64,000 nucleotides of DNA from an uncultured Gemmatimonadales bacterium (GCA_963809895.1 CAWELD010000003.1:2624001-2688000); one strand, 5' to 3'; numbered from the stretch's first letter, positions 1 through 64,000 are shown. The notes: generated from the sequence alone by a model not told the origin. Translations and numbers: made by a program.

Positions 1-877
1 CGTCGCCCAGCGACAGGCCGGCGCGGGTGGCCGAGAGCGAGTTGCAGCCGTGGGCGATGTTGGCGAAGGGTCCGCCGTGCACGAAGGCCGGCGTGCCGCC
101 CAGTGTCTGCACCAGGTTGGGATTGACCGCGTCCTTGAGCAGCACGGTCATGGCGCCGGTGGCCTCGAGGCCCTTGGCCCGCACGGCCTCACCGTCCTTG
201 GAGTAGCCCACGATGATGCGCTCCAGCCGGGCGTTCAGGTCGTCGAGGCCGTCGGCCAGGCAGAAGATCGCCATGATCTCCGAGGCCGCCGTGATGACGA
301 AGTTGTCTTGCCGGGGCACGCCGCCGGTGCGACCTCCCAGCCCCACCACCACGGAGCGGAGCGCCCGGTCGTTCATGTCCACGGCCCGGGGCCAGGTGAT
401 CTGGGTGGGATCCAGATTCAGCGAGTTGGGCCGGTACATGTGGTTGTCCAGCATGGCCGACAGCAGCGCGTGGGCCGAGGTGATGGCATGGAGATCCCCC
501 GTGAAATGCAGGTTGATCTCCTCCATGGGCACGACCTGTGACCAGCCGCCCCCGGCGGCGCCGCCCTTGATGCCGAAGACCGGGCCCAGCGACGGCTCCC
601 GCAGGCACAGCACGGGATTGCGCTCCCGCAGCGTCATGGCGTCGGCCAGCCCCACGGCCACCGTGGACTTGCCCTCGCCGGCGGCGGTGGGATTGACGCC
701 TGTGACCAGAACCAGCCGGCCACGCTTGCCCCCCTTCTCCTGCGCCACATCCAGGGGCACCTTGGCCTTGTAGTGGCCGAAGGGCACGATGTCCGCGGCG
801 TCGAGGCCGACGCGCGCGGCGATCTCCTGGATGGGCTTCAGGGTCGCCCCCTGGGCAATCTCGATATCACTCTTCAT
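1..877 (-). CDS. fhs: Formate--tetrahydrofolate ligase (partial, runs off window start)
   Basis: Own translation from ATG 877: [20 protein letters not shown]...[26 protein letters not shown]...[45 protein letters not shown], the classic Fhs signatures. Not in the ORF track because there is no stop inside the window. Confidence 0.96.
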
Positions 878-918
878 GCTGTGGTCCTTTGCGGTGTGGA
901 GACGGTCGCGCTGCGGGG

Positions 919-2145
919 TCAGCCCTCGTAGGCGGCCAACAGCTCCAGCACGTGATCGATGTCGTCTTCGGTGTGGTCGGCGTTGACCTGAGCCCGGATC
1001 TCCTCGTCGCCCCGTGGTACCACCGGGAAGGCCAGGCCCGTGACCAGCACGCCGTTCTCGAACAGATACCGCACCATGTCGCGGGTGCGGCGGGTGTCGC
1101 GGATCATGAGGGGCACCACCGGGTGCTCGCCGGGGATGGTCTCGATCCCCACGCGTCCCAGTCCCTCTTCGAACCGCTTGGTCAGCCCCCGCAGGCGCTC
1201 CAGCAGCGCCACGCCCTCGGGGGAATCCACGATCTCCACGCTCCGCATCGCCGCCCGGGCCTCGCCGGGCGTGATGGGGTTGGAGTAGATGTACATGGGC
1301 GACGATTCCCGGAGGAAGCGCACCACCGAGGGGTTGGAGGCCACGTAGCCGCCGTTCACGCCGAAGGCCTTGCCCAGCGTGCCCACCAGCAGGTCGACGC
1401 CCTCGGCCCCGGTGTATTCTTCGGTGCCCCGCCCGGTGCGGCCGAACGCCCCCACCCCGTGGGAGTCGTCCACCACCAGCACCACGCCCTCGGCGTACTG
1501 GGCGTCGTAGCGGCGGCACAGCGCGGCGATCTCGTCCAGCGGCGCGTGGTCGCCCCGCATGGAGAAGATGCCGTCGGTGACCACCACCGCACGCTCGGCC
1601 TCGCCGGCGTGGCGGTCCAGCGCCCGTTCCAGCGCGTCCATGTCCAGGTGGGGATAGACCTCCTTGTCCATGGGGCGCGCCAGGCGCATGGCGTTGATGA
1701 TGCAGTTGTGGTTCAGCTCGTCGCTGATGAGCACCGTGCCCGACGTCACCAGCGGCACGATGGTGGAGACCACCGTGGCGTAGGCGGACGAGAAGACCAT
1801 GGCCGCCTCGCGCCCGTGAAAGTCGGCCAGGCGGGCTTCCAGCTCGGTGTGCACGTCGTAGGTGCCGCTGATGAAGCGCACCGCGCCGGGACCGGCCCCG
1901 TAGGCCCGGGTGCCCTCTTCTTCGGCCTCCATGACCTCGGGCCGAAGCCCCATCCCCAGATACGAGTTGGAGTTCATGCGGATGAACTCGCGATCTCCCT
2001 GCCCTTCGAGCAGGAAGCGCGGGCCGCGGCTTCCGTGGGCCGGGACAACGCGGGTGACGACGGCTTCCACGCCCTTGGCGGTCCCGGCCTCTTCCAGACC
2101 GGCGACGTGGGCATCGAGCACCGGGCTCAAGCGATTCAGCGGCAT
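919..2145 (-). CDS. kbl: Glycine C-acetyltransferase (2-amino-3-ketobutyrate CoA ligase), PLP class II
   Basis: Motifs [51 protein letters not shown]; adjacent to threonine dehydrogenase. Confidence 0.9.
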
Positions 2146-2203
2146 GACTTCACGCTCCTTCAGATGATCGTGTTCGGGTCGGGGACGGATGCGCTCGGGG
2201 TGC

Positions 2204-3160
2204 TCAATCGGCGGCCTCGAGCTTCACGCGCAGGTTGGTGAGCATGTCCTCGGTCATTCGCTCCACGTCGTACTCCGGCGCCCAGCCCCATTCCTCGCGG
2301 GCGCAGCTGTCGTCGATGCGCCGGGGCCAGGACGCGGCGATGGCCTGGCGCACGGGATCCACGTCGTACTCGATCTCGAAGCCCGGCACGTGGCGGACGA
2401 TGACCTCGGCGAGGCCCGCGGGCGCGAGCTGCATGGCCGTGATGTTGAAGGCGTTGCGGTGCACCAGGCGCTCGGGATCCGCCTCCATGACCTCCATGGC
2501 GGCCCGCAGCGCGTCGGGCATGTACATCATGTCGAGCTGGGCATCGGCGGCCAGGAAGCAGGTGTAGCGCCCCTCGCGCACGGCGTGGTAGTAGATGTCC
2601 ACCGCCCAGTCGGTGGTGCCACCACCGGGAGGGGCACCGTGGCTGATGATGCCCGGGTAGCGCACCCCGCGCACGTCGACCCCGTAGCGGGTGTGGTAGT
2701 AGTCGCACAGCAGCTCCCCGGCCACCTTCGTCACGCCGTACATGCTGGTGGGGCGCTGGATGGTGTCCTGGGGCGTGGGATCCGGCGGGGTGCTCGGCCC
2801 GAAGGCGGCGATGGAGCTCGGCACGAACACACTGCAGCCCTGATCCCGGGCCACCTCGAGCACCGCGTGCAACCCGCCCATGTTCACCTGGTAGGCCAGG
2901 CGCGGATCCCTCTCGCCCACCGCCGACAGGATGGCGGCCAGGTGGTAGATGGTGTCGGCGTGGAAGCGAACGGCCGCGGCGCCCACGCCCTGGGGATCGG
3001 TGGCATCGAGGAGCTGGAACGGACCGGCCTCCAGGAGCTCGGGGCCGGGGTTTCGGATATCGGTGGCCAGGACCTTGTCGGTGCCGTAGCGCGCCCGGAG
3101 CGCCGGGACGAGCTCGGAGCCGATCTGACCGCCGGCTCCCGTCACCAGGATTCGTCTCAC
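2204..3160 (-). CDS. tdh: L-threonine 3-dehydrogenase, SDR/NAD-epimerase type
   Basis: GTG start at 3160; ILVTGAGGQIG Rossmann motif, YGVTK catalytic motif, PGGGTTDW and IAASWP typical of SDR-type TDH; operon with kbl. Confidence 0.88.
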   Translation of the reverse strand: MRRILVTGAGGQIGSELVPALRARYGTDKVLATDIRNPGPELLEAGPFQLLDATDPQGVGAAAVRFHADTIYHLAAILSAVGERDPRLAYQVNMGGLHAVLEVARDQGCSVFVPSSIAAFGPSTPPDPTPQDTIQRPTSMYGVTKVAGELLCDYYHTRYGVDVRGVRYPGIISHGAPPGGGTTDWAVDIYYHAVREGRYTCFLAADAQLDMMYMPDALRAAMEVMEADPERLVHRNAFNITAMQLAPAGLAEVIVRHVPGFEIEYDVDPVRQAIAASWPRRIDDSCAREEWGWAPEYDVERMTEDMLTNLRVKLEAAD

Positions 3161-3316
3161 CTGAGGTCGCCTCCGTGCGCAGGCCTGCGGCGCGCGGCGG
3201 CGGGGCCGCCCCGCTCCAGTCGTCGGCCTGCGAGGACGTGATGGGGGGTCGCGGATATCGCCGCACCGCATCGCACCAGGCGAGCGGGCGGCGAGCCTGC
3301 GGAATATAGAAGAGTC

Positions 3317-3344
3317 GCGCCGCCGAGGCACGGTGCGGCGGGGC
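3317..3344 (+). repeat. 28-bp direct repeat, left copy (GCGCCGCCGAGGCACGGTGCGGCGGGGC)
   Basis: Identical 28-mer at 12304-12331; the pair flanks the beta-propeller cluster. Confidence 0.92.
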
Positions 3345-3435
3345 TCGTACACCTGGGATTGCGGCTTGACAGATCATCCGCAATCGCACAATCGTGGCTT
3401 TTCAGCCTCTCGCCTGTGGACGCCGCGACTGACCC

Positions 3436-5298
3436 GTGAGTGCCCATCGTTCTCCCAAGGCCAAGGACCTCACCAGGCTCGCCGTCGCCTTGCTGGCGCT
3501 CCTGCCGGCCGCTGGCGCCCCTCTATCCGCCCAGCGCATTCACGGGGTGGTGCTGGACTCCATCACGGGTGCACCCGTCCAGCAGGCGGCGGTAGCGTAC
3601 GAGGGCGCAGTCGGCATGGTGAGCGTCACCACCGATGCAGAGGGCCGTTTCGAGCTGACGCTGGATGGTGAGCCGCCCTGGACGCTCGAGGTCCAGGGGC
3701 TGGGCTATCAGTCGCGCACGGTGTCCGTGGGGCCGGAGACCGTCTCGCGAGAAGTCCCCATCCTCCTGAGCGGCGCACCGCTGGAGCTCGAGGGTGTGGA
3801 GGCCGGAGCGGCGCGGGAAGAGCCGAATTTCAAGTTCCGCGGACTATGGGTGACGAACCGCGGGTTGGTATGGGCGGGCCACGGTCGGGAGCGCTGCGCA
3901 TTCGTGATGATCGACAGCGTCGTGGTCAAGGATTACCATCTTCTCGACCGCGATTTGATTCGCAGTTATGAACGCGCGAACCTCTGGGCCGGGCCACCGT
4001 CAGCATACGGCGCAGTCCAGGTGCTCGACGACCGGAAGTACATCGCGGATCCGCGCCTGCGCCACGATGCCTGGCCTTGTGGCGTGGTCAAGGTGCTGAG
4101 ACACCGATTCTGGGACCGGCTCCGCGCTCTGCCCGACCCCGCCATCCCCGAGGGGCAGCCGGTCGCTCTCGTGGAGGAGTCGACCGTCTCGCTGCCTCCA
4201 CTGCCGTGGTGTCCAGAAGCGGTAGCGGTGTCCAGCCAGGGCGAGGTGGCAGCGGTGTCGGGCGACGAGTCCCAGGTCGAGGTGCTGGGCCCGGACGGGC
4301 ACCCGCGCCGTTCCGTTGCTTCGAGTCGACGGCCCGACGCCGCAGCCTGTAGTCTCCGCGTAGGGTGGCGGAGCGACACGCTCTGGGTGTCCGACGCGTC
4401 GCGGACGCGACTGAGCCTCGTGCCGCCGACCGGCCCGCCGGTAGTGCGGGAGGCCATGGGCGCGCCGGCGGACCCGCCGTGGGTCGTGCCCGATCGGCCG
4501 CTGCCGTCCTCGCCCCTGGCCATGGACCTTCCGGTGCCGGTTCCCCTGGCGGGTGGGCGGTGGCTGTGGACGTATCCGGCGCCGGATCCGCCGACGCCGC
4601 CGATTCCGCCGGAGGACCCCCCGGGGCGGATCCTCATGGTGCTGAACGACGAGTGGGCGTTGGACCACGTGCTGGAGGTCCTGCGTCCGGGCGCGGCACC
4701 GGTGGACGTGGTGCTGGGTCCGCAGCCGGTGCTCGGGACGCAGCCCTTCGGCGACGAACCGCTGTACCAGGTGTCGCCGGACGGGACGCACGTGACCATC
4801 GTGCAGCGTGAGCACCAGATGGCGGCCTGGATGACGGTCTACCGGGTGACCCGGATCGGCCTCGACGGAGACACGCTGTTCCACACGGAGCGGCGAGCGA
4901 TGATGGTGCGGATGACGGACGAGGCCTTCGACAGCACGGTGGCGGAGCTGGCGCGACGTCCGGGAGCGGTCGCCGCCTTTCCGGGCCCGGCAGAGGGTCG
5001 GGAGACGCTCCTGCAAGAGATGGTATACCGGCCGCCGTTCCACCCGGCGATCACGGCGCTCATGGTGGGCTACGACGGCACGACCTGGCTGCGGTGGCCG
5101 GACGCACGCACGGGACGTGTGCGCTGGGAGGTGCTGGACGAGCACGGTGAGGCCCTGCGCACGTTCGAGGCCGACCGGCGGCTGAAGCTGATCGCGGCCG
5201 ACGGGGACCAGGTCTGGGGCCGGCTGCCGGACGAGGACCGCGACGGCGGGGGCGTGCGATTGGTGCGCTTCCGCGTCGAGCCGGCTGAGGGGGGCTGA
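3436..5298 (+). CDS. Secreted protein: carboxypeptidase-regulatory-like N domain + plug-like Cys-pair domain + 6-bladed beta-propeller (copy 1)
   Basis: Signal peptide (...PLSAQ), GVVLDSITGAPV..TTDAEGRFEL..LGYQ N domain, GWRSDTLWVSD and C-terminal VRLVRFRVE strand; near-duplicate at 9226-11073. Confidence 0.75.
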   Translation: MSAHRSPKAKDLTRLAVALLALLPAAGAPLSAQRIHGVVLDSITGAPVQQAAVAYEGAVGMVSVTTDAEGRFELTLDGEPPWTLEVQGLGYQSRTVSVGPETVSREVPILLSGAPLELEGVEAGAAREEPNFKFRGLWVTNRGLVWAGHGRERCAFVMIDSVVVKDYHLLDRDLIRSYERANLWAGPPSAYGAVQVLDDRKYIADPRLRHDAWPCGVVKVLRHRFWDRLRALPDPAIPEGQPVALVEESTVSLPPLPWCPEAVAVSSQGEVAAVSGDESQVEVLGPDGHPRRSVASSRRPDAAACSLRVGWRSDTLWVSDASRTRLSLVPPTGPPVVREAMGAPADPPWVVPDRPLPSSPLAMDLPVPVPLAGGRWLWTYPAPDPPTPPIPPEDPPGRILMVLNDEWALDHVLEVLRPGAAPVDVVLGPQPVLGTQPFGDEPLYQVSPDGTHVTIVQREHQMAAWMTVYRVTRIGLDGDTLFHTERRAMMVRMTDEAFDSTVAELARRPGAVAAFPGPAEGRETLLQEMVYRPPFHPAITALMVGYDGTTWLRWPDARTGRVRWEVLDEHGEALRTFEADRRLKLIAADGDQVWGRLPDEDRDGGGVRLVRFRVEPAEGG

Positions 5299-5373
5299 GG
5301 AGTCTGCGGTGGCGGTCGCATCGGAGGAGCGCCGCCAACGTTCCACTCATGCGCGAGCTGACAAGGAGTGGAC

Positions 5374-5461
5374 GAGTTGGCACCGTCAGGGTGCCAACTC
5401 AGGACAAGTGTAAGTGGTGCCCAGCACGTATGGGCGACTTCGGCACCTTCTGGGTGCCGAA
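5374..5461. promoter_or_regulatory. Two palindromes sharing the core GGCACC-N5-GGTGCC (operator-like or RNA hairpins)
   Basis: GAGTTGGCACC-gtcag-GGTGCCAACTC (5374-5400) and TTCGGCACC-ttctg-GGTGCCGAA (5439-5461), upstream of the ECF sigma gene. Confidence 0.55.
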
Positions 5462-5822
5462 TTGACCAAACGTCAAGAAATCGCCGCCGATTGGCATATT
5501 CGGGTACACTGCGCGCGCCGCGCTCCGATTCCCGGCTTTCTGGCACACGCCACTCTTGACAGGAGGTCCGCAGTGGCGTATTCGTAGCTTTCCAGTCCCC
5601 GCTGAGTACGCTCCTTAGGAGTGGGGAGGGCTGTGTGCACTGGGCGTATCTGGCAGACCGTTGTGCGGGGGTGCCCTCAAGGTCCGCTCGATCGATCGGA
5701 CGGTGTAACCGGCAAGCCATATCGGCCACCACCCTGTGGGACGGACCTACCGGGCGCGGATGTTCTTGCGGGGTCGTGGATGGCTCTGGCGGCCACAACG
5801 GCAAGCGCGGGGGGGGGGCGCC

Positions 5823-6353
5823 ATGAAGGCCCACCCCACATTCTCCGACGTGGCCCTGGCGTGGCGCAAACAGCACTGTCGGCTCACCGCGATCGCCCGA
5901 AGCATGCTCGGAGACGCCGACGATGCGTCCGACGCGGTGTCTGATGTCTTCGCGCGCGTTCTGGACCGGTGTCCCGACCTTGGACGGTCTACCGATCTCG
6001 AGTCCTACCTGGAACGCGCGGTTCGAAACCGATGCCGCGATGAGGTTCGCAATCGGCGAAACCGGCTGCGACTCCAGCGCGACGTCGCCAGCCACCGCAT
6101 GACCTGGCGCTCTCGAGGTCCAACGCCGGCGGAGCGCCTCTCCGCTGCGGAGTTGGCCGCCAGGATTGACGCGGCCCTCGACGGCCTGCCACCGCGACCG
6201 CGGGAAGCATACCTCCTGAGCAGGCATCAGGGCCTCTCAACAGAGAAGGGAGCGACGGCGATGGGCGTCGCGTCAAAGACCTTCGAGAATCACTTGGGCA
6301 GAGCACTACGCGAGATGAGGGTCGCGTTGCGTCAGTACGACGAGGTGAGTTGA
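5823..6353 (+). CDS. ECF RNA polymerase sigma factor
   Basis: Region 2 GDADDASDAVSDVF..YLERAVRNRC and region 4 LDGLPPRPREAYLLSRHQGLS..MGVASKTFENHLGRAL. Confidence 0.9.
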   Translation: MKAHPTFSDVALAWRKQHCRLTAIARSMLGDADDASDAVSDVFARVLDRCPDLGRSTDLESYLERAVRNRCRDEVRNRRNRLRLQRDVASHRMTWRSRGPTPAERLSAAELAARIDAALDGLPPRPREAYLLSRHQGLSTEKGATAMGVASKTFENHLGRALREMRVALRQYDEVS

Positions 6354-6520
6354 GAGGGCGCTTGGGGGTTCGTGGGGCCTCGGGCGTCTTGATCTAATGA
6401 AGGGGTTGGCCACGCACCCGCCGAGGATCGGCTCAGGTTCGAGCATGTGTGGCGAGCGGTACCACAACGACCAACCGCGGTGGGTCCCCTTCAGAAGGCC
6501 CTCCTCGTCTCGGGTACCTG

Positions 6521-7531
6521 ATGGCAATGTTGACGAAGCCCCATGCTTCCCGTCGGTCTTGGCTGAAGAGCGGTCCTTCCATCTGGGTCGCTGTCGCATT
6601 GACGCTGCCATTTGGCAGCGCTTCCGCCCAGGCACCTGACCGACGACTCGAACTCGAGGAAGTCGGACGGGCATCGCTCCCGCCAGGCTTCACCGTCCTG
6701 AGCGGCCTTCTTATCGGGGCGGGCCACGCCATCGTTTGGGGCCCCTCTGGATTGCTCGACGTCACTGAGGGCAGGCAGCGCCGCGTCTTCGTGCTTGGCG
6801 AGCGCGTTCCGGTGCGGGGAGCGAGGGTGGGCCGAGAATCCGCAAGCTATGAGGTGATCGACTCAGCCGGCGACATCGTGGATGTCGCCGGCAGCGGCGA
6901 CACACGCATTACCGTGAGACTCCCGCTCGAAGGCGAGGTCGTACAGGCTGTCCCGCTGGGCGACGGCTGGCTGATCCACGAGAAGGTCGGGCACGACGTG
7001 ATGCCACGCCTCGTGGTGTGGCAACCGGGCACGGGTCTAAGGGCGCTGGCACCGCCGCATGGTGGGTGGAACCGGCAGCTCCGACTCGTACCCGGTGAGG
7101 GCTCAGCCTTCGTTCAGGACATGGACGACCCCTATGCAGTCTGGCGAGTCGAGCTGCGCGACCAGATTCCGGAGGTAGGTCTGGCCATGAATGGCGAGAC
7201 GATTCGCAGCATCCTCGCCTCAGAAGGTCTTGAGCCGGAGAACACCGTCGCGCTGCCTCTCGTGCCACTCGACGATGGATACCTCTACCAGTTGAGCCAC
7301 CTCGGCAGCGACGGACGAATGATGATCACACTAGACGAGACCTACGAGGTGCTTCGGAGCGCGATGGTGCCCGTGTCGATCGGGTTCATGGCAGCGGTGC
7401 CAGAACAAAACGCGCTCCTGGGCCTCGTCGACACAGGAACGCCAAAGGTGGTGTTCTATCGCTGGCGTTGGAGCGGAGGATCGGGGCAATCATCAACCTC
7501 AACGGAGGATCTACCAGGAGACTCATGCTGA
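6521..7531 (+). CDS. Secreted beta-propeller-like hypothetical protein
   Basis: Signal peptide ending SASAQ, beta-rich repeats, C-terminal PKVVFYRW strand like neighbouring propellers; start uncertain (6449/6521/6527). Confidence 0.55.
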   Translation: MAMLTKPHASRRSWLKSGPSIWVAVALTLPFGSASAQAPDRRLELEEVGRASLPPGFTVLSGLLIGAGHAIVWGPSGLLDVTEGRQRRVFVLGERVPVRGARVGRESASYEVIDSAGDIVDVAGSGDTRITVRLPLEGEVVQAVPLGDGWLIHEKVGHDVMPRLVVWQPGTGLRALAPPHGGWNRQLRLVPGEGSAFVQDMDDPYAVWRVELRDQIPEVGLAMNGETIRSILASEGLEPENTVALPLVPLDDGYLYQLSHLGSDGRMMITLDETYEVLRSAMVPVSIGFMAAVPEQNALLGLVDTGTPKVVFYRWRWSGGSGQSSTSTEDLPGDSC

Positions 7532-7968
7532 TGCTCGCCATCACACTCATGCTGGGGGCGCTGGCGGTGTCCCCTCGACCCGCGTCGGCTCAGAGCTGCT
7601 TCGGCTGCGACGACGAAAACTGGACCGAGGTCTCCTGTGTGGCACAGGGTTGGGAGGGCTTCGGGTACACCGAGTGCGAGGTTCATTATGACCCGCCCAA
7701 TTGCGCGTTCGGCACTCAAGTCTGCTGGGGCCCGGATCCCGAGGACCAACAGCTCGCGGCGCTCACCATCCGTGCCGACGGAACGTTCGTTCTGCCTGCG
7801 GAGGAGGCACCATCCCCATCGCTCGCGGATCTTGCGATGGAGCCATACGGGTTCTCGGAGACAGCCCACATCAACGAACGTACCTGCAAAGGACTCATCA
7901 CCGGCCGCGTGTATGGTGAGCTTGTGCGCCGGCAACTCAAGCAGCGCACTCAGACGCTGATCATCTGA
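7525..7968 (+). CDS. Small secreted Cys-rich protein (7 Cys)
   Basis: AGGAG RBS, ATG 7525 overlapping the end of the upstream gene; signal peptide ..PASAQ then SCFGC..C..C..C..C and C-terminal TCKGLITGRVY. Confidence 0.75.
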   Translation: MLMLAITLMLGALAVSPRPASAQSCFGCDDENWTEVSCVAQGWEGFGYTECEVHYDPPNCAFGTQVCWGPDPEDQQLAALTIRADGTFVLPAEEAPSPSLADLAMEPYGFSETAHINERTCKGLITGRVYGELVRRQLKQRTQTLII

Positions 7969-8064
7969 CGCCTGGCCGCCCGTCGCCCCGATCCTCGGCT
8001 CCGCGTCAGTCTTGGTCGAACCCCTCTGTCGAAGGCCGATGCCTGCTGACCCAAAGCGAGCCCG

Positions 8065-9222
8065 ATGAAATTGAACACTTTGACATCCGTTCGGTGTTGC
8101 CTCGTAATCATGGTTGGAGTCGGGGCACCCCAGTTGCTCCCGGCCCAGGTCTCCGACGCACATCTTCAACGCATTGTGGTCATTGATTCGCAATTCTCTG
8201 AGATCCCTTCGACTCTCGCGGCCGCTCCGGACGGCCGGGTCGCCGTAGCTGTGCCTTGGGAGCAAACTGTTGACGTCTTCTCGCCTGAGGGCGAGCTAGT
8301 CTTACGAGTGGGAGGAGGCGCCGGGAGCCCCGGTGAGTTCCAGAGGGTCTCCATGGTGGGATGGCTCGGCGACACGCTCTGGGTGGCAGACCGGGGCCTA
8401 TACCAGGTGACGTTCTTCCCTCCGCTGGGTGAAGCACACCGTGTGCATCGCGACCTTGCCGGTATCCTGCCGAAGATCCACATGAGGATTCCGATACCGA
8501 CTGCGGCTGGCGGCTGGATCTCGGTCCGGCGGTCGGCGGAGTCTCCCGGCAGCGACCGGTTCGTCGAGGAATGGGTGAGCGTCGATAGCGCGTGGGGAGC
8601 GGTCACGCCGATCATGATCCTCGCTCCGAGCCCAGCCCGCGTGGAGATCCGGCTGACGGACTCCACCGGTGTCAGCGCGTCAGGACAACCCTTTAGCTCG
8701 CAGACGCTCTTCGCTTTCGCACCCGACGGCCGTTCGGTCACGCTTCTCGACCGCGGGGGCGACACACCTGGCGAGGCACCGTCGTCGTATTCCCTGACCC
8801 GCACGAACCTCCGGGGCGACACCGTGTTCCGTACCGTGCGGCGCATTGAGCCGATGGAGGTCAGGAAGCCGACGGTGGACGCCGTAGTCGAGTACTACGT
8901 ATCCATGCCGAGCATCCAACGGAGCGGGCTGAACGCCCTGGCGATGCGGGACAAAGTGCACGAGGCGTTGTACCTTCCCGCCTATCACCCGCCGGCAACG
9001 GACGTGGTCCAGGGCGCCGATGGCTCCACCTGGGTGCGGCGCGAGGATAGGTGGGAGGCGACCGTGTTGTGGGATGTCTTTGATCGCGAGGGCCACCTCA
9101 GCGCGACACTGGAGTTGGACCGGCGCGTCCAGCACCTCGCTCCGTACTCCGGTGGCGTGTGGGCCGTGGTGCGGACGGACGAGGGTGTACGGGTGGTCCG
9201 GTATGCGGTGCGCCGCAACTGA
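8065..9222 (+). CDS. 6-bladed beta-propeller protein (secreted)
   Basis: Signal peptide; GGGAGSPGEFQ, GWLGDTLWVAD, PAYHPP..DGSTWV..WDVFDREG, VRVVRY motifs shared with paralogs. Confidence 0.75.
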   Translation: MKLNTLTSVRCCLVIMVGVGAPQLLPAQVSDAHLQRIVVIDSQFSEIPSTLAAAPDGRVAVAVPWEQTVDVFSPEGELVLRVGGGAGSPGEFQRVSMVGWLGDTLWVADRGLYQVTFFPPLGEAHRVHRDLAGILPKIHMRIPIPTAAGGWISVRRSAESPGSDRFVEEWVSVDSAWGAVTPIMILAPSPARVEIRLTDSTGVSASGQPFSSQTLFAFAPDGRSVTLLDRGGDTPGEAPSSYSLTRTNLRGDTVFRTVRRIEPMEVRKPTVDAVVEYYVSMPSIQRSGLNALAMRDKVHEALYLPAYHPPATDVVQGADGSTWVRREDRWEATVLWDVFDREGHLSATLELDRRVQHLAPYSGGVWAVVRTDEGVRVVRYAVRRN

Positions 9223-9225
9223 GCC

Positions 9226-11073
9226 GTGAGTGCCCATCGTTCTCCCAAGGGCCTCACCAGGCTCGCCGTCGGCCTGCTGGCGCTCCTGCCGGCCGGTGTC
9301 GCCCCTCTATGCGCCCAGAGCATTCAGGGGGTGGTGCTGGACTCCATCACGGGCGCACCCGTCCAGCAGGCGGCGGTGGCGTACGAGGGCGCAGTCGGCA
9401 TGGTGAGCGTCACCACCGATGCAGAGGGCCGTTTCGAGCTGACGCTGGATGGCGACCCGCCCTGGACGCTCGAGGTCCAGGCGCTGGGCTATCAGCCACG
9501 CACGGTCTCCGTCGGGTCGGAGACCGTTTCACACGAGCTCCGGATCCCACTCAGCGGCGCGCCCTTCGAGCTCGAGGGTGTGACGGCCGGAGCGGCGCGG
9601 GAAGAGCCGAATTTCAAGTTCGGCGCATACTGGGTGACGAATAGCGGGTTGGTGTGGCCGGGGCGCGGTAGAGAGCACTGCGTGTTCCTGATGATCGACA
9701 GCGTCGTGGTCAAGGACTACCATCTCCTCGACCGCGATGTGATTCGCCGCTATGAACGCGCGAACCTCTGGGCCGGCTCGCCGTCAGCGTACGGTGCCCG
9801 CCTGGGGCTCGACCGGAAGTACATCGCGGATCCGCGCCTGAGGCACGATGCCTGGCCCTGCGGGGTGTACAAGGTGCTCAAACACCGATTCTGGGACCGA
9901 CTCCGCGCTCTGCCCGACCCCGCCATCCCCGAAGGGCAGCCGGTCGCTCTCGTGGAGGCGTCGACCGTCTCGTTGCCCCCGCTGCCGGAGTGTCCGGAAG
10001 CGGTAGCGGTGTCCAAACGGGGCGAGGTGGCAGCGGTGTCGGGTGACGAGTCGCAGGTCGAGGTGCTGGACCCGGACGGGCACCCGCGCCGCTCGATCCC
10101 CACGGACCGACGCCCGGACGCCGCGCCGTGCAGCATACGCGTAGGGTGGCGGAGCGACACGCTCTGGGTGTCCGACGCGTCGCGGACGCGACTGAGCCTC
10201 GTGCCGCCGACCGGCCCGCCGGTAGTGCGGGAGGCCATGGGCGCGCCGGCGGACCCGCCGTGGGTCGTGCCCGATCGGCCGCTGCCGTCGTCGCCCCTGG
10301 CCATGGACCTTCCGGTGCCGGTTCCCGTGGCGGGTGGGCGGTGGCTGTGGACCTATCCGGCGCCGGATCCGCCGACGCCGCCGCTCCCGCCGGAGGATCC
10401 CCCGGGGCGGATCCTCATGGTGCTGAACGACGAGTGGGCGTTGGACCACGTCCTGGAGGTGCTGCGTCCGGGCGCGGCACCGGTGGACGTGGTGCTGGGT
10501 TCGCAGCCGGTGCTCGGCACGCAGCCCTTCGGCGACCACCCACTCTACCAGGTGTCGCCGGACGGGACGCATGTGACCATCGTGCAGCGGGAGCACCAGA
10601 TGGCGGCCTGGATGACGGTCTACCGGGTGACCCGGATCGGCCTCGACGGAGACACGCTGTTCCACACGGAGCGGCGAGCGATGATGGTGCGGATGACGGA
10701 CGAGGCCTTCGACAGCACGGTGGCGGAGCTGGCGCGACGTCCGGGAGCGGTCGCCGCCTTTCCGGGCCCGGCAGAGGGTCGGGAGACGCTCCTGCAAGAG
10801 ATGGTGTACCGGCCGCCGTTCCACCCGGCGATCACGGCCCTCATGGTGGGCTACGACGGCACGACCTGGCTGCGGTGGCCGGACGCACGCACGGGACGTG
10901 TGCGCTGGGAGGTGCTGGACGGGCACGGCGAGGCCCTGCGCACGTTGGAGGCCGACCGGCGGCTGACGCTGATCGCGGCCGACGGGGACCAGGTCTGGGG
11001 CCGGCTGCCGGACGATGACGGCAGGGGCGTGCGCCTGGTGCGCTTCCGCGTCGGGCCGGCTGAGGGAGGCTGA
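9226..11073 (+). CDS. Secreted carboxypeptidase-regulatory-like + plug-like + beta-propeller protein (copy 2)
   Basis: Near-identical to 3436-5298, especially in the 3' half. Confidence 0.75.
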   Translation: MSAHRSPKGLTRLAVGLLALLPAGVAPLCAQSIQGVVLDSITGAPVQQAAVAYEGAVGMVSVTTDAEGRFELTLDGDPPWTLEVQALGYQPRTVSVGSETVSHELRIPLSGAPFELEGVTAGAAREEPNFKFGAYWVTNSGLVWPGRGREHCVFLMIDSVVVKDYHLLDRDVIRRYERANLWAGSPSAYGARLGLDRKYIADPRLRHDAWPCGVYKVLKHRFWDRLRALPDPAIPEGQPVALVEASTVSLPPLPECPEAVAVSKRGEVAAVSGDESQVEVLDPDGHPRRSIPTDRRPDAAPCSIRVGWRSDTLWVSDASRTRLSLVPPTGPPVVREAMGAPADPPWVVPDRPLPSSPLAMDLPVPVPVAGGRWLWTYPAPDPPTPPLPPEDPPGRILMVLNDEWALDHVLEVLRPGAAPVDVVLGSQPVLGTQPFGDHPLYQVSPDGTHVTIVQREHQMAAWMTVYRVTRIGLDGDTLFHTERRAMMVRMTDEAFDSTVAELARRPGAVAAFPGPAEGRETLLQEMVYRPPFHPAITALMVGYDGTTWLRWPDARTGRVRWEVLDGHGEALRTLEADRRLTLIAADGDQVWGRLPDDDGRGVRLVRFRVGPAEGG

Positions 11074-11076
11074 CCC

Positions 11077-12279
11077 GTGCTCCGATCTGGAACGGCCCCG
11101 ATGGTCGCTGCGTGGCTCGTGCTCCCGGCCGTGCTCCCGTCGCCTGCGTCAGCGGCCACGCAGGACACCGTCGTCGTCGAGGCCGCCGGGTCACCAGCCT
11201 GGGGATCCGCCCCTCGCCTCGTGGAGGAGGTTCGGCTCGGCGCACTTCAGGGTGCCGACGAGGAGATGTTCGGCTCGGTAGGCTCGATCGCCGTCACGCC
11301 TGGCGGGAACGTCGTCATCGCGGACATCCAGGTGCCGGTGTTGCGGCTCTATTCGCCCGAAGGCGTGTACCTGGGCGACGCCGGCCGCAAGGGCGAAGGG
11401 CCTGGTGAGTACCAGACCCTGCTCGGCGTCCGCCCGCACCCGGGGGGGTTCGCCGTGTGGGATCCGGCCAACGCACGGGTCTCGGTCTTCGACGAGGCCG
11501 GAGCGTTCCTTCGCTCCTTCCGGGTGGCCAGCGGTCTCCACACCGGAGATGCCTTTCAGGTCGACACCACCGGGACCTTCTACGTGAAGGGCAATGCCGA
11601 AGCTGGCCCCGCCGACGCATCGGGGGGTGGAAGTTCCGGTGTGTCGTGGCTCGTCCTCGACGCCGAGGGAGAGATACGCGGCGCCATTCCCGTGCCCGCG
11701 GAGAGTCCCGAAGGACCGGCTTTCGCTCTTTCCGCCCGTGAAGGGCAGTTGCGTCCCTTTACGGTCCGCACCGAGGCGACCATCAGCCCCCATGGCTACC
11801 GCGTCGCGGCTCGCAACGACGTCTATGCCCTCCTGCGACCGATGCGAGACGGACGGATGCTGAGAATCGAGCGTCCGTATCGGGCGATCCCGGTGGCTGG
11901 GGAGGAGCGGAAGCAGTGGGAGCGCTGGGTGGAGTTCTTCAGCAGGATGTCCGGACGGCGGTTTGGTGAGGTACCCGAGTGGAAGCCGGCCTTCCACGAT
12001 TTCTTCGTGGACGACGACGGCCGCTATTGGGTGCGCCGATACGTGGCGGCCGCCGAGGGACCCGACCGGATGCATCCGTCGCCGGACCGTCCGCCGTTCA
12101 CCTGGCGTGAGCCCACCACGTACGACGTGATCGAAGCTGATGGACGGTTCCTGGGGACCCTGGTCCTGCCCCCGGACACCCGTCCCCGGGTCAGCCGCGG
12201 CCTCCAGCTCTGGGCCACGGCTGCAGGAGAGCTCGACGAGACGTACGTCGTGCGCTTCCGCATCGAACCAGGTCCCTGA
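11077..12279 (+). CDS. 6-bladed beta-propeller protein (secreted)
   Basis: LVEEVRLG..MFGSV..GRKGEGPGEYQ, DDDGRYWVRR, YDVIEADGRFLG, YVVRFRIE; start GTG 11077 or ATG 11101. Confidence 0.8.
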   Translation: MLRSGTAPMVAAWLVLPAVLPSPASAATQDTVVVEAAGSPAWGSAPRLVEEVRLGALQGADEEMFGSVGSIAVTPGGNVVIADIQVPVLRLYSPEGVYLGDAGRKGEGPGEYQTLLGVRPHPGGFAVWDPANARVSVFDEAGAFLRSFRVASGLHTGDAFQVDTTGTFYVKGNAEAGPADASGGGSSGVSWLVLDAEGEIRGAIPVPAESPEGPAFALSAREGQLRPFTVRTEATISPHGYRVAARNDVYALLRPMRDGRMLRIERPYRAIPVAGEERKQWERWVEFFSRMSGRRFGEVPEWKPAFHDFFVDDDGRYWVRRYVAAAEGPDRMHPSPDRPPFTWREPTTYDVIEADGRFLGTLVLPPDTRPRVSRGLQLWATAAGELDETYVVRFRIEPGP

Positions 12280-12303
12280 CCCGCGAAGACGAAAGGAGGG
12301 AAT

Positions 12304-12331
12304 GCGCCGCCGAGGCACGGTGCGGCGGGGC
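12304..12331 (+). repeat. 28-bp direct repeat, right copy
   Basis: Identical to 3317-3344. Confidence 0.92.
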
Positions 12332-12384
12332 CTTCGGGACCGTATCCTACCGGTGCGCCCGCCTCTCTCACGCCAGGACGTGCC

Positions 12385-14556
12385 ATGATCCGCCGCATGC
12401 CCACCGCCCTGACCCTCTCCCTGCTCCTGGCGATCGCGCCGGCTTGCCTGTCCGCCCAGGCCGCGCCCCGCCAGACCTCCGCCGACGGCTACACGCGCTA
12501 CGAGCTCCAGGAGCCCGGCTCCGGTGCCTTCCACATCCTGTACGACATCACCGCCACCACGCCGGGCGCCACGGTCTACCTGAACGGGATCCGCGAGGGC
12601 GCCGACGAGGTCGTGCACGCGGTCACGGATCCCGCCACGGGGCAGCCGCTGGAGTGGCAGGTGGTGGATGCGGACGTGGCGCGCACCCAGGGAATCCCCC
12701 GGGCCGCCGACGGCTCCCGCTACATCCAGGTGACGCTGCCCCGGCCCGTGGCCACCGGGGGCGAGGCACGGGTCCACATCGACAAGACCTACGTGGACCG
12801 CGAGAGCTACTTCACCGACGGCTCGGAGATCGTCTTCGACCGCACGCTGGGCGTGCCCCGGAACACGGTGGTGCTCCCGGCGGGCTACGAGCTGGTGTCG
12901 GTGAACGTACCGTCACAGGTGGACACCGAGGCCGACGGCCGCATCCGGGTGAGCTTCCTGAACTCGTCGGGTCTGTCGCTCCGCTACCTGGTGCGGGCCC
13001 GGCCCCTGCCCCCGGCCGCCGCCCGCGCGCTGGCCGCCAACGCCGTGCCGGAGAGGCCGGCGCCGGAGCGGCCGGTCTCCGCGCCGGACGAGGGCGGAGG
13101 CTACGACGGCAGCTACGCCAGGACCGATCGCACCTTCGACGAGCGGGCGGCGCTCAGCCGGGAAATCGTCTACTACCTGGAGCAGCCCGAGTCCCACGCC
13201 TTCACCCTCTATCACGACTACACCGAGAGCCGCCCCGGTCAGGACCGCTACGTCAACGTGGTGCGCGCCGGGAGCGCCGCCGCCGACCCCCGGGCCTACC
13301 TGCTGGATACCGGCGAGGAGCTGGCGGTGGAGACGCTCGAGGGCGACGAGGTCGTGGCCGCCGGCGTCATGCGGCCCGATCAGGTGGACGCCTCCACCGA
13401 GGTGGTGCTCATCCACTACCCCGAGGTGACGGAAGGCACCACGGCCCGGCTGCGCATCCACGAGACCTACACCGACCCGGGCCGCTACCTCCGGGTTGGC
13501 GACGAGCTGGTGTGGGACCGCAACTTCGGGCGCTCCATGAACCAGGTGGTGCTGCCCCAGGGCTGGTACCTCACGGCCAGCGACATCCCCGCCACCGTGG
13601 ACGCCCTGGACGACGGCCGCGTGCGGCTGACCTTCTGGAACGGCGGGCCTCAGGGCATCCAGGTGTTCCTGCGCGCGCGCGCCCGGCGCCCCCCGGTGGC
13701 CACCTCGCTCTCGGGCGAGAAGCTCTACCCGCGCCCCGACCCCGATCCCGCCGCGCTGGCACGGGTGGACAGCGCGCTGCTGGCGACTCCCGGTGACGTG
13801 GACGCCCTCATCGCAGCCGCCCGCGAGCGTCGGAACAGCTTCCGCTACGACGAGGCCATCCTCCTGTACACGCGCGCGCTCCAGATCGCGCCGGAGGATT
13901 GGCGCCCGTGGCGCTTCCGCGGCCACCGCTTCCTGTCGACCCGGCGCTTCGAAGATGCCGCCCGGGACCTGGAGCGGGCCCGGGAGCTGGCGCCCTACAA
14001 CTTCGACGTGGCCTACCACCTGGGGCTGGCCTACTACCTGCTGGGGCGCTTCGGCCAGGCCGTCGACGCCTATCAGCGTTGCCTGGACCTGGCCGCCGAC
14101 CCCGACGCCCGGGCCCGCGAGGACTCGGAGGCGCTGGCCGGACAGCAGACCTGCATGGCCATCGCCCACGACGACGAGGCCAAGGTGGCCATCACCGAAT
14201 GGACCTACCGGGCGCTCCGGCGGGCGGGCCGCCGTGACGACGCCATGGACCTCCTGGACGACATCACGCCGGACATGCAGGTCACGGAGAACACCGCCTA
14301 CCACGAGGCACTGCTGGCGCACAAGGGCGTGCGCTCTGCCGAGGACCTCGTCGTTCCGGAGCCGCCGGAAGGGCGCTTCGAGACCCGGGCCTACGGGCCG
14401 GCGCTGGACGAGCTCCTGGACGGCGACAGCGAGCGGGCGCTGCTCCTGCTCCGGCGCATCGCCGCCGACCCCAACTGGCCGGGCTTCGGCCGGCTGGCGG
14501 CGGAAGCGGATCTGGCCCGGGGAACGTTGGGCGGAGGCGGTTCGGGGCCCCGGTGA
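12385..14556 (+). CDS. Secreted protein with internally duplicated N-terminal domain and C-terminal TPR repeats
   Basis: Signal peptide; two related beta domains (FDRTLG..NTVVLPAGY..DGRIRVSFLN and WDRNFG..NQVVLPQGW..DGRVRLTFWN); TPR helices (YHLGLAYYLLGRFGQAVDAYQRC). Confidence 0.75.
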   Translation: MIRRMPTALTLSLLLAIAPACLSAQAAPRQTSADGYTRYELQEPGSGAFHILYDITATTPGATVYLNGIREGADEVVHAVTDPATGQPLEWQVVDADVARTQGIPRAADGSRYIQVTLPRPVATGGEARVHIDKTYVDRESYFTDGSEIVFDRTLGVPRNTVVLPAGYELVSVNVPSQVDTEADGRIRVSFLNSSGLSLRYLVRARPLPPAAARALAANAVPERPAPERPVSAPDEGGGYDGSYARTDRTFDERAALSREIVYYLEQPESHAFTLYHDYTESRPGQDRYVNVVRAGSAAADPRAYLLDTGEELAVETLEGDEVVAAGVMRPDQVDASTEVVLIHYPEVTEGTTARLRIHETYTDPGRYLRVGDELVWDRNFGRSMNQVVLPQGWYLTASDIPATVDALDDGRVRLTFWNGGPQGIQVFLRARARRPPVATSLSGEKLYPRPDPDPAALARVDSALLATPGDVDALIAAARERRNSFRYDEAILLYTRALQIAPEDWRPWRFRGHRFLSTRRFEDAARDLERARELAPYNFDVAYHLGLAYYLLGRFGQAVDAYQRCLDLAADPDARAREDSEALAGQQTCMAIAHDDEAKVAITEWTYRALRRAGRRDDAMDLLDDITPDMQVTENTAYHEALLAHKGVRSAEDLVVPEPPEGRFETRAYGPALDELLDGDSERALLLLRRIAADPNWPGFGRLAAEADLARGTLGGGGSGPR

Positions 14557-14591
14557 ACGAGGCGATTCACGGGGGCAGGCCCATCTCCCCT

Positions 14592-14993
14592 CTACCCGGA
14601 CGACGGCCGGGCGTCGCTCACATCAGTCCGGGAAAAATCGTCACCCACGAAGAGGAGCGGCTCTCCCGCCAGCGCCGCCACAGCGTAGGTCATGCAGTCG
14701 CCGAAGTTCAGCGAGGCCGGATGCCGCCCCTTCCCGTACCGGCGATAGGCATCCACGGCTTCTCTCCAGTGGAGCTCGCCAAAGGGGATCTCCTGCATCC
14801 CCACCTCGTCGAGGAACCGCTCGAGGAGGCCCCGCGCCGACGGGCCGAGGCGGGCCTCGAGGACGATGCCCGTCTCGGCGAGCGTCGGCGCACCGACGGC
14901 TGGACCGGGATCGTCCAGCAGGCACTTCAGGATCTCCTCGTACCCCTCCTCCCGGAAGAGCACGGACAGCAGTGCCGAGCTGTCGACGATCAC
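14592..14993 (-). CDS. vapC: Type II TA toxin, PIN-domain VapC
   Basis: GTG start; IVDSSALL, YGKGRHPASLNFGDC, LLFVGDDFSRTD; overlaps the vapB stop. Confidence 0.93.
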   Translation of the reverse strand: MIVDSSALLSVLFREEGYEEILKCLLDDPGPAVGAPTLAETGIVLEARLGPSARGLLERFLDEVGMQEIPFGELHWREAVDAYRRYGKGRHPASLNFGDCMTYAVAALAGEPLLFVGDDFSRTDVSDARPSSG

Positions 14994-15262
14994 GCGCCCT
15001 CCGGACCGTAGCCCAGGATGGCCTCCCGCTCGCTCTTGGCCGGAGGCCGGCCCAACTGGTCGGCGGGAACGACCGCCCAGACTTCCCCTTCGAGGAACCG
15101 CTGGACGCGACGCGCCCGGGCGTCTGCGGTGACTCTCATGCGGAGCCGAGCCCGTCGCTCCAGAAGCGCGACCCGGACCGCCTCGGTCTTGGACTCCCCG
15201 GTGACGGCTGCGACCTCGTCCACCAGGCGCTCCACCTCGGGGTTCTTGATATTCAGTGCCAT
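14990..15262 (-). CDS. vapB: Type II TA antitoxin VapB (Rv0623-like)
   Basis: MALNIKNPEVERL..TGESKTEAVRVAL..ILGYGPEG; directly upstream of vapC. Confidence 0.9.
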   Translation of the reverse strand: MALNIKNPEVERLVDEVAAVTGESKTEAVRVALLERRARLRMRVTADARARRVQRFLEGEVWAVVPADQLGRPPAKSEREAILGYGPEGA

Positions 15263-15268
15263 GGTGGA

Positions 15269-15297
15269 AAAATGGTGTATCTCCACCATTCATGCAA
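15269..15297 (-). promoter_or_regulatory. vapBC promoter/operator: TTGCAT-N17-CATTTT with the inverted repeat AATGGTG-N6-CACCATT
   Basis: Palindrome at 15271-15290 overlapping a putative sigma70 promoter just upstream of the vapB ATG, the usual autoregulatory layout. Confidence 0.6.
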
Positions 15298-15307
15298 CCG
15301 AGGTGGA

Positions 15308-16570
15308 CTACCCAAAGGACAGGGCAAGGGCGAGATCATCGTGGTCGAATGCTGAAGACATGAGGTCGATGTCAGCGCCTCGGATGCCCAGGCGCTCGGC
15401 GCGTTCCGCCCATTGTTCCGTTACGTGAGCGACCTGAACTGCCGTAGCGCGCGCTTCGTCTTCGGACAGGTCGAAGTATTCGCCAACCTCCAGGGCGAGC
15501 CGCAGCGAGGCGCTCGTGTCATTCGGGTCTTCTCCTATCGCCGTCGAGAGGAACCGAGGCTTCACTTCAACCGGAACTGGATTCAGATCATAGGCTGGTG
15601 AAAGCGTCCACCCGCCACGGCCGGCATAAAGGAATCCGTGATTTCTCAGGTGGTCATCGGTGTTCGATACCAGGATGTTGAACACCATCCGTCTCCAAAG
15701 CTCTGACAGATCCGCCCTCGCCTGCGCGCCAAACCGGCGGATGACTTCAGCGATCTCCAGGTAACTGCGGGGCTCTCGGTCTACCCCGTCCAATAGACTC
15801 ATCGCTGAAAGAAAGGGGATTCGCCGCTCGCCATCTCGGTCAAATCGGGTGAGGAGAACGATGTCCTGATCCTCTATGGACAGGAGAGCTGACTCCGCCA
15901 CCCTGATTCCGGCATCCTGTGCCATGGTGAGAGCGAGATGTTCCCAGGCTCCGACGGAGTAGAGATCATCCTTCTTCGGGAACTTTGCGATGGAGAGATG
16001 TCCCTCACGGTCCTTGACCGAAGCCTTGGGACGGGCTCCCCCCAACGATGACCCTGGCGCCAAGAGGATTCGCAGATCCTCCTCGTTGTCAGGGTCGTCC
16101 AGGAATCCTTGCGCGGCCGCCAGCAGTTTGGGGAGATCCACCACTGGCGGGACTGCGGCCTCGGAGGATTCCGCCAAGAACACCTCGCGATCAATACGGG
16201 AGAACCGTAGGGCCCCCTGCCTGGCCACGTCAGAGACACCGAGGACGTAGTCGATCTCCCGGAGGTGCCTCGGGGCACGATCCTCCCGCCTCGCCCATGA
16301 GCGTTCGGCTCGTGCCATGAGAGTCTTGCCCCATCGGTCGGGTGCAGAATCGGCGATCGCCCCGAACAGCCTCTCCTTGTGAAATGGACCGGGCGAAACG
16401 AGTGGCAGGAGCGGGTCTACGGCGAAGGCATCCTTCTTCTCCAGCCAAGCATCCGCGTATTGGAAGGTGGCGCCGAAGGTACCTCTGCGGCTTTCCCTGA
16501 TCCAAAGGTGCCCGACCAGGTAGGTGACCCCGTCGAGTTCCGTGTGGACGAGCGCGTCCGGGGCGCTCAC
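15308..16570 (-). CDS. hipA: HipA-family Ser/Thr kinase toxin
   Basis: DSAPDRWG, GSSLGGARPKAS, IAKFPK, RFDR, VSNTDDHLRNHGFL, LSPAYDLNP; GTGA overlap with the upstream HTH gene. Confidence 0.93.
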   Translation of the reverse strand: MSAPDALVHTELDGVTYLVGHLWIRESRRGTFGATFQYADAWLEKKDAFAVDPLLPLVSPGPFHKERLFGAIADSAPDRWGKTLMARAERSWARREDRAPRHLREIDYVLGVSDVARQGALRFSRIDREVFLAESSEAAVPPVVDLPKLLAAAQGFLDDPDNEEDLRILLAPGSSLGGARPKASVKDREGHLSIAKFPKKDDLYSVGAWEHLALTMAQDAGIRVAESALLSIEDQDIVLLTRFDRDGERRIPFLSAMSLLDGVDREPRSYLEIAEVIRRFGAQARADLSELWRRMVFNILVSNTDDHLRNHGFLYAGRGGWTLSPAYDLNPVPVEVKPRFLSTAIGEDPNDTSASLRLALEVGEYFDLSEDEARATAVQVAHVTEQWAERAERLGIRGADIDLMSSAFDHDDLALALSFG

Positions 16571-16917
16571 GATGGATCGTCCGACGACGACGCATTGGTG
16601 GAACGCTGTGGCCATCGGATCCGCTCAGGCAGTTCTTCCGCCTCCAGGCTGAGGCCGAGTTCGTCGGTTGATGCATCGACGATCTCACCGATCCGATGGG
16701 ACAAATCCAGCACAAACAGAACAGCCGCATAGAATCCGATAGCCGTGCCAGGATCTCCCTTCTCGACCCTGGCTAGAGTCGTCGGCGACATCAGCGCCCG
16801 TTCAGCCATCACCCGCACGGGGATCTTGCGCCGTTTTCGGGCATCGCGGATGTCTGCACCAAGCTTCTGCAGTGCTCTCTTGACCTTGATCGGTAGATTC
16901 GGCTTTCGGCTACTCAT
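16567..16917 (-). CDS. XRE-family HTH antitoxin (HipB-like)
   Basis: LGADIRDARKRR..MAERALMSPTTLARVEKGDPG; upstream of hipA. Confidence 0.85.
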   Translation of the reverse strand: MSSRKPNLPIKVKRALQKLGADIRDARKRRKIPVRVMAERALMSPTTLARVEKGDPGTAIGFYAAVLFVLDLSHRIGEIVDASTDELGLSLEAEELPERIRWPQRSTNASSSDDPS

Positions 16918-16932
16918 CGTTTAGTGTCCGCT

Positions 16933-16989
16933 ATAGTGGTACTTATAGGCGTTAGATACCATCATAGTGGTACGTAGCGACCCATGCAA
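16933..16989 (-). promoter_or_regulatory. hipBA sigma70 promoter TTGCAT-N17-TATGAT with repeated operator-like boxes ATAGTGGTAC
   Basis: -35 at 16984-16989, -10 at 16961-16966; ATAGTGGTAC at 16933-16942 and 16964-16973, 31 bp apart. Confidence 0.72.
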
Positions 16990-17024
16990 CAGCGGGCTCG
17001 CCCACGGGCGGTGGGCCTGAGCCC

Positions 17025-17054
17025 TTGCGCTTCGAGCGCGGGGGGGGGGAGCTT
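17025..17054 (+). promoter_or_regulatory. Putative promoter TTGCGC-N18-GAGCTT with G10 tract in the spacer
   Basis: G run 17040-17049; same layout as 18403-18433. Confidence 0.5.
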
Positions 17055-17126
17055 ACAAGCATCGGCCGTCCTCCACGGCTTGAAGGAGCCGCAATGGTCG
17101 CAGGTCACCTTCAGATCGGTCCAGCG

Positions 17127-18234
17127 ATGACCTTCCGCTCGGTCTGGCGCCGGCTCTCGGGCTTCGGTCGGGGAGCAATCCTCGCGAGCCTGATGGGCCT
17201 GGCCGCGGCCCGACCGAGCCTCGCCCAGACCGTCCCCGTTCGCGGCATCGTCTTCGACCCCGCCAGGCGCTCGGCGCTACCCAACGTCCCCGTGGCTCTC
17301 GTCACCGCCGCCGGATCGGACACGGTGGCGCTGGTCGCGTCCGACCACGTGGGGATCTTCCACTTCGAGGCGGCACCGGGACGCTACCGGATCGTCGCCA
17401 GCAAGCCGGGCTATCGGGCCTCCGACGGGATCACGCTCACCCTCCCGGCTGCCAACGCCGGCGGGCTGCTGCTTCCGCTGGAGCCGCTGGACGCACTCGC
17501 CATCGAGACCCGGCGCGAGGGCGACGCCGGCCCGGGGGGCGGGCCCGCCCGCGTGCTGGCCCACATCGTCGACGCCGAGACCGGCCGCGGAGTGGAGGGC
17601 GCCGAGGTGGCCATCGCCGCTCCCGCCGACACGGCGCGTGGGATCTCCGACGTCAACGGCTACGTGGCGCTGGACGAGGTGCCGCCGCTGGCCGAATCGC
17701 TCACCGTCCGGCACCTGGCGTACGGCGACGAGAGCACTCCGCTGCTGCTGGCGGCCGGAAGCAGCTACCGCATGGAGCTCACGCTACGACCGCGGGCGCT
17801 GGAACTCGAGGGCATCACCGCCACCAGCCGGGCCGAGTTCAACCGCCTGAAGGGGCTCCGCGTGCGCATGGCCCGCGGCCTTGGTGGACACTTCATGCTG
17901 GCCGAGGAGCTGGAGGCAAGGAGCTACCCGCCCCTGAATACCGCGCTCTACTCCCTGCCCTCGGTCAACGTGCGGAAATTCAGCACCAGGGATCAGTTCA
18001 ACGAGCGCGTCTTCATCCGGGGGTGCAAGGCCTCGATCTTCATCGACGGCGTGGAGGTCTTCAATCCGTGCGGATGACGTCTCGGGCAGCCCGCCAAAGC
18101 TCGCGGAGTTTCTGCACATTCCCACCATCGGCATCGAGGCGATCGAGGTCTACTCCGGCGCCGCCTCGCTCCCTCCGGAGTTCAATACCATCGGCACCCG
18201 ATGCGCCCTGGTGATCTGGACCAAGCGGGGCTGA
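17127..18234 (+). CDS. Secreted protein: two carboxypeptidase-regulatory-like domains + barrel-less TonB-receptor plug-like domain (copy A; apparent +1 frameshift at ~18071)
   Basis: Signal peptide ..SLAQ; restoring the frame gives IEAIEVYSGAASLPPEF..RCALVIWTKRG*; near-identical to 21142-22250. Confidence 0.72.
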
Positions 18235-18248
18235 GGGCGCTCGCCGCC

Positions 18249-18342
18249 CCCCCGTCAGCGTCTCGCCGCCTGCGCGACCTCCCGGTCGCTGAGCGCCCGC
18301 ACCTCGACCCGGGCGGTCCCGGGACCCACCACCCCGAGCTGG
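18249..18342 (-). repeat. 94-bp copy of the rlpA 3' end
   Basis: Identical to 23375-23468 (last ~28 codons and stop of rlpA). Confidence 0.93.
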
Positions 18343-18402
18343 GGAGCCGATGCCACAAACGCCCGCCACTGCCTCCCCCTGTGCCATGTAGCTCCCAAGC
18401 CA

Positions 18403-18433
18403 TTGCGGATGCGAGGCGGGGGGGGGGTAGCTT
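18403..18433 (+). promoter_or_regulatory. Putative promoter TTGCGG-N19-TAGCTT with G10 tract in the spacer
   Basis: G run 18418-18427; upstream of the AraC-like gene. Confidence 0.55.
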
Positions 18434-18473
18434 ATGAGCATCACGGACCGCTCCATGGACCGGAGGAAGCGCT

Positions 18474-19244
18474 GTGGCCGTCCTTCCCGTGCTCATCTTG
18501 GGTCAGGAACCCCGCTGGATCCAAGAGCAGGTAGGCGCAGTCCTGCGGAGCCTGCCAGAGCACCTCGACTGGGTTCGGGTCGAGCGGTTTCCGGAGGATG
18601 CCCGGGCATGCCTGATCGCCACCGATGATCTTACCTGGCCACCGCTGAGGCGTCTCGTGGCCCGGTTCGCGGCTCCGGGGCGAATGATTCTGATGTTGAG
18701 CTGGGCCCGGCCCATCCAACTGCGGCATGTGAGGCAATGGCCGCTCTACGACGTTTTCACCCTCCCCCAAGAGGCGGACCGGCTCCGCTCATTCTTGCAG
18801 GTCATGCGGAGGACGTCTCAACTCCAGTTTTGGAAGCTCAATCCAGGTCTTCCGGGAAGCGTCGCTGTCGCGCTGAGGCACCTCTTGCGCGTTGCAGACT
18901 CGCTGCTGGAACAGCCGCCACCCCGCTCCTGCTCAGGCTTGGCGGATATCCTGGGGATGGATCGGTCAAACCTCGCTCGGCAATCATGCAGGCTAGGGTT
19001 GGACCTCGGATTGATCGCCCGGATCAGCACGATACGCTGGATCCATTTGAACATCGAGGCCTTTGGGTATGATAGCAGCACACTTGCGACACGATTGGGA
19101 TACCGCTCCGCCCGCAGCCTCAGGCGTTTCGTTCGTACGAGCCTGGGCGCCCCCATCCAGGAACTCGCCACCACTCCGATTGAGGACATAGACCGGCGAC
19201 TCCTCGACCTGTTGAATCCAGTGCTTTGGATCGATTCAGCCTAG
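18474..19244 (+). CDS. AraC-like HTH transcriptional regulator (divergent)
   Basis: LADILGMDRSNLAR and LATRLGYRSARSLRRFVRTSLG resemble the two AraC HTH motifs. Confidence 0.6.
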   Translation: MAVLPVLILGQEPRWIQEQVGAVLRSLPEHLDWVRVERFPEDARACLIATDDLTWPPLRRLVARFAAPGRMILMLSWARPIQLRHVRQWPLYDVFTLPQEADRLRSFLQVMRRTSQLQFWKLNPGLPGSVAVALRHLLRVADSLLEQPPPRSCSGLADILGMDRSNLARQSCRLGLDLGLIARISTIRWIHLNIEAFGYDSSTLATRLGYRSARSLRRFVRTSLGAPIQELATTPIEDIDRRLLDLLNPVLWIDSA

Positions 19245-19402
19245 CTTCCGGCGACAGAGACCGTGCGCACACCAAGGAGACACGGTTCGGACCGCAAGCC
19301 ACGAATCGGTCCGTGCGGCCTCCGACATCCTGACCGATACTGCTCATACGCATCCGTAGGGGACGCCTGAAGCATCCGGGCGAGAATAGGGAGGGTGGGG
19401 AC

Positions 19403-20515
19403 GTGACGATCCGGTCCATGGCAATGCTCACCCTCGGTCTGAGTCTAGGTCTGGAGAGCATCCCAACAGGCCATCCTCCCGCATTCACGGGCGACGATCC
19501 GAGACGCTGCCCACCCTGCTCGATCTCGGTCAAGCGCGTCCTCTCAGTCGGCGAAGACGCGGATGGGTATCTCGACGATCTTGCCCTGGGCGTTTCCGTG
19601 ATTGGGCCCTACGTCTTCGTAACGCCGAATGGAGCGCGACGGATACTCGTATTCGATACGGCAGGGTCGTATCTGCGGGATCTGGCTCCGTCGGGGCAAG
19701 GGCCCCGGGAACTGCTGCGTCCTCTGCAGGTCTTTCCCATTGCTCCTGACTCCCTTGGAGTCCTGGATGTCGGCAACCTCCGCGTCGCCGTGTTGGACTC
19801 CAGCCTTTCGATCGCACGCACCGTGCGACTCCCCGGGCCCACTGGACAGGTGGTCCCCCTCACCTCGGGGCTCGTTGTCGCGACGGGCTTATACGACCAG
19901 GACGCCGCGGGGATCATACAGCCGCTTCATGTCCTCAATCTGTCTGGCAGTCATGCATCGGTGATTCGGTCCTTCGGAGGTTCGTCGGACCGATCGCTTG
20001 AACGAGATCGGCTTCTGTTGGCGCTGGACCCCACGAGCATGTGGGTCTGGGCAGCACGGGGGAATCAATATCTGTTCGAACACTGGGACACGAATGGATC
20101 GCTCGATGCGTCCTTCGCGCCGGATCGAGACTGGCTCGGCAACATCGCGGGACGTGGCCAAGGCACGCCGGACTACCCGCCATCGTCCTTTGTCGTCGCC
20201 GTCTCCACGGACGAAGAGGCGCGCCTGTGGGTGTTCACGCTCATCCCCGACATGAACTGGAAGGAGGCGTGGTCAGGCGTCCACCTGACACCGGGGGTCG
20301 AGTTGGATCGACGCACCCGACCGCCACGCCAGAAGCTGTTCGACACGATGGTGGAGGTCTTTCTGCCCAACGGCGAGTCGATTGCCCAACGACGACTCGA
20401 CGAGGTGGTGGTTTCGGCATCTGCCTCGCATCTCGCCACGACTCGCTTGGACCCTTCCGGCGTGCCCATCGCGGAGTTGTGGCGCTTCATCCTCACCCCA
20501 AGCGAAGGAGGATAG
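19403..20515 (+). CDS. 6-bladed beta-propeller protein (secreted)
   Basis: ILVFDTAGSYLR..SGQGPREL, DSLGVLD, TDEEARLWV, FDTMVEV, PIAELWRF C-terminal strand. Confidence 0.75.
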   Translation: MTIRSMAMLTLGLSLGLESIPTGHPPAFTGDDPRRCPPCSISVKRVLSVGEDADGYLDDLALGVSVIGPYVFVTPNGARRILVFDTAGSYLRDLAPSGQGPRELLRPLQVFPIAPDSLGVLDVGNLRVAVLDSSLSIARTVRLPGPTGQVVPLTSGLVVATGLYDQDAAGIIQPLHVLNLSGSHASVIRSFGGSSDRSLERDRLLLALDPTSMWVWAARGNQYLFEHWDTNGSLDASFAPDRDWLGNIAGRGQGTPDYPPSSFVVAVSTDEEARLWVFTLIPDMNWKEAWSGVHLTPGVELDRRTRPPRQKLFDTMVEVFLPNGESIAQRRLDEVVVSASASHLATTRLDPSGVPIAELWRFILTPSEGG

Positions 20516-20517
20516 AC

Positions 20518-20994
20518 GTGGGAAGCTCACTGAAGTTCATGCTGCTGTTCGGAGCGCTCGGAGCCGTCTTCGCGGTGCTGCCCAAGCATGTGGTAGGGCA
20601 GCAAGGAGGAAGCTCGCAGTGTGGGTACTGCGACTACCCGCCGTCCTCGGTATGCATCGAAGGTGAACACGAGGTGGATGAGGATGGGAACGGACTCCTC
20701 AGGGAAGGCTACCACGCCGACTGTCGAGTGACGGTGTGGTCGTGCGAAGAGTGGCACTCGGAATGTAACCCGGCCGAGGATGTCCAGGCTCTGAAGGAGA
20801 TGGTCGCTTCTGTGAAGGTCGGGGACTGGTTCGCGGTCCGCACCGCAGGAGAGACCGCACGCGCCCACCTCCAGTTCAAGCGAGAATCCGGACAGGTGCT
20901 TGTCACGGACTGCCATGGCGCCGTGATCGCCCAAGCCTATCTGGGGGCCGAACTGGTTCAGAGGGTTGAAAGTCTCCTCGCGGATCCGACGTAG
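20518..20994 (+). CDS. Small secreted Cys-rich protein (7 Cys)
   Basis: AAGGAGGA RBS inside the end of the propeller gene, GTG 20518; signal peptide then QCGYC..C..C..C..C and TDCHGAVIAQAY. Confidence 0.75.
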   Translation: MGSSLKFMLLFGALGAVFAVLPKHVVGQQGGSSQCGYCDYPPSSVCIEGEHEVDEDGNGLLREGYHADCRVTVWSCEEWHSECNPAEDVQALKEMVASVKVGDWFAVRTAGETARAHLQFKRESGQVLVTDCHGAVIAQAYLGAELVQRVESLLADPT

Positions 20995-21141
20995 TTCTGA
21001 GGGAGGAGGGAGGGTGGCTCCCGATGCCGCGTGGAGGTCCGGGCATCGGGAGCCCCTCTACCAGTTGGATGCCGCCTCGTGCCACTCCGCCCCACTGACA
21101 ATGTCGCAGCCACAGCCGTGCTACTTCAGATCGGTCCAGCG

Positions 21142-22250
21142 ATGACCTTCCGCTGGGTCTGGCGCCGACTCTCCGACTTCGGTCGGAGAGCAATGGTCGC
21201 GAGCCTCATGGGCCTCGCCCTGGTCAGGCCGAGCCTCGCCCAGACCGTCCCCGTCCGCGGCATCGTCTTCGACTCCGCCAGGCGCTCGGCGCTGTCCAAC
21301 GTCCCCGTGGCCCTCGTCACCGCCGCGGGATCGGACACGGTGGCGCTGGTCGCGTCCGACCACGTGGGGATCTTCCACTTCGAGGCGGCGCCGGGACGCT
21401 ACCGGATCGTCGCGAGCAAACCGGGCTACCGAGCCTCCGACGGGATCCGCCTCACCCTCCCGGCTGCCAACGCCGGCGGGCTGCTGCTTCCGCTGGAGCC
21501 GCTGGACGCACTCGCCATCGAGACCCGGCGCGAGGGCGACGCCGGCCCGGGGGGCGGGCCCGCCCGCGTGCTGGCCCACATCGTCGACGCCGAGACCGGC
21601 CGCGGAGTGGAGGGCGCCGAGGTGGCCATCGCCGCTCCCGCCGACACGGCGCGTGGGATCTCCGACGTCAACGGCTACGTGGCGCTGGACGAGGTGCCGC
21701 CGCTGGCCGAATCGCTCACCGTCCGGCACCTGGCGTACGGCGACGAGAGCACTCCGCTGCTGCTGGCGGCCGGAAGCAGCTACCGCATGGAGCTCACGCT
21801 ACGACCGCGGGCGCTGGAACTCGAGGGCATCACCGCCACCAGCCGGGCCGAGTTCAACCGCCTGAAGGGGCTCCGCGTGCGCATGGCCCGCGGCCTTGGT
21901 GGACACTTCATGCTGGCCGAGGAGCTGGAGGCAAGGAGCTACCCGCCCCTGAATACCGCGCTCTACTCCCTGCCCTCGGTCAACGTGCGGAAATTCAGCA
22001 CCAGTGATCAGTTCAACGAGCGCGTCTTCATCCGGGGGTGCAAGGCCTCGATCTTCATCGATGGCGTGGAGGTCTTCAATCCGTGGGATGACGTCTCGGG
22101 TAGCCCGCCGCAGCTCGCGGAATTTCTGCACATTCCCACCATCGGCATCGAAGCGATCGAGGTCTACTCCGGCGCCGCCTCGCTCCCTCCGGAGTTCAAT
22201 ACCACGGGCACCCGATGTGCGCCCTGGTGATCTGGACGAAGCGGGGCTAG
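21142..22250 (+). CDS. Carboxypeptidase-regulatory-like + plug-like protein (copy B; apparent frameshift at ~22216)
   Basis: Near-identical to 17127-18234; the alternative frame gives ALVIWTKRG*. Confidence 0.72.
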
Positions 22251-22345
22251 GGACGGACGGCCGCTTGCCCGCCCGAACGCCTCCTACCTTCGCTTTGCAC
22301 CGTGAGCGCGTTCGAACTCCTGCCCCTCCCCTGAGTGGATGGCCC

Positions 22346-23370
22346 ATGATGCGATGGTCCAGACGGGTCTCGAAGCGAGTCGCCTCGACTCTCGGGCTCG
22401 TGGCAGTCACTCTCGCCACGACGCTTGCGACGGCGGCGTCGCCCCCGCTGTGGTTGGACGTGAAGGCGCCCTTTCCCACGCTCTGGCGGCCGACGGCGAC
22501 ACCCAGATGGGCACCGTCCTCACGGCGGCATCCACCTCTTCCGGCGAGGCCAGCGCCCTCCTCGCGGCTTTTCAGGGAGAGTCCACCAAGCTCCTCCTTG
22601 CGTTGATCGGAGAGGTGGGGACGCTCGAGCAGGCCGGCGCGTTGACGAGTGGACAGGCGGGAGCCCTTGGGAATCATCTGCAAAATGCGGATCGGTTCAT
22701 CCAGGACCTCCGCCTCGACCTGGGGCTCATGCAGGTGCGCTCGTTCCGGATTCAGGTCGGGGGACTCGTCCACGACGCACTGCTCACCTCTACCGAGGCG
22801 CAACCCCTGCTGGAGGGGGCGGCGCAACTGATCGCGGATTTCCGGAGTCGCTTCGCCTGTCCCGATCCCGAGGCCATCGAGCAGCAGCTTCAAGAGTCCC
22901 TGGAGGACCGGGAGATCCACCCCACGCTGCGCGTGGATGTGGGGATCGAGGAGGAGAGCCCGGTCGTCGATGAGCCCGTGACGCTCGTCGTGCGCGTGGA
23001 GGAGTTGGGCGGGCCGGTCCGGGGCGCGGAGGTGCAGGCCCGGGTGCGCCTGTACGGGGGCTACTGCACGGCATACCGCCTTCTCGATGACGGTTCGGGC
23101 GCTGATGGGAGCGCGAACGACGGGACCTATACCGCGGTGCTCTCCGGTTTCAGGGCTCCCGGCACCTATCGCCTCCTGGTCACCGCCACCGGTGTCGGGG
23201 CCGGCAACAGCGAGTTCAACCGAGCCCGCCTGCTCTCGCTGTTGGTGAGCGGAGCGGATCCCGACGAATCGTCCACTACCATCGGTGATCCGACGTCTCC
23301 CGTGCTGCTCGACAACCCGGTCCCGCCCCGGCTGTTCTACAATCCGATCCCGCTGGGTCCTGGCGGCTGA
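22346..23370 (+). CDS. Secreted hypothetical protein with FIMAH-like helical domain and choice-of-anchor X-like domain (probable N-terminal frameshift)
   Basis: Signal-like MMRWSRRVSKRVASTLGLVAVTLATTLATAAS is in a different frame from the body; LLDDGSGADGSANDGTYTA motif. Confidence 0.5.
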
Positions 23371-23380
23371 TCGGCCCCCG

Positions 23381-23938
23381 TCAGCGTCTCGCCGCCTGCG
23401 CGACCTCCCGGTCGCTGAGCGCCCGCACCTCGACCCGGGCGGTCCCGGGACCCACCACCCCGAGCTGGCGGGCGGCGGCGTAGGAGAGGTCGATGATGCG
23501 CTCGTCGGTGCGCGCGAAGGGACCCCGGTCGTTGATCCGCACCGTGAGTTGGCGGCCGTTGTCCAGGTTGGTGACCTCCACCCAGGTGTTCAGGGGGAGG
23601 GTGCGGTGGGCGGCGCTGGGACGGTCGGGGTCGAAGATCTCACCGCTGGAGGTGGGGCGGCCCGCGAACTCCTCGCCGTACCAGGACGCGATGCCCCGCT
23701 CACGGTAGCCGTCGGCCTGATCCATGACCTGGTACCGGACCCCGAAGACCTCGTAGGTGCGGCCGGCGTCGGAGGGACCTCCCACCGGAGCTGCGGGGAT
23801 TCCCGCCGGCGAAGGCGCCGTGTCACCGTGACCCGAGGGGTATCCCACCAGGGTGCACCCGGATACGGAGAGCAGCAGCAGGCCGGCAGCCGCCACGCCC
23901 GCTCCCCCTCGTCGTCCGGACCCTCGATGCGTTCCCAT
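23381..23938 (-). CDS. rlpA: Septal ring lytic transglycosylase RlpA family lipoprotein
   Basis: Lipobox VSGC; GIASWYG, SAAHRTLPL, VRINDRGPF, RIIDLSYAAA. Confidence 0.93.
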   Translation of the reverse strand: MGTHRGSGRRGGAGVAAAGLLLLSVSGCTLVGYPSGHGDTAPSPAGIPAAPVGGPSDAGRTYEVFGVRYQVMDQADGYRERGIASWYGEEFAGRPTSSGEIFDPDRPSAAHRTLPLNTWVEVTNLDNGRQLTVRINDRGPFARTDERIIDLSYAAARQLGVVGPGTARVEVRALSDREVAQAARR

Positions 23939-23994
23939 ACTCTCGAAAATGGGAGACGAGCGTTGGCAGGCCAAGCTTTTCCTCGCTCCCCCTG

Positions 23995-24038
23995 AAAACA
24001 CTTGCGGGGAAGGCTGGTCTCCCAGCCTCCCCCGCGAG
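23995..24038 (-). terminator. Rho-independent terminator-like hairpin
   Basis: Minus strand CTCGCGGGGGAGGCTGG-GAGA-CCAGCCTTCCCCGCAAG followed by TGTTTT. Confidence 0.7.
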
Positions 24039-24039
24039 A

Positions 24040-24433
24040 GGAGGAGCGGCCCGGTTCAGTTGGCCTGGGACCCTCCCTTCACCAGACTGGCGTCCCCGGG
24101 ACCGCTCCAGAGCCCTTTGTGTCGGAGCCTTTTCCGCGAGGCCCCTTCGGCGTCGGGCGGGGACTCCGTCCGCTCTGACGCTGCACCATGATACCGGTTG
24201 GCCAGTCCGGATGCTGTCGGGCGCAGCCCCCTTGGTCGTGGGGGGAAGGGGTAAGGCGCCTGTCGGGAAATCCCCCACGCGACGCCTCCCTGAAAACGGC
24301 GACGGCCCGGCGAGCCTGAGCTCACCGGGCCGCAAAGGAGGTCGGGGCCTCCTGCTGGCACCTCACCGCCAAACGCTATCGCCGCGCTTCCGCACGCTCC
24401 CCTGAGGAGAACCCCGACCGGACCTGCGCCTCC
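24040..24433 (-). ncRNA. Large structured ncRNA, raiA-motif-like
   Basis: 5' and 3' ends pair (GGTCCGGTCGGGGTT with AGGCC-AA-CTGAACCGGGCC); blocks GGTGCCAG, CATGGTGCAGC and hairpin+AGGCCAAC appear in the same order as in raiA-motif RNAs (recalled from memory); many internal hairpins; no credible ORF. Confidence 0.65.
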
Positions 24434-24659
24434 CTGGGCGTCCGCACCAGCCGCTCGGAAACGGCCGGGCGCCGGCGCGCGCACTGGGAGTATGTGAAAT
24501 CCACGTTCCGCCGGCTGAATCGCCCGCTGGTGTATCGCAAGAGTGCCATCGTCGTCCTTCCGTTCCGCCCCTCCTCGCACCGGCAGGCCTGGGCTCGATC
24601 CCGCCGGCAGCGGACCCCGTCCGCTTCTCACCACCCTACGGATGGGACGTCGGAAGGAT

Positions 24660-25904
24660 TCACAAGGTTGCCTGCACGCCCTCGCTCTCCAGGATGCCGA
24701 CGATCTCCACCAGGTGCTCCTGGCCCCGGGTCTCCAGAGTGAAGACGATCTCCACGTCGCCCACCGAGATGTCGGCGAAGCCCCGGCGATGGGTGGTCTC
24801 CAGCACGTTGGCGCCGAGCCCGGCCACGATCTTCGTGACGCGCGCCAGCGACCCGGGTCGGTCCGGGACCTTCACCCTGAGGCGAACCAGGCGGCCGTCG
24901 GCCAGGAGCCCGCGGTCGATGATGCGCGAGACGATGTTGACGTCGATGTTGCCGCCGGAGAGCACCAGCACCGCGGTCTCCGTGGGCTTCACGGGCACCC
25001 GTCCGGTGGTCATGGCGGCCAGCGCCACGGCGGCGGCCCCCTCCACCACCGTCTTCTGACGCTCGAGCAGCACCAGGATGGCGCTGGCGATCTCCTCTTC
25101 GGTGACCACCACCAGGTCGTCCACCAGCGCTTCGATCATGGGAAAGGTCAGCTCGCCCACGCGCTTGGTGGCGATGCCGTCGGCCAGGGTGTGGGAGCTC
25201 TGGATCTTCACGATCTCGCCGGCGTCGCGCGACGCCCGCGCCGAGGGCGCGGCCTGGGCCTCCACCCCCACCACACGGAGCTCCGGCCGGTGCGCCTTCA
25301 TGGCCAGGGCGATCCCCGAGATCATCCCCCCACCTCCCACCGGGACCACCACCACCGCCGCGTCGGGCACCTGCTCCAGGATCTCCAGGCCGATGGTACC
25401 CTGCCCCGCGATCACGTGGGGATCGTCGAAGGCCGACACCATGATCAGGCCCTCGTCGGCCTCCAGCCGCCACGCCTCTTCGGCGGCGTCGTCCAGGACC
25501 GTGCCCTTCTGAAGCACCCGGGCGCCGAATCCCCGGGTGTTGGTGACCTTGATGATCGGTGCGGTCTCGGGCATGACCACCGTGCAGGGAATCCCCAGGC
25601 GGTTGGCGTGATAGGCCAGCGCCTGGGCGTGATTACCCGCGCTGGCGGTGACCACGCCGCGCCGGCGCTCGTCGTCGTCCAGGTGCAGGAGCCGGTTCAG
25701 CGATCCCCGGTCCTTGAACGAGCCGGTGCGCTGCAGGTTCTCCAGCTTGAAGTGGAGCCGGCAGTCCACCAGGTCCCGGAACCCCAGGGCCCGGGGCGAG
25801 GGGGTGTGAACGATGTCGTCCGCGATGCGTTCGCGGGCCGCGTCCACGTCGGCCGGCTGCACCGGGAGGGAGGCCACGGCGTCCGGTGCGCGGGAGGGCG
25901 CCAC
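24660..25904 (-). CDS. ilvA: Threonine ammonia-lyase with C-terminal ACT domain
   Basis: KLENLQRTGSFKDRG, SAGNHAQA, PVGGGGMISG, SGGNID, PDRPGSL; start GTG 25904 or 25877. Confidence 0.92.
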   Translation of the reverse strand: MAPSRAPDAVASLPVQPADVDAARERIADDIVHTPSPRALGFRDLVDCRLHFKLENLQRTGSFKDRGSLNRLLHLDDDERRRGVVTASAGNHAQALAYHANRLGIPCTVVMPETAPIIKVTNTRGFGARVLQKGTVLDDAAEEAWRLEADEGLIMVSAFDDPHVIAGQGTIGLEILEQVPDAAVVVVPVGGGGMISGIALAMKAHRPELRVVGVEAQAAPSARASRDAGEIVKIQSSHTLADGIATKRVGELTFPMIEALVDDLVVVTEEEIASAILVLLERQKTVVEGAAAVALAAMTTGRVPVKPTETAVLVLSGGNIDVNIVSRIIDRGLLADGRLVRLRVKVPDRPGSLARVTKIVAGLGANVLETTHRRGFADISVGDVEIVFTLETRGQEHLVEIVGILESEGVQATL

Positions 25905-25908
25905 GGGG

Positions 25909-26451
25909 TCAGCTCCCGCCGGGGCCGCGGGAGCGGTGCATGTAGTGGATGCGCCAGCTCCCGGCGGCGTCCGGTTGCAGCACCAGCGTCTCCACGCCCC
26001 ACCAAGGCACGGACTCGCCGGTGATGGCGGCCCGGTAGCGGAGCATGACCAGACGCACGTCGTCCATCCGGTCCACACGGGTGCCGATGCGCTCCCAGCG
26101 GAGTCCGTTGGGCGCCACGTCCCCCGCCTCCATGGACGAGGGCAGCGGGCCCGTGCCCTGCGCCGACCACAGGACGCCCTCTTCCTGATCCACCAGCAGG
26201 GCGTCGGGCCCGATCAACGAGGCCACGCGCGACGCGTCGCCGGCAGCCAGAGCCTGGTGAAAGGCGTCCACCACCACCATCAGCGAATCCTCGGCCAGCG
26301 CCTCGGCCGAAGGTGCTTCGTCGCCGCCCTCGGCCCCCATACCGGGAAGGTCACCCGAGTCGGCTTCGGCCCGGCGCTCGAAGGTGCATCCGCCCACGAG
26401 CGCGGCCGCCGCGACGACCAGCAGCGGCAGACGGACACGCCGGATGCTCAC
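25909..26451 (-). CDS. NTF2-like (DUF4440-type) lipoprotein
   Basis: Lipobox VGGC; FHQALAAGD..ETLVL..WRIHYMHRS. Confidence 0.7.
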   Translation of the reverse strand: MSIRRVRLPLLVVAAAALVGGCTFERRAEADSGDLPGMGAEGGDEAPSAEALAEDSLMVVVDAFHQALAAGDASRVASLIGPDALLVDQEEGVLWSAQGTGPLPSSMEAGDVAPNGLRWERIGTRVDRMDDVRLVMLRYRAAITGESVPWWGVETLVLQPDAAGSWRIHYMHRSRGPGGS

Positions 26452-26858
26452 GGGCGACGGCGGTAGCGGCCCAGCTTCAACGGGGGATCCATGCGGATCT
26501 GGAAATGGAGGCGGTTCTCACCCTCCACCACCACGTTGCGCTGGACCTGGCGCGTCTTCGGGTAGTCCTTGCCCGACTCGCTTTCCACCAGGAGCACCTC
26601 GTCCGATCCCAGCGAATCCTCCAGCTCGCGCACGCGGCTCTCAAGGCGGTCGAGGAGCGCCTGCTCGGCCTCGTCGTGGACGAAGCCCTCGGCCTCGGTG
26701 GCGAGCTCGTAGCCGTCCACCCGCTCCCAGCCGTCCTCGAAGGCCACCCACTCCAGCGACCAGTCGTGGTCCCGGCGGAAGCCGATCTCGTTGAGGGCCT
26801 TGGAGTCGAAGTTCATGGCCACACTCTGCACGGTGTTCCCGTAACGTCGGATGATCAT
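26448..26858 (-). CDS. Hypothetical protein
   Basis: ATG 26858 (MIIRRYGNTVQSV), coding-like composition, operon coupling. Confidence 0.75.
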   Translation of the reverse strand: MIIRRYGNTVQSVAMNFDSKALNEIGFRRDHDWSLEWVAFEDGWERVDGYELATEAEGFVHDEAEQALLDRLESRVRELEDSLGSDEVLLVESESGKDYPKTRQVQRNVVVEGENRLHFQIRMDPPLKLGRYRRRP

Positions 26859-26874
26859 GCGCGGTCTCGGAAGA

Positions 26875-28143
26875 TCAGTCGAACTTGAGAAGCTCGGCCA
26901 GCTCCTCGGGAGAGAGCTCCTCGCCCCGGCGAGCGCCCAGGCCCCGGGGCGAGCGGGAATGGCGGCCCCGGGTGCTGGCGGAGCTGGTGTCCGCCTGGGG
27001 GGCCCCGGCATAGTCGAACTCGGCGAGGTGCTCGCGCGGGAGCTTCCGCCCCAGGTGGTTCTCCAGGCTCTTCAGGTGGCCCAGGTCGCCGGCGGTGACG
27101 AGGGTGACGGCGGTGCCCAGCGCGCCGGCGCGGCCCGTGCGACCCACGCGGTGGACGTAGTCCTCGGGATCCAGCGGTACGTCGTAGTTCACCACGTGGC
27201 TGATCCCCTCGACGTCCAGGCCTCGCTGGGCGATGTCGGTGGCCACCAGGACGCGCACCTTACCGGTGGCGAAGCGGTCCAACGCCCCGGTGCGCTCGCG
27301 CATGGCCCGGTCCGAGTGCATGACGTCGGTGCGGATCCCCTCGCGCTCGAGGCGGGCCTCCAGCACGTCAGCGCCGGCCTTGGTGCGGCTGAAGACCAGC
27401 ACCTGGTCCCACCCGGGATTCTGGAGCAGGTGCAGGAGCAGGTCGGGCTTCTTCTCGGGCTTGACCGAGTAGACCACCTCGTCGATGCCGCTGGCGGTGG
27501 TGCCCGACGGGGCCGCCTCCACCCAGATGGCCTCGTCGGTGATGCGGAGCGCCAGGTCGTGCACCCCGTGGGGCATGGTGGCGCTGAAGAGCATGGTCTG
27601 GCGCTTCCGGGGCACACCACGCATGACGTCTTCGATCTGCGGACGGAAGCCCATGTCCAGCATGCGGTCCGCCTCGTCGAGGATGAAGAAGCGCACGTTG
27701 GAGAGGTCGGCGTTGCCCCGGCGCATCTGATCGATGAAGCGGCCCGGCGTCGCGGCGATGACCTCGTAGCCCTCACGGAGCGCCTCGTTCTGCGGGCCGT
27801 ACTTCACGCCCCCGTAGATGGCCGCCACCCGGATGGAGGTGCCCTTGGCCATGGCCTCGGTGTCCTCGGCCACCTGCTGCGCCAGCTCGCGAGTGGGCGC
27901 CAGGATCAGCGCCTGCAGCCCGCCGCCGGCCCGGATGCGCTCCAGCGTCGGCAACATGAAGGCGCCGGTCTTGCCCGTCCCGGTCTGGGCGATGCCCACC
28001 ACGTCCTTCCCCTCCATGACGGGGGGGATGGCCTTCCACTGGATGGGCGTGGGTATGGTCCAGCCCATGGCCTCCACGGCGGCGCGCGCCGCCTCGGAGA
28101 GCCCCAGGTCGTCGAAGGTCTTGTTCGGTTCGGTATCGGGCAC
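26875..28143 (-). CDS. DEAD/DEAH-box RNA helicase (RhlE-like)
   Basis: AQTGTGKT, PTRELA, TPGR, DEAD, SAT, HRVGRTGR; AGGAGG RBS before GTG 28143. Confidence 0.95.
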   Translation of the reverse strand: MPDTEPNKTFDDLGLSEAARAAVEAMGWTIPTPIQWKAIPPVMEGKDVVGIAQTGTGKTGAFMLPTLERIRAGGGLQALILAPTRELAQQVAEDTEAMAKGTSIRVAAIYGGVKYGPQNEALREGYEVIAATPGRFIDQMRRGNADLSNVRFFILDEADRMLDMGFRPQIEDVMRGVPRKRQTMLFSATMPHGVHDLALRITDEAIWVEAAPSGTTASGIDEVVYSVKPEKKPDLLLHLLQNPGWDQVLVFSRTKAGADVLEARLEREGIRTDVMHSDRAMRERTGALDRFATGKVRVLVATDIAQRGLDVEGISHVVNYDVPLDPEDYVHRVGRTGRAGALGTAVTLVTAGDLGHLKSLENHLGRKLPREHLAEFDYAGAPQADTSSASTRGRHSRSPRGLGARRGEELSPEELAELLKFD

Positions 28144-28268
28144 GGCTCGGTCGCCTCCTGGCATGTGATCTTCAGCCCGTAAAGGTATGTCCACCGCGGC
28201 AATCGTCACAGACGGAGCACGGGCGCCCGCCTGTACACCGGGCGCGCCCCGTGGTTACCATCGGGGCC

Positions 28269-28760
28269 ATGACCGACCCTGCCAACGGCCCCACGACGGG
28301 CGTGCTCTTCGTCTGCCTCGGCAACATCTGCCGCTCTCCCCTGGCCGAGGGGATCTTCCGGCACCTGGTGCGGGAACGGGGCCTGGGGGAGCGCTTCCGC
28401 ATCGACTCCGCCGGCACCGGCGCCTGGCACGTGGGCGAGGGCCCCGATCCGCGCTCCCGCGAGGTCGCGGCCCGCAACGGCATCGACCTGGACGGCCAGC
28501 GGGCCCGGCAGGTGCGCCCCGGTGACCTGGCCGAGTTCGACTACGTGGTGGCCATGGACCGGGACAATGTGCGCGACCTGGAGCGCCTGGCGAACCCGGA
28601 GACCGCCCGGGCCACGCTCCTCCTGCTCCGGGATCACGACCCCGAGCCCGGCGACGGCGACGTGCCCGATCCCTACTACGGCGGGCCCCGCGGCTTCGAC
28701 ACCGTCTTCGACATGATCCGCCGCTCCGCCGAAGCGTTGCTGGACGACATCGCGGAGTAG
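28269..28760 (+). CDS. Low molecular weight protein-tyrosine phosphatase
   Basis: CLGNICRSP P-loop, DSAGT, VPDPYYG. Confidence 0.95.
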   Translation: MTDPANGPTTGVLFVCLGNICRSPLAEGIFRHLVRERGLGERFRIDSAGTGAWHVGEGPDPRSREVAARNGIDLDGQRARQVRPGDLAEFDYVVAMDRDNVRDLERLANPETARATLLLLRDHDPEPGDGDVPDPYYGGPRGFDTVFDMIRRSAEALLDDIAE

Positions 28761-28766
28761 GCGGGC

Positions 28767-29707
28767 GTGCTGCCGAAGGCGCTGCGGCGTGCGGTGGAGG
28801 ATGCCCTCGCGGAGTCGGGGGACGGCCCCTTGGAGATCCGGAGCGCCCACGCCCTGGGCGGAGGCTCGATCCACCGGGCGGTGCGCCTCGACACGTCACG
28901 AGGCCCGCTCTTCCTCAAGTGGAATCGGGGGATGGCGGCCGCGGGCTTCGGCTGCGAGGCCCGGAGCCTGGAGCGGTTACGCGGGGCGGTCGGCATCCTC
29001 CGGGCTCCTCCGCATCCCCCGGGTCCTGGGCTGGTACGACGCCGACGGCGATCCCGACGCCGAGCGCACCGGGATGGCTGGCGCTGGAGTACCTGCCGCC
29101 GTCGAAGCCCGGCCCTCGCTACGGGCGAAGTCTCGGCCGGGGCCTGGCGGCGCTGCATCGCGAGGTTGCGGATCAGCCGGGCTGGCCCGAGGACAACCTG
29201 ATCGGACCCCTCCCGCAGGCGAATCCCCCGGACCTGTCCTGGCCCGACTTCTGGCGCGACGCGCGCCTGGAGCCCCAGCTGCGGCGTGCCCACGACGCCG
29301 GCTATTTCACCGGCGGCGCCGGACGGACGCTGGACGACGCGCTGGACGCCGTGGAACGCGTGCTGGAACCGGTCACCGGGAGCTCCGGAGAGCCCGCCTC
29401 ACTCCTGCACGGCGATCTCTGGGGAGGCAACGTCCACCCGGGGCCCGACGGGCCGCCCGTGCTCGTGGATCCCGCCAGCTACCACGGCCACCGGGAGGTG
29501 GATCTGGCCATGAGCGAGCTGTTCGGCGGGTTCCCGCCGGACTTCCTGCCCGCCTACCGGGAGGCGTGGCCGCTGGGTGCGGGCTATGCCGAAGTGCGCC
29601 GGGCACTCTACCAGCTCTACTACCTGCTGGTGCACGTGAACCTGTTCGGCGGCGGCTACGTCGGATCCAGCCTGGAGGCGGCGCGCCGGGTCGCGGCATG
29701 GGTGTAG
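28767..29707 (+). CDS. Fructosamine kinase family protein (two apparent frameshifts, ~28990 and ~29070)
   Basis: LGGGSI..LFLKW, LALEYL, SLLHGDLWGGN, DPASYHGHREVDLAM, YQLYYLLVHVNLFG spread over three frames. Confidence 0.88.
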
Positions 29708-29717
29708 CGGGCCCGGG

Positions 29718-30902
29718 TCAGCGCGCCAGCAGGGTCGCCATACGGTCCACCGCCTGCTCCAGCAGGTGGTCCGAGGTGGCGTAGCTGAGTCGCACGTAGC
29801 GTGGAGCGCCGAAGGCCTCGCCGGGCACCAGCGCCACCCCGGCCTCCTCCAGCACCCAGGAGCAGAACTCCGCCGCCGAGGCGCGCCCTTCCTGGAACGC
29901 TCCGTCCACCCGGAAGAAGAGATAGAAGGCGCCGTCGGGGCGCAGGTAGGGGAACGCCGGCAGCCGTTCGTCGAAGAGCCGCGTGACCAGGTCCCGGCGC
30001 CGCTGGAAGGCGGCCCGCATGCGCGACACGTCCTCGGCGGTGCGACCCTCGTCGGTGTAGGCCGCCAGGGCGGCCACCTGCGACGGGGTGGCGGCGTTGG
30101 AGGTGGTGTGGCTCTGCAGCGCGGTGAGCGCCTTGGCCAGCTCCGGATCGGTGAGCGAGAAGCCGATGCGCCATCCCGTCATGGCGTAGCTCTTTGACGC
30201 CCCGTCGATGAGCACGTGGGGCCCCAGCGAGCCCAGGGGGAGCTCCAGCAGCCCCGGCGCCTGACCCTCGCCGAAGTTGATGTTGCGGTAGATCTCGTCG
30301 GCCAACAGCCAGACCTGGTGATCCCGGGCCCACTCCGCCAGCGCCTGCAGCTCGTCCAGCGAGTAGACGCCGCCGGTGGGATTTCCCGGAGAGCTGTAGA
30401 TGAGCCCGCGGGTGCGCTCGGTGGCCACCCGCTCCAGGTCGTCGGGGGTCAGGCGAAAGTCCCGGGACTCGGATCCCGCCACGGCCACGGCCTTGGCGCG
30501 GGCCAATCCCACGATCTCCGGATAGCTGGTCCAGTAGGGTGCGCCGATCAGGACCTCGTCGCCCGGACCGAAGAGGCTGAAACAGGCGTTGAAGAGCGCC
30601 TGTTTGGCCCCCGACGACACGACCACGCCCGTCCAGTCGATCTCGCGTCCGGCGCGGTGCGAGAGGTGACGGGCGATGGCGCGCCGCAGCTCCGGCATGC
30701 CCGCCGACGGCGTGTAGCGGGTGCGGCCCTCGCGGATCCCCTGGATGGCGGCGTCGGAGATCCAGCCGGGCGTGTCGAAGTCCGGCTCACCGGCGCTCAG
30801 GTCGATGACGTCGCGGCCTTCGGCCACGAGGCGCTTGGCGAGCGAGCTCACCGCGATGGTGGCGGAGGGCTTGAGGCTGGCGACGTTGGGGCTGAGATCC
30901 AT
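29718..30902 (-). CDS. PLP-dependent aminotransferase class I (aspartate aminotransferase-like)
   Basis: AGEPDFDTP, SGAKQAL, SPGNPTG, DEIY, SKSYAMTGWRIG. Confidence 0.93.
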   Translation of the reverse strand: MDLSPNVASLKPSATIAVSSLAKRLVAEGRDVIDLSAGEPDFDTPGWISDAAIQGIREGRTRYTPSAGMPELRRAIARHLSHRAGREIDWTGVVVSSGAKQALFNACFSLFGPGDEVLIGAPYWTSYPEIVGLARAKAVAVAGSESRDFRLTPDDLERVATERTRGLIYSSPGNPTGGVYSLDELQALAEWARDHQVWLLADEIYRNINFGEGQAPGLLELPLGSLGPHVLIDGASKSYAMTGWRIGFSLTDPELAKALTALQSHTTSNAATPSQVAALAAYTDEGRTAEDVSRMRAAFQRRRDLVTRLFDERLPAFPYLRPDGAFYLFFRVDGAFQEGRASAAEFCSWVLEEAGVALVPGEAFGAPRYVRLSYATSDHLLEQAVDRMATLLAR

Positions 30903-31082
30903 GTGGGTTCCTGCCGGGACATGCCATCGAGGAGCGCGGGGCCGGGCCGCGACGAGATCGGAGCGGGAGGGGCTCCGGTGTGCACGGGCCAGCCCGGAGT
31001 GCGGCAATATCGGCCCGCCGGGGGCCGCGATCAAGGCGGCGAGCCGTTGCCCCCGCCCGACGATACGGACACATTTCGCCCC

Positions 31083-31664
31083 ATGTTGGACGCCCGGCCC
31101 CGCCTGTATTTCGACTACGTCGATCCGGGCTCCTACCTGATGGATCTCCGGGTGGAGCGCATCACCGCCGGGGCGGACCCGTCGGTGGAGCGCGTCCCGT
31201 TCGAGCTGCGGCCGCCTCCCGAGCCGCTGCTGGACCCGACCCGGGACGCCTGGGTGGAGTACTGGAGGGCCATGGCGGCGTTGCTACGCGCGGAAGGGCG
31301 CGAGGTGCGCCCGCCGGGGCTCGTGCCGTGGACCCGCAAGGCCCACGAGCTGGTGCTGCAGGCGGGTGAGAAGGATGCCGGACGCGAGCTGCACCGGGCG
31401 CTGTTCCGCCGCTTCCACGAGGAGGGCGACGACATCGGACGGGTGGACGTCCTGATGGAGCTCGCCACGGCGGCGGGTCTGGAGCTGACCGCCACCAAGG
31501 CGGTGTTGGACGTGGACCGTCATGCGGGCACGGTGGCGGAGCTTCGGGCGCGCGCAACGGACGCGGGCGTCCGGGGCGTACCCACGCTGGTCGTGGGCGA
31601 GCGGATCCTGGAGGGGATCCATGACGATGACGCGATCCGGGCCTTTCTCGGACGGGATCGCTGA
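31083..31664 (+). CDS. DsbA/FrnE-family thioredoxin-fold protein lacking CxxC
   Basis: YFDYVDPGSY, PFELRP, GVRGVPTL cis-Pro motif. Confidence 0.75.
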   Translation: MLDARPRLYFDYVDPGSYLMDLRVERITAGADPSVERVPFELRPPPEPLLDPTRDAWVEYWRAMAALLRAEGREVRPPGLVPWTRKAHELVLQAGEKDAGRELHRALFRRFHEEGDDIGRVDVLMELATAAGLELTATKAVLDVDRHAGTVAELRARATDAGVRGVPTLVVGERILEGIHDDDAIRAFLGRDR

Positions 31665-31678
31665 GTGAGGAACGAACG

Positions 31679-31981
31679 ATGGCTGGCTATCAGAGAAAGA
31701 CGGCACGCGCACCCGCCGAGGTCATGGCGGAGGCCGAGAAGGTGCTCCCGGACATCCTGGGGCTGAGCCGCTCCAAGGGCTCCGACCACAATGCGACCTA
31801 TTCGGGGCGCGAAGGCACGGTGACGTTGTCGGCGCACCGACACGGACCCTATACGGACGTCGTCGCGCAGACGGATCGGCTGCGGACGTCGCGCATGGAC
31901 TACGAGATCCAACGCTTCCTGAATCGGCTCCCCTACGAACCCGGCGACCAGGGTGGTCCCGGGTCGGGCGAGCCGGGCTGA
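31679..31981 (+). CDS. Hypothetical protein
   Basis: GAGGA RBS, operon position, coding-like composition. Confidence 0.7.
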   Translation: MAGYQRKTARAPAEVMAEAEKVLPDILGLSRSKGSDHNATYSGREGTVTLSAHRHGPYTDVVAQTDRLRTSRMDYEIQRFLNRLPYEPGDQGGPGSGEPG

Positions 31982-31984
31982 GCC

Positions 31985-33598
31985 ATGGACTCCTTCGAAG
32001 AGCTGAATCTTCCGCCGGAGTTGGTGGAAGCCCTGGCGGCTGAAGGCATCGAGCGGCCGACGAGCTTCCAGGCCTCGGTGATCCCGGTGGTTCTGCGCGA
32101 GAACAACCTGGTGGCGTGCGCGGGACCGGGTGCCGGGATCCTGGTGGCGCTGATCGCGCCCCTCCTGGCGCGCATCGAGCCGGACGTCACGTCGCCCGCC
32201 GTGCTCGTCCTCACCCCCACGGGTGAGCGGGCCTCGGCGCTGGCGGAGTCGACGGGCCGCCTGGCCCAGGCCATGGGGCACCGGGTCGCCGCCGCCCAGG
32301 GCCCGTGGGCGCTGCCCGAGCGGGCGTCGGTGCTGGTCACCACGCCCGCCGACGCCCTGGCCTGGCTCCACGACGGGCGGCTGTCGCTGGAAGGCATCGC
32401 CGCCTTCGTGCTGGACGGCGGCGCGAACCTGCAGGTCACCGACGACCTCGAGGCCGTGGAGACGATCCTGGAGGGATTGGATGCCGACGCCCAACGGGTG
32501 TTCGTGTCGCTCCCCCTCACGCCGGAGGTGGAGGACCTGGCCGAGCGCCACGCCAAGCGCGCCGTGCACGTGCCTCCCCGGGCCGCGCAGACCCGGGCCG
32601 ACGACGGCCCGCGCCGGGGAGACGTCCAGGTGCGCGTGGTGGGCGCCGCTCGCGAGGCGGTGGTCACCGAGCTGTGCGCCGAGGTGCTGGCCGGCGAGGC
32701 GCGCCACGTGGTGCTCTTCGTCCGCAGCGACGACGCCGCGGCCGATCTCGGTGACCACCTGGCGCTCCACGGCTTCCACGCCGGACCTCCCGGCCAGGCC
32801 GACCTCCCGGTCTGGCTCGCGGTGGAGGACATGGAGGGCCGGGCGGCCATGGACGAGGCCGGAGACGGTGTCCTCGCCGTGAGCGTCGACGTGCCCTTCG
32901 ATCCCGATGCGCTGGACCGTCGCCACGGCGGGGGGCGCGGCGGGCTCGTGCTGGCCGAGCCCAGGGAGCTTCCCCACCTGCGCGACGTGGCCCGCCGCAC
33001 GGGCTACACCCTCACCGTGCGGGAAGCCACGTCCGCACCACGGCAGACACGGGGATCGGGGCTCCGGGCCGTCCTGGACGGCATCGAGCAGAGCCTCGCC
33101 GAGGACGCCCTGGACGTGGACGCGTATCAGGTGGTCCTGGAGCCCTTGATCCAACGCCACGGCGCGAGCCGCGTGGCCGCGGCGGCGCTGGGGCTGCTCC
33201 GCGCCCGCGGGCTGCCGGCAGCGGCCCCGGCGGACGGTGCGGTGGCCACGAGCTCCGTCGGCGCGCCGAGCGCCGCGGTGACGGCCACCGTCCGCCTCTT
33301 CGTCAGCCTGGGTCAGCGCGACGGCATCGGCCCGGGAGACCTGGTGGGCGCCATCACCGGTGAGTCGGGAATCGAGGGCAAGCAGATCGGCCGCATCGAC
33401 CTGCGCGAGTCCTTCTCGCTGGTCGAGGTGGAGGCGGCCGTCGCCGACCGGGTGATCAAGGCGCTCAACGGAACCACGGTCAAGGGACGCAGCGTGCGCG
33501 TGGACCTGGACCGGAATGAGCGCGCGCGGGGAAGCGGGCGGCCGTCGGGGGGTGGGTCCCGGCGGCCCGCCGGACGCGGAGGCCCGCGCCGCGGCTGA
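31985..33598 (+). CDS. Degenerate DEAD-box helicase-like protein with DbpA-type RNA-binding domain
   Basis: Q-motif-like FEELNL..PTSFQ; Walker A and DEAD degenerate; C-terminal RLFVSLGQRDGIGPGDLVGAITGE..IGRIDL. Confidence 0.8.
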   Translation: MDSFEELNLPPELVEALAAEGIERPTSFQASVIPVVLRENNLVACAGPGAGILVALIAPLLARIEPDVTSPAVLVLTPTGERASALAESTGRLAQAMGHRVAAAQGPWALPERASVLVTTPADALAWLHDGRLSLEGIAAFVLDGGANLQVTDDLEAVETILEGLDADAQRVFVSLPLTPEVEDLAERHAKRAVHVPPRAAQTRADDGPRRGDVQVRVVGAAREAVVTELCAEVLAGEARHVVLFVRSDDAAADLGDHLALHGFHAGPPGQADLPVWLAVEDMEGRAAMDEAGDGVLAVSVDVPFDPDALDRRHGGGRGGLVLAEPRELPHLRDVARRTGYTLTVREATSAPRQTRGSGLRAVLDGIEQSLAEDALDVDAYQVVLEPLIQRHGASRVAAAALGLLRARGLPAAAPADGAVATSSVGAPSAAVTATVRLFVSLGQRDGIGPGDLVGAITGESGIEGKQIGRIDLRESFSLVEVEAAVADRVIKALNGTTVKGRSVRVDLDRNERARGSGRPSGGGSRRPAGRGGPRRG

Positions 33599-33631
33599 GC
33601 CTCCCGCACACCCGGCAATCCCCCGGAACAG

Positions 33632-33667
33632 AAGAGGGCCGCACCCCGTGACGGGGGCGGCCCTCTT
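33632..33667. terminator. Terminator-like hairpin between convergent genes
   Basis: AAGAGGGCCGC..GCGGCCCTCTT inverted repeat. Confidence 0.75.
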
Positions 33668-33690
33668 GTCGCCGTCGTGGCGATGGGACG

Positions 33691-33975
33691 CTAGTTGACC
33701 GCGTCCTTGAGCCCCTTCCCGGCCCGGAAGCTCGGGGTGTTGGAGGCCGGGATCTGGATCGTCTCACCGGTGCGGGGATTGCGGCCGGTGCGAGCCTTGC
33801 GCCGCTTGGCCTCGAAGGTCCCGAAGCCCGTGATCTGAACCCGATCGCCCTTCTTCATGGCGGTAGCGAGAACACCGTCGTCCGTTCCGAACATGGCGTC
33901 CACGGCACGACCGGCGTCCGCCTTGGTCATTCCGGTCTTGTCTGCGAGTGCGTCCACGAGCTCGGACTTGTTCAT
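33691..33975 (-). CDS. hup: HU family DNA-binding protein
   Basis: MNKSELVDALA..VQITGFGTF..RTGRNPRTGE..FRAGKGLKDAVN. Confidence 0.97.
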   Translation of the reverse strand: MNKSELVDALADKTGMTKADAGRAVDAMFGTDDGVLATAMKKGDRVQITGFGTFEAKRRKARTGRNPRTGETIQIPASNTPSFRAGKGLKDAVN

Positions 33976-34179
33976 CGAGTCTCTCCTCTGAGATGGGAAG
34001 AATGGGCGAAATGCCGCTTGATTCCTGGCAATTCTGCACCCCTGCGAGCAAGCTGTCTGTAGGGTACGGCCCACTTCAGCGACCGTCAAGACGCCAGGTG
34101 GCCGAAAACCCGCATTCTGCCTAGCTTCTCGGTGGATGGACCCCCGTTTTCGGCACCCCCGACCCGTCCGGCCCGCTCC

Positions 34180-35202
34180 ATGAGCCTCTTCTTTCGTCGC
34201 TTCATCGTCGCCCTGGGCATCCTCGGCGTGCTCGTGGTTCTGGGCACGCTGGGCTACATGGTGCTCGAGGGTTGGGGACTCGGGGACTCCCTCTACATGA
34301 CGGTGATCACGCTCACCGCCGTGGGCTATTCCGAGGTGCACCCCCTGAGCCACGTGGGACGCACCTTCACCATGGTCGTGCTCATCGGCGGACTCACGTG
34401 GATGGGTCTGTGGTTCGCCCTGATCACCAGCTTCATCGTAGAGCTCGATCTCACCCACGTCTTCCGGAGACGTCGCATGACCCGGGAAATCGCGGAGCTC
34501 AAGGACCATGTCATCGTGTGTGGCGCGGGCCGCACCGGACGCCAGGTCCTCCAGGAGCTGGAGGCCATGAAGGCGCCCTGGGTGGCCATCGAGCGCAGCC
34601 CCGAACGGGTGGAGGGACTGCGGGGCCAGCACGAGCACGCCCTGGTGGTGGAAGGGGACGCCACCCACGACGACACGCTGCTGCAGGCCGGACTGGAGCA
34701 CGCGCGAGGATTGGTGGCGTGCCTGAGCGCCGACACCGACAACCTGTTCGTGTGCCTGTCGGCGCGCGATCTGAAACCGGACCTGACCATCGTCGCCCGG
34801 GCCTACGAAGAGGAGACCATGGACAAGCTCTACCGGGCGGGCGCCACCCACGTGGTGAGCCCCAACGTGAGCGGCGCGATCCGCATGGCCTCGGTCCTCC
34901 TGCGCCCCTCGGTGGTGTCCTTCCTGGACATCGCCACACGCTCGTCGGAGCTCGCGCTACGCATGGAGCAGACGGCCATCGACGAGCGCAGCCCGGTCGC
35001 GGGCAAGACGCTCGCGGAAGCGCAGATTCCCCAGGGAACGGGCCTCATCGTCATCGCCATGCGCAAGGAGGCGGACGGACAGCGTGACGGACGCTTCGTC
35101 TTCAATCCGGTGGCGGATACGCGCCTGGACCCGGGCGACGAGCTCATCGTCCTGGGAACCCGCGAGCAGATCGAGCGGCTCCGCACCCACGTGGGAGCCT
35201 GA
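34180..35202 (+). CDS. Potassium channel protein (2TM + TrkA-N/TrkA-C)
   Basis: TAVGYSE pore loop, VCGAGRTG, GDAT, FNPVADTRL..LIVLG. Confidence 0.92.
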   Translation: MSLFFRRFIVALGILGVLVVLGTLGYMVLEGWGLGDSLYMTVITLTAVGYSEVHPLSHVGRTFTMVVLIGGLTWMGLWFALITSFIVELDLTHVFRRRRMTREIAELKDHVIVCGAGRTGRQVLQELEAMKAPWVAIERSPERVEGLRGQHEHALVVEGDATHDDTLLQAGLEHARGLVACLSADTDNLFVCLSARDLKPDLTIVARAYEEETMDKLYRAGATHVVSPNVSGAIRMASVLLRPSVVSFLDIATRSSELALRMEQTAIDERSPVAGKTLAEAQIPQGTGLIVIAMRKEADGQRDGRFVFNPVADTRLDPGDELIVLGTREQIERLRTHVGA

Positions 35203-35214
35203 CCCGATCTCACA

Positions 35215-35418
35215 TCAGGCCGCGTCGGCCTCGCGCTTCCGCCGTCCGCGGATGAGCGTGTAGACGAAGTAGGCGATGGCGCCGAAGATCAGGATCTTCA
35301 TGGCCATGCCGAAGAGCCCCATCATGAATCCCAGGAAGGGGAACAGCAGGGCGGCCAGCAGCTTCAGGATCACGATCCCGGCCACACCGCCGAACAACAT
35401 CGCACCGAACGTCCTCAT
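35215..35418 (-). CDS. Small membrane protein
   Basis: 67 aa, two hydrophobic segments, GGAGG RBS. Confidence 0.75.
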   Translation of the reverse strand: MRTFGAMLFGGVAGIVILKLLAALLFPFLGFMMGLFGMAMKILIFGAIAYFVYTLIRGRRKREADAA

Positions 35419-35534
35419 CCTCGCCTCCGGTTGAGCATCGATTCCGCTCCTCCCTACGTGGTGGGCGGCTCTCCGGTTTCGGCGCCGGGGGACCCCGGTC
35501 CGGTCGCGCCCTTCCACCGCCCGTCCGGTCCGGT

Positions 35535-35551
35535 TCGGCACGGCCCTTGTA
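35535..35551 (+). promoter_or_regulatory. Putative sigma54 (-24/-12) promoter TCGGCACGGCCCTTGTA
   Basis: GG-N10-GT matching TGGCACG-N4-TTGC with two deviations; upstream of the Cys-peptide operon that adjoins a sigma54 activator. Confidence 0.55.
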
Positions 35552-35732
35552 GATCCAGGGGATCGACTCCGCGGCCCTCCCCCACCGACTCGAATCCGGC
35601 GGGCGAGGGTTCAGCGGAGGGCGCCGTACCTCACAGGCCCTTCCGTCCCGACCCGGCTGTTCCGCCCTCCCTCCGCGCGAGGCCCGGCCGGGTTCGCCGG
35701 CCGGGACCACGGGCTCCTGAGAGGAGGCTCCC

Positions 35733-36050
35733 ATGCTCCGTTTCCCCGTCCTGCGCCGCATCGTCCCGCTCCTGTCCCTCGTGACCTTCCTGGGCCTGGG
35801 TCCGCTGGCGACCCAGGTCTACGCCCAGGAATGCGAGTTCCTCACCGACGACGGCGACACCCGTCCCTGCACCTTCACCGAGAAGTACGGCCAGTGCCTC
35901 TACTGGGCCTACGAGTCCTACTACGACTGCGTGGAGGACAGTGGCTCCTTCATCGAGCGTGCCGCCTGCGAGCTGGGGGTGCAGGTGGACATCCTGGCAT
36001 GCACGCTGGGGATGTTCGGGGAGGCGGTGGATCTGGTCACCCCGGTCTGA
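35733..36050 (+). CDS. Small secreted Cys-rich peptide (6 Cys), bacteriocin/signal-like
   Basis: AGGAGG RBS; signal peptide ..VYAQ; acidic mature part of about 74 aa with 6 Cys. Confidence 0.8.
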   Translation: MLRFPVLRRIVPLLSLVTFLGLGPLATQVYAQECEFLTDDGDTRPCTFTEKYGQCLYWAYESYYDCVEDSGSFIERAACELGVQVDILACTLGMFGEAVDLVTPV

Positions 36051-36078
36051 GGTCTCGGCGGACCGACCTGCGTCGGCG

Positions 36079-36116
36079 GGGACACCCGGTCGGGCGGCGC
36101 TCCGGCCGGGTGTCCC
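36079..36116 (+). other. Strong intercistronic hairpin after the peptide gene
   Basis: GGGACACCCGGTCGG-gcggcgct-CCGGCCGGGTGTCCC. Confidence 0.65.
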
Positions 36117-36188
36117 ATTCCGCCATGGCCCCACCCCGGTCGGGGCCGGACGTTGCGATACCACACCCTCCCAGCCAGGAGCGTCTCC

Positions 36189-37286
36189 ATGGCCTCGACA
36201 CGCCTTTCCGCCCGGGCTCTGCTCATCGCCGTGGCTTGCGCCGCGGCCCTGGGCGCACTCTCTCTGCCGGAGCTTCTCCGAAGCCGGTCGGTGGATCCGC
36301 CCACGAGCGCCGAGCCGGGGGAGGCGCGCCCCCGACCGGCGGGCCGACTCGCGCGCCTGGTGGTGGCGCCCGCCGACAACGACCCGGGCACCCTCCTGCC
36401 GGAGATCTTCCGCATCACCGACGTAGCCGTCGGTCCGGAAGGATGGGCCGTGCTCGACGGACCCGGCGCGCGCGTGGTCACCGTGGATTCGCTGGGGCGC
36501 GTGGGCCCTGGACGTGGCCGCGCCGGTCGGGGACCCGGTGAGCTGGCCGGTCCGGCCGAGGTCGCGCTCCGGGGCGACGAGGTGGCGGTGCTGGACAAAG
36601 CGGCGCTCCATCTCGACATCCTGGGCGCCTCCGGCGGGGAGCGGGTGACGCTCCCGGTGCGCGGGTGCGCCACCGCGCTGGCGGACGACCTGGCCGCGGA
36701 CGGCCGTGGCTGGCTGGTGCTGCGTCGGTGCCTGACCCCGAACCGGATGCTGTTGGAGCTGCTCCGCATCAGGCCCGACGGCGGGGCGACGGTGCTGGAC
36801 ACGGCCACCCTGGGACCGATGCGCGTCGCCGATCCCTTCCTGCGGCCCGTGCTGGCCGTATCGGGCCCGGGCGTCTACCTGGGCACCACCCGCGCGCCCT
36901 GTCTGCGCCGGGCGTCGAGGTCGGGGCCGCTGTCGATCTGTCCGCCGGCCTGGACGGCGGCGGCCATCCCCGATTCCCTCCGCGACGCCCTCGAGGCGGC
37001 CATGCCGGCCCGGGGCCGGGCGTTGGGGCTGCGGGTCCAGGTGCCGGAGCACTTCCCGCCGTTCGTGGCGGTCCGGGCGTTGGACGAGCGACTGGCCGTG
37101 CGCCGACCCAGAGGCGACGGCACGGCCCGCTGGGTCCTGTCGTCCGCCGACGCCAGTCTGGATCTCCAGGCGGAGGAGGGTGTCCGGGTCGAGCCCGGCC
37201 CCCGGGGCCTGCTTCTGTTGCGCCAGGAAATGGCGGGCGTTCGCGTGTGGACCGTCCCCCTGCCGTCGTCCACCGGAGGGGCGTGA
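36189..37286 (+). CDS. Beta-propeller-like membrane-anchored/secreted protein
   Basis: IFRITDVAV..GRAGRGPGELAGP motif shared with the other propellers; PEHFPPF; C-terminal VRVWTV strand. Confidence 0.65.
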   Translation: MASTRLSARALLIAVACAAALGALSLPELLRSRSVDPPTSAEPGEARPRPAGRLARLVVAPADNDPGTLLPEIFRITDVAVGPEGWAVLDGPGARVVTVDSLGRVGPGRGRAGRGPGELAGPAEVALRGDEVAVLDKAALHLDILGASGGERVTLPVRGCATALADDLAADGRGWLVLRRCLTPNRMLLELLRIRPDGGATVLDTATLGPMRVADPFLRPVLAVSGPGVYLGTTRAPCLRRASRSGPLSICPPAWTAAAIPDSLRDALEAAMPARGRALGLRVQVPEHFPPFVAVRALDERLAVRRPRGDGTARWVLSSADASLDLQAEEGVRVEPGPRGLLLLRQEMAGVRVWTVPLPSSTGGA

Positions 37287-37990
37287 TGCTGACCTTCCGT
37301 GGTGTCAGCGCCGGCTATCGCAGGCGTCTCCGGCGGCAACCGGCGGTGGCCGAGCTGTATCTCCGCATCCGGCCCGGCGAAGTGACGGCGCTGGTGGGCC
37401 CCAACGGCGCCGGCAAGACCACGGTGCTCCGGTTGGCGCTGGGTAGCCTCCGGCCCTGGACCGGCCGGGTCGAGCGGCCGGCGCCCGGCGGCGCACGTTC
37501 GGGCTACCGGATCGGCCATCTGCCCGAACAGCTCGAGCTGCCCCGGCGGCCGACGCTGCGGCGCTTTCTGCGCTACGGGACCTTCCTCGCCGGCCTGCCT
37601 CCGTCGCTCCGGGACGACGCGGTCCGGGCTGCGGCGCGCGACACGGACCTGACCGACGCGCTGGATCGCGAGATGGGAGAGCTCTCCAGCGGGATGGGCC
37701 GGCGGGCGGCACTGGCCTTCACGCTGCTGGCGCGTCCTCCGGTCCTGCTTCTGGACGAGCCCTGGCGAGGCATCGATCCGGCGTCGCGAGCGACGCTCCG
37801 GAGGGTGGTGCGGGCCGAGGCCCGCCGCGGCGTGCTGGTGGTCGTCTCTTCGCACGAGCTCGCCGACGTGGCCCGCGTGGCCCAGCGGGTGCTGGTCCTG
37901 GCGGCCGGCCGCGTGCGCGCCGACCTGCGGGCGCCGCTGGACGCGGAGCGACTGGAGGACGTCCTCCTCGAGCGGGCCCGGGCCGGATGA
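37286..37990 (+). CDS. ABC transporter ATP-binding protein
   Basis: GPNGAGKTT, LSSGMGRR, LLLDEP, SSH; TGATG coupling. Confidence 0.92.
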   Translation: MLTFRGVSAGYRRRLRRQPAVAELYLRIRPGEVTALVGPNGAGKTTVLRLALGSLRPWTGRVERPAPGGARSGYRIGHLPEQLELPRRPTLRRFLRYGTFLAGLPPSLRDDAVRAAARDTDLTDALDREMGELSSGMGRRAALAFTLLARPPVLLLDEPWRGIDPASRATLRRVVRAEARRGVLVVVSSHELADVARVAQRVLVLAAGRVRADLRAPLDAERLEDVLLERARAG

Positions 37991-38739
37991 CCGCCTGGCT
38001 GGCCGGGCTGGTGGACGCGCTGGCGTTTCACCTCATGGCGCACCGCCGCCTGGCCATGGCGGCCGGGCTCACCGGCGTGGGCGGATCCGTGGCTGTGAGC
38101 CTGATGGGCGGTGGCACCCGGACCGGGGTCCCGAAGCCCGGCGCGCCCGTGATGGCGGCGGTCGTCGTCCTGGGCTTTGGCATCATGGCGGGCGCCGTGG
38201 GTGGCGAGGTCCGCTCCGGCCGCGCCGCGCTCTGGATGGGCATCAGCGGATCGCCGGGCCGCTGGCTGCGGTCGGAGCTGGCCCTGCGCACGCTGGCGTT
38301 GGGCGTTGTCGTCCTGACGGTGGTGCTTGCCGCCGCGCTGGCGCTCCTGCCCCTCGATCCCGCGGCCAGTCGCGGCCTGCTCCGCGGCGCCCCGACCCTG
38401 GCGGCGCTGGCTCTCCTGGTCGCCGCCGTGGGCTTCGGCTGTTCCGGCCTCACCGAGCGCCTCGATACGCTCCTGGCCAGCCTGTACGTGTTTCCGTGGA
38501 CCTTCGCGTTGGTCGGCGTGACCGCGGGCTGGCCGGCCGTGCCGCGCGGCCGGGCCCTGGCGCTGGCCTTTCCCCTGGACCCGCTCCTCTCGTTGGCGCC
38601 GGCGGGCGCGGTGGCCTCGGCGCCCCCGGTCGAGCCGGCCGCGGTGGTCCACCTCGTGGTCTTCTGGGGCGTGTGGGCCGCTCTGGGTCTGACGGGCGGG
38701 TGGCTGCGCGTGCGTCGCCGTCCGGGCCGCGCCGACTGA
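37987..38739 (+). CDS. ABC-2-type permease-like membrane protein
   Basis: About 6 hydrophobic segments; ATGA coupling to the ABC ATPase. Confidence 0.65.
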   Translation: MTAWLAGLVDALAFHLMAHRRLAMAAGLTGVGGSVAVSLMGGGTRTGVPKPGAPVMAAVVVLGFGIMAGAVGGEVRSGRAALWMGISGSPGRWLRSELALRTLALGVVVLTVVLAAALALLPLDPAASRGLLRGAPTLAALALLVAAVGFGCSGLTERLDTLLASLYVFPWTFALVGVTAGWPAVPRGRALALAFPLDPLLSLAPAGAVASAPPVEPAAVVHLVVFWGVWAALGLTGGWLRVRRRPGRAD

Positions 38740-38808
38740 TCCGGCCCGGGGGCGGGCGACTCAGGGGGGCTTGCACCCGCGGCCGCACCCCACTCCTTCA
38801 ACGCCCTT

Positions 38809-39594
38809 CTAGGGCGCCGCACCGCTCTCCAGGACCCGGGTCAGCACCGGCACGTCGATGGCCGCCGACGGGGCCAGGATCGCCGCCGCCTCCACCGCGT
38901 GGGCGAGCTGCCGGACGTTTCCGGGCCAGGCGTGGGTCTCCAGGAGCTCGCGCGCGGCCGTCGTGAAGGTCCGGTCCCCGGTGCCGTGACGCATGACCGC
39001 GCGGCGCAGGAACCGGCGCGCCAGCGGCAGGACGTCCTCCGTCCGCTCTCGCAGCGGTGGGAGCGTCACGCGCAGGAGCGCGATCCGGTGATACAGATCG
39101 GAGCGGAATCCCCCGCGCTCGAGCTCCTCGGCCAGCGTCCGGCAGGTGGCGGACACCAGGCGCAGGTCGAGCGCGCGCCGCTCGGTGGATCCCACCGGCC
39201 GCACCCAGCGTTCCTCGACGGCCACCAGGAGCTTGGCCTGTTGCCTGAGGGGCATGTCGCCCACCTCGTCCAGGAAGAGCGTCCCGCCGTCGGCGGCGGC
39301 CATGAGCCCCTCACGCGGCCGGTCGGCCCCGGTGAAGGCGCCCCGGACGTGCCCGAAGAGCTCACTCTCGAAGAGGGTGTCGGGGATGCCGGCGCAGTTC
39401 AGCGACACGAAAGGTCCGCCCGCCCGCGGGCTGCCCGCGTGGATCAGGCGAGCGACGTGACCCTTGCCGGTCCCGGTCTCGCCCTGGACCAGCACCGGCG
39501 CGTCCACACCGGCGGCGCGTTCGATGAAGGCACGGACCCGCCGCAGGGACGGACTGCGGCCCAGCAGGGGCGGAGGCGCTTGGAGCTGCGACAT
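38809..39594 (-). CDS. Sigma54-interaction AAA+ activator, stand-alone domain
   Basis: GETGTGKG, ESELFGHVRGAFTGA, LFLDEV, FRSDLYHRI, WPGNVRQL; no receiver domain, no Fis-type HTH. Confidence 0.9.
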   Translation of the reverse strand: MSQLQAPPPLLGRSPSLRRVRAFIERAAGVDAPVLVQGETGTGKGHVARLIHAGSPRAGGPFVSLNCAGIPDTLFESELFGHVRGAFTGADRPREGLMAAADGGTLFLDEVGDMPLRQQAKLLVAVEERWVRPVGSTERRALDLRLVSATCRTLAEELERGGFRSDLYHRIALLRVTLPPLRERTEDVLPLARRFLRRAVMRHGTGDRTFTTAARELLETHAWPGNVRQLAHAVEAAAILAPSAAIDVPVLTRVLESGAAP

Positions 39595-39723
39595 GTCGGG
39601 TGCGGAGCAGACGGAAACCCGGCCGACGCGGAGCGCCGGCGCACTGTCGCACGATGATATGGGGAGGGGGGCGGACCCATGGTCCGAGGGGCCCGCTTGT
39701 ACGCGGGCTGGAAACTCAGGCGG

Positions 39724-39939
39724 TCACTTGTACCGGTACGTGACCCGACCCTTGCTCAGGTCGTACGGGGACAGCTCGACCTTCACCCGGTCGCCTTCCA
39801 GCACCCGGATGTAGTTCTGCCGCATCTTGCCCGACAGATAGGCCAGCACTTCGTGTCCGTTCTCCAACTCGACGCGGAAGGTCGCGTTGGGCAGGACCTC
39901 GCTGACGGTTCCTTCGATTTCGATCGCTTCCTTCGCCAC
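39724..39939 (-). CDS. infA: Translation initiation factor IF-1
   Basis: GTG start; [37 protein letters not shown]. Confidence 0.97.
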
Positions 39940-40034
39940 TTGACCTCTACTGGTTCGTCTCCGGGGTGACCCCCTCACCCCGCGAGCCCTTACTCTAGCC
40001 CTGAGAGTGGCGATAAATCAACAACGCCCCGCGA

Positions 40035-42416
40035 TCAGTAGCGGAACCGATAGCTCGCCTTGACGAAGATGCCGTCGGCCTGGGGCTGCAGATCCCGGAA
40101 GCCGAAGGCCCTGGGGTCGTCCCAGTCGCGCGTCCATCCCAGGAAGAACACCGTGCCCGGCGAGGGCTCGTAGGACAACAGTGCCTCTGCGTGCATGTCG
40201 TTCGCGTCGGAGCCCGCACGCACCTCGCACGCCCCGTCCTCGCAGCCGAGCAGCCTGCGACCCGTCACCGGGTCCACCAGCTCCTGCCGCTCCTGGGCCG
40301 CGTATTCCATGATCCAGCGCACGAACAGCGAGCGCGAGAATTGATACTGGGCACGGATGCGGGGAATGGTCGCGTTGGAGAAGATCTCGCCGCTGCCCTT
40401 CCGGCGGAGCGTCTCGTGGCGCACCCCCACCTCGGCCCGGAGCGAGCGGGTGGGCAGGAGCGTGAGGCTCAGGTTTCCGGACCAGGACGTGGCGGGCTGC
40501 ACCGGCACGTCCAACGTGCGGTCGAAGATGGGCTGCTCCTTGACGTCGAGCTGGAGGCTGCCCCGCACGCGCTCCCAGGGGCTGAAGAAGCCGTGCAGGC
40601 TCACGCCGTCCATCCCCGAGAAGAGGGCCGGATCGGGGCGGAAGGCCGCCGGATCCGTGCCCTGGTCGACGGGATCGACGAACAGCCCCTCGTAGTCCGA
40701 GGGCAAGAAGCGGAAGCGGTCGCGCGTGTAGCTGAGAAACGCCGAGATGTTGCCGCGCAGCGACAGTGAGACGCCAGCCTGGAGTTGGCGCTCCTGCAGG
40801 CGTCCGGCGCTCCAGAAGTCGGGATGCTGCCAGACCCCCTGGAATTCCGCGTAGGGACCGACCCGCTCCAGCAGGGCACCGCTGGGTCCGTACAGGTTGT
40901 AACGCAGGGTGGAGTGGAGTTGGGCCACCCCGGTGCGGCGGATGAACCCGCTGCCCGCCTCGAAGTCGTCCTGGGAATCCTCCAGCTCGGCCTCGTACGA
41001 GAAGCCGCGCCCGGACCGCTCCAGCTTCGCGTACAGGAACGACCCTTCACGGGCGTCGGTGGCGTCGGGCTCACCCGTGAAGCTGTAGGCCCCCAGCAGC
41101 GACAGCGTGTTGCGCTGGGCGAAGACCAGCCGCGTATCGAGTCCCCCGACCCGGTTGTACGCGCCCCCACCAGTGCGGTCCGTGAAGAGGAGCCCCGCCG
41201 TGGAGCTGCCACCGAAGTCGCGCCGCAGACGCATCAGGTTGACCACCTGATCGTCGGCGTCGCTCACCTCGTCCACCGCCCCGAGGTAGCCCAGGTTGAA
41301 GGAGCCCACCTTGCCGGTGATCTTCGCCCCGGCCACGGGGTTCACCACCGACCGCGTGTAGATGAGCTGGCGCGGCAGCGAGAAGATCTCGGTGCCTTCG
41401 AGAAAGAACGGCCTCTTCTCGGGAAAGAAGACGGCGAAGCGCTCGTTGACCACGATCTGGCCGGCATCGGCCTCGACCTGCGAGAAGTCGGGGTTGTAGG
41501 TGCCGTCCAGCGTCAGGTTGGAGGTGAGCCCGTAGGTGAGGTTGAGGCCGAAGTCACCGGTGGGGTCGTCGTGGCTGAGTTGGCCGGACTCCTCGTCCAG
41601 CGCGCCGACCCGGCGGGCCGTGACCACCGGGTTCACCTCGAGAAAGAGCCCGGTCTTCAGGTCCTGCAGCCCCTCCAGGGCACCGGTCTGGGCGAGCTTG
41701 TTGGAGATGTTCGCGGTGATGGGCGCCCAGGACTGCTGGTAGCCGTTGCGCTGGATGCGCCGGAGCACGTTGATGCCCCATCGCTGCACCGGCAGCTGCC
41801 GGAAGCGCAGGCTCTTGAAGGGGATGCGTACCTCCACCGACCATCCCCACGGCTGGATCTGCCCACCGCTCTCCCAGATGAAGTCCGGGTTGTCGTCGAT
41901 GGGATCCCCGAATCCCCCGCCGCGTCGTCCACCGCCCCCCTCCACCCACAGGCCGTCCTGCTGCACGCCGAGAGGGTTCACGGTGAATACGTAGGCGCGC
42001 CGCTGGTCGTCGAAGGTGTCCAGCACCAGGCGCACGTAGTCGTCGTTGCGCGACACGTTGTCCCGCTCTGCCAGGGTGGCGCGCACTCCCTCGGGCCGGT
42101 CATCGTAGGCACGGACGCCGAAGTAGACGGCGTCGCGCGAGATGAACACGAGGGCCTCGGTCTTCTGCGAGGCCGGCGCGCCTTCCACCGGATCGTACTG
42201 GGTGAACGAGCGCAGGACGGCGGCCGAGTCCCAGACGGCCTCGTCGAGGGCGCCGTCGATGTGGACGGCGTCGCCGTCGAGATGCGGGGTCGCGATCTCC
42301 AGCTCCCCTGCCGAGCCGGCATAGGAAAGACCGTCCACACCGGGCACGCCGGTGATGGTATCGAGGGCGGCGACCGGCTGGGTCGCCGTGACAAGCGCCA
42401 GAAGGAGGTGCAGCAT
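40035..42416 (-). CDS. CBM9-like + DUF5916-like outer-membrane protein
   Basis: DGALDEAVW, LDTFDDQRRAY.F.VNPLG, EVRIPFKSLRF, NPDFSQVEAD, FPEKRPFFLEG; ends YRFRY. Confidence 0.85.
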   Translation of the reverse strand: MLHLLLALVTATQPVAALDTITGVPGVDGLSYAGSAGELEIATPHLDGDAVHIDGALDEAVWDSAAVLRSFTQYDPVEGAPASQKTEALVFISRDAVYFGVRAYDDRPEGVRATLAERDNVSRNDDYVRLVLDTFDDQRRAYVFTVNPLGVQQDGLWVEGGGGRRGGGFGDPIDDNPDFIWESGGQIQPWGWSVEVRIPFKSLRFRQLPVQRWGINVLRRIQRNGYQQSWAPITANISNKLAQTGALEGLQDLKTGLFLEVNPVVTARRVGALDEESGQLSHDDPTGDFGLNLTYGLTSNLTLDGTYNPDFSQVEADAGQIVVNERFAVFFPEKRPFFLEGTEIFSLPRQLIYTRSVVNPVAGAKITGKVGSFNLGYLGAVDEVSDADDQVVNLMRLRRDFGGSSTAGLLFTDRTGGGAYNRVGGLDTRLVFAQRNTLSLLGAYSFTGEPDATDAREGSFLYAKLERSGRGFSYEAELEDSQDDFEAGSGFIRRTGVAQLHSTLRYNLYGPSGALLERVGPYAEFQGVWQHPDFWSAGRLQERQLQAGVSLSLRGNISAFLSYTRDRFRFLPSDYEGLFVDPVDQGTDPAAFRPDPALFSGMDGVSLHGFFSPWERVRGSLQLDVKEQPIFDRTLDVPVQPATSWSGNLSLTLLPTRSLRAEVGVRHETLRRKGSGEIFSNATIPRIRAQYQFSRSLFVRWIMEYAAQERQELVDPVTGRRLLGCEDGACEVRAGSDANDMHAEALLSYEPSPGTVFFLGWTRDWDDPRAFGFRDLQPQADGIFVKASYRFRY

Positions 42417-42494
42417 GAACCTGCTGAGAGTGGACCGGGCATCCCCATCGGGGGGCGCGCGAATCTACCCGAACCCGAGGGCCAAGGTCCAGAG

Positions 42495-42722
42495 ATGACT
42501 CCCACATCGCATGCTCGGTACTCGCGCGAGGAAGAGCGCCGCTTGCGCGAGAACCTGGACGCGGGCCAGCCCGCGGTCTGTCCCCGGTGCGCGACCCCCC
42601 TGGAGGCGCGGCAGGTGCCGCCGCGCGCAGGGGTCTCCTACGTGCGCCGCCGCGTCTGGTACGTGTGCGGGGGCTGCGGCGGGAGCCTGGTCGTGGACCG
42701 CCCGCGCCGTCCCCGGGGGTGA
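42495..42722 (+). CDS. Small zinc-ribbon-like protein
   Basis: CPRC...CGGC, 75 aa. Confidence 0.65.
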   Translation: MTPTSHARYSREEERRLRENLDAGQPAVCPRCATPLEARQVPPRAGVSYVRRRVWYVCGGCGGSLVVDRPRRPRG

Positions 42723-42807
42723 GGGGCGCGCGTCCCCTGGTGTTGCCCCGCCGTGTCTCGACGACCAGCTTGCCCCGACCCCCGAAACCGATGCCAGTGG
42801 AGTGATC

Positions 42808-43728
42808 ATGACCCGTGCCCCCTTCGTCGCCGTCTGGTCGCTGTGTGTGGCGGCTTCCGCGGCACCCCTCGTCGCGCAGACGCCCGGGCGTGAGCCCGCC
42901 GTGGTGGAGCTGTCCGGCAGCAGTCGGGCCCTCGCCCTCGGTCACGCGTTCCAACTGGACGGGAGCGACAGCGACGCCGTCTTCTACAATCCCGCCGTCG
43001 CGAGCCGCGCCCAGGGGTTCGGCATGGGGATCTACTGGCTGGGCAAGGGGGCCCGTTCCTATACGGTCTCCGCAGCCACGCCGTGGTACGGGGGCGGGGT
43101 CGCGGTCGGCCTCCAGACCCTGGAATACGGCGCGCCCGACGGCCCGGGCGCGCGAGGCGGCGGGCTGGAGCCCGTCATGGAGGACGGCAGCCCGGGCGCG
43201 GGTGAGATGGTGGCGACGCTCGCCTACGGCCGAGACCTGTTCGGCTTCCGCGTAGGGGTGGCCGGCAAGCTCATCGATCAGCGCTTCGGCGGCGCCCGCA
43301 CCCAGTCGCTGGCCGGCGACGTGGGCGTGGCCCGCTCGCTCGGGCCGGGATGGGCGGGGCTGGCGGTGCGCAACCTGGGAGACCAGCAGACGATCGGCGG
43401 CGTCGACGTGGATCTGCCCACGGAGGTCACGCTGGGATGGGGGGCGTACGGAAGGCCCCTGGGTCCGTTGGACGTGGGAGCCGCCGGGGCCGTCACCCGA
43501 CGGGCCGACGGCGAGGTGCTCTACGGCGGCGGCATCGAGCTGGGCTACTGGCCGGTGATCGGACGCACGTTCGTGGCGCGCATCGGAGTCCGCAACGTGC
43601 CCGAGGGCGAAGCCAGCCCGGTGACCTTCGGCGGCTCCTACTGGGGCGACGACCTGGTGCTCGAGTACGCCTTCCAGCCCACCGACGGTAGCAAGGGCAT
43701 CCACCGCTTCACGGTGGGGTGGCGCTGA
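42808..43728 (+). CDS. PorV/PorQ/FadL-like outer-membrane beta-barrel protein
   Basis: Signal peptide; SRALALG..AVFYNPA, alternating beta strands, ends HRFTVGWR. Confidence 0.65.
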   Translation: MTRAPFVAVWSLCVAASAAPLVAQTPGREPAVVELSGSSRALALGHAFQLDGSDSDAVFYNPAVASRAQGFGMGIYWLGKGARSYTVSAATPWYGGGVAVGLQTLEYGAPDGPGARGGGLEPVMEDGSPGAGEMVATLAYGRDLFGFRVGVAGKLIDQRFGGARTQSLAGDVGVARSLGPGWAGLAVRNLGDQQTIGGVDVDLPTEVTLGWGAYGRPLGPLDVGAAGAVTRRADGEVLYGGGIELGYWPVIGRTFVARIGVRNVPEGEASPVTFGGSYWGDDLVLEYAFQPTDGSKGIHRFTVGWR

Positions 43729-43740
43729 GCGAAGGCTCCG

Positions 43741-45697
43741 CTACGGGCGCGGCGCCCCGTTCACGCGCGCCGACCAGAACGCCGGATCCAGATTCGAGAA
43801 GCCGAGCTCGTCCATGACCACCTCGCCGGCGGTGGCCCGGTCGAACACCAGGCGCACGGCCCGGATGTGCGACAGGTCGAGCCGCCCCTCCAGTGCCTCG
43901 AAGTCCGAGAGCGGGATCACGTAGGTCTGGAGCACCATCTCCCAGTGCTGGGCACTGGCCTCCTGGTCCTTGCGGCGCAGGGTGTGGATCTCCAGCGGAC
44001 GCCGTACGGGCCCGTAGCGGCTCAACGCCACCTCGGCCGTGCGTCCCGCGCCGTCCTCCAGCTCCACAGAGAGATCCACCGGCGGCTTGTCGTCGTCACC
44101 GCCGGACGAGCGCCCGCGGCCTCCACCGCCCGAGCGGCCTCCGCGTTCCGCGTCTCCCTCCGGAGGCCGGCGCGGCCCGGGCATCCCCTGCGTAGCCGCC
44201 AGCGACAGCTGCACCGAGGAGGAACCGTCCAGCGCCCAGCGTTGCGCCAACCCCGGCGGGAGCTCGGCCGAGAACCGGGCCGGGGGCCCCATACGCGTCG
44301 TGTCGGCGCCGGCCAGACGGTTGTTCCACGCCAGCCGGACGGCCTGGTTGTCCTGCGACGCCGACGTGTTGTTCCGGTTGCGTGAGCGCAGCTCGAGCTG
44401 CTCCTCCTTCCAGGTGGCCAGGCTGTCGCCCATGAGGCGCACCCCGTCCGTGCTGCCGGTGGTGACGTCCACGTCTTCCTCGAAGGTGGCCAGCGGCTTG
44501 AACGAGCTGTCCATGAAGCGCGTCACGTACATGGTCTTGGGCAGCCACTGCCCGATGACGCGGTGGTCCCGGAACATGGGTAGCCAGCGCTTGTCGTCGT
44601 GCAGATTGGCCTCCAGGAAGGCCGTGATGTAGAGCTCGGCGAAGCGCCGCTGATCCTGGGGAGGAACCAGGTAGCGCAGGTCCAGGATGCGGGCGCTGCG
44701 CGGACCGTTGTCGTGGTTGTTCCAGACCGTGTTCCACTGGCCGTGGTTCGCCCGGTACATGTAGATGGCGGACTTGAAGTGGTACCCGCCGTCGGTGAAG
44801 CGCAGCCGGTCCCAGATGCGCAGCCCGTGGAAGCTGCTGACGTCGCCGTCGTGGGAGCCGTGGAAGACCAGGTAGCTCACGTTCTCCAGGGGCATGGAGC
44901 GCCCCGTGGGCAGGTACTGGCCGTCGACGGGGGCGATGGACACCACCGCGCGGATGTCGAAGCCGAAATCGAAGGTCAGCGAGGCATCGTCGGGATAGCG
45001 GGACAGGCGGTTGAAGGCCGCGGCGATGGGCGCCGCCTCGCCCCCCCGCGAATGGCCCATCACGGCGATCCGGGACATGTCGACCTTGCCCTGGAACGGG
45101 CTGTCCTCCATGGCGTTGAATCGCTTCCACTCCTGAAGGTGCTTCGAGGAGCAGCCAGCCCCGGGCGTCGTTCTCGCCTCGAATCCCCCCGTTGATGAAG
45201 TTCATGTCCACCGAGGCCAGGATGAAGCCGCGGCTGGCCAGCAGGTTGCCCAGGTAGTCGTAGCCCGGATCCGAGAAGTCCTTCATGTCGTGGTTGCCGT
45301 GCACCACCAGCACCAGCGGGAAGGGGCCGTCACCCCGCGGATACCACACCCGGGCGTTGAGGGGCATCTCCTTGGGCGTGAATCCCCAGTACTCGTTGCG
45401 CTCCTTCGCCGACCGGCCCAGGTCCACCAGCTTGGAGCCGTCGACGGACTCGGTGGTGAGCGTCACCGAGTCGCGGTAGACGGCCCGGTTCTTGTCGGTG
45501 CCGCTGCCGTAGTAGAGCGTCTCCACGGCGAACGGCCCCGGGTCGGCCGGATCCGGAGCCTCGAGCGCCTGGTGGGCCAGCACCGTGCCGGCGTCGTTGG
45601 GGGTGACCTGGAGCGTCCCCCGACAGCCGGACAGCGCGAGGGTCGAGACGGTCAGGAACGGAAGAAGCCGACGAATGCGGGGCACGATCTGGCGCAT
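43741..45697 (-). CDS. Alpha/beta-hydrolase lipoprotein (apparent frameshift at ~45145)
   Basis: Lipobox LSGC; GPFPLVLVVHGNH, GYDYLGNLLASRG, GHSRGG nucleophile elbow, HDGDV, ANHGQWN. Confidence 0.85.
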
Positions 45698-45854
45698 GGT
45701 CTCTCGGGTGGGCGACGCTGCGAGGGTTCCGACCGCCGATTGTAGGCCGGCGTTTGCCGCCGCGCCACGGGCCGCCCCCCTCGACCGGACTCGCGACGCG
45801 GGGTAGCTTCTCTGTCCCCGAGCCTCCCGCCTCTCCCCACACCCATCCGGAACC

Positions 45855-46331
45855 ATGGCAAATCGCCACGTCACCATCGAGACCAATCACGGGACCGTCA
45901 CGGTCGAGCTCTTCGAAGACGCGGCCCCGAAGACCACCGGCAACTTCGTCGAGCTCGCCGACAAGGGCTTCTACGACGGCGTCGTCTTTCACCGGGTCAT
46001 CGACGGCTTCATGATCCAGGGCGGCGACCCCACCGGCACGGGCCGCGGCGGGCCGGGCTACCAGATTCCCGACGAGTTCGGACCGGGGCTCGCCCACGAC
46101 CGGGCCGGTGTCCTGTCCATGGCCAACGCCGGCCCCAACACCGGCGGCTCCCAGTTCTTCATCACGCTGGCGCCCACGCCCTGGCTCGACGGCAAGCACG
46201 CCATCTTCGGCAAGGTCGTCGGGGGGATGGACGTGGTGCAGGCCATCGGCAAGGTGGATACGGACCGCTCCGATCGGCCGGTGGACGAGGTGGTGATGGA
46301 GTCGGTGACGGTGGAGAGCGCCGGCGACTGA
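45855..46331 (+). CDS. Peptidyl-prolyl cis-trans isomerase, cyclophilin type
   Basis: [37 protein letters not shown]. Confidence 0.96.
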
Positions 46332-46353
46332 CCGCCGGACGCGCGCCGCAATC

Positions 46354-46605
46354 CTACCCGTCGTCCTCGGTACGGAGCTCCACGACGGGCTCGCCGCCCG
46401 AGTACCGCACCGTGACCCGCCAGGGCCGGCAGCACACGGGGCAGTCCTCCACGTACTCCTGGCGCGCGCCGCCTCCCGGATCCACCACGATCTCCACGGA
46501 CTCGCCGCAGTAGGGACACGAGGCGTGGGCCAGGCTGTCGGCCACGCCGTCGCCCAGCGGGAAGTCCCGGCTCAGGGGATCGGGGGGATCGGCAAAGCGC
46601 ACCAT
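46354..46605 (-). CDS. CPXCG-motif cysteine-rich protein
   Basis: CPYCGE..QEYVEDCPVCCRPW. Confidence 0.85.
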   Translation of the reverse strand: MVRFADPPDPLSRDFPLGDGVADSLAHASCPYCGESVEIVVDPGGGARQEYVEDCPVCCRPWRVTVRYSGGEPVVELRTEDDG

Positions 46606-46676
46606 GGTTCGGGGTACACCGGCGCCGGCGCCGCCGATCCGCGGGCCTGCGGATCGGGGCCCGGTCGACCCACCGA

Positions 46677-47697
46677 TCAAACCAGCGCATCTCCGCCGGC
46701 ACCGACCCGCACCGTGCCTCCGATACCGGGCAGGGCCAAGCGCCCCTCGGGCAACTCCGCCCCGGTCCACGCGGCGCGGGTACGTCTTCGGCGGCTCCAG
46801 CGGGTCCTCGTCGGTGAGGCGGAAGGTGCCCCAGTGCATCCCGACGAAGACTCCCTGCCCTCCCATCTCCTGGTAGGCACGCACCGCTTCTTCGGGGTTC
46901 ATGTGGGCCCCGCGCATGAACCAACGGGGCTCGTACGCCCCCACGGGCATGATGACGAGCTCGAAGGGTCCCAGGCGCCGGCCGATCTCCGGATACCCGG
47001 GAAAGAAGCCGGAGTCGCCGCCGAAGTAGACGGCGCGGCCGCCCTCGGTACGCACCGCCCACGATGCCCACAGCCGCCGGTTCACGCGCCAGCGCCGTCG
47101 GGTCCAGTGCCGGGCCGGCGCGGCGGTCACCGTGACGGCGCCATCCGGCCCCTGGAGCGTCACGGCTTCCCACCAGTCCAGCTCCCGCACCCCATGGATG
47201 CCGAGGCGGGCGAACCAACCCCGGTAGCCCAGCGGCGTGATCCAGGTGAGCTCGGGCCCGTAGCGATCCCGGAGCGCCAGGACCGAGGGACGGTCCAGGT
47301 GGTCGAAGTGGTCGTGGGTCAGGAGGACGGCGTCCAGCGGAGGCAGGTCGTCCACCACGAGCCCCGGCGGCGTGAAACGCGCCGGACCGGTCCCTGGAAC
47401 CGGCGTGGCCCGCCGCGAGAAGATCGGGTCGGTGAGCAGGTTCCAGGGTCCCACCTGCAGGAGGAAGGTGGCGTGGCCCACCCAGGTGGCCCGGACCTCG
47501 TCGAGCCCGGCCCGGGGCCGCGCCACGGCCGGAGTCCCCCGGGGAATCCGTTCGGGAGAAGGATCCGCCGGCAGCGTCGTCGTGCGCCGTTGCCACACCC
47601 AGCGCAGCAGATCCCGGAGCCCCCGATCGACCTCGACCCCGTCGTCCCAGGGATCGGTGAATCCGCCCCCCGGCGCGTGGTGTGCCGGCTCGCTCAG
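46677..47697 (-). CDS. MBL-fold metallohydrolase, NAPE-PLD-like (apparent frameshift at ~46785; probable CTG start)
   Basis: WVGHATFL, THDHFDHLD, YFGGDSG, GAYEPRWFM..HMNPEEA, HWGTF; the frame stays open upstream to a CTG overlapping the upstream TGA. Confidence 0.87.
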
Positions 47698-49934
47698 AAG
47701 GACACCATCTGGGTCACCTTCACGATCAGCCCCCGCCCCGGAGGCGTCCCGTCACCGGTGGTGAAGCGCTGCTCGTTGAAGACCACGAACAGATCGCTCA
47801 ACGGATGGTGGATGAAGTTGAAGCGCACGTTGGTGTTCATCAGGTGGCGCCCCGGATCGAACTGCACCAGCGCATCCACGAACATGTTGGTGTTGAAGGA
47901 GTAGTTGGCGCGCCCGGTCCAGAAGGTCTTCACGAAATCGGCGTCGGGCACGTCGAGCTGCGCCGAGGTGCGCTGGACCCCGAGCTGCGATTCGAAGTGG
48001 TAGGAGGGCCGGAGGGTCGCATTCACGCGCACGGTCTTCTGCGTGCCGCTCCACAGCCCCCCGAGGATGCCGGTGAAGTCGAAGGCCACGCGGGCGCTGG
48101 GGTCGGTGCTGCCACGCAGTTGATATTCGGTCCAGGCGTACCCGCCTGGCGGGATGGCGTCGATGTCGCGCGAGATCTGGAAGGGCTCCGCGATGCGCTG
48201 GTAGGACGGGTTCACCGACAGCTCCCAGTAGCCCCCGTTGTTGAGAAAGAAGGTGTAGCCGGAGTGGAGCTTCTTGGCGACGATACGGCCGTCCAGGTCC
48301 TCGTAGTAGTTCCACACGAGGTGGGGGTGCATCTCCCGGATCCCGTGGCGCCTGAGCGCTTCGGAGCGCGGCCGGAACCCCCAGTCCATGAACCACTTGC
48401 GCACGCCGGTGCGCCGGTAGTAGCCCAACTCGTCGTTGAAGTTCTCGCCGAGCTGCATGACCCCGAGCTTGATGTGCTGGAAGTTGCCTTCGCGGTTGAG
48501 CGAGGTGCGCCACGCGTACTGGCCGTCGGAGACGCCGGGGCTCTCGGTGCGGATCAGGTACGAGCTCCAGTCGAGCTGCCCGAAGAAGCGGATGTTGGAG
48601 TCCACCCCGTACACCCGGTTGTAGTCGTCCCCACCGCCCACCGCGTCGCGCGTCATGAAGATGCCGCCCACGTCGCTGCCGTCGAGGACGTTCTGTCGCA
48701 GGCGCAGGACCATGAAGTCGTCGCCGGGGCGCTCGCCGAGATTGTCGGTGCGCATGGCGATGGCGCCCACATTGAGGCCCCGGGCGGTGCCCGTGAGGCG
48801 CGCGCCGGCCTGGATGGGCACGGCCTGCCCGTCGGGGGTGAGTCCGATGCTCCGGCTGAAGAAGAGCAGCAGGTCTTCGTCGGGCGTGGGGGTGAGGTTC
48901 ACGCGGTTGTTGCGGGCCGCGTCTCCCACGTAGAAGAGTCCCGAGTTCTCCAGGAAGAACTCACGCTTCTCCGGAAAGAACTGGCTGAACTGGGTCAGGT
49001 TCACCTGCTGGACGTCGGCTTCGACCTGGGCGAAGTCCGGGTTGGCGGTCAGATCCAGGGTGAAGCTCCCCAGAAGACCCGCCTTGGCGTCCACGCCCAC
49101 CTCGCTCTGACGGTCGTAGCCCGTCACCCCCGTCTCCCGCACCGCGCCGCCCAGGAGGTAGGGCTTGATGCGAAGATCCCGACCCGGCGAGCGGGTGGGC
49201 AGCCCCTCCAGATCGCCGGCCAGCGACAGTCGGGCGATGTTGTACGACCGGGGAATCGGCGCCCAGTAGTCGATCTCGTTGTTGCGCCGGATGCGCCGGC
49301 TGAAGTTGATCCCCCAGGCGCCTTCGGCCTCGTCGAAGCGCAGCGCGTGGAAGGGGATGGCCATCTCCAGCGTCCACCCGAACGCGGTACGCTGCGTGCG
49401 CACGCTCCAGGGCGCGTCCCAGCTCGTGTTGATCTCCCGCCCTTCGTTGGCCACCTGCCGGTCGGCCCGGGCGCCCTCGGGATTGGTCAGGAACTGGTAC
49501 CCGTTCCGGCGATCGTGAAAGGTGTCGAGGATGACCTCGAAGTCGTCCTGCTCCGACTCGGTGAAGTCCTTGCGGATGCTGTTCACCACCAGCCCACGGG
49601 GATCCTCCTCCACCAGGCGGGCCGCCACGTACAGGTTCTCCTCGTCGTAGGCGACCCACACCCGCGTGTCCTGGGTGGCCGCCGCCCCTTCCATGGGCTC
49701 GGCCTGCACGAAGTCGGCGGCGCCGGGCGGTCCCTGCCAGACCGACTCCGTGAGGGCTCCGTCCAGGTCGATGGCGCCCTGGACACGCACGGCGCGCACG
49801 ACGGGACGGTCCTGAGCGACCAGGGGAACGGGAGGAGCGGCGAGGACGAGGAGGGCGACGAGGGCGAGGGCAGGCGGAGCGAGACGGATATGCCGCCGCG
49901 AGACGCTGCTCGCGGCGGAGCCGTGAAGGGGCAC
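47694..49934 (-). CDS. CBM9-like + DUF5916-like outer-membrane protein (paralog of 40035-42416)
   Basis: LDTFHDRRNGY, NPDFAQVEAD, FPEKREFFLEN; ends VSF; start uncertain. Confidence 0.85.
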   Translation of the reverse strand: MPLHGSAASSVSRRHIRLAPPALALVALLVLAAPPVPLVAQDRPVVRAVRVQGAIDLDGALTESVWQGPPGAADFVQAEPMEGAAATQDTRVWVAYDEENLYVAARLVEEDPRGLVVNSIRKDFTESEQDDFEVILDTFHDRRNGYQFLTNPEGARADRQVANEGREINTSWDAPWSVRTQRTAFGWTLEMAIPFHALRFDEAEGAWGINFSRRIRRNNEIDYWAPIPRSYNIARLSLAGDLEGLPTRSPGRDLRIKPYLLGGAVRETGVTGYDRQSEVGVDAKAGLLGSFTLDLTANPDFAQVEADVQQVNLTQFSQFFPEKREFFLENSGLFYVGDAARNNRVNLTPTPDEDLLLFFSRSIGLTPDGQAVPIQAGARLTGTARGLNVGAIAMRTDNLGERPGDDFMVLRLRQNVLDGSDVGGIFMTRDAVGGGDDYNRVYGVDSNIRFFGQLDWSSYLIRTESPGVSDGQYAWRTSLNREGNFQHIKLGVMQLGENFNDELGYYRRTGVRKWFMDWGFRPRSEALRRHGIREMHPHLVWNYYEDLDGRIVAKKLHSGYTFFLNNGGYWELSVNPSYQRIAEPFQISRDIDAIPPGGYAWTEYQLRGSTDPSARVAFDFTGILGGLWSGTQKTVRVNATLRPSYHFESQLGVQRTSAQLDVPDADFVKTFWTGRANYSFNTNMFVDALVQFDPGRHLMNTNVRFNFIHHPLSDLFVVFNEQRFTTGDGTPPGRGLIVKVTQMVSF

Positions 49935-50093
49935 GACAGCCTCCGGGATGGTCGACGTGGAGATGAATGCGCCGAAGAGGATGCGCGGCCACCCGCGTGC
50001 ACGCCAGGGGCCCCCTACCGCGCAGGTAGCCCGCACAGGACGGGCCGAGGCACCCGCGCCGGGTGCCCGCCGGCGCGAGTCACGTCACCGCGG

Positions 50094-50489
50094 TCAGCTG
50101 TTGGCGCCGCCCGTGACCGCGATGATCCCCTCGTCGCCGGTCTGGATCACCACGTAGCTGTTGGTGGTGTCGCAGAGGGGACAGATGGCGTAACGCGCAT
50201 CCAGCACCTCCAGCTCGGCCACGAAACCGCAGCCCTCGCACTGGGCCTTCACGGTCTTCCACTCGTGGTCCACGTGGGCGCGCGCCAGCCGCACGCCCAT
50301 GACGATTCCCGGGCGTCCGGTCAGCGGACAGGTGCCCTCGGAGCAGCCCTCGCCGAAGTCCAGACACACCACCTGCGAGCCGTCGGGGAGATTGGCCTGG
50401 GCGTGGCCGTGGGGCGTCGTGACCGTGAGGCGCACCTGGTGGTTGCACCCCGGGCAATACGCCGTGGTCGTGGTGGGCTCGGTGGTCAC
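50094..50489 (-). CDS. Cys-rich metal-binding hypothetical protein (9 Cys)
   Basis: AYCPGC..VCLDFGEGCSEGTCP..CEGC..CPLC; GGAGG RBS, GTGA overlap. Confidence 0.75.
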   Translation of the reverse strand: MTTEPTTTTAYCPGCNHQVRLTVTTPHGHAQANLPDGSQVVCLDFGEGCSEGTCPLTGRPGIVMGVRLARAHVDHEWKTVKAQCEGCGFVAELEVLDARYAICPLCDTTNSYVVIQTGDEGIIAVTGGANS

Positions 50490-50731
50490 TTCACACCTCC
50501 CAGGCGCTCACGCGCCCTGTCCAGCAGGCTGCCGTAGCGGGCCTTCATCTCCTCGGTGGGCACGTTGAAGAGCGGGCACAGATCGCCCGTGCAGGTGTCC
50601 CCGTGCTCCAGGCACACCAGGTCGTCTTCGGTCGGGGTGCGCCCTTCCAGGATCACCTTGGGATTCACCGCCACCCGCACCTGACGGTCGCAGGCAGAGC
50701 AATAGGCGAGATGGGCATCGATGGGACTCAT
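50486..50731 (-). CDS. Cys-rich hypothetical protein (5 Cys), paralog of the downstream gene
   Basis: MSPIDAHLAYCSAC..VCLEHGDTCTGDLCP; GGAGG RBS. Confidence 0.75.
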   Translation of the reverse strand: MSPIDAHLAYCSACDRQVRVAVNPKVILEGRTPTEDDLVCLEHGDTCTGDLCPLFNVPTEEMKARYGSLLDRARERLGGVK

Positions 50732-50859
50732 GAGTCCTCCCCGTCGAGGGTGCAGGAGGTGCATTCGCCGCTGCATCCGTCGCAGCGGTGCTGGGCAGGC
50801 AGGAGCCCGAACAGAGCGAACAAGGCCGCGAGCCCGGCGATGGCGAAAACCGTGGCCAT
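50728..50859 (-). CDS. 43-aa single-TM protein with CxxCxxxCxxC
   Basis: Own translation MATVFAIAGLAALFALFGLLPAQHRCDGCSGECTSCTLDGEDS*; GAGGAGG RBS; ATGA overlap with the next gene. Confidence 0.8.
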   Translation of the reverse strand: MATVFAIAGLAALFALFGLLPAQHRCDGCSGECTSCTLDGEDS

Positions 50860-50871
50860 GCTGGTTCCTCC

Positions 50872-51450
50872 TCAGCCCGAGGTGAAGAGCCCGGCGAAGC
50901 CCATGAAGGCCAGCGACAGGCTCCCGGCGAGGATCAGGACCAGCCCCATGTTGCGGGCCAGCGCAGGCACGTCGGCCAACTCGATGCGCTCCCGGATGGA
51001 AGCCATCAGGACCAGGGCCAGGGTCAGTCCCAGGCCGGCGCCCACGGCGAAGAAGAGGCCCTCCAGGAAGCCGTAGCCGCGGTTGGTCTGGAAGATGGCC
51101 AGTCCCAGGATCGCGCAGTTGGTGGTGATGAGCGGCAAGAAGATGCCCAGCTCCCGGAACAGGGTGGGGCTCAGCTTCTTGATGGCCATCTCCACGATCT
51201 GCACCAGCGAGGCGATGACCACGATGAACGAGATCAGCCGCAGGTAGGGCGCATAGGGGAGCACGTAGGCGTTCAGGAGCGACGCCACCATCGACGTGAT
51301 CACCAGCACGAAGATGTTGGCCATGCCCATGCGCAGCGCGGTGCCGACCTTGGCCGACACCCCCAGGAAGGGGCACAGGCCCAGGAACAGGACCAGGGTG
51401 AAGTTGTTCACCAGCATGGCCGAGACCAGGATCCACATCAGCTCGCCCAT
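50872..51450 (-). CDS. rnfA: Rnf complex subunit A
   Basis: NNFTLVLFLGLCPFLGVS, LPLITTNCAILG, LAFMGF. Confidence 0.95.
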   Translation of the reverse strand: MGELMWILVSAMLVNNFTLVLFLGLCPFLGVSAKVGTALRMGMANIFVLVITSMVASLLNAYVLPYAPYLRLISFIVVIASLVQIVEMAIKKLSPTLFRELGIFLPLITTNCAILGLAIFQTNRGYGFLEGLFFAVGAGLGLTLALVLMASIRERIELADVPALARNMGLVLILAGSLSLAFMGFAGLFTSG

Positions 51451-51451
51451 G

Positions 51452-52135
51452 TCAGGCCCTCCTGACCGCTTCGGCGGTCTCGACGTTGGTGGTCACGCCG
51501 TGCGGCCACTGGCGGGGACGAACGGGCACGCGCCGGCGTCCCTTCCACCACGCGAACACCAGCAGGAGGATCCCCAGGGTGAAGAAGCCTCCCGGCGGCA
51601 GGATCATGACCACCCAGGGCTCGTAGCTCGGACCGAAGAGGGGAATCCCCAGGAAGGAGCCGTTGCCCAGTACCTCGCGAATGGTCCCCATGAGCAGGAG
51701 GGCGATGATGAAGCCCACCCCGGTGCCCACCGCATCGAGGATCGCCCGGCCCACGGGCCTCTTGGAGGCGAACGCTTCCTGACGCCCCAGGATCATGCAG
51801 TTCACCACGATGAGGGCGATGAAGGCGCCCAGCGCCTTGTGGATGTCCGGCACCACCGCCGCCAGGATCAGGTCCGCCATGGTGACGAAGGTGGCGATGA
51901 TGAGGATGTAGGCCGAGATCCGCACCTCGTTGGGGATCCAGCGCTTGAAGAGCGAGACCAGGATGCTGGATCCCACGAGCACGAAGAAGGTCGCCAGCCC
52001 CATGGCGATGCTGTTCTCCACCGTGTTGGTCACGGCCAGCGTCGGGCACAGGCCCAGGAGCTGCACCAGCACGGGGTTCTCCTTCCAGATGCCCCGGAGG
52101 AGATCCTCCTGGGCAGTGGTCACCCGGGGACTCAT
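51452..52135 (-). CDS. rnfE: Rnf complex subunit E
   Basis: ENPVLVQLLGLCPTLAV, LIVVNCMILGR, REVLGNG, ILPPGGF. Confidence 0.95.
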   Translation of the reverse strand: MSPRVTTAQEDLLRGIWKENPVLVQLLGLCPTLAVTNTVENSIAMGLATFFVLVGSSILVSLFKRWIPNEVRISAYILIIATFVTMADLILAAVVPDIHKALGAFIALIVVNCMILGRQEAFASKRPVGRAILDAVGTGVGFIIALLLMGTIREVLGNGSFLGIPLFGPSYEPWVVMILPPGGFFTLGILLLVFAWWKGRRRVPVRPRQWPHGVTTNVETAEAVRRA

Positions 52136-52920
52136 CGCTCGCCTCCGTTGCTGCCAGCGCCCGTCGCCGGGGAAGCCGACGCCGCGCGGGGTGCCGGCAC
52201 GCCGGAGGCCCACAGATCCTTCAGGGGATCCCGGACCGCCTCGAGCCGGTGGTTGATGATGTCGATGACGGCGCGCGACGAGATGGTGGCCCCGGTGATC
52301 ATGACCACCTCGTCGTCGGCGCCGGTCTTGCGGGCCTCCTTCACGCCCTTCAGCGGCGCCTCCACGTCTCGGAACTCGCCGATGAAGGCCGAGTCACGGG
52401 TGATCTTGTCGCCCAGCCCCGGGGTCTCCTTGCTCTCCAGGACCTTCATACCCAGCACCTCTCCGCTGTCGGGATCGTAGCCGAAGAGCAGGTCGATGAT
52501 GTCCTGGAACCCGGCCTCCGCCGCCGAGACCGCCACGCCCACGGGGCCGCCGGCCTCGTCGTAGCCCACGTAGACCCGATCCACCGAGGCGGTGTCGACG
52601 CTGGCTGGCGGGCTGTCGGTGAAGTGGCCGTCCACGAGGAAGAAGGTCTGGGTGGCGCTGGGCCCGTCGAGGACCTCCTGGACGGCCTCCGCGAGCACCT
52701 GGGCGCGGTGCGCTTCGATGCGGGGCTGACTCCACTGGTAGACGAGGACGATGAAGAACCCGGCGATGGCGCCGGCCAGCGCCAGGGTCGCGATCAGGCG
52801 CGCCGACGACGCCCGGGGGCGCTCCGGCGGCGGCGGCGGGCCACCGCCCATCGACGTGCCGTCGGCGGCGGCGGTCGTGCCCGCGCTGTCGCTGGCCATG
52901 GGAAGCTTGTGCTCGCTCAC
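52132..52920 (-). CDS. rnfG: Rnf complex subunit G (FMN-binding)
   Basis: N-terminal TM, ETPGLGDKI, ITGATISS. Confidence 0.92.
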   Translation of the reverse strand: MSEHKLPMASDSAGTTAAADGTSMGGGPPPPPERPRASSARLIATLALAGAIAGFFIVLVYQWSQPRIEAHRAQVLAEAVQEVLDGPSATQTFFLVDGHFTDSPPASVDTASVDRVYVGYDEAGGPVGVAVSAAEAGFQDIIDLLFGYDPDSGEVLGMKVLESKETPGLGDKITRDSAFIGEFRDVEAPLKGVKEARKTGADDEVVMITGATISSRAVIDIINHRLEAVRDPLKDLWASGVPAPRAASASPATGAGSNGGER

Positions 52921-53918
52921 GTCGCCACCTCTTCACGGGTGCCGAAGACCCTGGGCCTGGTGGCCCGGTCGATGAACGGCACCAGCGCGTTCATGAGGAG
53001 GACGGCGTACATCACGCCCTCGGGGAGGCCACCCCACAGTCGGATGACCACCACGAGGGCTCCGATGCCGGCGCCGAAAACCCAGGCGCCCCTGTTCGTC
53101 ACGGGAGAGGTCACCATGTCGGTGGCCATGTAGACGGCTCCGAGCATGAGCCCCCCGGAGAACAGCATGAAAGGCGCACCCGGGATGGCCGGATCGATGG
53201 CGTGCAACGCGCTGGAGAGGAGTGCCACGACGGCCAGGATACTCACCGGGATACGCCAGTTCAGATAGTTCTTGTAGGCCAGGTATGCGCCGCCCAGCAG
53301 GATGAGGACGGCTGCGGTCTCGCCCAGGGAGCCTCCGGTGCTCCCCATGAGCAGATCGCGTACGGGTGTGCCCGCGTGCTCGAACTTCATGAGCCCCAGG
53401 GGCGTGGCGCTGGTGACGGCGTCCACGCTGGAGCCCATGAGCGGCAGGGCGAAGTTGTCGCCCACGAGATGGGCCCAGGGCTGGCCCGGGGTGGGCCAGG
53501 TGGTGAGCGCCTCGGGAAACGCGGCCTGCAGGAAGGCCCGGGCCAGGAGCGCCGGGTTGAAGATGTTCTGTCCCAGCCCTCCGAAGATGAGCTTGCCGAA
53601 GCCGATCCCGAACATGCCGCCCAGGAAGGCCATCCACAGGGGGATCCCCGGAGGCAGCGTCAGCCCCAGCAGGAGCCCCGTGATGGCGGCGGAGCCGTCG
53701 GCCAGCGATCCCCCTTTGCCGAAGACCCGTTCCGTGACAAGGGCGCCCAGCGTCGCGGCGGCGATGACCAGGAGCGCGCTCACCCCGAAGAACCAGGTGG
53801 CCGCCGCGATGACGGGCACCAGCGTGGCCACCACCGTCCACATGATGCGAGGCGTGCTGTCCGGCGCCTTCAGGTGGGGCGAGGCCACCAGCTCCAGGCG
53901 GGTCTCCGCAGCGTTCAT
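52917..53918 (-). CDS. rnfD: Rnf complex subunit D
   Basis: SPHL, FGGLGQNIFNPAL, DAVTSATPL, MATDMVTSP, EGVMYAVLLMN. Confidence 0.95.
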   Translation of the reverse strand: MNAAETRLELVASPHLKAPDSTPRIMWTVVATLVPVIAAATWFFGVSALLVIAAATLGALVTERVFGKGGSLADGSAAITGLLLGLTLPPGIPLWMAFLGGMFGIGFGKLIFGGLGQNIFNPALLARAFLQAAFPEALTTWPTPGQPWAHLVGDNFALPLMGSSVDAVTSATPLGLMKFEHAGTPVRDLLMGSTGGSLGETAAVLILLGGAYLAYKNYLNWRIPVSILAVVALLSSALHAIDPAIPGAPFMLFSGGLMLGAVYMATDMVTSPVTNRGAWVFGAGIGALVVVIRLWGGLPEGVMYAVLLMNALVPFIDRATRPRVFGTREEVAT

Positions 53919-55318
53919 GCGGCCTTGCCTCCCCCGGCCGGAGCCTCGGCCGCTTCGGCGGCGGCCTTGTCGCGCTCGCGCTGCTGCTCGCGACGCACGG
54001 CGCCTTTGGCCAGGGCGAACATCTGCGACAGCGGGATGTTGGACGGGCACACGTACGAGCAGGACCCGCACAGCATGCAGTCCATGAGGTTGTAGTCCCC
54101 CACCATCTCCTGATAGCGGCCCGCCTGGGCCAGCTTGCCCAGGGTGGTGGGGTTCAGGAAGACCGGACAGGCGTCCAGGCAGTGGCCGCATGAGATGCAC
54201 GGGTGCACCTGCCGCGGCTTGGCCTCGGCGTCGGTGAGGACCACGATGCCGCTGGTGCCCTTGAGCACCGGGGCGTCCAGGTCGGCCTGGGGCATGCCCA
54301 TCATGGGGCCACCCACCAGCACCTCGCGGGCGTCGTCGGTGAGACCTCCGCAGAACTCGAGCACGTCGCGGAGCCTGGTGCCCACGGGCACGATCAGGTT
54401 CGACGGCTTGCGGATGCCGGGCCCGGAGACGGTGACGATACGCTCGATGAGCGGGAGTCCCGTCTCGAAGACCTCGGCGATGGCGGCGATGGAGCCCACG
54501 TTCTGCACCACCGTGCCCACATGCGCGGGAAGCTTGCCCGATGGCACCTCGCGGCCCGTGACGGCCTTGATGAGCATCTTCTCGGCGCCCTGCGGATACT
54601 TCACCCGCAGCGGGTGCACCGTGATGTCCAGGTCCGGGGGGATGGTGGCGCGCAGTCGCTCCACGGCGTCGGGCTTGTTGAGCTCCACGCCGATGACCGC
54701 CTTCGACACCCCGAGGCACTGCATCATGATGCGGATGCCGAAGTGGACCCGCTCCGGATATTCCACCATCACCCGGTGGTCCGAGGTGAGATAGGGCTCG
54801 CACTCGGCTCCGTTCACCAGCAGCAGCTCGATGTTCACGCCCTCCGGCGCCTTCAGCTTCACGTGGGTCGGGAAGGCGGCGCCTCCCAGGCCCACGACGC
54901 CGGCGTTCTGCACCGCGGCCCGCACCTCGTCGGCAGTGAGCCCCTCCCAGTGGGGCACCATGCGCGCCCGCGGGATCTGCGGCGAGCGCGCATCGACCTC
55001 GATGCGCACCGCTTCGGCCTGGCTGCCGTCGGGGTGCGGCCACCAGTCCACCGCCTTCACGGTGCCCGACGCCGAGGCGTGGATGGGCACCGAGACGTAG
55101 CCCTGGGCCTCGCCTATCTTGTCGCCCCGCTCGACCCGGTCACCCGGCGCCACCAGCAGGCGCGACGGCGCCCCGGTGTGCTGCCGCAGGGGCAGCACCA
55201 CCTCGTCCGGGAAGGGCATGCGCCGGATCGGCACCTGGGCCGATGCTTCCTTGTGATCCGGGGGATGCACCCCGTGGCGGAAGCCTCCGGTCAGCAACGC
55301 CTGCAGCGACAGGGACAC
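53915..55318 (-). CDS. rnfC: Rnf complex subunit C
   Basis: QHTGAP, GVVGLGGAAFPTHVK, NGAECEPYLTSD, KYPQGAEK, GGPMMG, two 4Fe-4S motifs. Confidence 0.96.
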   Translation of the reverse strand: MSLSLQALLTGGFRHGVHPPDHKEASAQVPIRRMPFPDEVVLPLRQHTGAPSRLLVAPGDRVERGDKIGEAQGYVSVPIHASASGTVKAVDWWPHPDGSQAEAVRIEVDARSPQIPRARMVPHWEGLTADEVRAAVQNAGVVGLGGAAFPTHVKLKAPEGVNIELLLVNGAECEPYLTSDHRVMVEYPERVHFGIRIMMQCLGVSKAVIGVELNKPDAVERLRATIPPDLDITVHPLRVKYPQGAEKMLIKAVTGREVPSGKLPAHVGTVVQNVGSIAAIAEVFETGLPLIERIVTVSGPGIRKPSNLIVPVGTRLRDVLEFCGGLTDDAREVLVGGPMMGMPQADLDAPVLKGTSGIVVLTDAEAKPRQVHPCISCGHCLDACPVFLNPTTLGKLAQAGRYQEMVGDYNLMDCMLCGSCSYVCPSNIPLSQMFALAKGAVRREQQRERDKAAAEAAEAPAGGGKAA

Positions 55319-55340
55319 GCTCGATTCTCCTGTGCGCTCG

Positions 55341-58300
55341 TCAGTTGAACTTCTCGGCCCGCTTCACCCACTTCTCCAGATCCTTCTCCTTGGGGTTGAG
55401 CGGGTCGCCGGGATGGATGATGGCCGCGGGGCACTTCTCGGCCGCCTGCACGAGCTGGGCGAAGGTGCCGGCTTTCGGGTCCTTGATGTAGGCCTGCTTG
55501 TTCTCGTTGTAGGCGAACATCTGCCCGTTCAGGTTCGTGCACTCGTTGCACGACGTGCACATGGCGGTGTCGATGTAGGGCTCGAGGGCGAAGCCGTCGT
55601 CCTCGTCCTCTGCCGCTGCGGGCTCGGTCTCGGCCGGCGCATCCGCCACGGCCACCGCACCCTCGGGCTCGGCGGCCGCCGGGGCGGCCTCGACCGGCGC
55701 CGCAGCAGCACCGTTGCCGCCGCCGTTCGCCTGGGCGGCACCCACGTCCAGCCCGCCGACCTCGTCGGCGGTGATGGGGGCCAGCGGCGTGGCGAAAGCC
55801 TGCTCCAGGAGCTGGTCCACCGTCTTGCGGCCGCCGCCGTGCTTCAGGAGGCCCTGGGCCATGCGCCGCGCCACCGCGGCCGGGAAGGTGGAGCGCAACT
55901 CGCCCAGCTTGCGCTCGTACTCGGCGCGCAGATCAGCGATCTGCTGCTCGAAGCGGGACTCGTGGACCCCGGCCAGCGTGTCCTGCACGCTCTCCGGCAC
56001 GTCCAACCCGGCCAGCTCGCGGAGCTGATGCCAGAAGAGGAGGCGCTCCTCGGCCAGCAGGATCATCTCGTTGGAGACCACCACCCGCGTGCGCTTGCCC
56101 TCGGCGTCCAACGCCCAGATGAAGGGGCGCTTGCCCGCGCGCTCCTCGGGCGACATCTCCACCATCTCGTGGAAGAGGACCAGGTCCTCGTCGTCGGCCT
56201 CGGCCAGCGCGAAGTGCTTGCGGAACCGGGTCTCGGTGTAGGCCCAGTCCGCGGTGGTGAGGGGGAGCTCCATGGTCTGGTCCGCCCCGTCCTCGTTCTT
56301 GTAGGTGAGCACGTAGGTGGGCCAGGTGTCGTCCAGCGCCGGGTTGCCGTCCAGCGTCAGGCAGTCGGCCAGGTCGCGGCCGGCATCCGGGTCGTAGGTC
56401 ATGAAGGGGAAGGCCCGGCTCTCCAGCGCCAGCTTGGCCGCCTGCGGCGCCCAGTCGTCGGCGAGGCCGTGCTCCACCGGACAGGGCGTGTAGATGTTGA
56501 AGACCGCCGGCCGGCGGGAGTTGAGGCCCTTGATGACGCCTTCCATCAGGTGCGACGCCAGAGCCTGCGAGGACTGGTGCACGAACACGCCCCGGTGCGC
56601 CATGGCGATGTAGCCCAGCTCCTTGCGCACCTCCTGCTTGCCGTGCTGCGCCTTGCCCCAGGCGCTCATGTCGGCGATCTGGCCGGTGAAGCCCGACGTG
56701 CAGGCCTGCCCACCGGTGTTGGAATACACCTGGGTGTCCAGGACCAGCACCCGGATGGGCTTTCCGCTGGCCATGAGCCGCGAGAGGTTCTGGAAGCCGA
56801 TGTCCAGCATGGCGCCGTCGCCCCCGATGCTCAGGATGGGCGGGCACAGCTTGAACTCCTCATCGGTGAGGCCCTTCCAGTCCAGGTCGTCCAGCAGCGC
56901 CTCGTCGCGCTCGGCGTCGTAGCTGCCGTCGGCCAGCTTCTCGGCCCGGCGCACCTCGGTGAAGGCGTCCACCATCTTGCGCATGTGGCCCTCGAAGATG
57001 CCGATGGCGATGGAGGGCGCGTCCTGGAAGAGGTGGTTCACCCAGGGGAAGGGATAGGGGTTGTACGGATAGGTGCTGCCCCACACCGACGAGCACCCGG
57101 TGGAGTTGGTGATACCCACCGGGGCCCGGCCGCGTCCGCTGGGTCCGCGCTCGTAGCGCCAGCGCAGATCCTGCAGGCGCTCGCGGGTGCGGTTGAGGAG
57201 CGCCATCCGGTCGCGCACGTCGTCGGGGAGGGCCACGTCCACCGTTCCGGCGGAGGCCGCGTCCACGTCGGTGTGCTCGGCTACCGCTTCGCGCACCCGG
57301 TGATCGAGCTCCTGGATCAGCCAGTCGAGTCGGGTGACGAGGCCCTTCACCCGCGGACTGCATGACGGCCTCGATGGTGCTGGTCACCAGGTGCACGGCG
57401 GTCTTCTCGCCGCATCCCATGCAGGCGCCGTCGCCTCCGGCCATGGACCGGTAGTTCTCCTTCTTGAGGAGGAGCGACGACAGCACCCCGATACCCTCGT
57501 CCAGATCGCTGACGTTGACGTAGCGGTCGGCGGTATCGGGAAGCGCCTCCCAGAAGTCCCAGTTGCGGCGCAGCCGCTCGACGATGTCCTCGTCCTGCCG
57601 CACCGTCACCAGGGCGTTCTCGGGGCAGACCTCGACGCAGATGTTGCAGCCCTTGCAGGCCTCGGGGTTGATGGTGATGGCCAGCAGCCCACCGCTGCCC
57701 TTCTCCTTGCGCTCGGGCACGTCGTAGAAGGGCGTGGTCTTCGCCACCGGGAAGTCGGCGAGCACCGAGTAGACCCCGGCCCACTCGTGGTCGAGCTGCG
57801 CCCGGCGGTCCGGATCCCAGCCCAGCTTGTCGGCCACGTTCTCGTACGCGGCGGACACGGTCTCGGCGAAGGTGTGGAACGGCACACCGTCCAGGACCTT
57901 GCGGCTCTCCCGGGCGATGTGCTTGACGATCTGTTTCACGCGGTCCGGCGAGGTGCCGTTGGACGCGGCCACGATGGCCTGTGTCCAGGAGGTCCTCCAC
58001 CGACACCACCAGCCCGGGAATCGCGGCGTCGGGGCACTGCACCCAGCACTGGCTGCAGCCGGTGCACTTGTCGGCGATGAAGTCGGGCACCTCGAAGCGG
58101 ATGTTGGTCATGTCCCGCACCGCGCTGCTGGCGGCGGGGATGGCGCTGATGGCGGCGAAGGGATCGGCGATGCCGTCCTGGCCCACCGCGCACACGGCGC
58201 ACACCTGCTCGAAGAAGCGACCCGGGCTCGGCCAGACCGGCCTCGGCGGGCACGTCCATGACCTTGGGCATGCGGCCCGCGGGCGCGTCACCCACCTCCT

Positions 58301-60447
58301 CGCCCTCGGCCGCCAGATCGGTCGGGATCCGCACGAGCTCGTCGAAGCCCCGGCGGATCACCCGCAGGTTGTCCTGCACCACCTGTTCGCCCTTCTTGCC
58401 GAACTTCTTGCGGAGCTGGGTCTCGATGCCATCGAAGAGGCGCTCTTCGCTCATCCCCTCCCGCTCCAGCATGGGCGCCGCGCGGAAGAAGGCGCCCATG
58501 AAGGCGGCGCCCTGCATGCGGTAGCGCAGCTCGGCGTCGGTGGCCTCGTCGTTGGCGATGCCGAAGCCGTCCAGCGCGTAGACCTGGATGTCCCGCTCGC
58601 GGGCGTCCCGGCGAATGTACTCGGGAAACGACGCCCAGATCTCCTCTGCCGGTCGGTCACCCTGGATCACGAAGACCCCACCCCGGGCCAGCCCGGCCAG
58701 GGGGTTGGAGTGCTTGAAGACGTTGGGGTCGGGCGACAGCACCACGTTGACGTGCTTGAGCTCGGCGTTGGGCCGCACCGGCTCGTGGCTCAGCACCGCG
58801 TAGAAGGTCGTGGGCTGGCCCTTCTTCTCGGAGCCGTACTTCGGGTTGGCCTTCACGTGCATGCCGAAGAGCTCGAAGGCCGTGAGCGCCAGGTTCTTGC
58901 CGGTGGTGATGGCGCCCCAGCCACCCACCGAGTGCATGCGGAGCGAGACCGCGTCCTCGGGCAGGAGGTTGAAGTCCCCGGCCGAGATCAACGCCCGCTC
59001 ACCGATGTCGGGATACGCCTCCAGAAGCTGGTCCTGCCAGATCTGGAGCTTGGGCAGCCGCGTGTTCTTGCGGATGAACTCGATGCCCAGGTAGAAGTGC
59101 CGGCGGTGGGGTCCCTCTTCCAGCATGTTGTCCACGGCGGAGATGAGGTCGCCGGGCTGCAGGTCACGGCTACCGAAGCCGAAGCCCGCGGCGTAGAAGT
59201 CGGGCACCTGGTCCGCCGTGATGGCCGGCAGCCCCGGGAAGGGCTGCGGGCCCGCGCCGTTGTCCTGGCCGCGCCCGAAGCGCTTCTTGCCGTTCCCGCG
59301 TGCCCGGCCGTTCTCCACGGCCTGGGCCATGGCGGCCCGGATCTCCCGGAGCAGGGGCGGATCCACCGCCAGGGGCTGGTCGACGCGCTCGAGGACCGTG
59401 ACGCCCTTCTTTCCGGCCAGCACGCTCGCCACCAGGTCCGCCGGGAAGGGCCGGAACATGGTCACGTTGAGCACGCCCACCTTCAGGTTGCGCGTGCGGC
59501 GCAGGTGGTCGGCCACGGCCTCGGCGTTGGGCACCACCGTGCCCATCCCCACCAACACCCAGTCGGCGTCGTCCAGGCGGTACCCCTGAACGCGGCCGTA
59601 CTCGCGGCCCGTCAGCTCCGTGTACTCGCGGAACGCCTGATCCGAGAGGTCCTTCAGGTGATCGAAGTAGAAGGGCCGCTGCGCCGCCACGCCCTGGGCG
59701 TAGGCGTCCTGGTTCTGGACCACGCCCAGCATGGCCGGATAGTCCAGGTTGAACAGCTCCGGAACGCGCCGGCGCTGGTCACCGAACACCAGCCGCTGCG
59801 CCGGGGTCGGGCTGTCGATCATGTCCGAGGGGTCGCCCAGGTACTCGCGAATCAGCTCCGGCTCCGGCAGCAGCACGTCTTCGATGACGTGGCTGGTGAG
59901 GAAGCCGTCCTGGGCGCTGAGCCCGGGCGTCAGCGACAGCTCGGCGATGCGGTGCGCCACGAGCGTGAGATCGGCGATCTCCTGGACGTTCTTGGCGAAC
60001 AGCTGAAAGAAGCCCGTGTCGTCGACGGCATGGTAGTCGTCGTGGCCGGCGTGGACGTTGAGGGCGTGCTTGGTCATGGCGCGGGCGGCCACGTTCAAGC
60101 ACGTAGGGCAGCCGCTTGCCCGCCGCCGCGTACAGCGACTCGTGCATGTAGGCGATGCCCTGGCCACTGGAGAAGTTCGTGCTCCTCAGGCCGGTCATGC
60201 TCATGCCCGCCGTCACACCCGCTGCCGCGTGCTCGCCCTCGGGCTCGAAGAAGATCAGACGTCGCCCGAACACGTTGCGCTTGCCGGATGCCACGGCCTG
60301 TGCCCAACCCTCGCCCATCTGCGTCGAGGGCGTGATGGGATAGGCGCCGGCGGCCTCGCTGGCGAGCGTTTCGGCGTGGACCACCGCCTCGCTGCCATCC
60401 GTGGCGGAGGGGATCCCGGGGTACCGGGGGGTGGTCTTCGTGCTCAT
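55341..60447 (-). CDS. Pyruvate:ferredoxin/flavodoxin oxidoreductase-like (NifJ/Por-type) with an extra C-terminal ferredoxin; four apparent frameshifts (~60100, ~58225, ~57980, ~57355)
   Basis: YPITPSTQMGE, EGEHAAA, NVAARA, GGWGAITTGK, YGSEKKG, CTGCSQCWVQCP, CKGCNICVEVCP, GACMGCGE, TGCSSVWG, GGDGAMLDIG, DTQVYSNTGGQ assembled across five ORF segments. Confidence 0.9.
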
Positions 60448-61298
60448 GCCACTTCACTCCCGGCCGGGATGCGGAGGGCGGGGAACTGTTGTCCCTCCAC
60501 CCAGACGATGGCCCCGGTGGGGCACCGCTCCACGGCCTTCGGGTTCTCGAGTTCGATGAGGTCGTAGTTCACCACGGCGAGCCCGTGCTCCATGGAGACC
60601 AGGCCCGTCGCGGCGTCGGACACGCAGCGGGTGCATCCGTTGCACGCCACGCTGCACACGCCTTCGGCGGCGTCGCCCTCCAGCAGGTTCTTGCACTGCA
60701 CCAGCAGGTGGGCGTCGGCGGGAAGGATGGTGAAGAGATCCAGGGGGCAGGCATCGACGCAGTCGCCACATGCCGTGCACAGCTCGAGGTCCACCACCGG
60801 CAGCCCGAACGGGCTCATGATGATGGCGTCGAAGTCGCAGGCCACGGCGCAGTCGGCGAAACCCACGCAGCCCCAGGAGCAGGCCTTGCCGCCGCCACCC
60901 ACCGCCACGGCCGCGGCGCAGCTCTCGATCCCCACGTAGTCGGCCTTGCGCAGCGCCACGTCGGAGCCGCCGGCGCACAGCAATCGGGCCACCCGCTTCT
61001 GGGCCTCGCCGGCGTCCACGCCCAGCAAGCTCGCCACGTCGTCGATCTCGGCGGCGCCCATGACCGTGCATCCGGCGGGCGCTACCGTGCCGCCCAGGGC
61101 GGCCTCGGCGAAGGCGCGGCACCCGGCGAAGCCGCATGCCCCGCAGTTGGCCCCGGGCAGCAGGTCGGAGAGCTCGTCGAGCCGGGGATCCTCCTCGACC
61201 CTCAGGCGCGCGTTCGCCAGGGCGATGAGCGCGCCGAAGGTGACGCCCACCCCGCCCAGGATGGCGGCGGAGCCGACGATGGCGGAGGGTGCGAGCAC
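60444..61298 (-). CDS. rnfB: Rnf complex subunit B
   Basis: N-terminal TM, LPGANCGACGFAGC, multiple ferredoxin motifs. Confidence 0.93.
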   Translation of the reverse strand: MLAPSAIVGSAAILGGVGVTFGALIALANARLRVEEDPRLDELSDLLPGANCGACGFAGCRAFAEAALGGTVAPAGCTVMGAAEIDDVASLLGVDAGEAQKRVARLLCAGGSDVALRKADYVGIESCAAAVAVGGGGKACSWGCVGFADCAVACDFDAIIMSPFGLPVVDLELCTACGDCVDACPLDLFTILPADAHLLVQCKNLLEGDAAEGVCSVACNGCTRCVSDAATGLVSMEHGLAVVNYDLIELENPKAVERCPTGAIVWVEGQQFPALRIPAGSEVA

Positions 61299-61308
61299 GG
61301 TCGCCTCC

Positions 61309-62327
61309 TCAGATTCCCTTGAGGTCGGTGCGGGCGAGCAGCCACGCGGCCAGGCGATCCGCCGGGTCCTCGGCCGCGGGCCCGCTCTGGGCGCCGTTGG
61401 TGGCGGGCTCGATGCCCGGCGCGGTGGCCAGCTCCAACAGGTGCCGGAGATCGCCCGCGCCGTCGGCGGGGCCGCCCCGCGCGTTCTCGAGGTCGCTCAG
61501 CACGCGCCCCAGGGCCTCCACGCCACCGGCGGCGTGCACTCGCTCCCAGGTGCGCCGTCCCGAGGCCGGGTCGTGCACGAAGGAGACGGCGCCGGCGTTC
61601 TCGTCCGCCCAGGCATGACGACGCCCGGGCCGTCGTGGGCCGCCAGCGCCTTCAGCACCGCCGGATCCGTGGTCTGGGCCACGAAGACCTCCGACGAGAT
61701 CAACCGGGCGAGGGGAGCCGACGCCACCCGGCCGTCCACCAGCAGCACGATCTTCACGGAGCCCGTCAGGAACTCGGCCAGCCCCGCCGGCCGCAGGTCC
61801 TCACCCCTCACCGACACCACCAGGGGCGGCGCCAGACGACGCTCCCGGGCGGTCCAGCGATGGAAGGGATGCTCGTGCAGGAGGGTGTGGTCGGTATCGG
61901 GATCGTACCGGTGCGAACGGGCCTTCTCCACCGCGTGGGCGACGCCGAAGGCACGACCCAGCGCGGCGAGTGCGTCGCGCACCGCGTCACGGACGTCGCC
62001 TCCCGGGGGCACCTGGACCTGGAAGGCGTCCGCGGCCCCGGCGGTCACCTCGGCGAACAGGTCGTGGGCCACGCCCATGAGACGGTCCGTAAGGGGGTCC
62101 GGAGCCTCGGCCACCGCCATGAGCCCCGCCAGACGCGACGGATCGACGCGCCCCTGGGCGAACAGCCCGAGCTCGGATCCCAGCGCAGCGCCGGGATCGG
62201 ATGTCCCCGCACGCCGGCCGCGGTAGGCGCGAACCTCTTCGTCGGCGGCCGCCACGGCGGACAGGAAGGCGTTGCGGGGGCCTTCCAGGGCCTCCAGGGC
62301 GGTCTGGGTGTGGGCGTCAGACGGCAT
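61309..62327 (-). CDS. Hypothetical protein of the oxidoreductase-Rnf operon (apparent frameshift at ~61610)
   Basis: ORFs 61497-62327 and 61309-61578 join into one protein coupled to korB and rnfB. Confidence 0.7.
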
Positions 62328-63294
62328 AGCGATCGAACTCCTGATCGAGCAGACGGATCTTGTCCGCCGCCGTGTGATGCGGCAGGTGCCGCGTCTCCTC
62401 GTACCGGGGACGCGACTCGTCGCGGAAGAAGAGGCCCAGCCGGATCTGGCTCATGTCCTCGGCCAGCTCCCGGGCCTCGTCGATGTCCCTGGGATCGTGG
62501 GGACGCTTGTGCTCGAAGAGCTTGTCGAGCTCCGGTGCCTGGATCCCGTCGTCGTGGACCAGCAGCTCCACCTGGCCCGGGTTCTTCACCACCTCACCGT
62601 AGATGTCCGGTGTGAAGTGGGGGCAGCGCTGCAGGATGCGCACGAAGGAGAATCCCCGATGCTTGTACGCCGCCTTCAGCGTGGCGAACAGGTGGGCAGG
62701 CACCCACTCGGCCGTCTGGGCCACGAACGAGGCGTTGGTGACGCCCAGCGTGGCCTCCAGCGGGTTCATGGGCGGCAGGTAGCTGCCCCGCGGCTGGGTG
62801 TTGGACTTGTAGCCCTGGGGCGTGGTGGGCGAGGTCTGCTTCTTGGTGAGCCCGTAGATGTTGTTGTCCAGCAGGAGCGCCACCATGTCCACGTTGTAGC
62901 GGATGGCGTGGATCCAGTGCGCGGCCCCGATGGACACGCAGTCGCCGTCGCCCATGACCACGAAGACCGTCAGGTCGGGACGGGCCAGCTTGATCCCGGT
63001 GGAGACCGGGAGCGCCCGCCCGTGGATCCCGTGGAACCCGTAGGTCTTCATGTAGTGCGGGAAGCGGCTGGAGCAGCCGATGCCCGACACGAACAGCGTG
63101 GTCTCGGGCTTGAGCTGTTCCTCGGCCAGGAGCCGCCGAGCGGCGGTCAGGACCGAATGGTCGCCGCAACCCGAGCACCAACGGGCCACCGGGCCTTCGT
63201 AGTCACCCATCTCGAAGTGGCGGTCATCCACCTCGTGGGCCAGGTCGAAGAGGGAGCATCCGCCCCCTCCCAGAAGCTCGAGCTCGGCACTCAT
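62317..63294 (-). CDS. korB: 2-oxoacid:ferredoxin oxidoreductase beta subunit
   Basis: WCSGCGD, SGIGCSSR, IHGRA, GDGD..NN.IYGLTKKQTSPT. Confidence 0.9.
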   Translation of the reverse strand: MSAELELLGGGGCSLFDLAHEVDDRHFEMGDYEGPVARWCSGCGDHSVLTAARRLLAEEQLKPETTLFVSGIGCSSRFPHYMKTYGFHGIHGRALPVSTGIKLARPDLTVFVVMGDGDCVSIGAAHWIHAIRYNVDMVALLLDNNIYGLTKKQTSPTTPQGYKSNTQPRGSYLPPMNPLEATLGVTNASFVAQTAEWVPAHLFATLKAAYKHRGFSFVRILQRCPHFTPDIYGEVVKNPGQVELLVHDDGIQAPELDKLFEHKRPHDPRDIDEARELAEDMSQIRLGLFFRDESRPRYEETRHLPHHTAADKIRLLDQEFDRYAV

Positions 63295-64000
63295 GCGTCA
63301 CCTCCAGGGAGATTCTCCCGGATGGCCTTCACGATGGCGCTGGGCCGAAGGGGCTCGCCCAGCACGCGCGTCCAGCAGTCCACGTCCACCAGCGTCTGCG
63401 CGCGCAGCAGCCAGGCCAGCTGACCGCGGCGGCGGTTCTCGTCGGTGATGAAGGGATCGTCCTTCCGATCCGAGTAGTTGATCTCCACCGTCATGACCTT
63501 CCGGAAGCGGCTGAAGAGGTCCTTGAGCCCCGGCGGAAGCGGCGACAGGAAACTGATGTGACACGAGGAGACGCCGAGGCCCTCCTGCCGTGCCCGATCC
63601 ACCGCCTCTTCGATGGCGCCGCGGGTGCTGCCCCATCCCACCACCAGCAGGTCACCGCTGTCGTCGCCGTTGATCTCCGGCGGCAGAAGCGCGCTCTGCA
63701 GCGCCGCCAGCTTGCGGCTGCGCATGTCCGAGGCGCGCTGATTGCTCTCCGAGTCGTAGGCGACCTTGCTGCGCTCGTCGTGGGCCAGGCCGGTGACGGT
63801 GTGCATGCCACCGGGGCGCCCCGGGATGAAGCGGTCGCTGATGCCCGTGCGAGGATCCCACTGATAGGGCTGTGAGCCCTCACCCACGGGAGACTGATCC
63901 GGCGGGCCTGCCTGCCACGACTCGTCGAGCTTCGGGCGGGGGAACGGTGCCACGCCGGTGGCCAGGTTGGCATCGGAGAGCACCATGACCACGGTGCGGA
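63291..64000 (-). CDS. korA: 2-oxoacid:ferredoxin oxidoreductase alpha subunit (partial, 5' end beyond window)
   Basis: LSDANL, TGLAHDE, LVVGWGST.GAIEEAV, VEINY; coupled to the beta subunit. Confidence 0.88.
   Translation of the reverse strand, partial: RTVVMVLSDANLATGVAPFPRPKLDESWQAGPPDQSPVGEGSQPYQWDPRTGISDRFIPGRPGGMHTVTGLAHDERSKVAYDSESNQRASDMRSRKLAALQSALLPPEINGDDSGDLLVVGWGSTRGAIEEAVDRARQEGLGVSSCHISFLSPLPPGLKDLFSRFRKVMTVEINYSDRKDDPFITDENRRRGQLAWLLRAQTLVDVDCWTRVLGEPLRPSAIVKAIRENLPGGDA

Follow-up and report, generated by a model that had tools for sequence, protein, structure and literature searches.

A conserved hairpin RNA downstream of ilvA

The spacer between an ilvA-like and an rlpA-like gene of an uncultured Gemmatimonadales bacterium carries, on its minus strand, a 66-nt hairpin that is conserved in sequence and structure among 15 related sequences and whose loop contains the invariant, Shine-Dalgarno-like octamer GGGAGGGU. 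We consider it rather likely that this hairpin belongs to a stand-alone small RNA (sRNA) of ~187 nt, which would be transcribed from its own activator-type promoter as a member of a redox or low-oxygen regulon and would act in trans via its loop. The locus lies within a 64-kb stretch of genomic DNA, hereafter termed the window; positions are counted from its first letter, and all features described below are located on the minus strand.

The genes flanking the spacer are those named in a preliminary description of this DNA. The upstream neighbour (24660-26078) encodes an ilvA-like threonine dehydratase with a PALP (PF00291, E = 1.6e-81) and an ACT (PF01842) domain. On the other side, and outside the RNA, an open reading frame spanning 23381-24001 encodes an rlpA-like lipoprotein with a DPBB_1 domain (PF03330, E = 4.6e-23); as read from its lipobox and start codon, the gene comprises 23381-23938, with the ATG at 23938 as its likely start.

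The conserved core (24043-24108) scores 34-89 bits against its covariance model in the 15 sequences and consists of two tiers. Helix P1 is formed by 24096-24108 and 24043-24054 (~11 bp with a small bulge), helix P3 by 24082-24087 and 24063-24068 (6 bp), and the two are separated by an 8x8 internal loop that is rich in conserved purines and could accommodate tandem G-A pairs. The 13-nt terminal loop UGAAGGGAGGGUC (24069-24081) contains GGGAGGGU, which all 15 aligned sequences share without a change. In the alignment used for counting pairs, in which the 15 distinct sequences were fitted to the covariance model, 96.8% of the cells were paired and both sides had changed in 13 of the 17 pairs (30 cells), a count to which L011 and L030 add register-shift 'covariation' and not true exchanges. 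Shuffled alignments yielded 4.9 ± 1.4 such pairs, with 0 of 500 at the observed value, and slid controls yielded at most 4. In the copy from another genus (L091, genome G122), P1 is fully exchanged to CACGAG/CUCGUG with GGGAGGGU retained; moreover, G017 swaps the P1b segment (CCUCG/CGAGG), and both G006 and G017 swap P3. The reverse strand scored ~20 bits compared to 78-84 bits, and G-U pairs are present too, which together fix the minus strand. Inspection by eye revealed no conserved sequence with which the loop could form a pseudoknot.

The region carries no third-position GC signal of coding sequence, and its conservation follows base pairs instead of codons, as expected of a non-coding RNA. 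A peptide encoded in the loop was also considered and dismissed: the 8-codon frame that begins at the GUG of the loop is unconserved, with its stop lost in L002, L008 and L010 and its start lost in L052.

Ends and 5′ domain of the RNA

The terminator-like hairpin noted earlier at the 3′ side of the element proved to be real. This intrinsic terminator (23995-24035) combines a 14-bp hairpin (24004-24035) with a U run (23995-23998) and is the only such site within 23700-24800. At six other loci (L004, L005, L006, L010, L052 and L091) a U run follows directly after P1, so that the core itself serves as the terminator hairpin there; G017 shows no clear terminator. Towards the 5′ end, a variable domain (24109-24181) is closed by helix P0 (24161-24167 with 24109-24115), which abuts P1 and encloses a further hairpin at 24124-24145. 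P0 displays U-A, C-G and U-G exchanges among six long-form sequences (RNAalifold), and short-form loci are devoid of the domain. We infer that transcription starts near 24181 because of a TATCAT sequence at 24188-24193 (see below). The predicted RNA would therefore measure ~187 nt in the window (~24181 to 23995) and 120-210 nt in relatives. An intrinsic terminator of its own and independence from the downstream gene, as detailed below, are among the attributes of a stand-alone sRNA gene.

Comparison with an extended fold and with raiA-motif RNA

The preliminary description had proposed an unannotated, closed multi-branch RNA of ~390 nt in this spacer and interpreted it as a divergent, insertion-expanded relative of raiA-motif RNA. 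The sequence words and hairpins listed for it are indeed present on the minus strand of 23995-24433, and a closed long-range fold is predicted for this interval, with a minimum free energy of -246 kcal/mol (z = -4.09) that was matched by 0 of 100 shuffles. Its closing stem pairs 24413-24433 with 24041-24062, and the fold includes the hairpins CUCCU/GGGAG, CGUGC-GGAA-GCGCG and AGGAGG/CCUCCU as well as a 14-bp GCGGCCCGGUGAGC hairpin and part of GGGGCCU/AGGCUCC. Comparison with relatives, however, contradicts an RNA of this size. Its 5′ 240 nt are lineage-specific, and the closing stem clashes with a helix supported by covariation, as its CCGGGCCGCUCC strand (24043-24054) pairs locally with 24096-24108 across the 15 sequences. 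Furthermore, the GCGUC/GACGC helix is broken by a natural C>G exchange at 24281 in a near-identical strain, and no compensating change accompanies it. An unannotated, structured RNA that is conserved, lies on the minus strand and ends at the terminator noted earlier thus stands, but the length of ~390 nt does not.

When 60 related genomes were searched at the DNA level, the spacer was matched at 24026-24120 only, in 10 genomes that all belong to the same genus, apart from three isolated short matches of 25-33 nt (24589-24619, 24428-24460 and 24255-24279). A counterpart of 24190-24433 was not found in relatives. The segment 24279-24659, which holds the 5′ half of the formerly proposed element, found no match in relatives and no repeat elsewhere in its own genome, and was common only to L037, a 99%-identical metagenome strain. 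We regard this segment as lineage-specific because in most relatives the ilvA stop lies 150-250 nt ahead of the conserved block in the alignment. Within it lie a 14-bp hairpin (24302-24333) and an open reading frame of 57 codons (24376-24549) with a third-position GC of 0.80-0.88, for which neither a Pfam family nor a homologue among proteins of 31-100 residues was found.

The Rfam model of raiA RNA (RF03072; 209 positions, gathering score 101.3 bits) gave no match in the region at E ≤ 10, and its best match in the whole genome reached 10.3 bits at an unrelated place (C3:1312321-1312413). With Rfam release 15, nothing in the whole 64-kb window attained a gathering score. Permissive filters (E ≤ 10) returned 13 weak matches within 23850-24700, none to raiA and none meaningful; the microRNA, RsmW and BjrC80 identities among them (11-23 bits, E 0.2-9) were rejected as hairpin noise. 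raiA RNA comprises ~200 nt with six main helices supported by covariation, two pseudoknots and 51 highly conserved positions; it belongs predominantly to Bacillota and Actinomycetota, where its gene typically sits between raiA and comFC (PMC10861870). None of these structural hallmarks is seen here. Instead, the present RNA conserves a 66-nt hairpin of two helices, to which the long forms add P0, and is found in two Gemmatimonadota genera, 3′ of ilvA. Its neighbours are ilvA on one side and, on the other, rlpA or a gene for an S9 peptidase or a DUF4340 protein, and not raiA and comFC. What both have in common is that they are structured, non-coding and intergenic, and a transcript of its own, as raiA RNA has, is predicted for the RNA described here. 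The few short words that had been named as raiA-like were lost on alignment: CATGGTGCAGC overlaps the TATCAT sequence at 24188-24193, and relatives read TATCCTTGTTCAGCC at this place. The closed fold, better than its shuffles, and these words are what speaks for a raiA-type RNA; with the model match absent, the 5′ half unconserved and the closing stem in conflict with P1, we see virtually no chance that the spacer encodes one. Our finding leaves the known range of raiA RNA unextended.

The RNA lacks a fixed downstream gene

ilvA is found upstream of the RNA in 12 of the 15 loci; at L002, L003 and L030 the upstream DNA was short or no ilvA was seen. The downstream side varies. rlpA is the next gene at seven of the 15 distinct loci (the window, L003, L005, L006, L010, L052 and L067), a convergent S9 peptidase gene follows in L007, L008, L009 and L011, a convergent DUF4340 gene in L091 and a gene for an ECF sigma factor in L004. 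Moreover, in three genomes (G015, G011 and G008) no more than ~110 nt separate ilvA from rlpA, and no motif was detected there even with the search filters off.

This arrangement bears on the second possibility raised in the preliminary description, an attenuating leader of rlpA, and likewise on a role as any other 5′ leader or riboswitch of this gene. Such a role would fit the seven loci at which rlpA follows the RNA in the same orientation, and a compact conserved hairpin followed by a terminator resembles an aptamer with its expression platform. The position relative to rlpA is not constant, however, and because the next gene is convergent in five of the 15 loci, the RNA does not behave as a leader of this gene. 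The ECF sigma factor gene in L004, the three genomes that possess rlpA without such an element and the absence of a conserved alternative antiterminator pairing argue in the same direction. In addition, rlpA appears to have a promoter of its own. A promoter-like site read from the sequence at 23946-23974 (TTGGCC-17 nt-CATTTT) is located 3′ of the terminator of the RNA and fits the pattern TTGACA-N17-TAnnnT of tRNA genes, and similar sites are present in L003, L006 and L010; the site was missed by a stricter consensus scan of 23700-24800. As it ends 7 nt from the ATG at 23938, the rlpA mRNA in the window is probably leaderless. Taken together, we judge an rlpA leader very unlikely. Of the two readings offered earlier, a stand-alone RNA, which is also likelier than a protein-coding region, is retained, and the tie to rlpA is given up on account of gene order.

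A putative tripartite promoter precedes the RNA

Upstream of the RNA, all loci share a trio of elements: a GTGGGGAnnnTCCCCACA-type palindrome, the box CCCGACAG and a TAnnnT box. In the window, the distal element is the imperfect palindrome GTGGGGGATTTCCCGACAG (24260-24278), presumably a transcription-factor site; GGGGAnnnTCCCCACA-type elements are present upstream of the RNA in relatives and at other promoters of the same class in this genome. The proximal box CCCGACAG (24214-24221) precedes the -10 box TATCAT (24188-24193) by 21 nt, and the latter fits the TAnnnT -10 box found before the tRNA genes of the genome. A regular expression recovered this arrangement at 12 of 14 loci, with 21 nt (22 nt in L002) between CCCGACAG and the -10 box; L010 and L052 conform by eye with a spacing of 22 nt, and the spacing in L091 is 21 nt. 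The spacer sequences between both boxes are unrelated among loci, and between 7 and 94 nt separate the -10 box from the core. Fixed box spacing, unrelated spacers and variable distance to the core are what a promoter would show, in contrast to a motif of the RNA.

The tRNA promoters of this genome read TTGACA-N17-TAnnnT, so that CCCGACAG is positioned 4 nt further from the -10 box than the sigma-70 -35 hexamer. A consensus promoter scan of 23700-24800 found no promoter at the RNA. As the palindrome and the box have CCCnACAG in common, we read CCCGACAG as the proximal half-site of the factor that would bind the palindrome. Two other promoter types were considered and rejected: a sigma-54 promoter, as a conserved GG-N10-GC was not seen by eye in the spacers, and a Bacteroidetes-type TAnnTTTG promoter in view of the tRNA promoters described above.

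The promoter class marks a putative redox regulon

The full tripartite pattern occurs at eight sites in the genome, compared to none in the reversed-sequence control, and two more sites are near-matches. One site precedes the gene of the copper nitrite reductase nirK (TIGR02376, 353 bits, cut-off 296), which lies behind an Rrf2 regulator. Others are located before a tandem universal stress protein (Usp) gene, the gene for the alpha subunit of a 2-oxoacid:acceptor oxidoreductase (541 bits, cut-off 483) and the gene for the transhydrogenase subunit PntA (407 bits, cut-off 383). Sites or near-matches are also found before genes for a DsbD_2 membrane protein, a YgaP-like membrane protein and an unknown protein of 148 residues, and the genes for a PAS-GAF histidine kinase and an NtrC-type sigma-54 activator diverge around one perfect palindrome; this activator (C3:689023-690525) is one candidate for the factor that would bind the palindrome. 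Two genus members without the RNA also have the pattern, which precedes a tandem Usp gene in G015 and a DsbD_2 gene in G009 (one match each, controls 0). The names of these genes point to low oxygen, nitrite or redox stress as the condition to which the set may respond.

Metatranscriptome contigs and the relation to ilvA

Two metatranscriptomes contained contigs from this locus. In X17, a single 151-nt contig (24023-24172) lies wholly inside the predicted RNA and is weak evidence for it, although such a contig conveys neither strand nor ends nor level. In X18, a 109-nt contig (24168-24254, depth 21, adapter at one end) crosses the proposed promoter and start, and a second contig enters rlpA. 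Neither dataset has contigs on 24255-24700, an absence that is no evidence of silence. The crossing contig could represent read-through from ilvA to a shared terminator, because no terminator is located between ilvA and 24035. It could also originate from library DNA or from duplicates of one fragment, and it could equally reflect a 5′ end of the RNA further upstream than proposed.

Read-through would agree with the hairpin being a cis element of ilvA, i.e., its terminator or a stabiliser of its 3′-UTR that is possibly processed into a 3′-UTR-derived RNA. The RNA is situated directly downstream of ilvA in 12 of the 15 loci, always in the same neighbourhood, P1 and the U run form a terminator at six loci, and the X18 contig spans the proposed promoter. 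A plain terminator, however, needs neither an invariant 8-nt loop word nor conserved bases in the internal loop. Moreover, every locus examined, in either genus, has a promoter of the class described above, with its fixed box spacing, ahead of the RNA, and some members of the genus keep ilvA without the element. We therefore hold a cis element of ilvA to be unlikely, albeit worth serious consideration. DapZ and MicL are 3′-UTR-derived sRNAs that have an internal promoter and share the terminator of the mRNA. The present RNA resembles them in that it lies right after ilvA, with no terminator between the two and a candidate promoter in the 3′ region; it differs by the ~470 nt of non-coding spacer between the ilvA stop and the proposed start.

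The RNA is narrowly distributed

The distribution of the RNA was searched with the covariance model R3. Of the 20 genomes of the genus, 13 gave matches, among them the diverged copies of G006 and G017. A search of 150 other genomes of the family, covering 81 genera and run with Infernal's stricter filters, gave one clear match (G122, 34.3 bits), and in 150 other genomes across the phylum nothing rose above noise. Matches in G190, G285 and G303 (E 0.06-0.09) were treated as noise, as was a 26-bit match in G020, which lies inside coding-like sequence. The genome under study carries one copy. Scanning genome contigs for exact words returned 13 matches, 10 of which are genus relatives; the other three, in Dehalococcoidia, Lawsonibacter and Sandaracinaceae, were considered chance. 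The same kind of scan in metagenomes found the full motif in 5 of 21 loci. The relatives are metagenome-assembled genomes assigned to Gemmatimonadota, Gemmatimonadaceae or Longimicrobiales. We regard the RNA as a new candidate sRNA family of a familiar kind, with a narrow range of two genera so far. Searches of the literature on small or non-coding RNAs of Gemmatimonadota brought up unrelated titles only.

Possible modes of action

In the model that we favour, a factor bound at the palindrome and CCCGACAG would activate transcription from the TATCAT box 21 nt further on, and the transcript would end at the intrinsic terminator. The RNA would probably be made under low-oxygen, nitrite or redox stress, as the same promoter class also drives the nirK/Rrf2, Usp, oxidoreductase, pntA, DsbD-like and PAS-GAF/NtrC-type genes. 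Its functional part would be the 66-nt two-tier hairpin that displays the GGGAGGGU loop, and it would act in trans, most plausibly by pairing of the loop with C/U-rich RNA sites; binding of a protein or of the 3′ end of 16S rRNA is a less likely mode. In the genome, which is 95% complete, an Hfq gene was not found, and dependence on Hfq was accordingly discarded. A target scan found 42 sites of at least 11 nt with complementarity to the loop, which by a rough estimate is about what composition predicts, and the four sites near start codons (REC-HD, GTPase-like, MacB-like permease and DUF2911) share no common theme.

GGGAGGGU is complementary to the 3′ end of the 16S rRNA of the same genome (GGAUCACCUCCUUUCU), and no conserved start codon follows the Shine-Dalgarno-like loop. 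The RNA might hence be a decoy whose loop captures the 16S 3′ end of the 30S subunit, or an RNA-binding protein, during stress. A duplex of the 21-nt loop region with 16S rRNA is predicted at -18.8 kcal/mol, compared to -23.5 kcal/mol for a perfect Shine-Dalgarno sequence, although the former value includes stem bases that would be paired. The conserved purine-rich internal loop with its possible tandem G-A pairs suggests a fixed three-dimensional shape, and the missing enrichment of targets would also suit a decoy. On the other hand, each RNA offers a single such loop, and a CsrA gene (PF02599) was not found in the 95% complete genome, in which positive controls matched. We consider a decoy unlikely. 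CsrB/RsmZ-type sponges likewise present GGA hairpin loops, and the RsmW match mentioned above (16 bits, E = 3.9, gathering score 52) is non-significant; these sponges differ from the present RNA in carrying many repeats instead of one invariant loop. With no PF02599 match and this single loop, a CsrA/RsmA sponge was rejected.

Among known systems, FnrS of E. coli, activated by FNR, and DrrS/MTS1338 of M. tuberculosis, activated by DosR, are the regulon-embedded stress sRNAs that we take to be nearest to the RNA described here. Like them, it is short and predicted to stand alone, it ends at an intrinsic terminator of its own, and its putative promoter carries what would be the operator of a low-oxygen/redox regulon (nirK, Usp, 2-oxoacid oxidoreductase, pntA). 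Unlike these sRNAs, the present RNA shows no likeness in sequence or structure to any Rfam family and occurs in a genome in which no Hfq gene was found, and its conserved single-stranded word is G-rich and Shine-Dalgarno-like instead of C/U-rich. A bolder proposal would combine several of these elements: a new structured class, the first among regulatory RNAs of Gemmatimonadota to be described, in which a rigid hairpin of two tiers would expose GGGAGGGU as a mimic of the Shine-Dalgarno sequence, under an undescribed low-oxygen/nitrite regulon with the operator TGTGGGGAnnnTCCCCACA, and which would occupy the anti-Shine-Dalgarno tail or a protein in place of Hfq-assisted pairing. As a whole, we find this proposal quite doubtful.

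For the stand-alone sRNA that we favour, defined boundaries, an invariant loop and a promoter make a concrete and testable candidate. As a by-product, the analysis exposes a putative regulon in which one operator precedes nirK/Rrf2, Usp, the 2-oxoacid oxidoreductase, pntA and a kinase/NtrC-type regulator. In a phylum that is widespread in soils and sediments, this regulon may govern the change to a low-oxygen or denitrifying lifestyle.

Features of the ilvA-rlpA spacer

Between ilvA and rlpA, the minus strand also carries a 57-codon ORF (window 24376-24549) with an ATG start and a GGAAGGA motif 6 bases upstream, which overlaps the 5' end of the ~390-nt raiA-like structure claimed in the preliminary description. 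Its third-position GC is 0.80-0.88 and its product is strongly arginine-rich. The product matches no Pfam family, and we found no homologue of it among proteins of 31-100 residues. The ORF may encode a genuine orphan small protein or be open by chance. A 14-bp GC-rich hairpin at 24302-24333 on the same strand is followed by five bases and then UUUU (24293-24296). It was not called by the consensus scan and may be a weak terminator of ilvA or of the 57-codon ORF.

A metatranscriptome contig from run X18, with a depth of 21 and an adapter at 24254, covers exactly an 87-nt piece of the window, 24168-24254. This piece extends across the promoter proposed for the candidate sRNA. Read-through, DNA in the library and another transcript are candidate origins of this contig.

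At the downstream gene, a promoter-like site TTGGCC-N17-CATTTT (minus strand, within 23936-23974) ends 7 nt before the ATG, and rlpA seems to be leaderless. The same layout is found in L003, a locus of a relative. In another relative (locus L004, genome G003), an ECF sigma factor gene (619-1200, minus strand) lies between the RNA and rlpA, which marks the spacer region as a site of gene gain and loss within the genus.

Observations elsewhere in the genome

At C10:356346-358379, ARAGORN placed ~17 tRNA genes in head-to-tail order, all within 2 kb of one another, an unusually dense array.

Outside the window, the genome holds a promoter class composed of the palindrome TGTGGGGAnnnTCCCCACA, ~17-19 nt, CCCGACAG, 21 nt and TAnnnT. 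One site (C3:690578-690592) lies between a kinase gene (690649-692910) and a regulator gene (689023-690525); further sites are at C3:2081518, C3:2689326, C3:1952296, C3:472121, C10:1109740, C10:966437 and C10:789389. Behind this class stand nirK with an Rrf2 regulator, tandem Usp, a 2-oxoacid oxidoreductase, pntA, DsbD_2 and a YgaP-like protein, as well as a divergent pair of a PAS-GAF kinase and an NtrC-type regulator. The promoter class and its genes resemble a low-oxygen or nitrite regulon not yet described.
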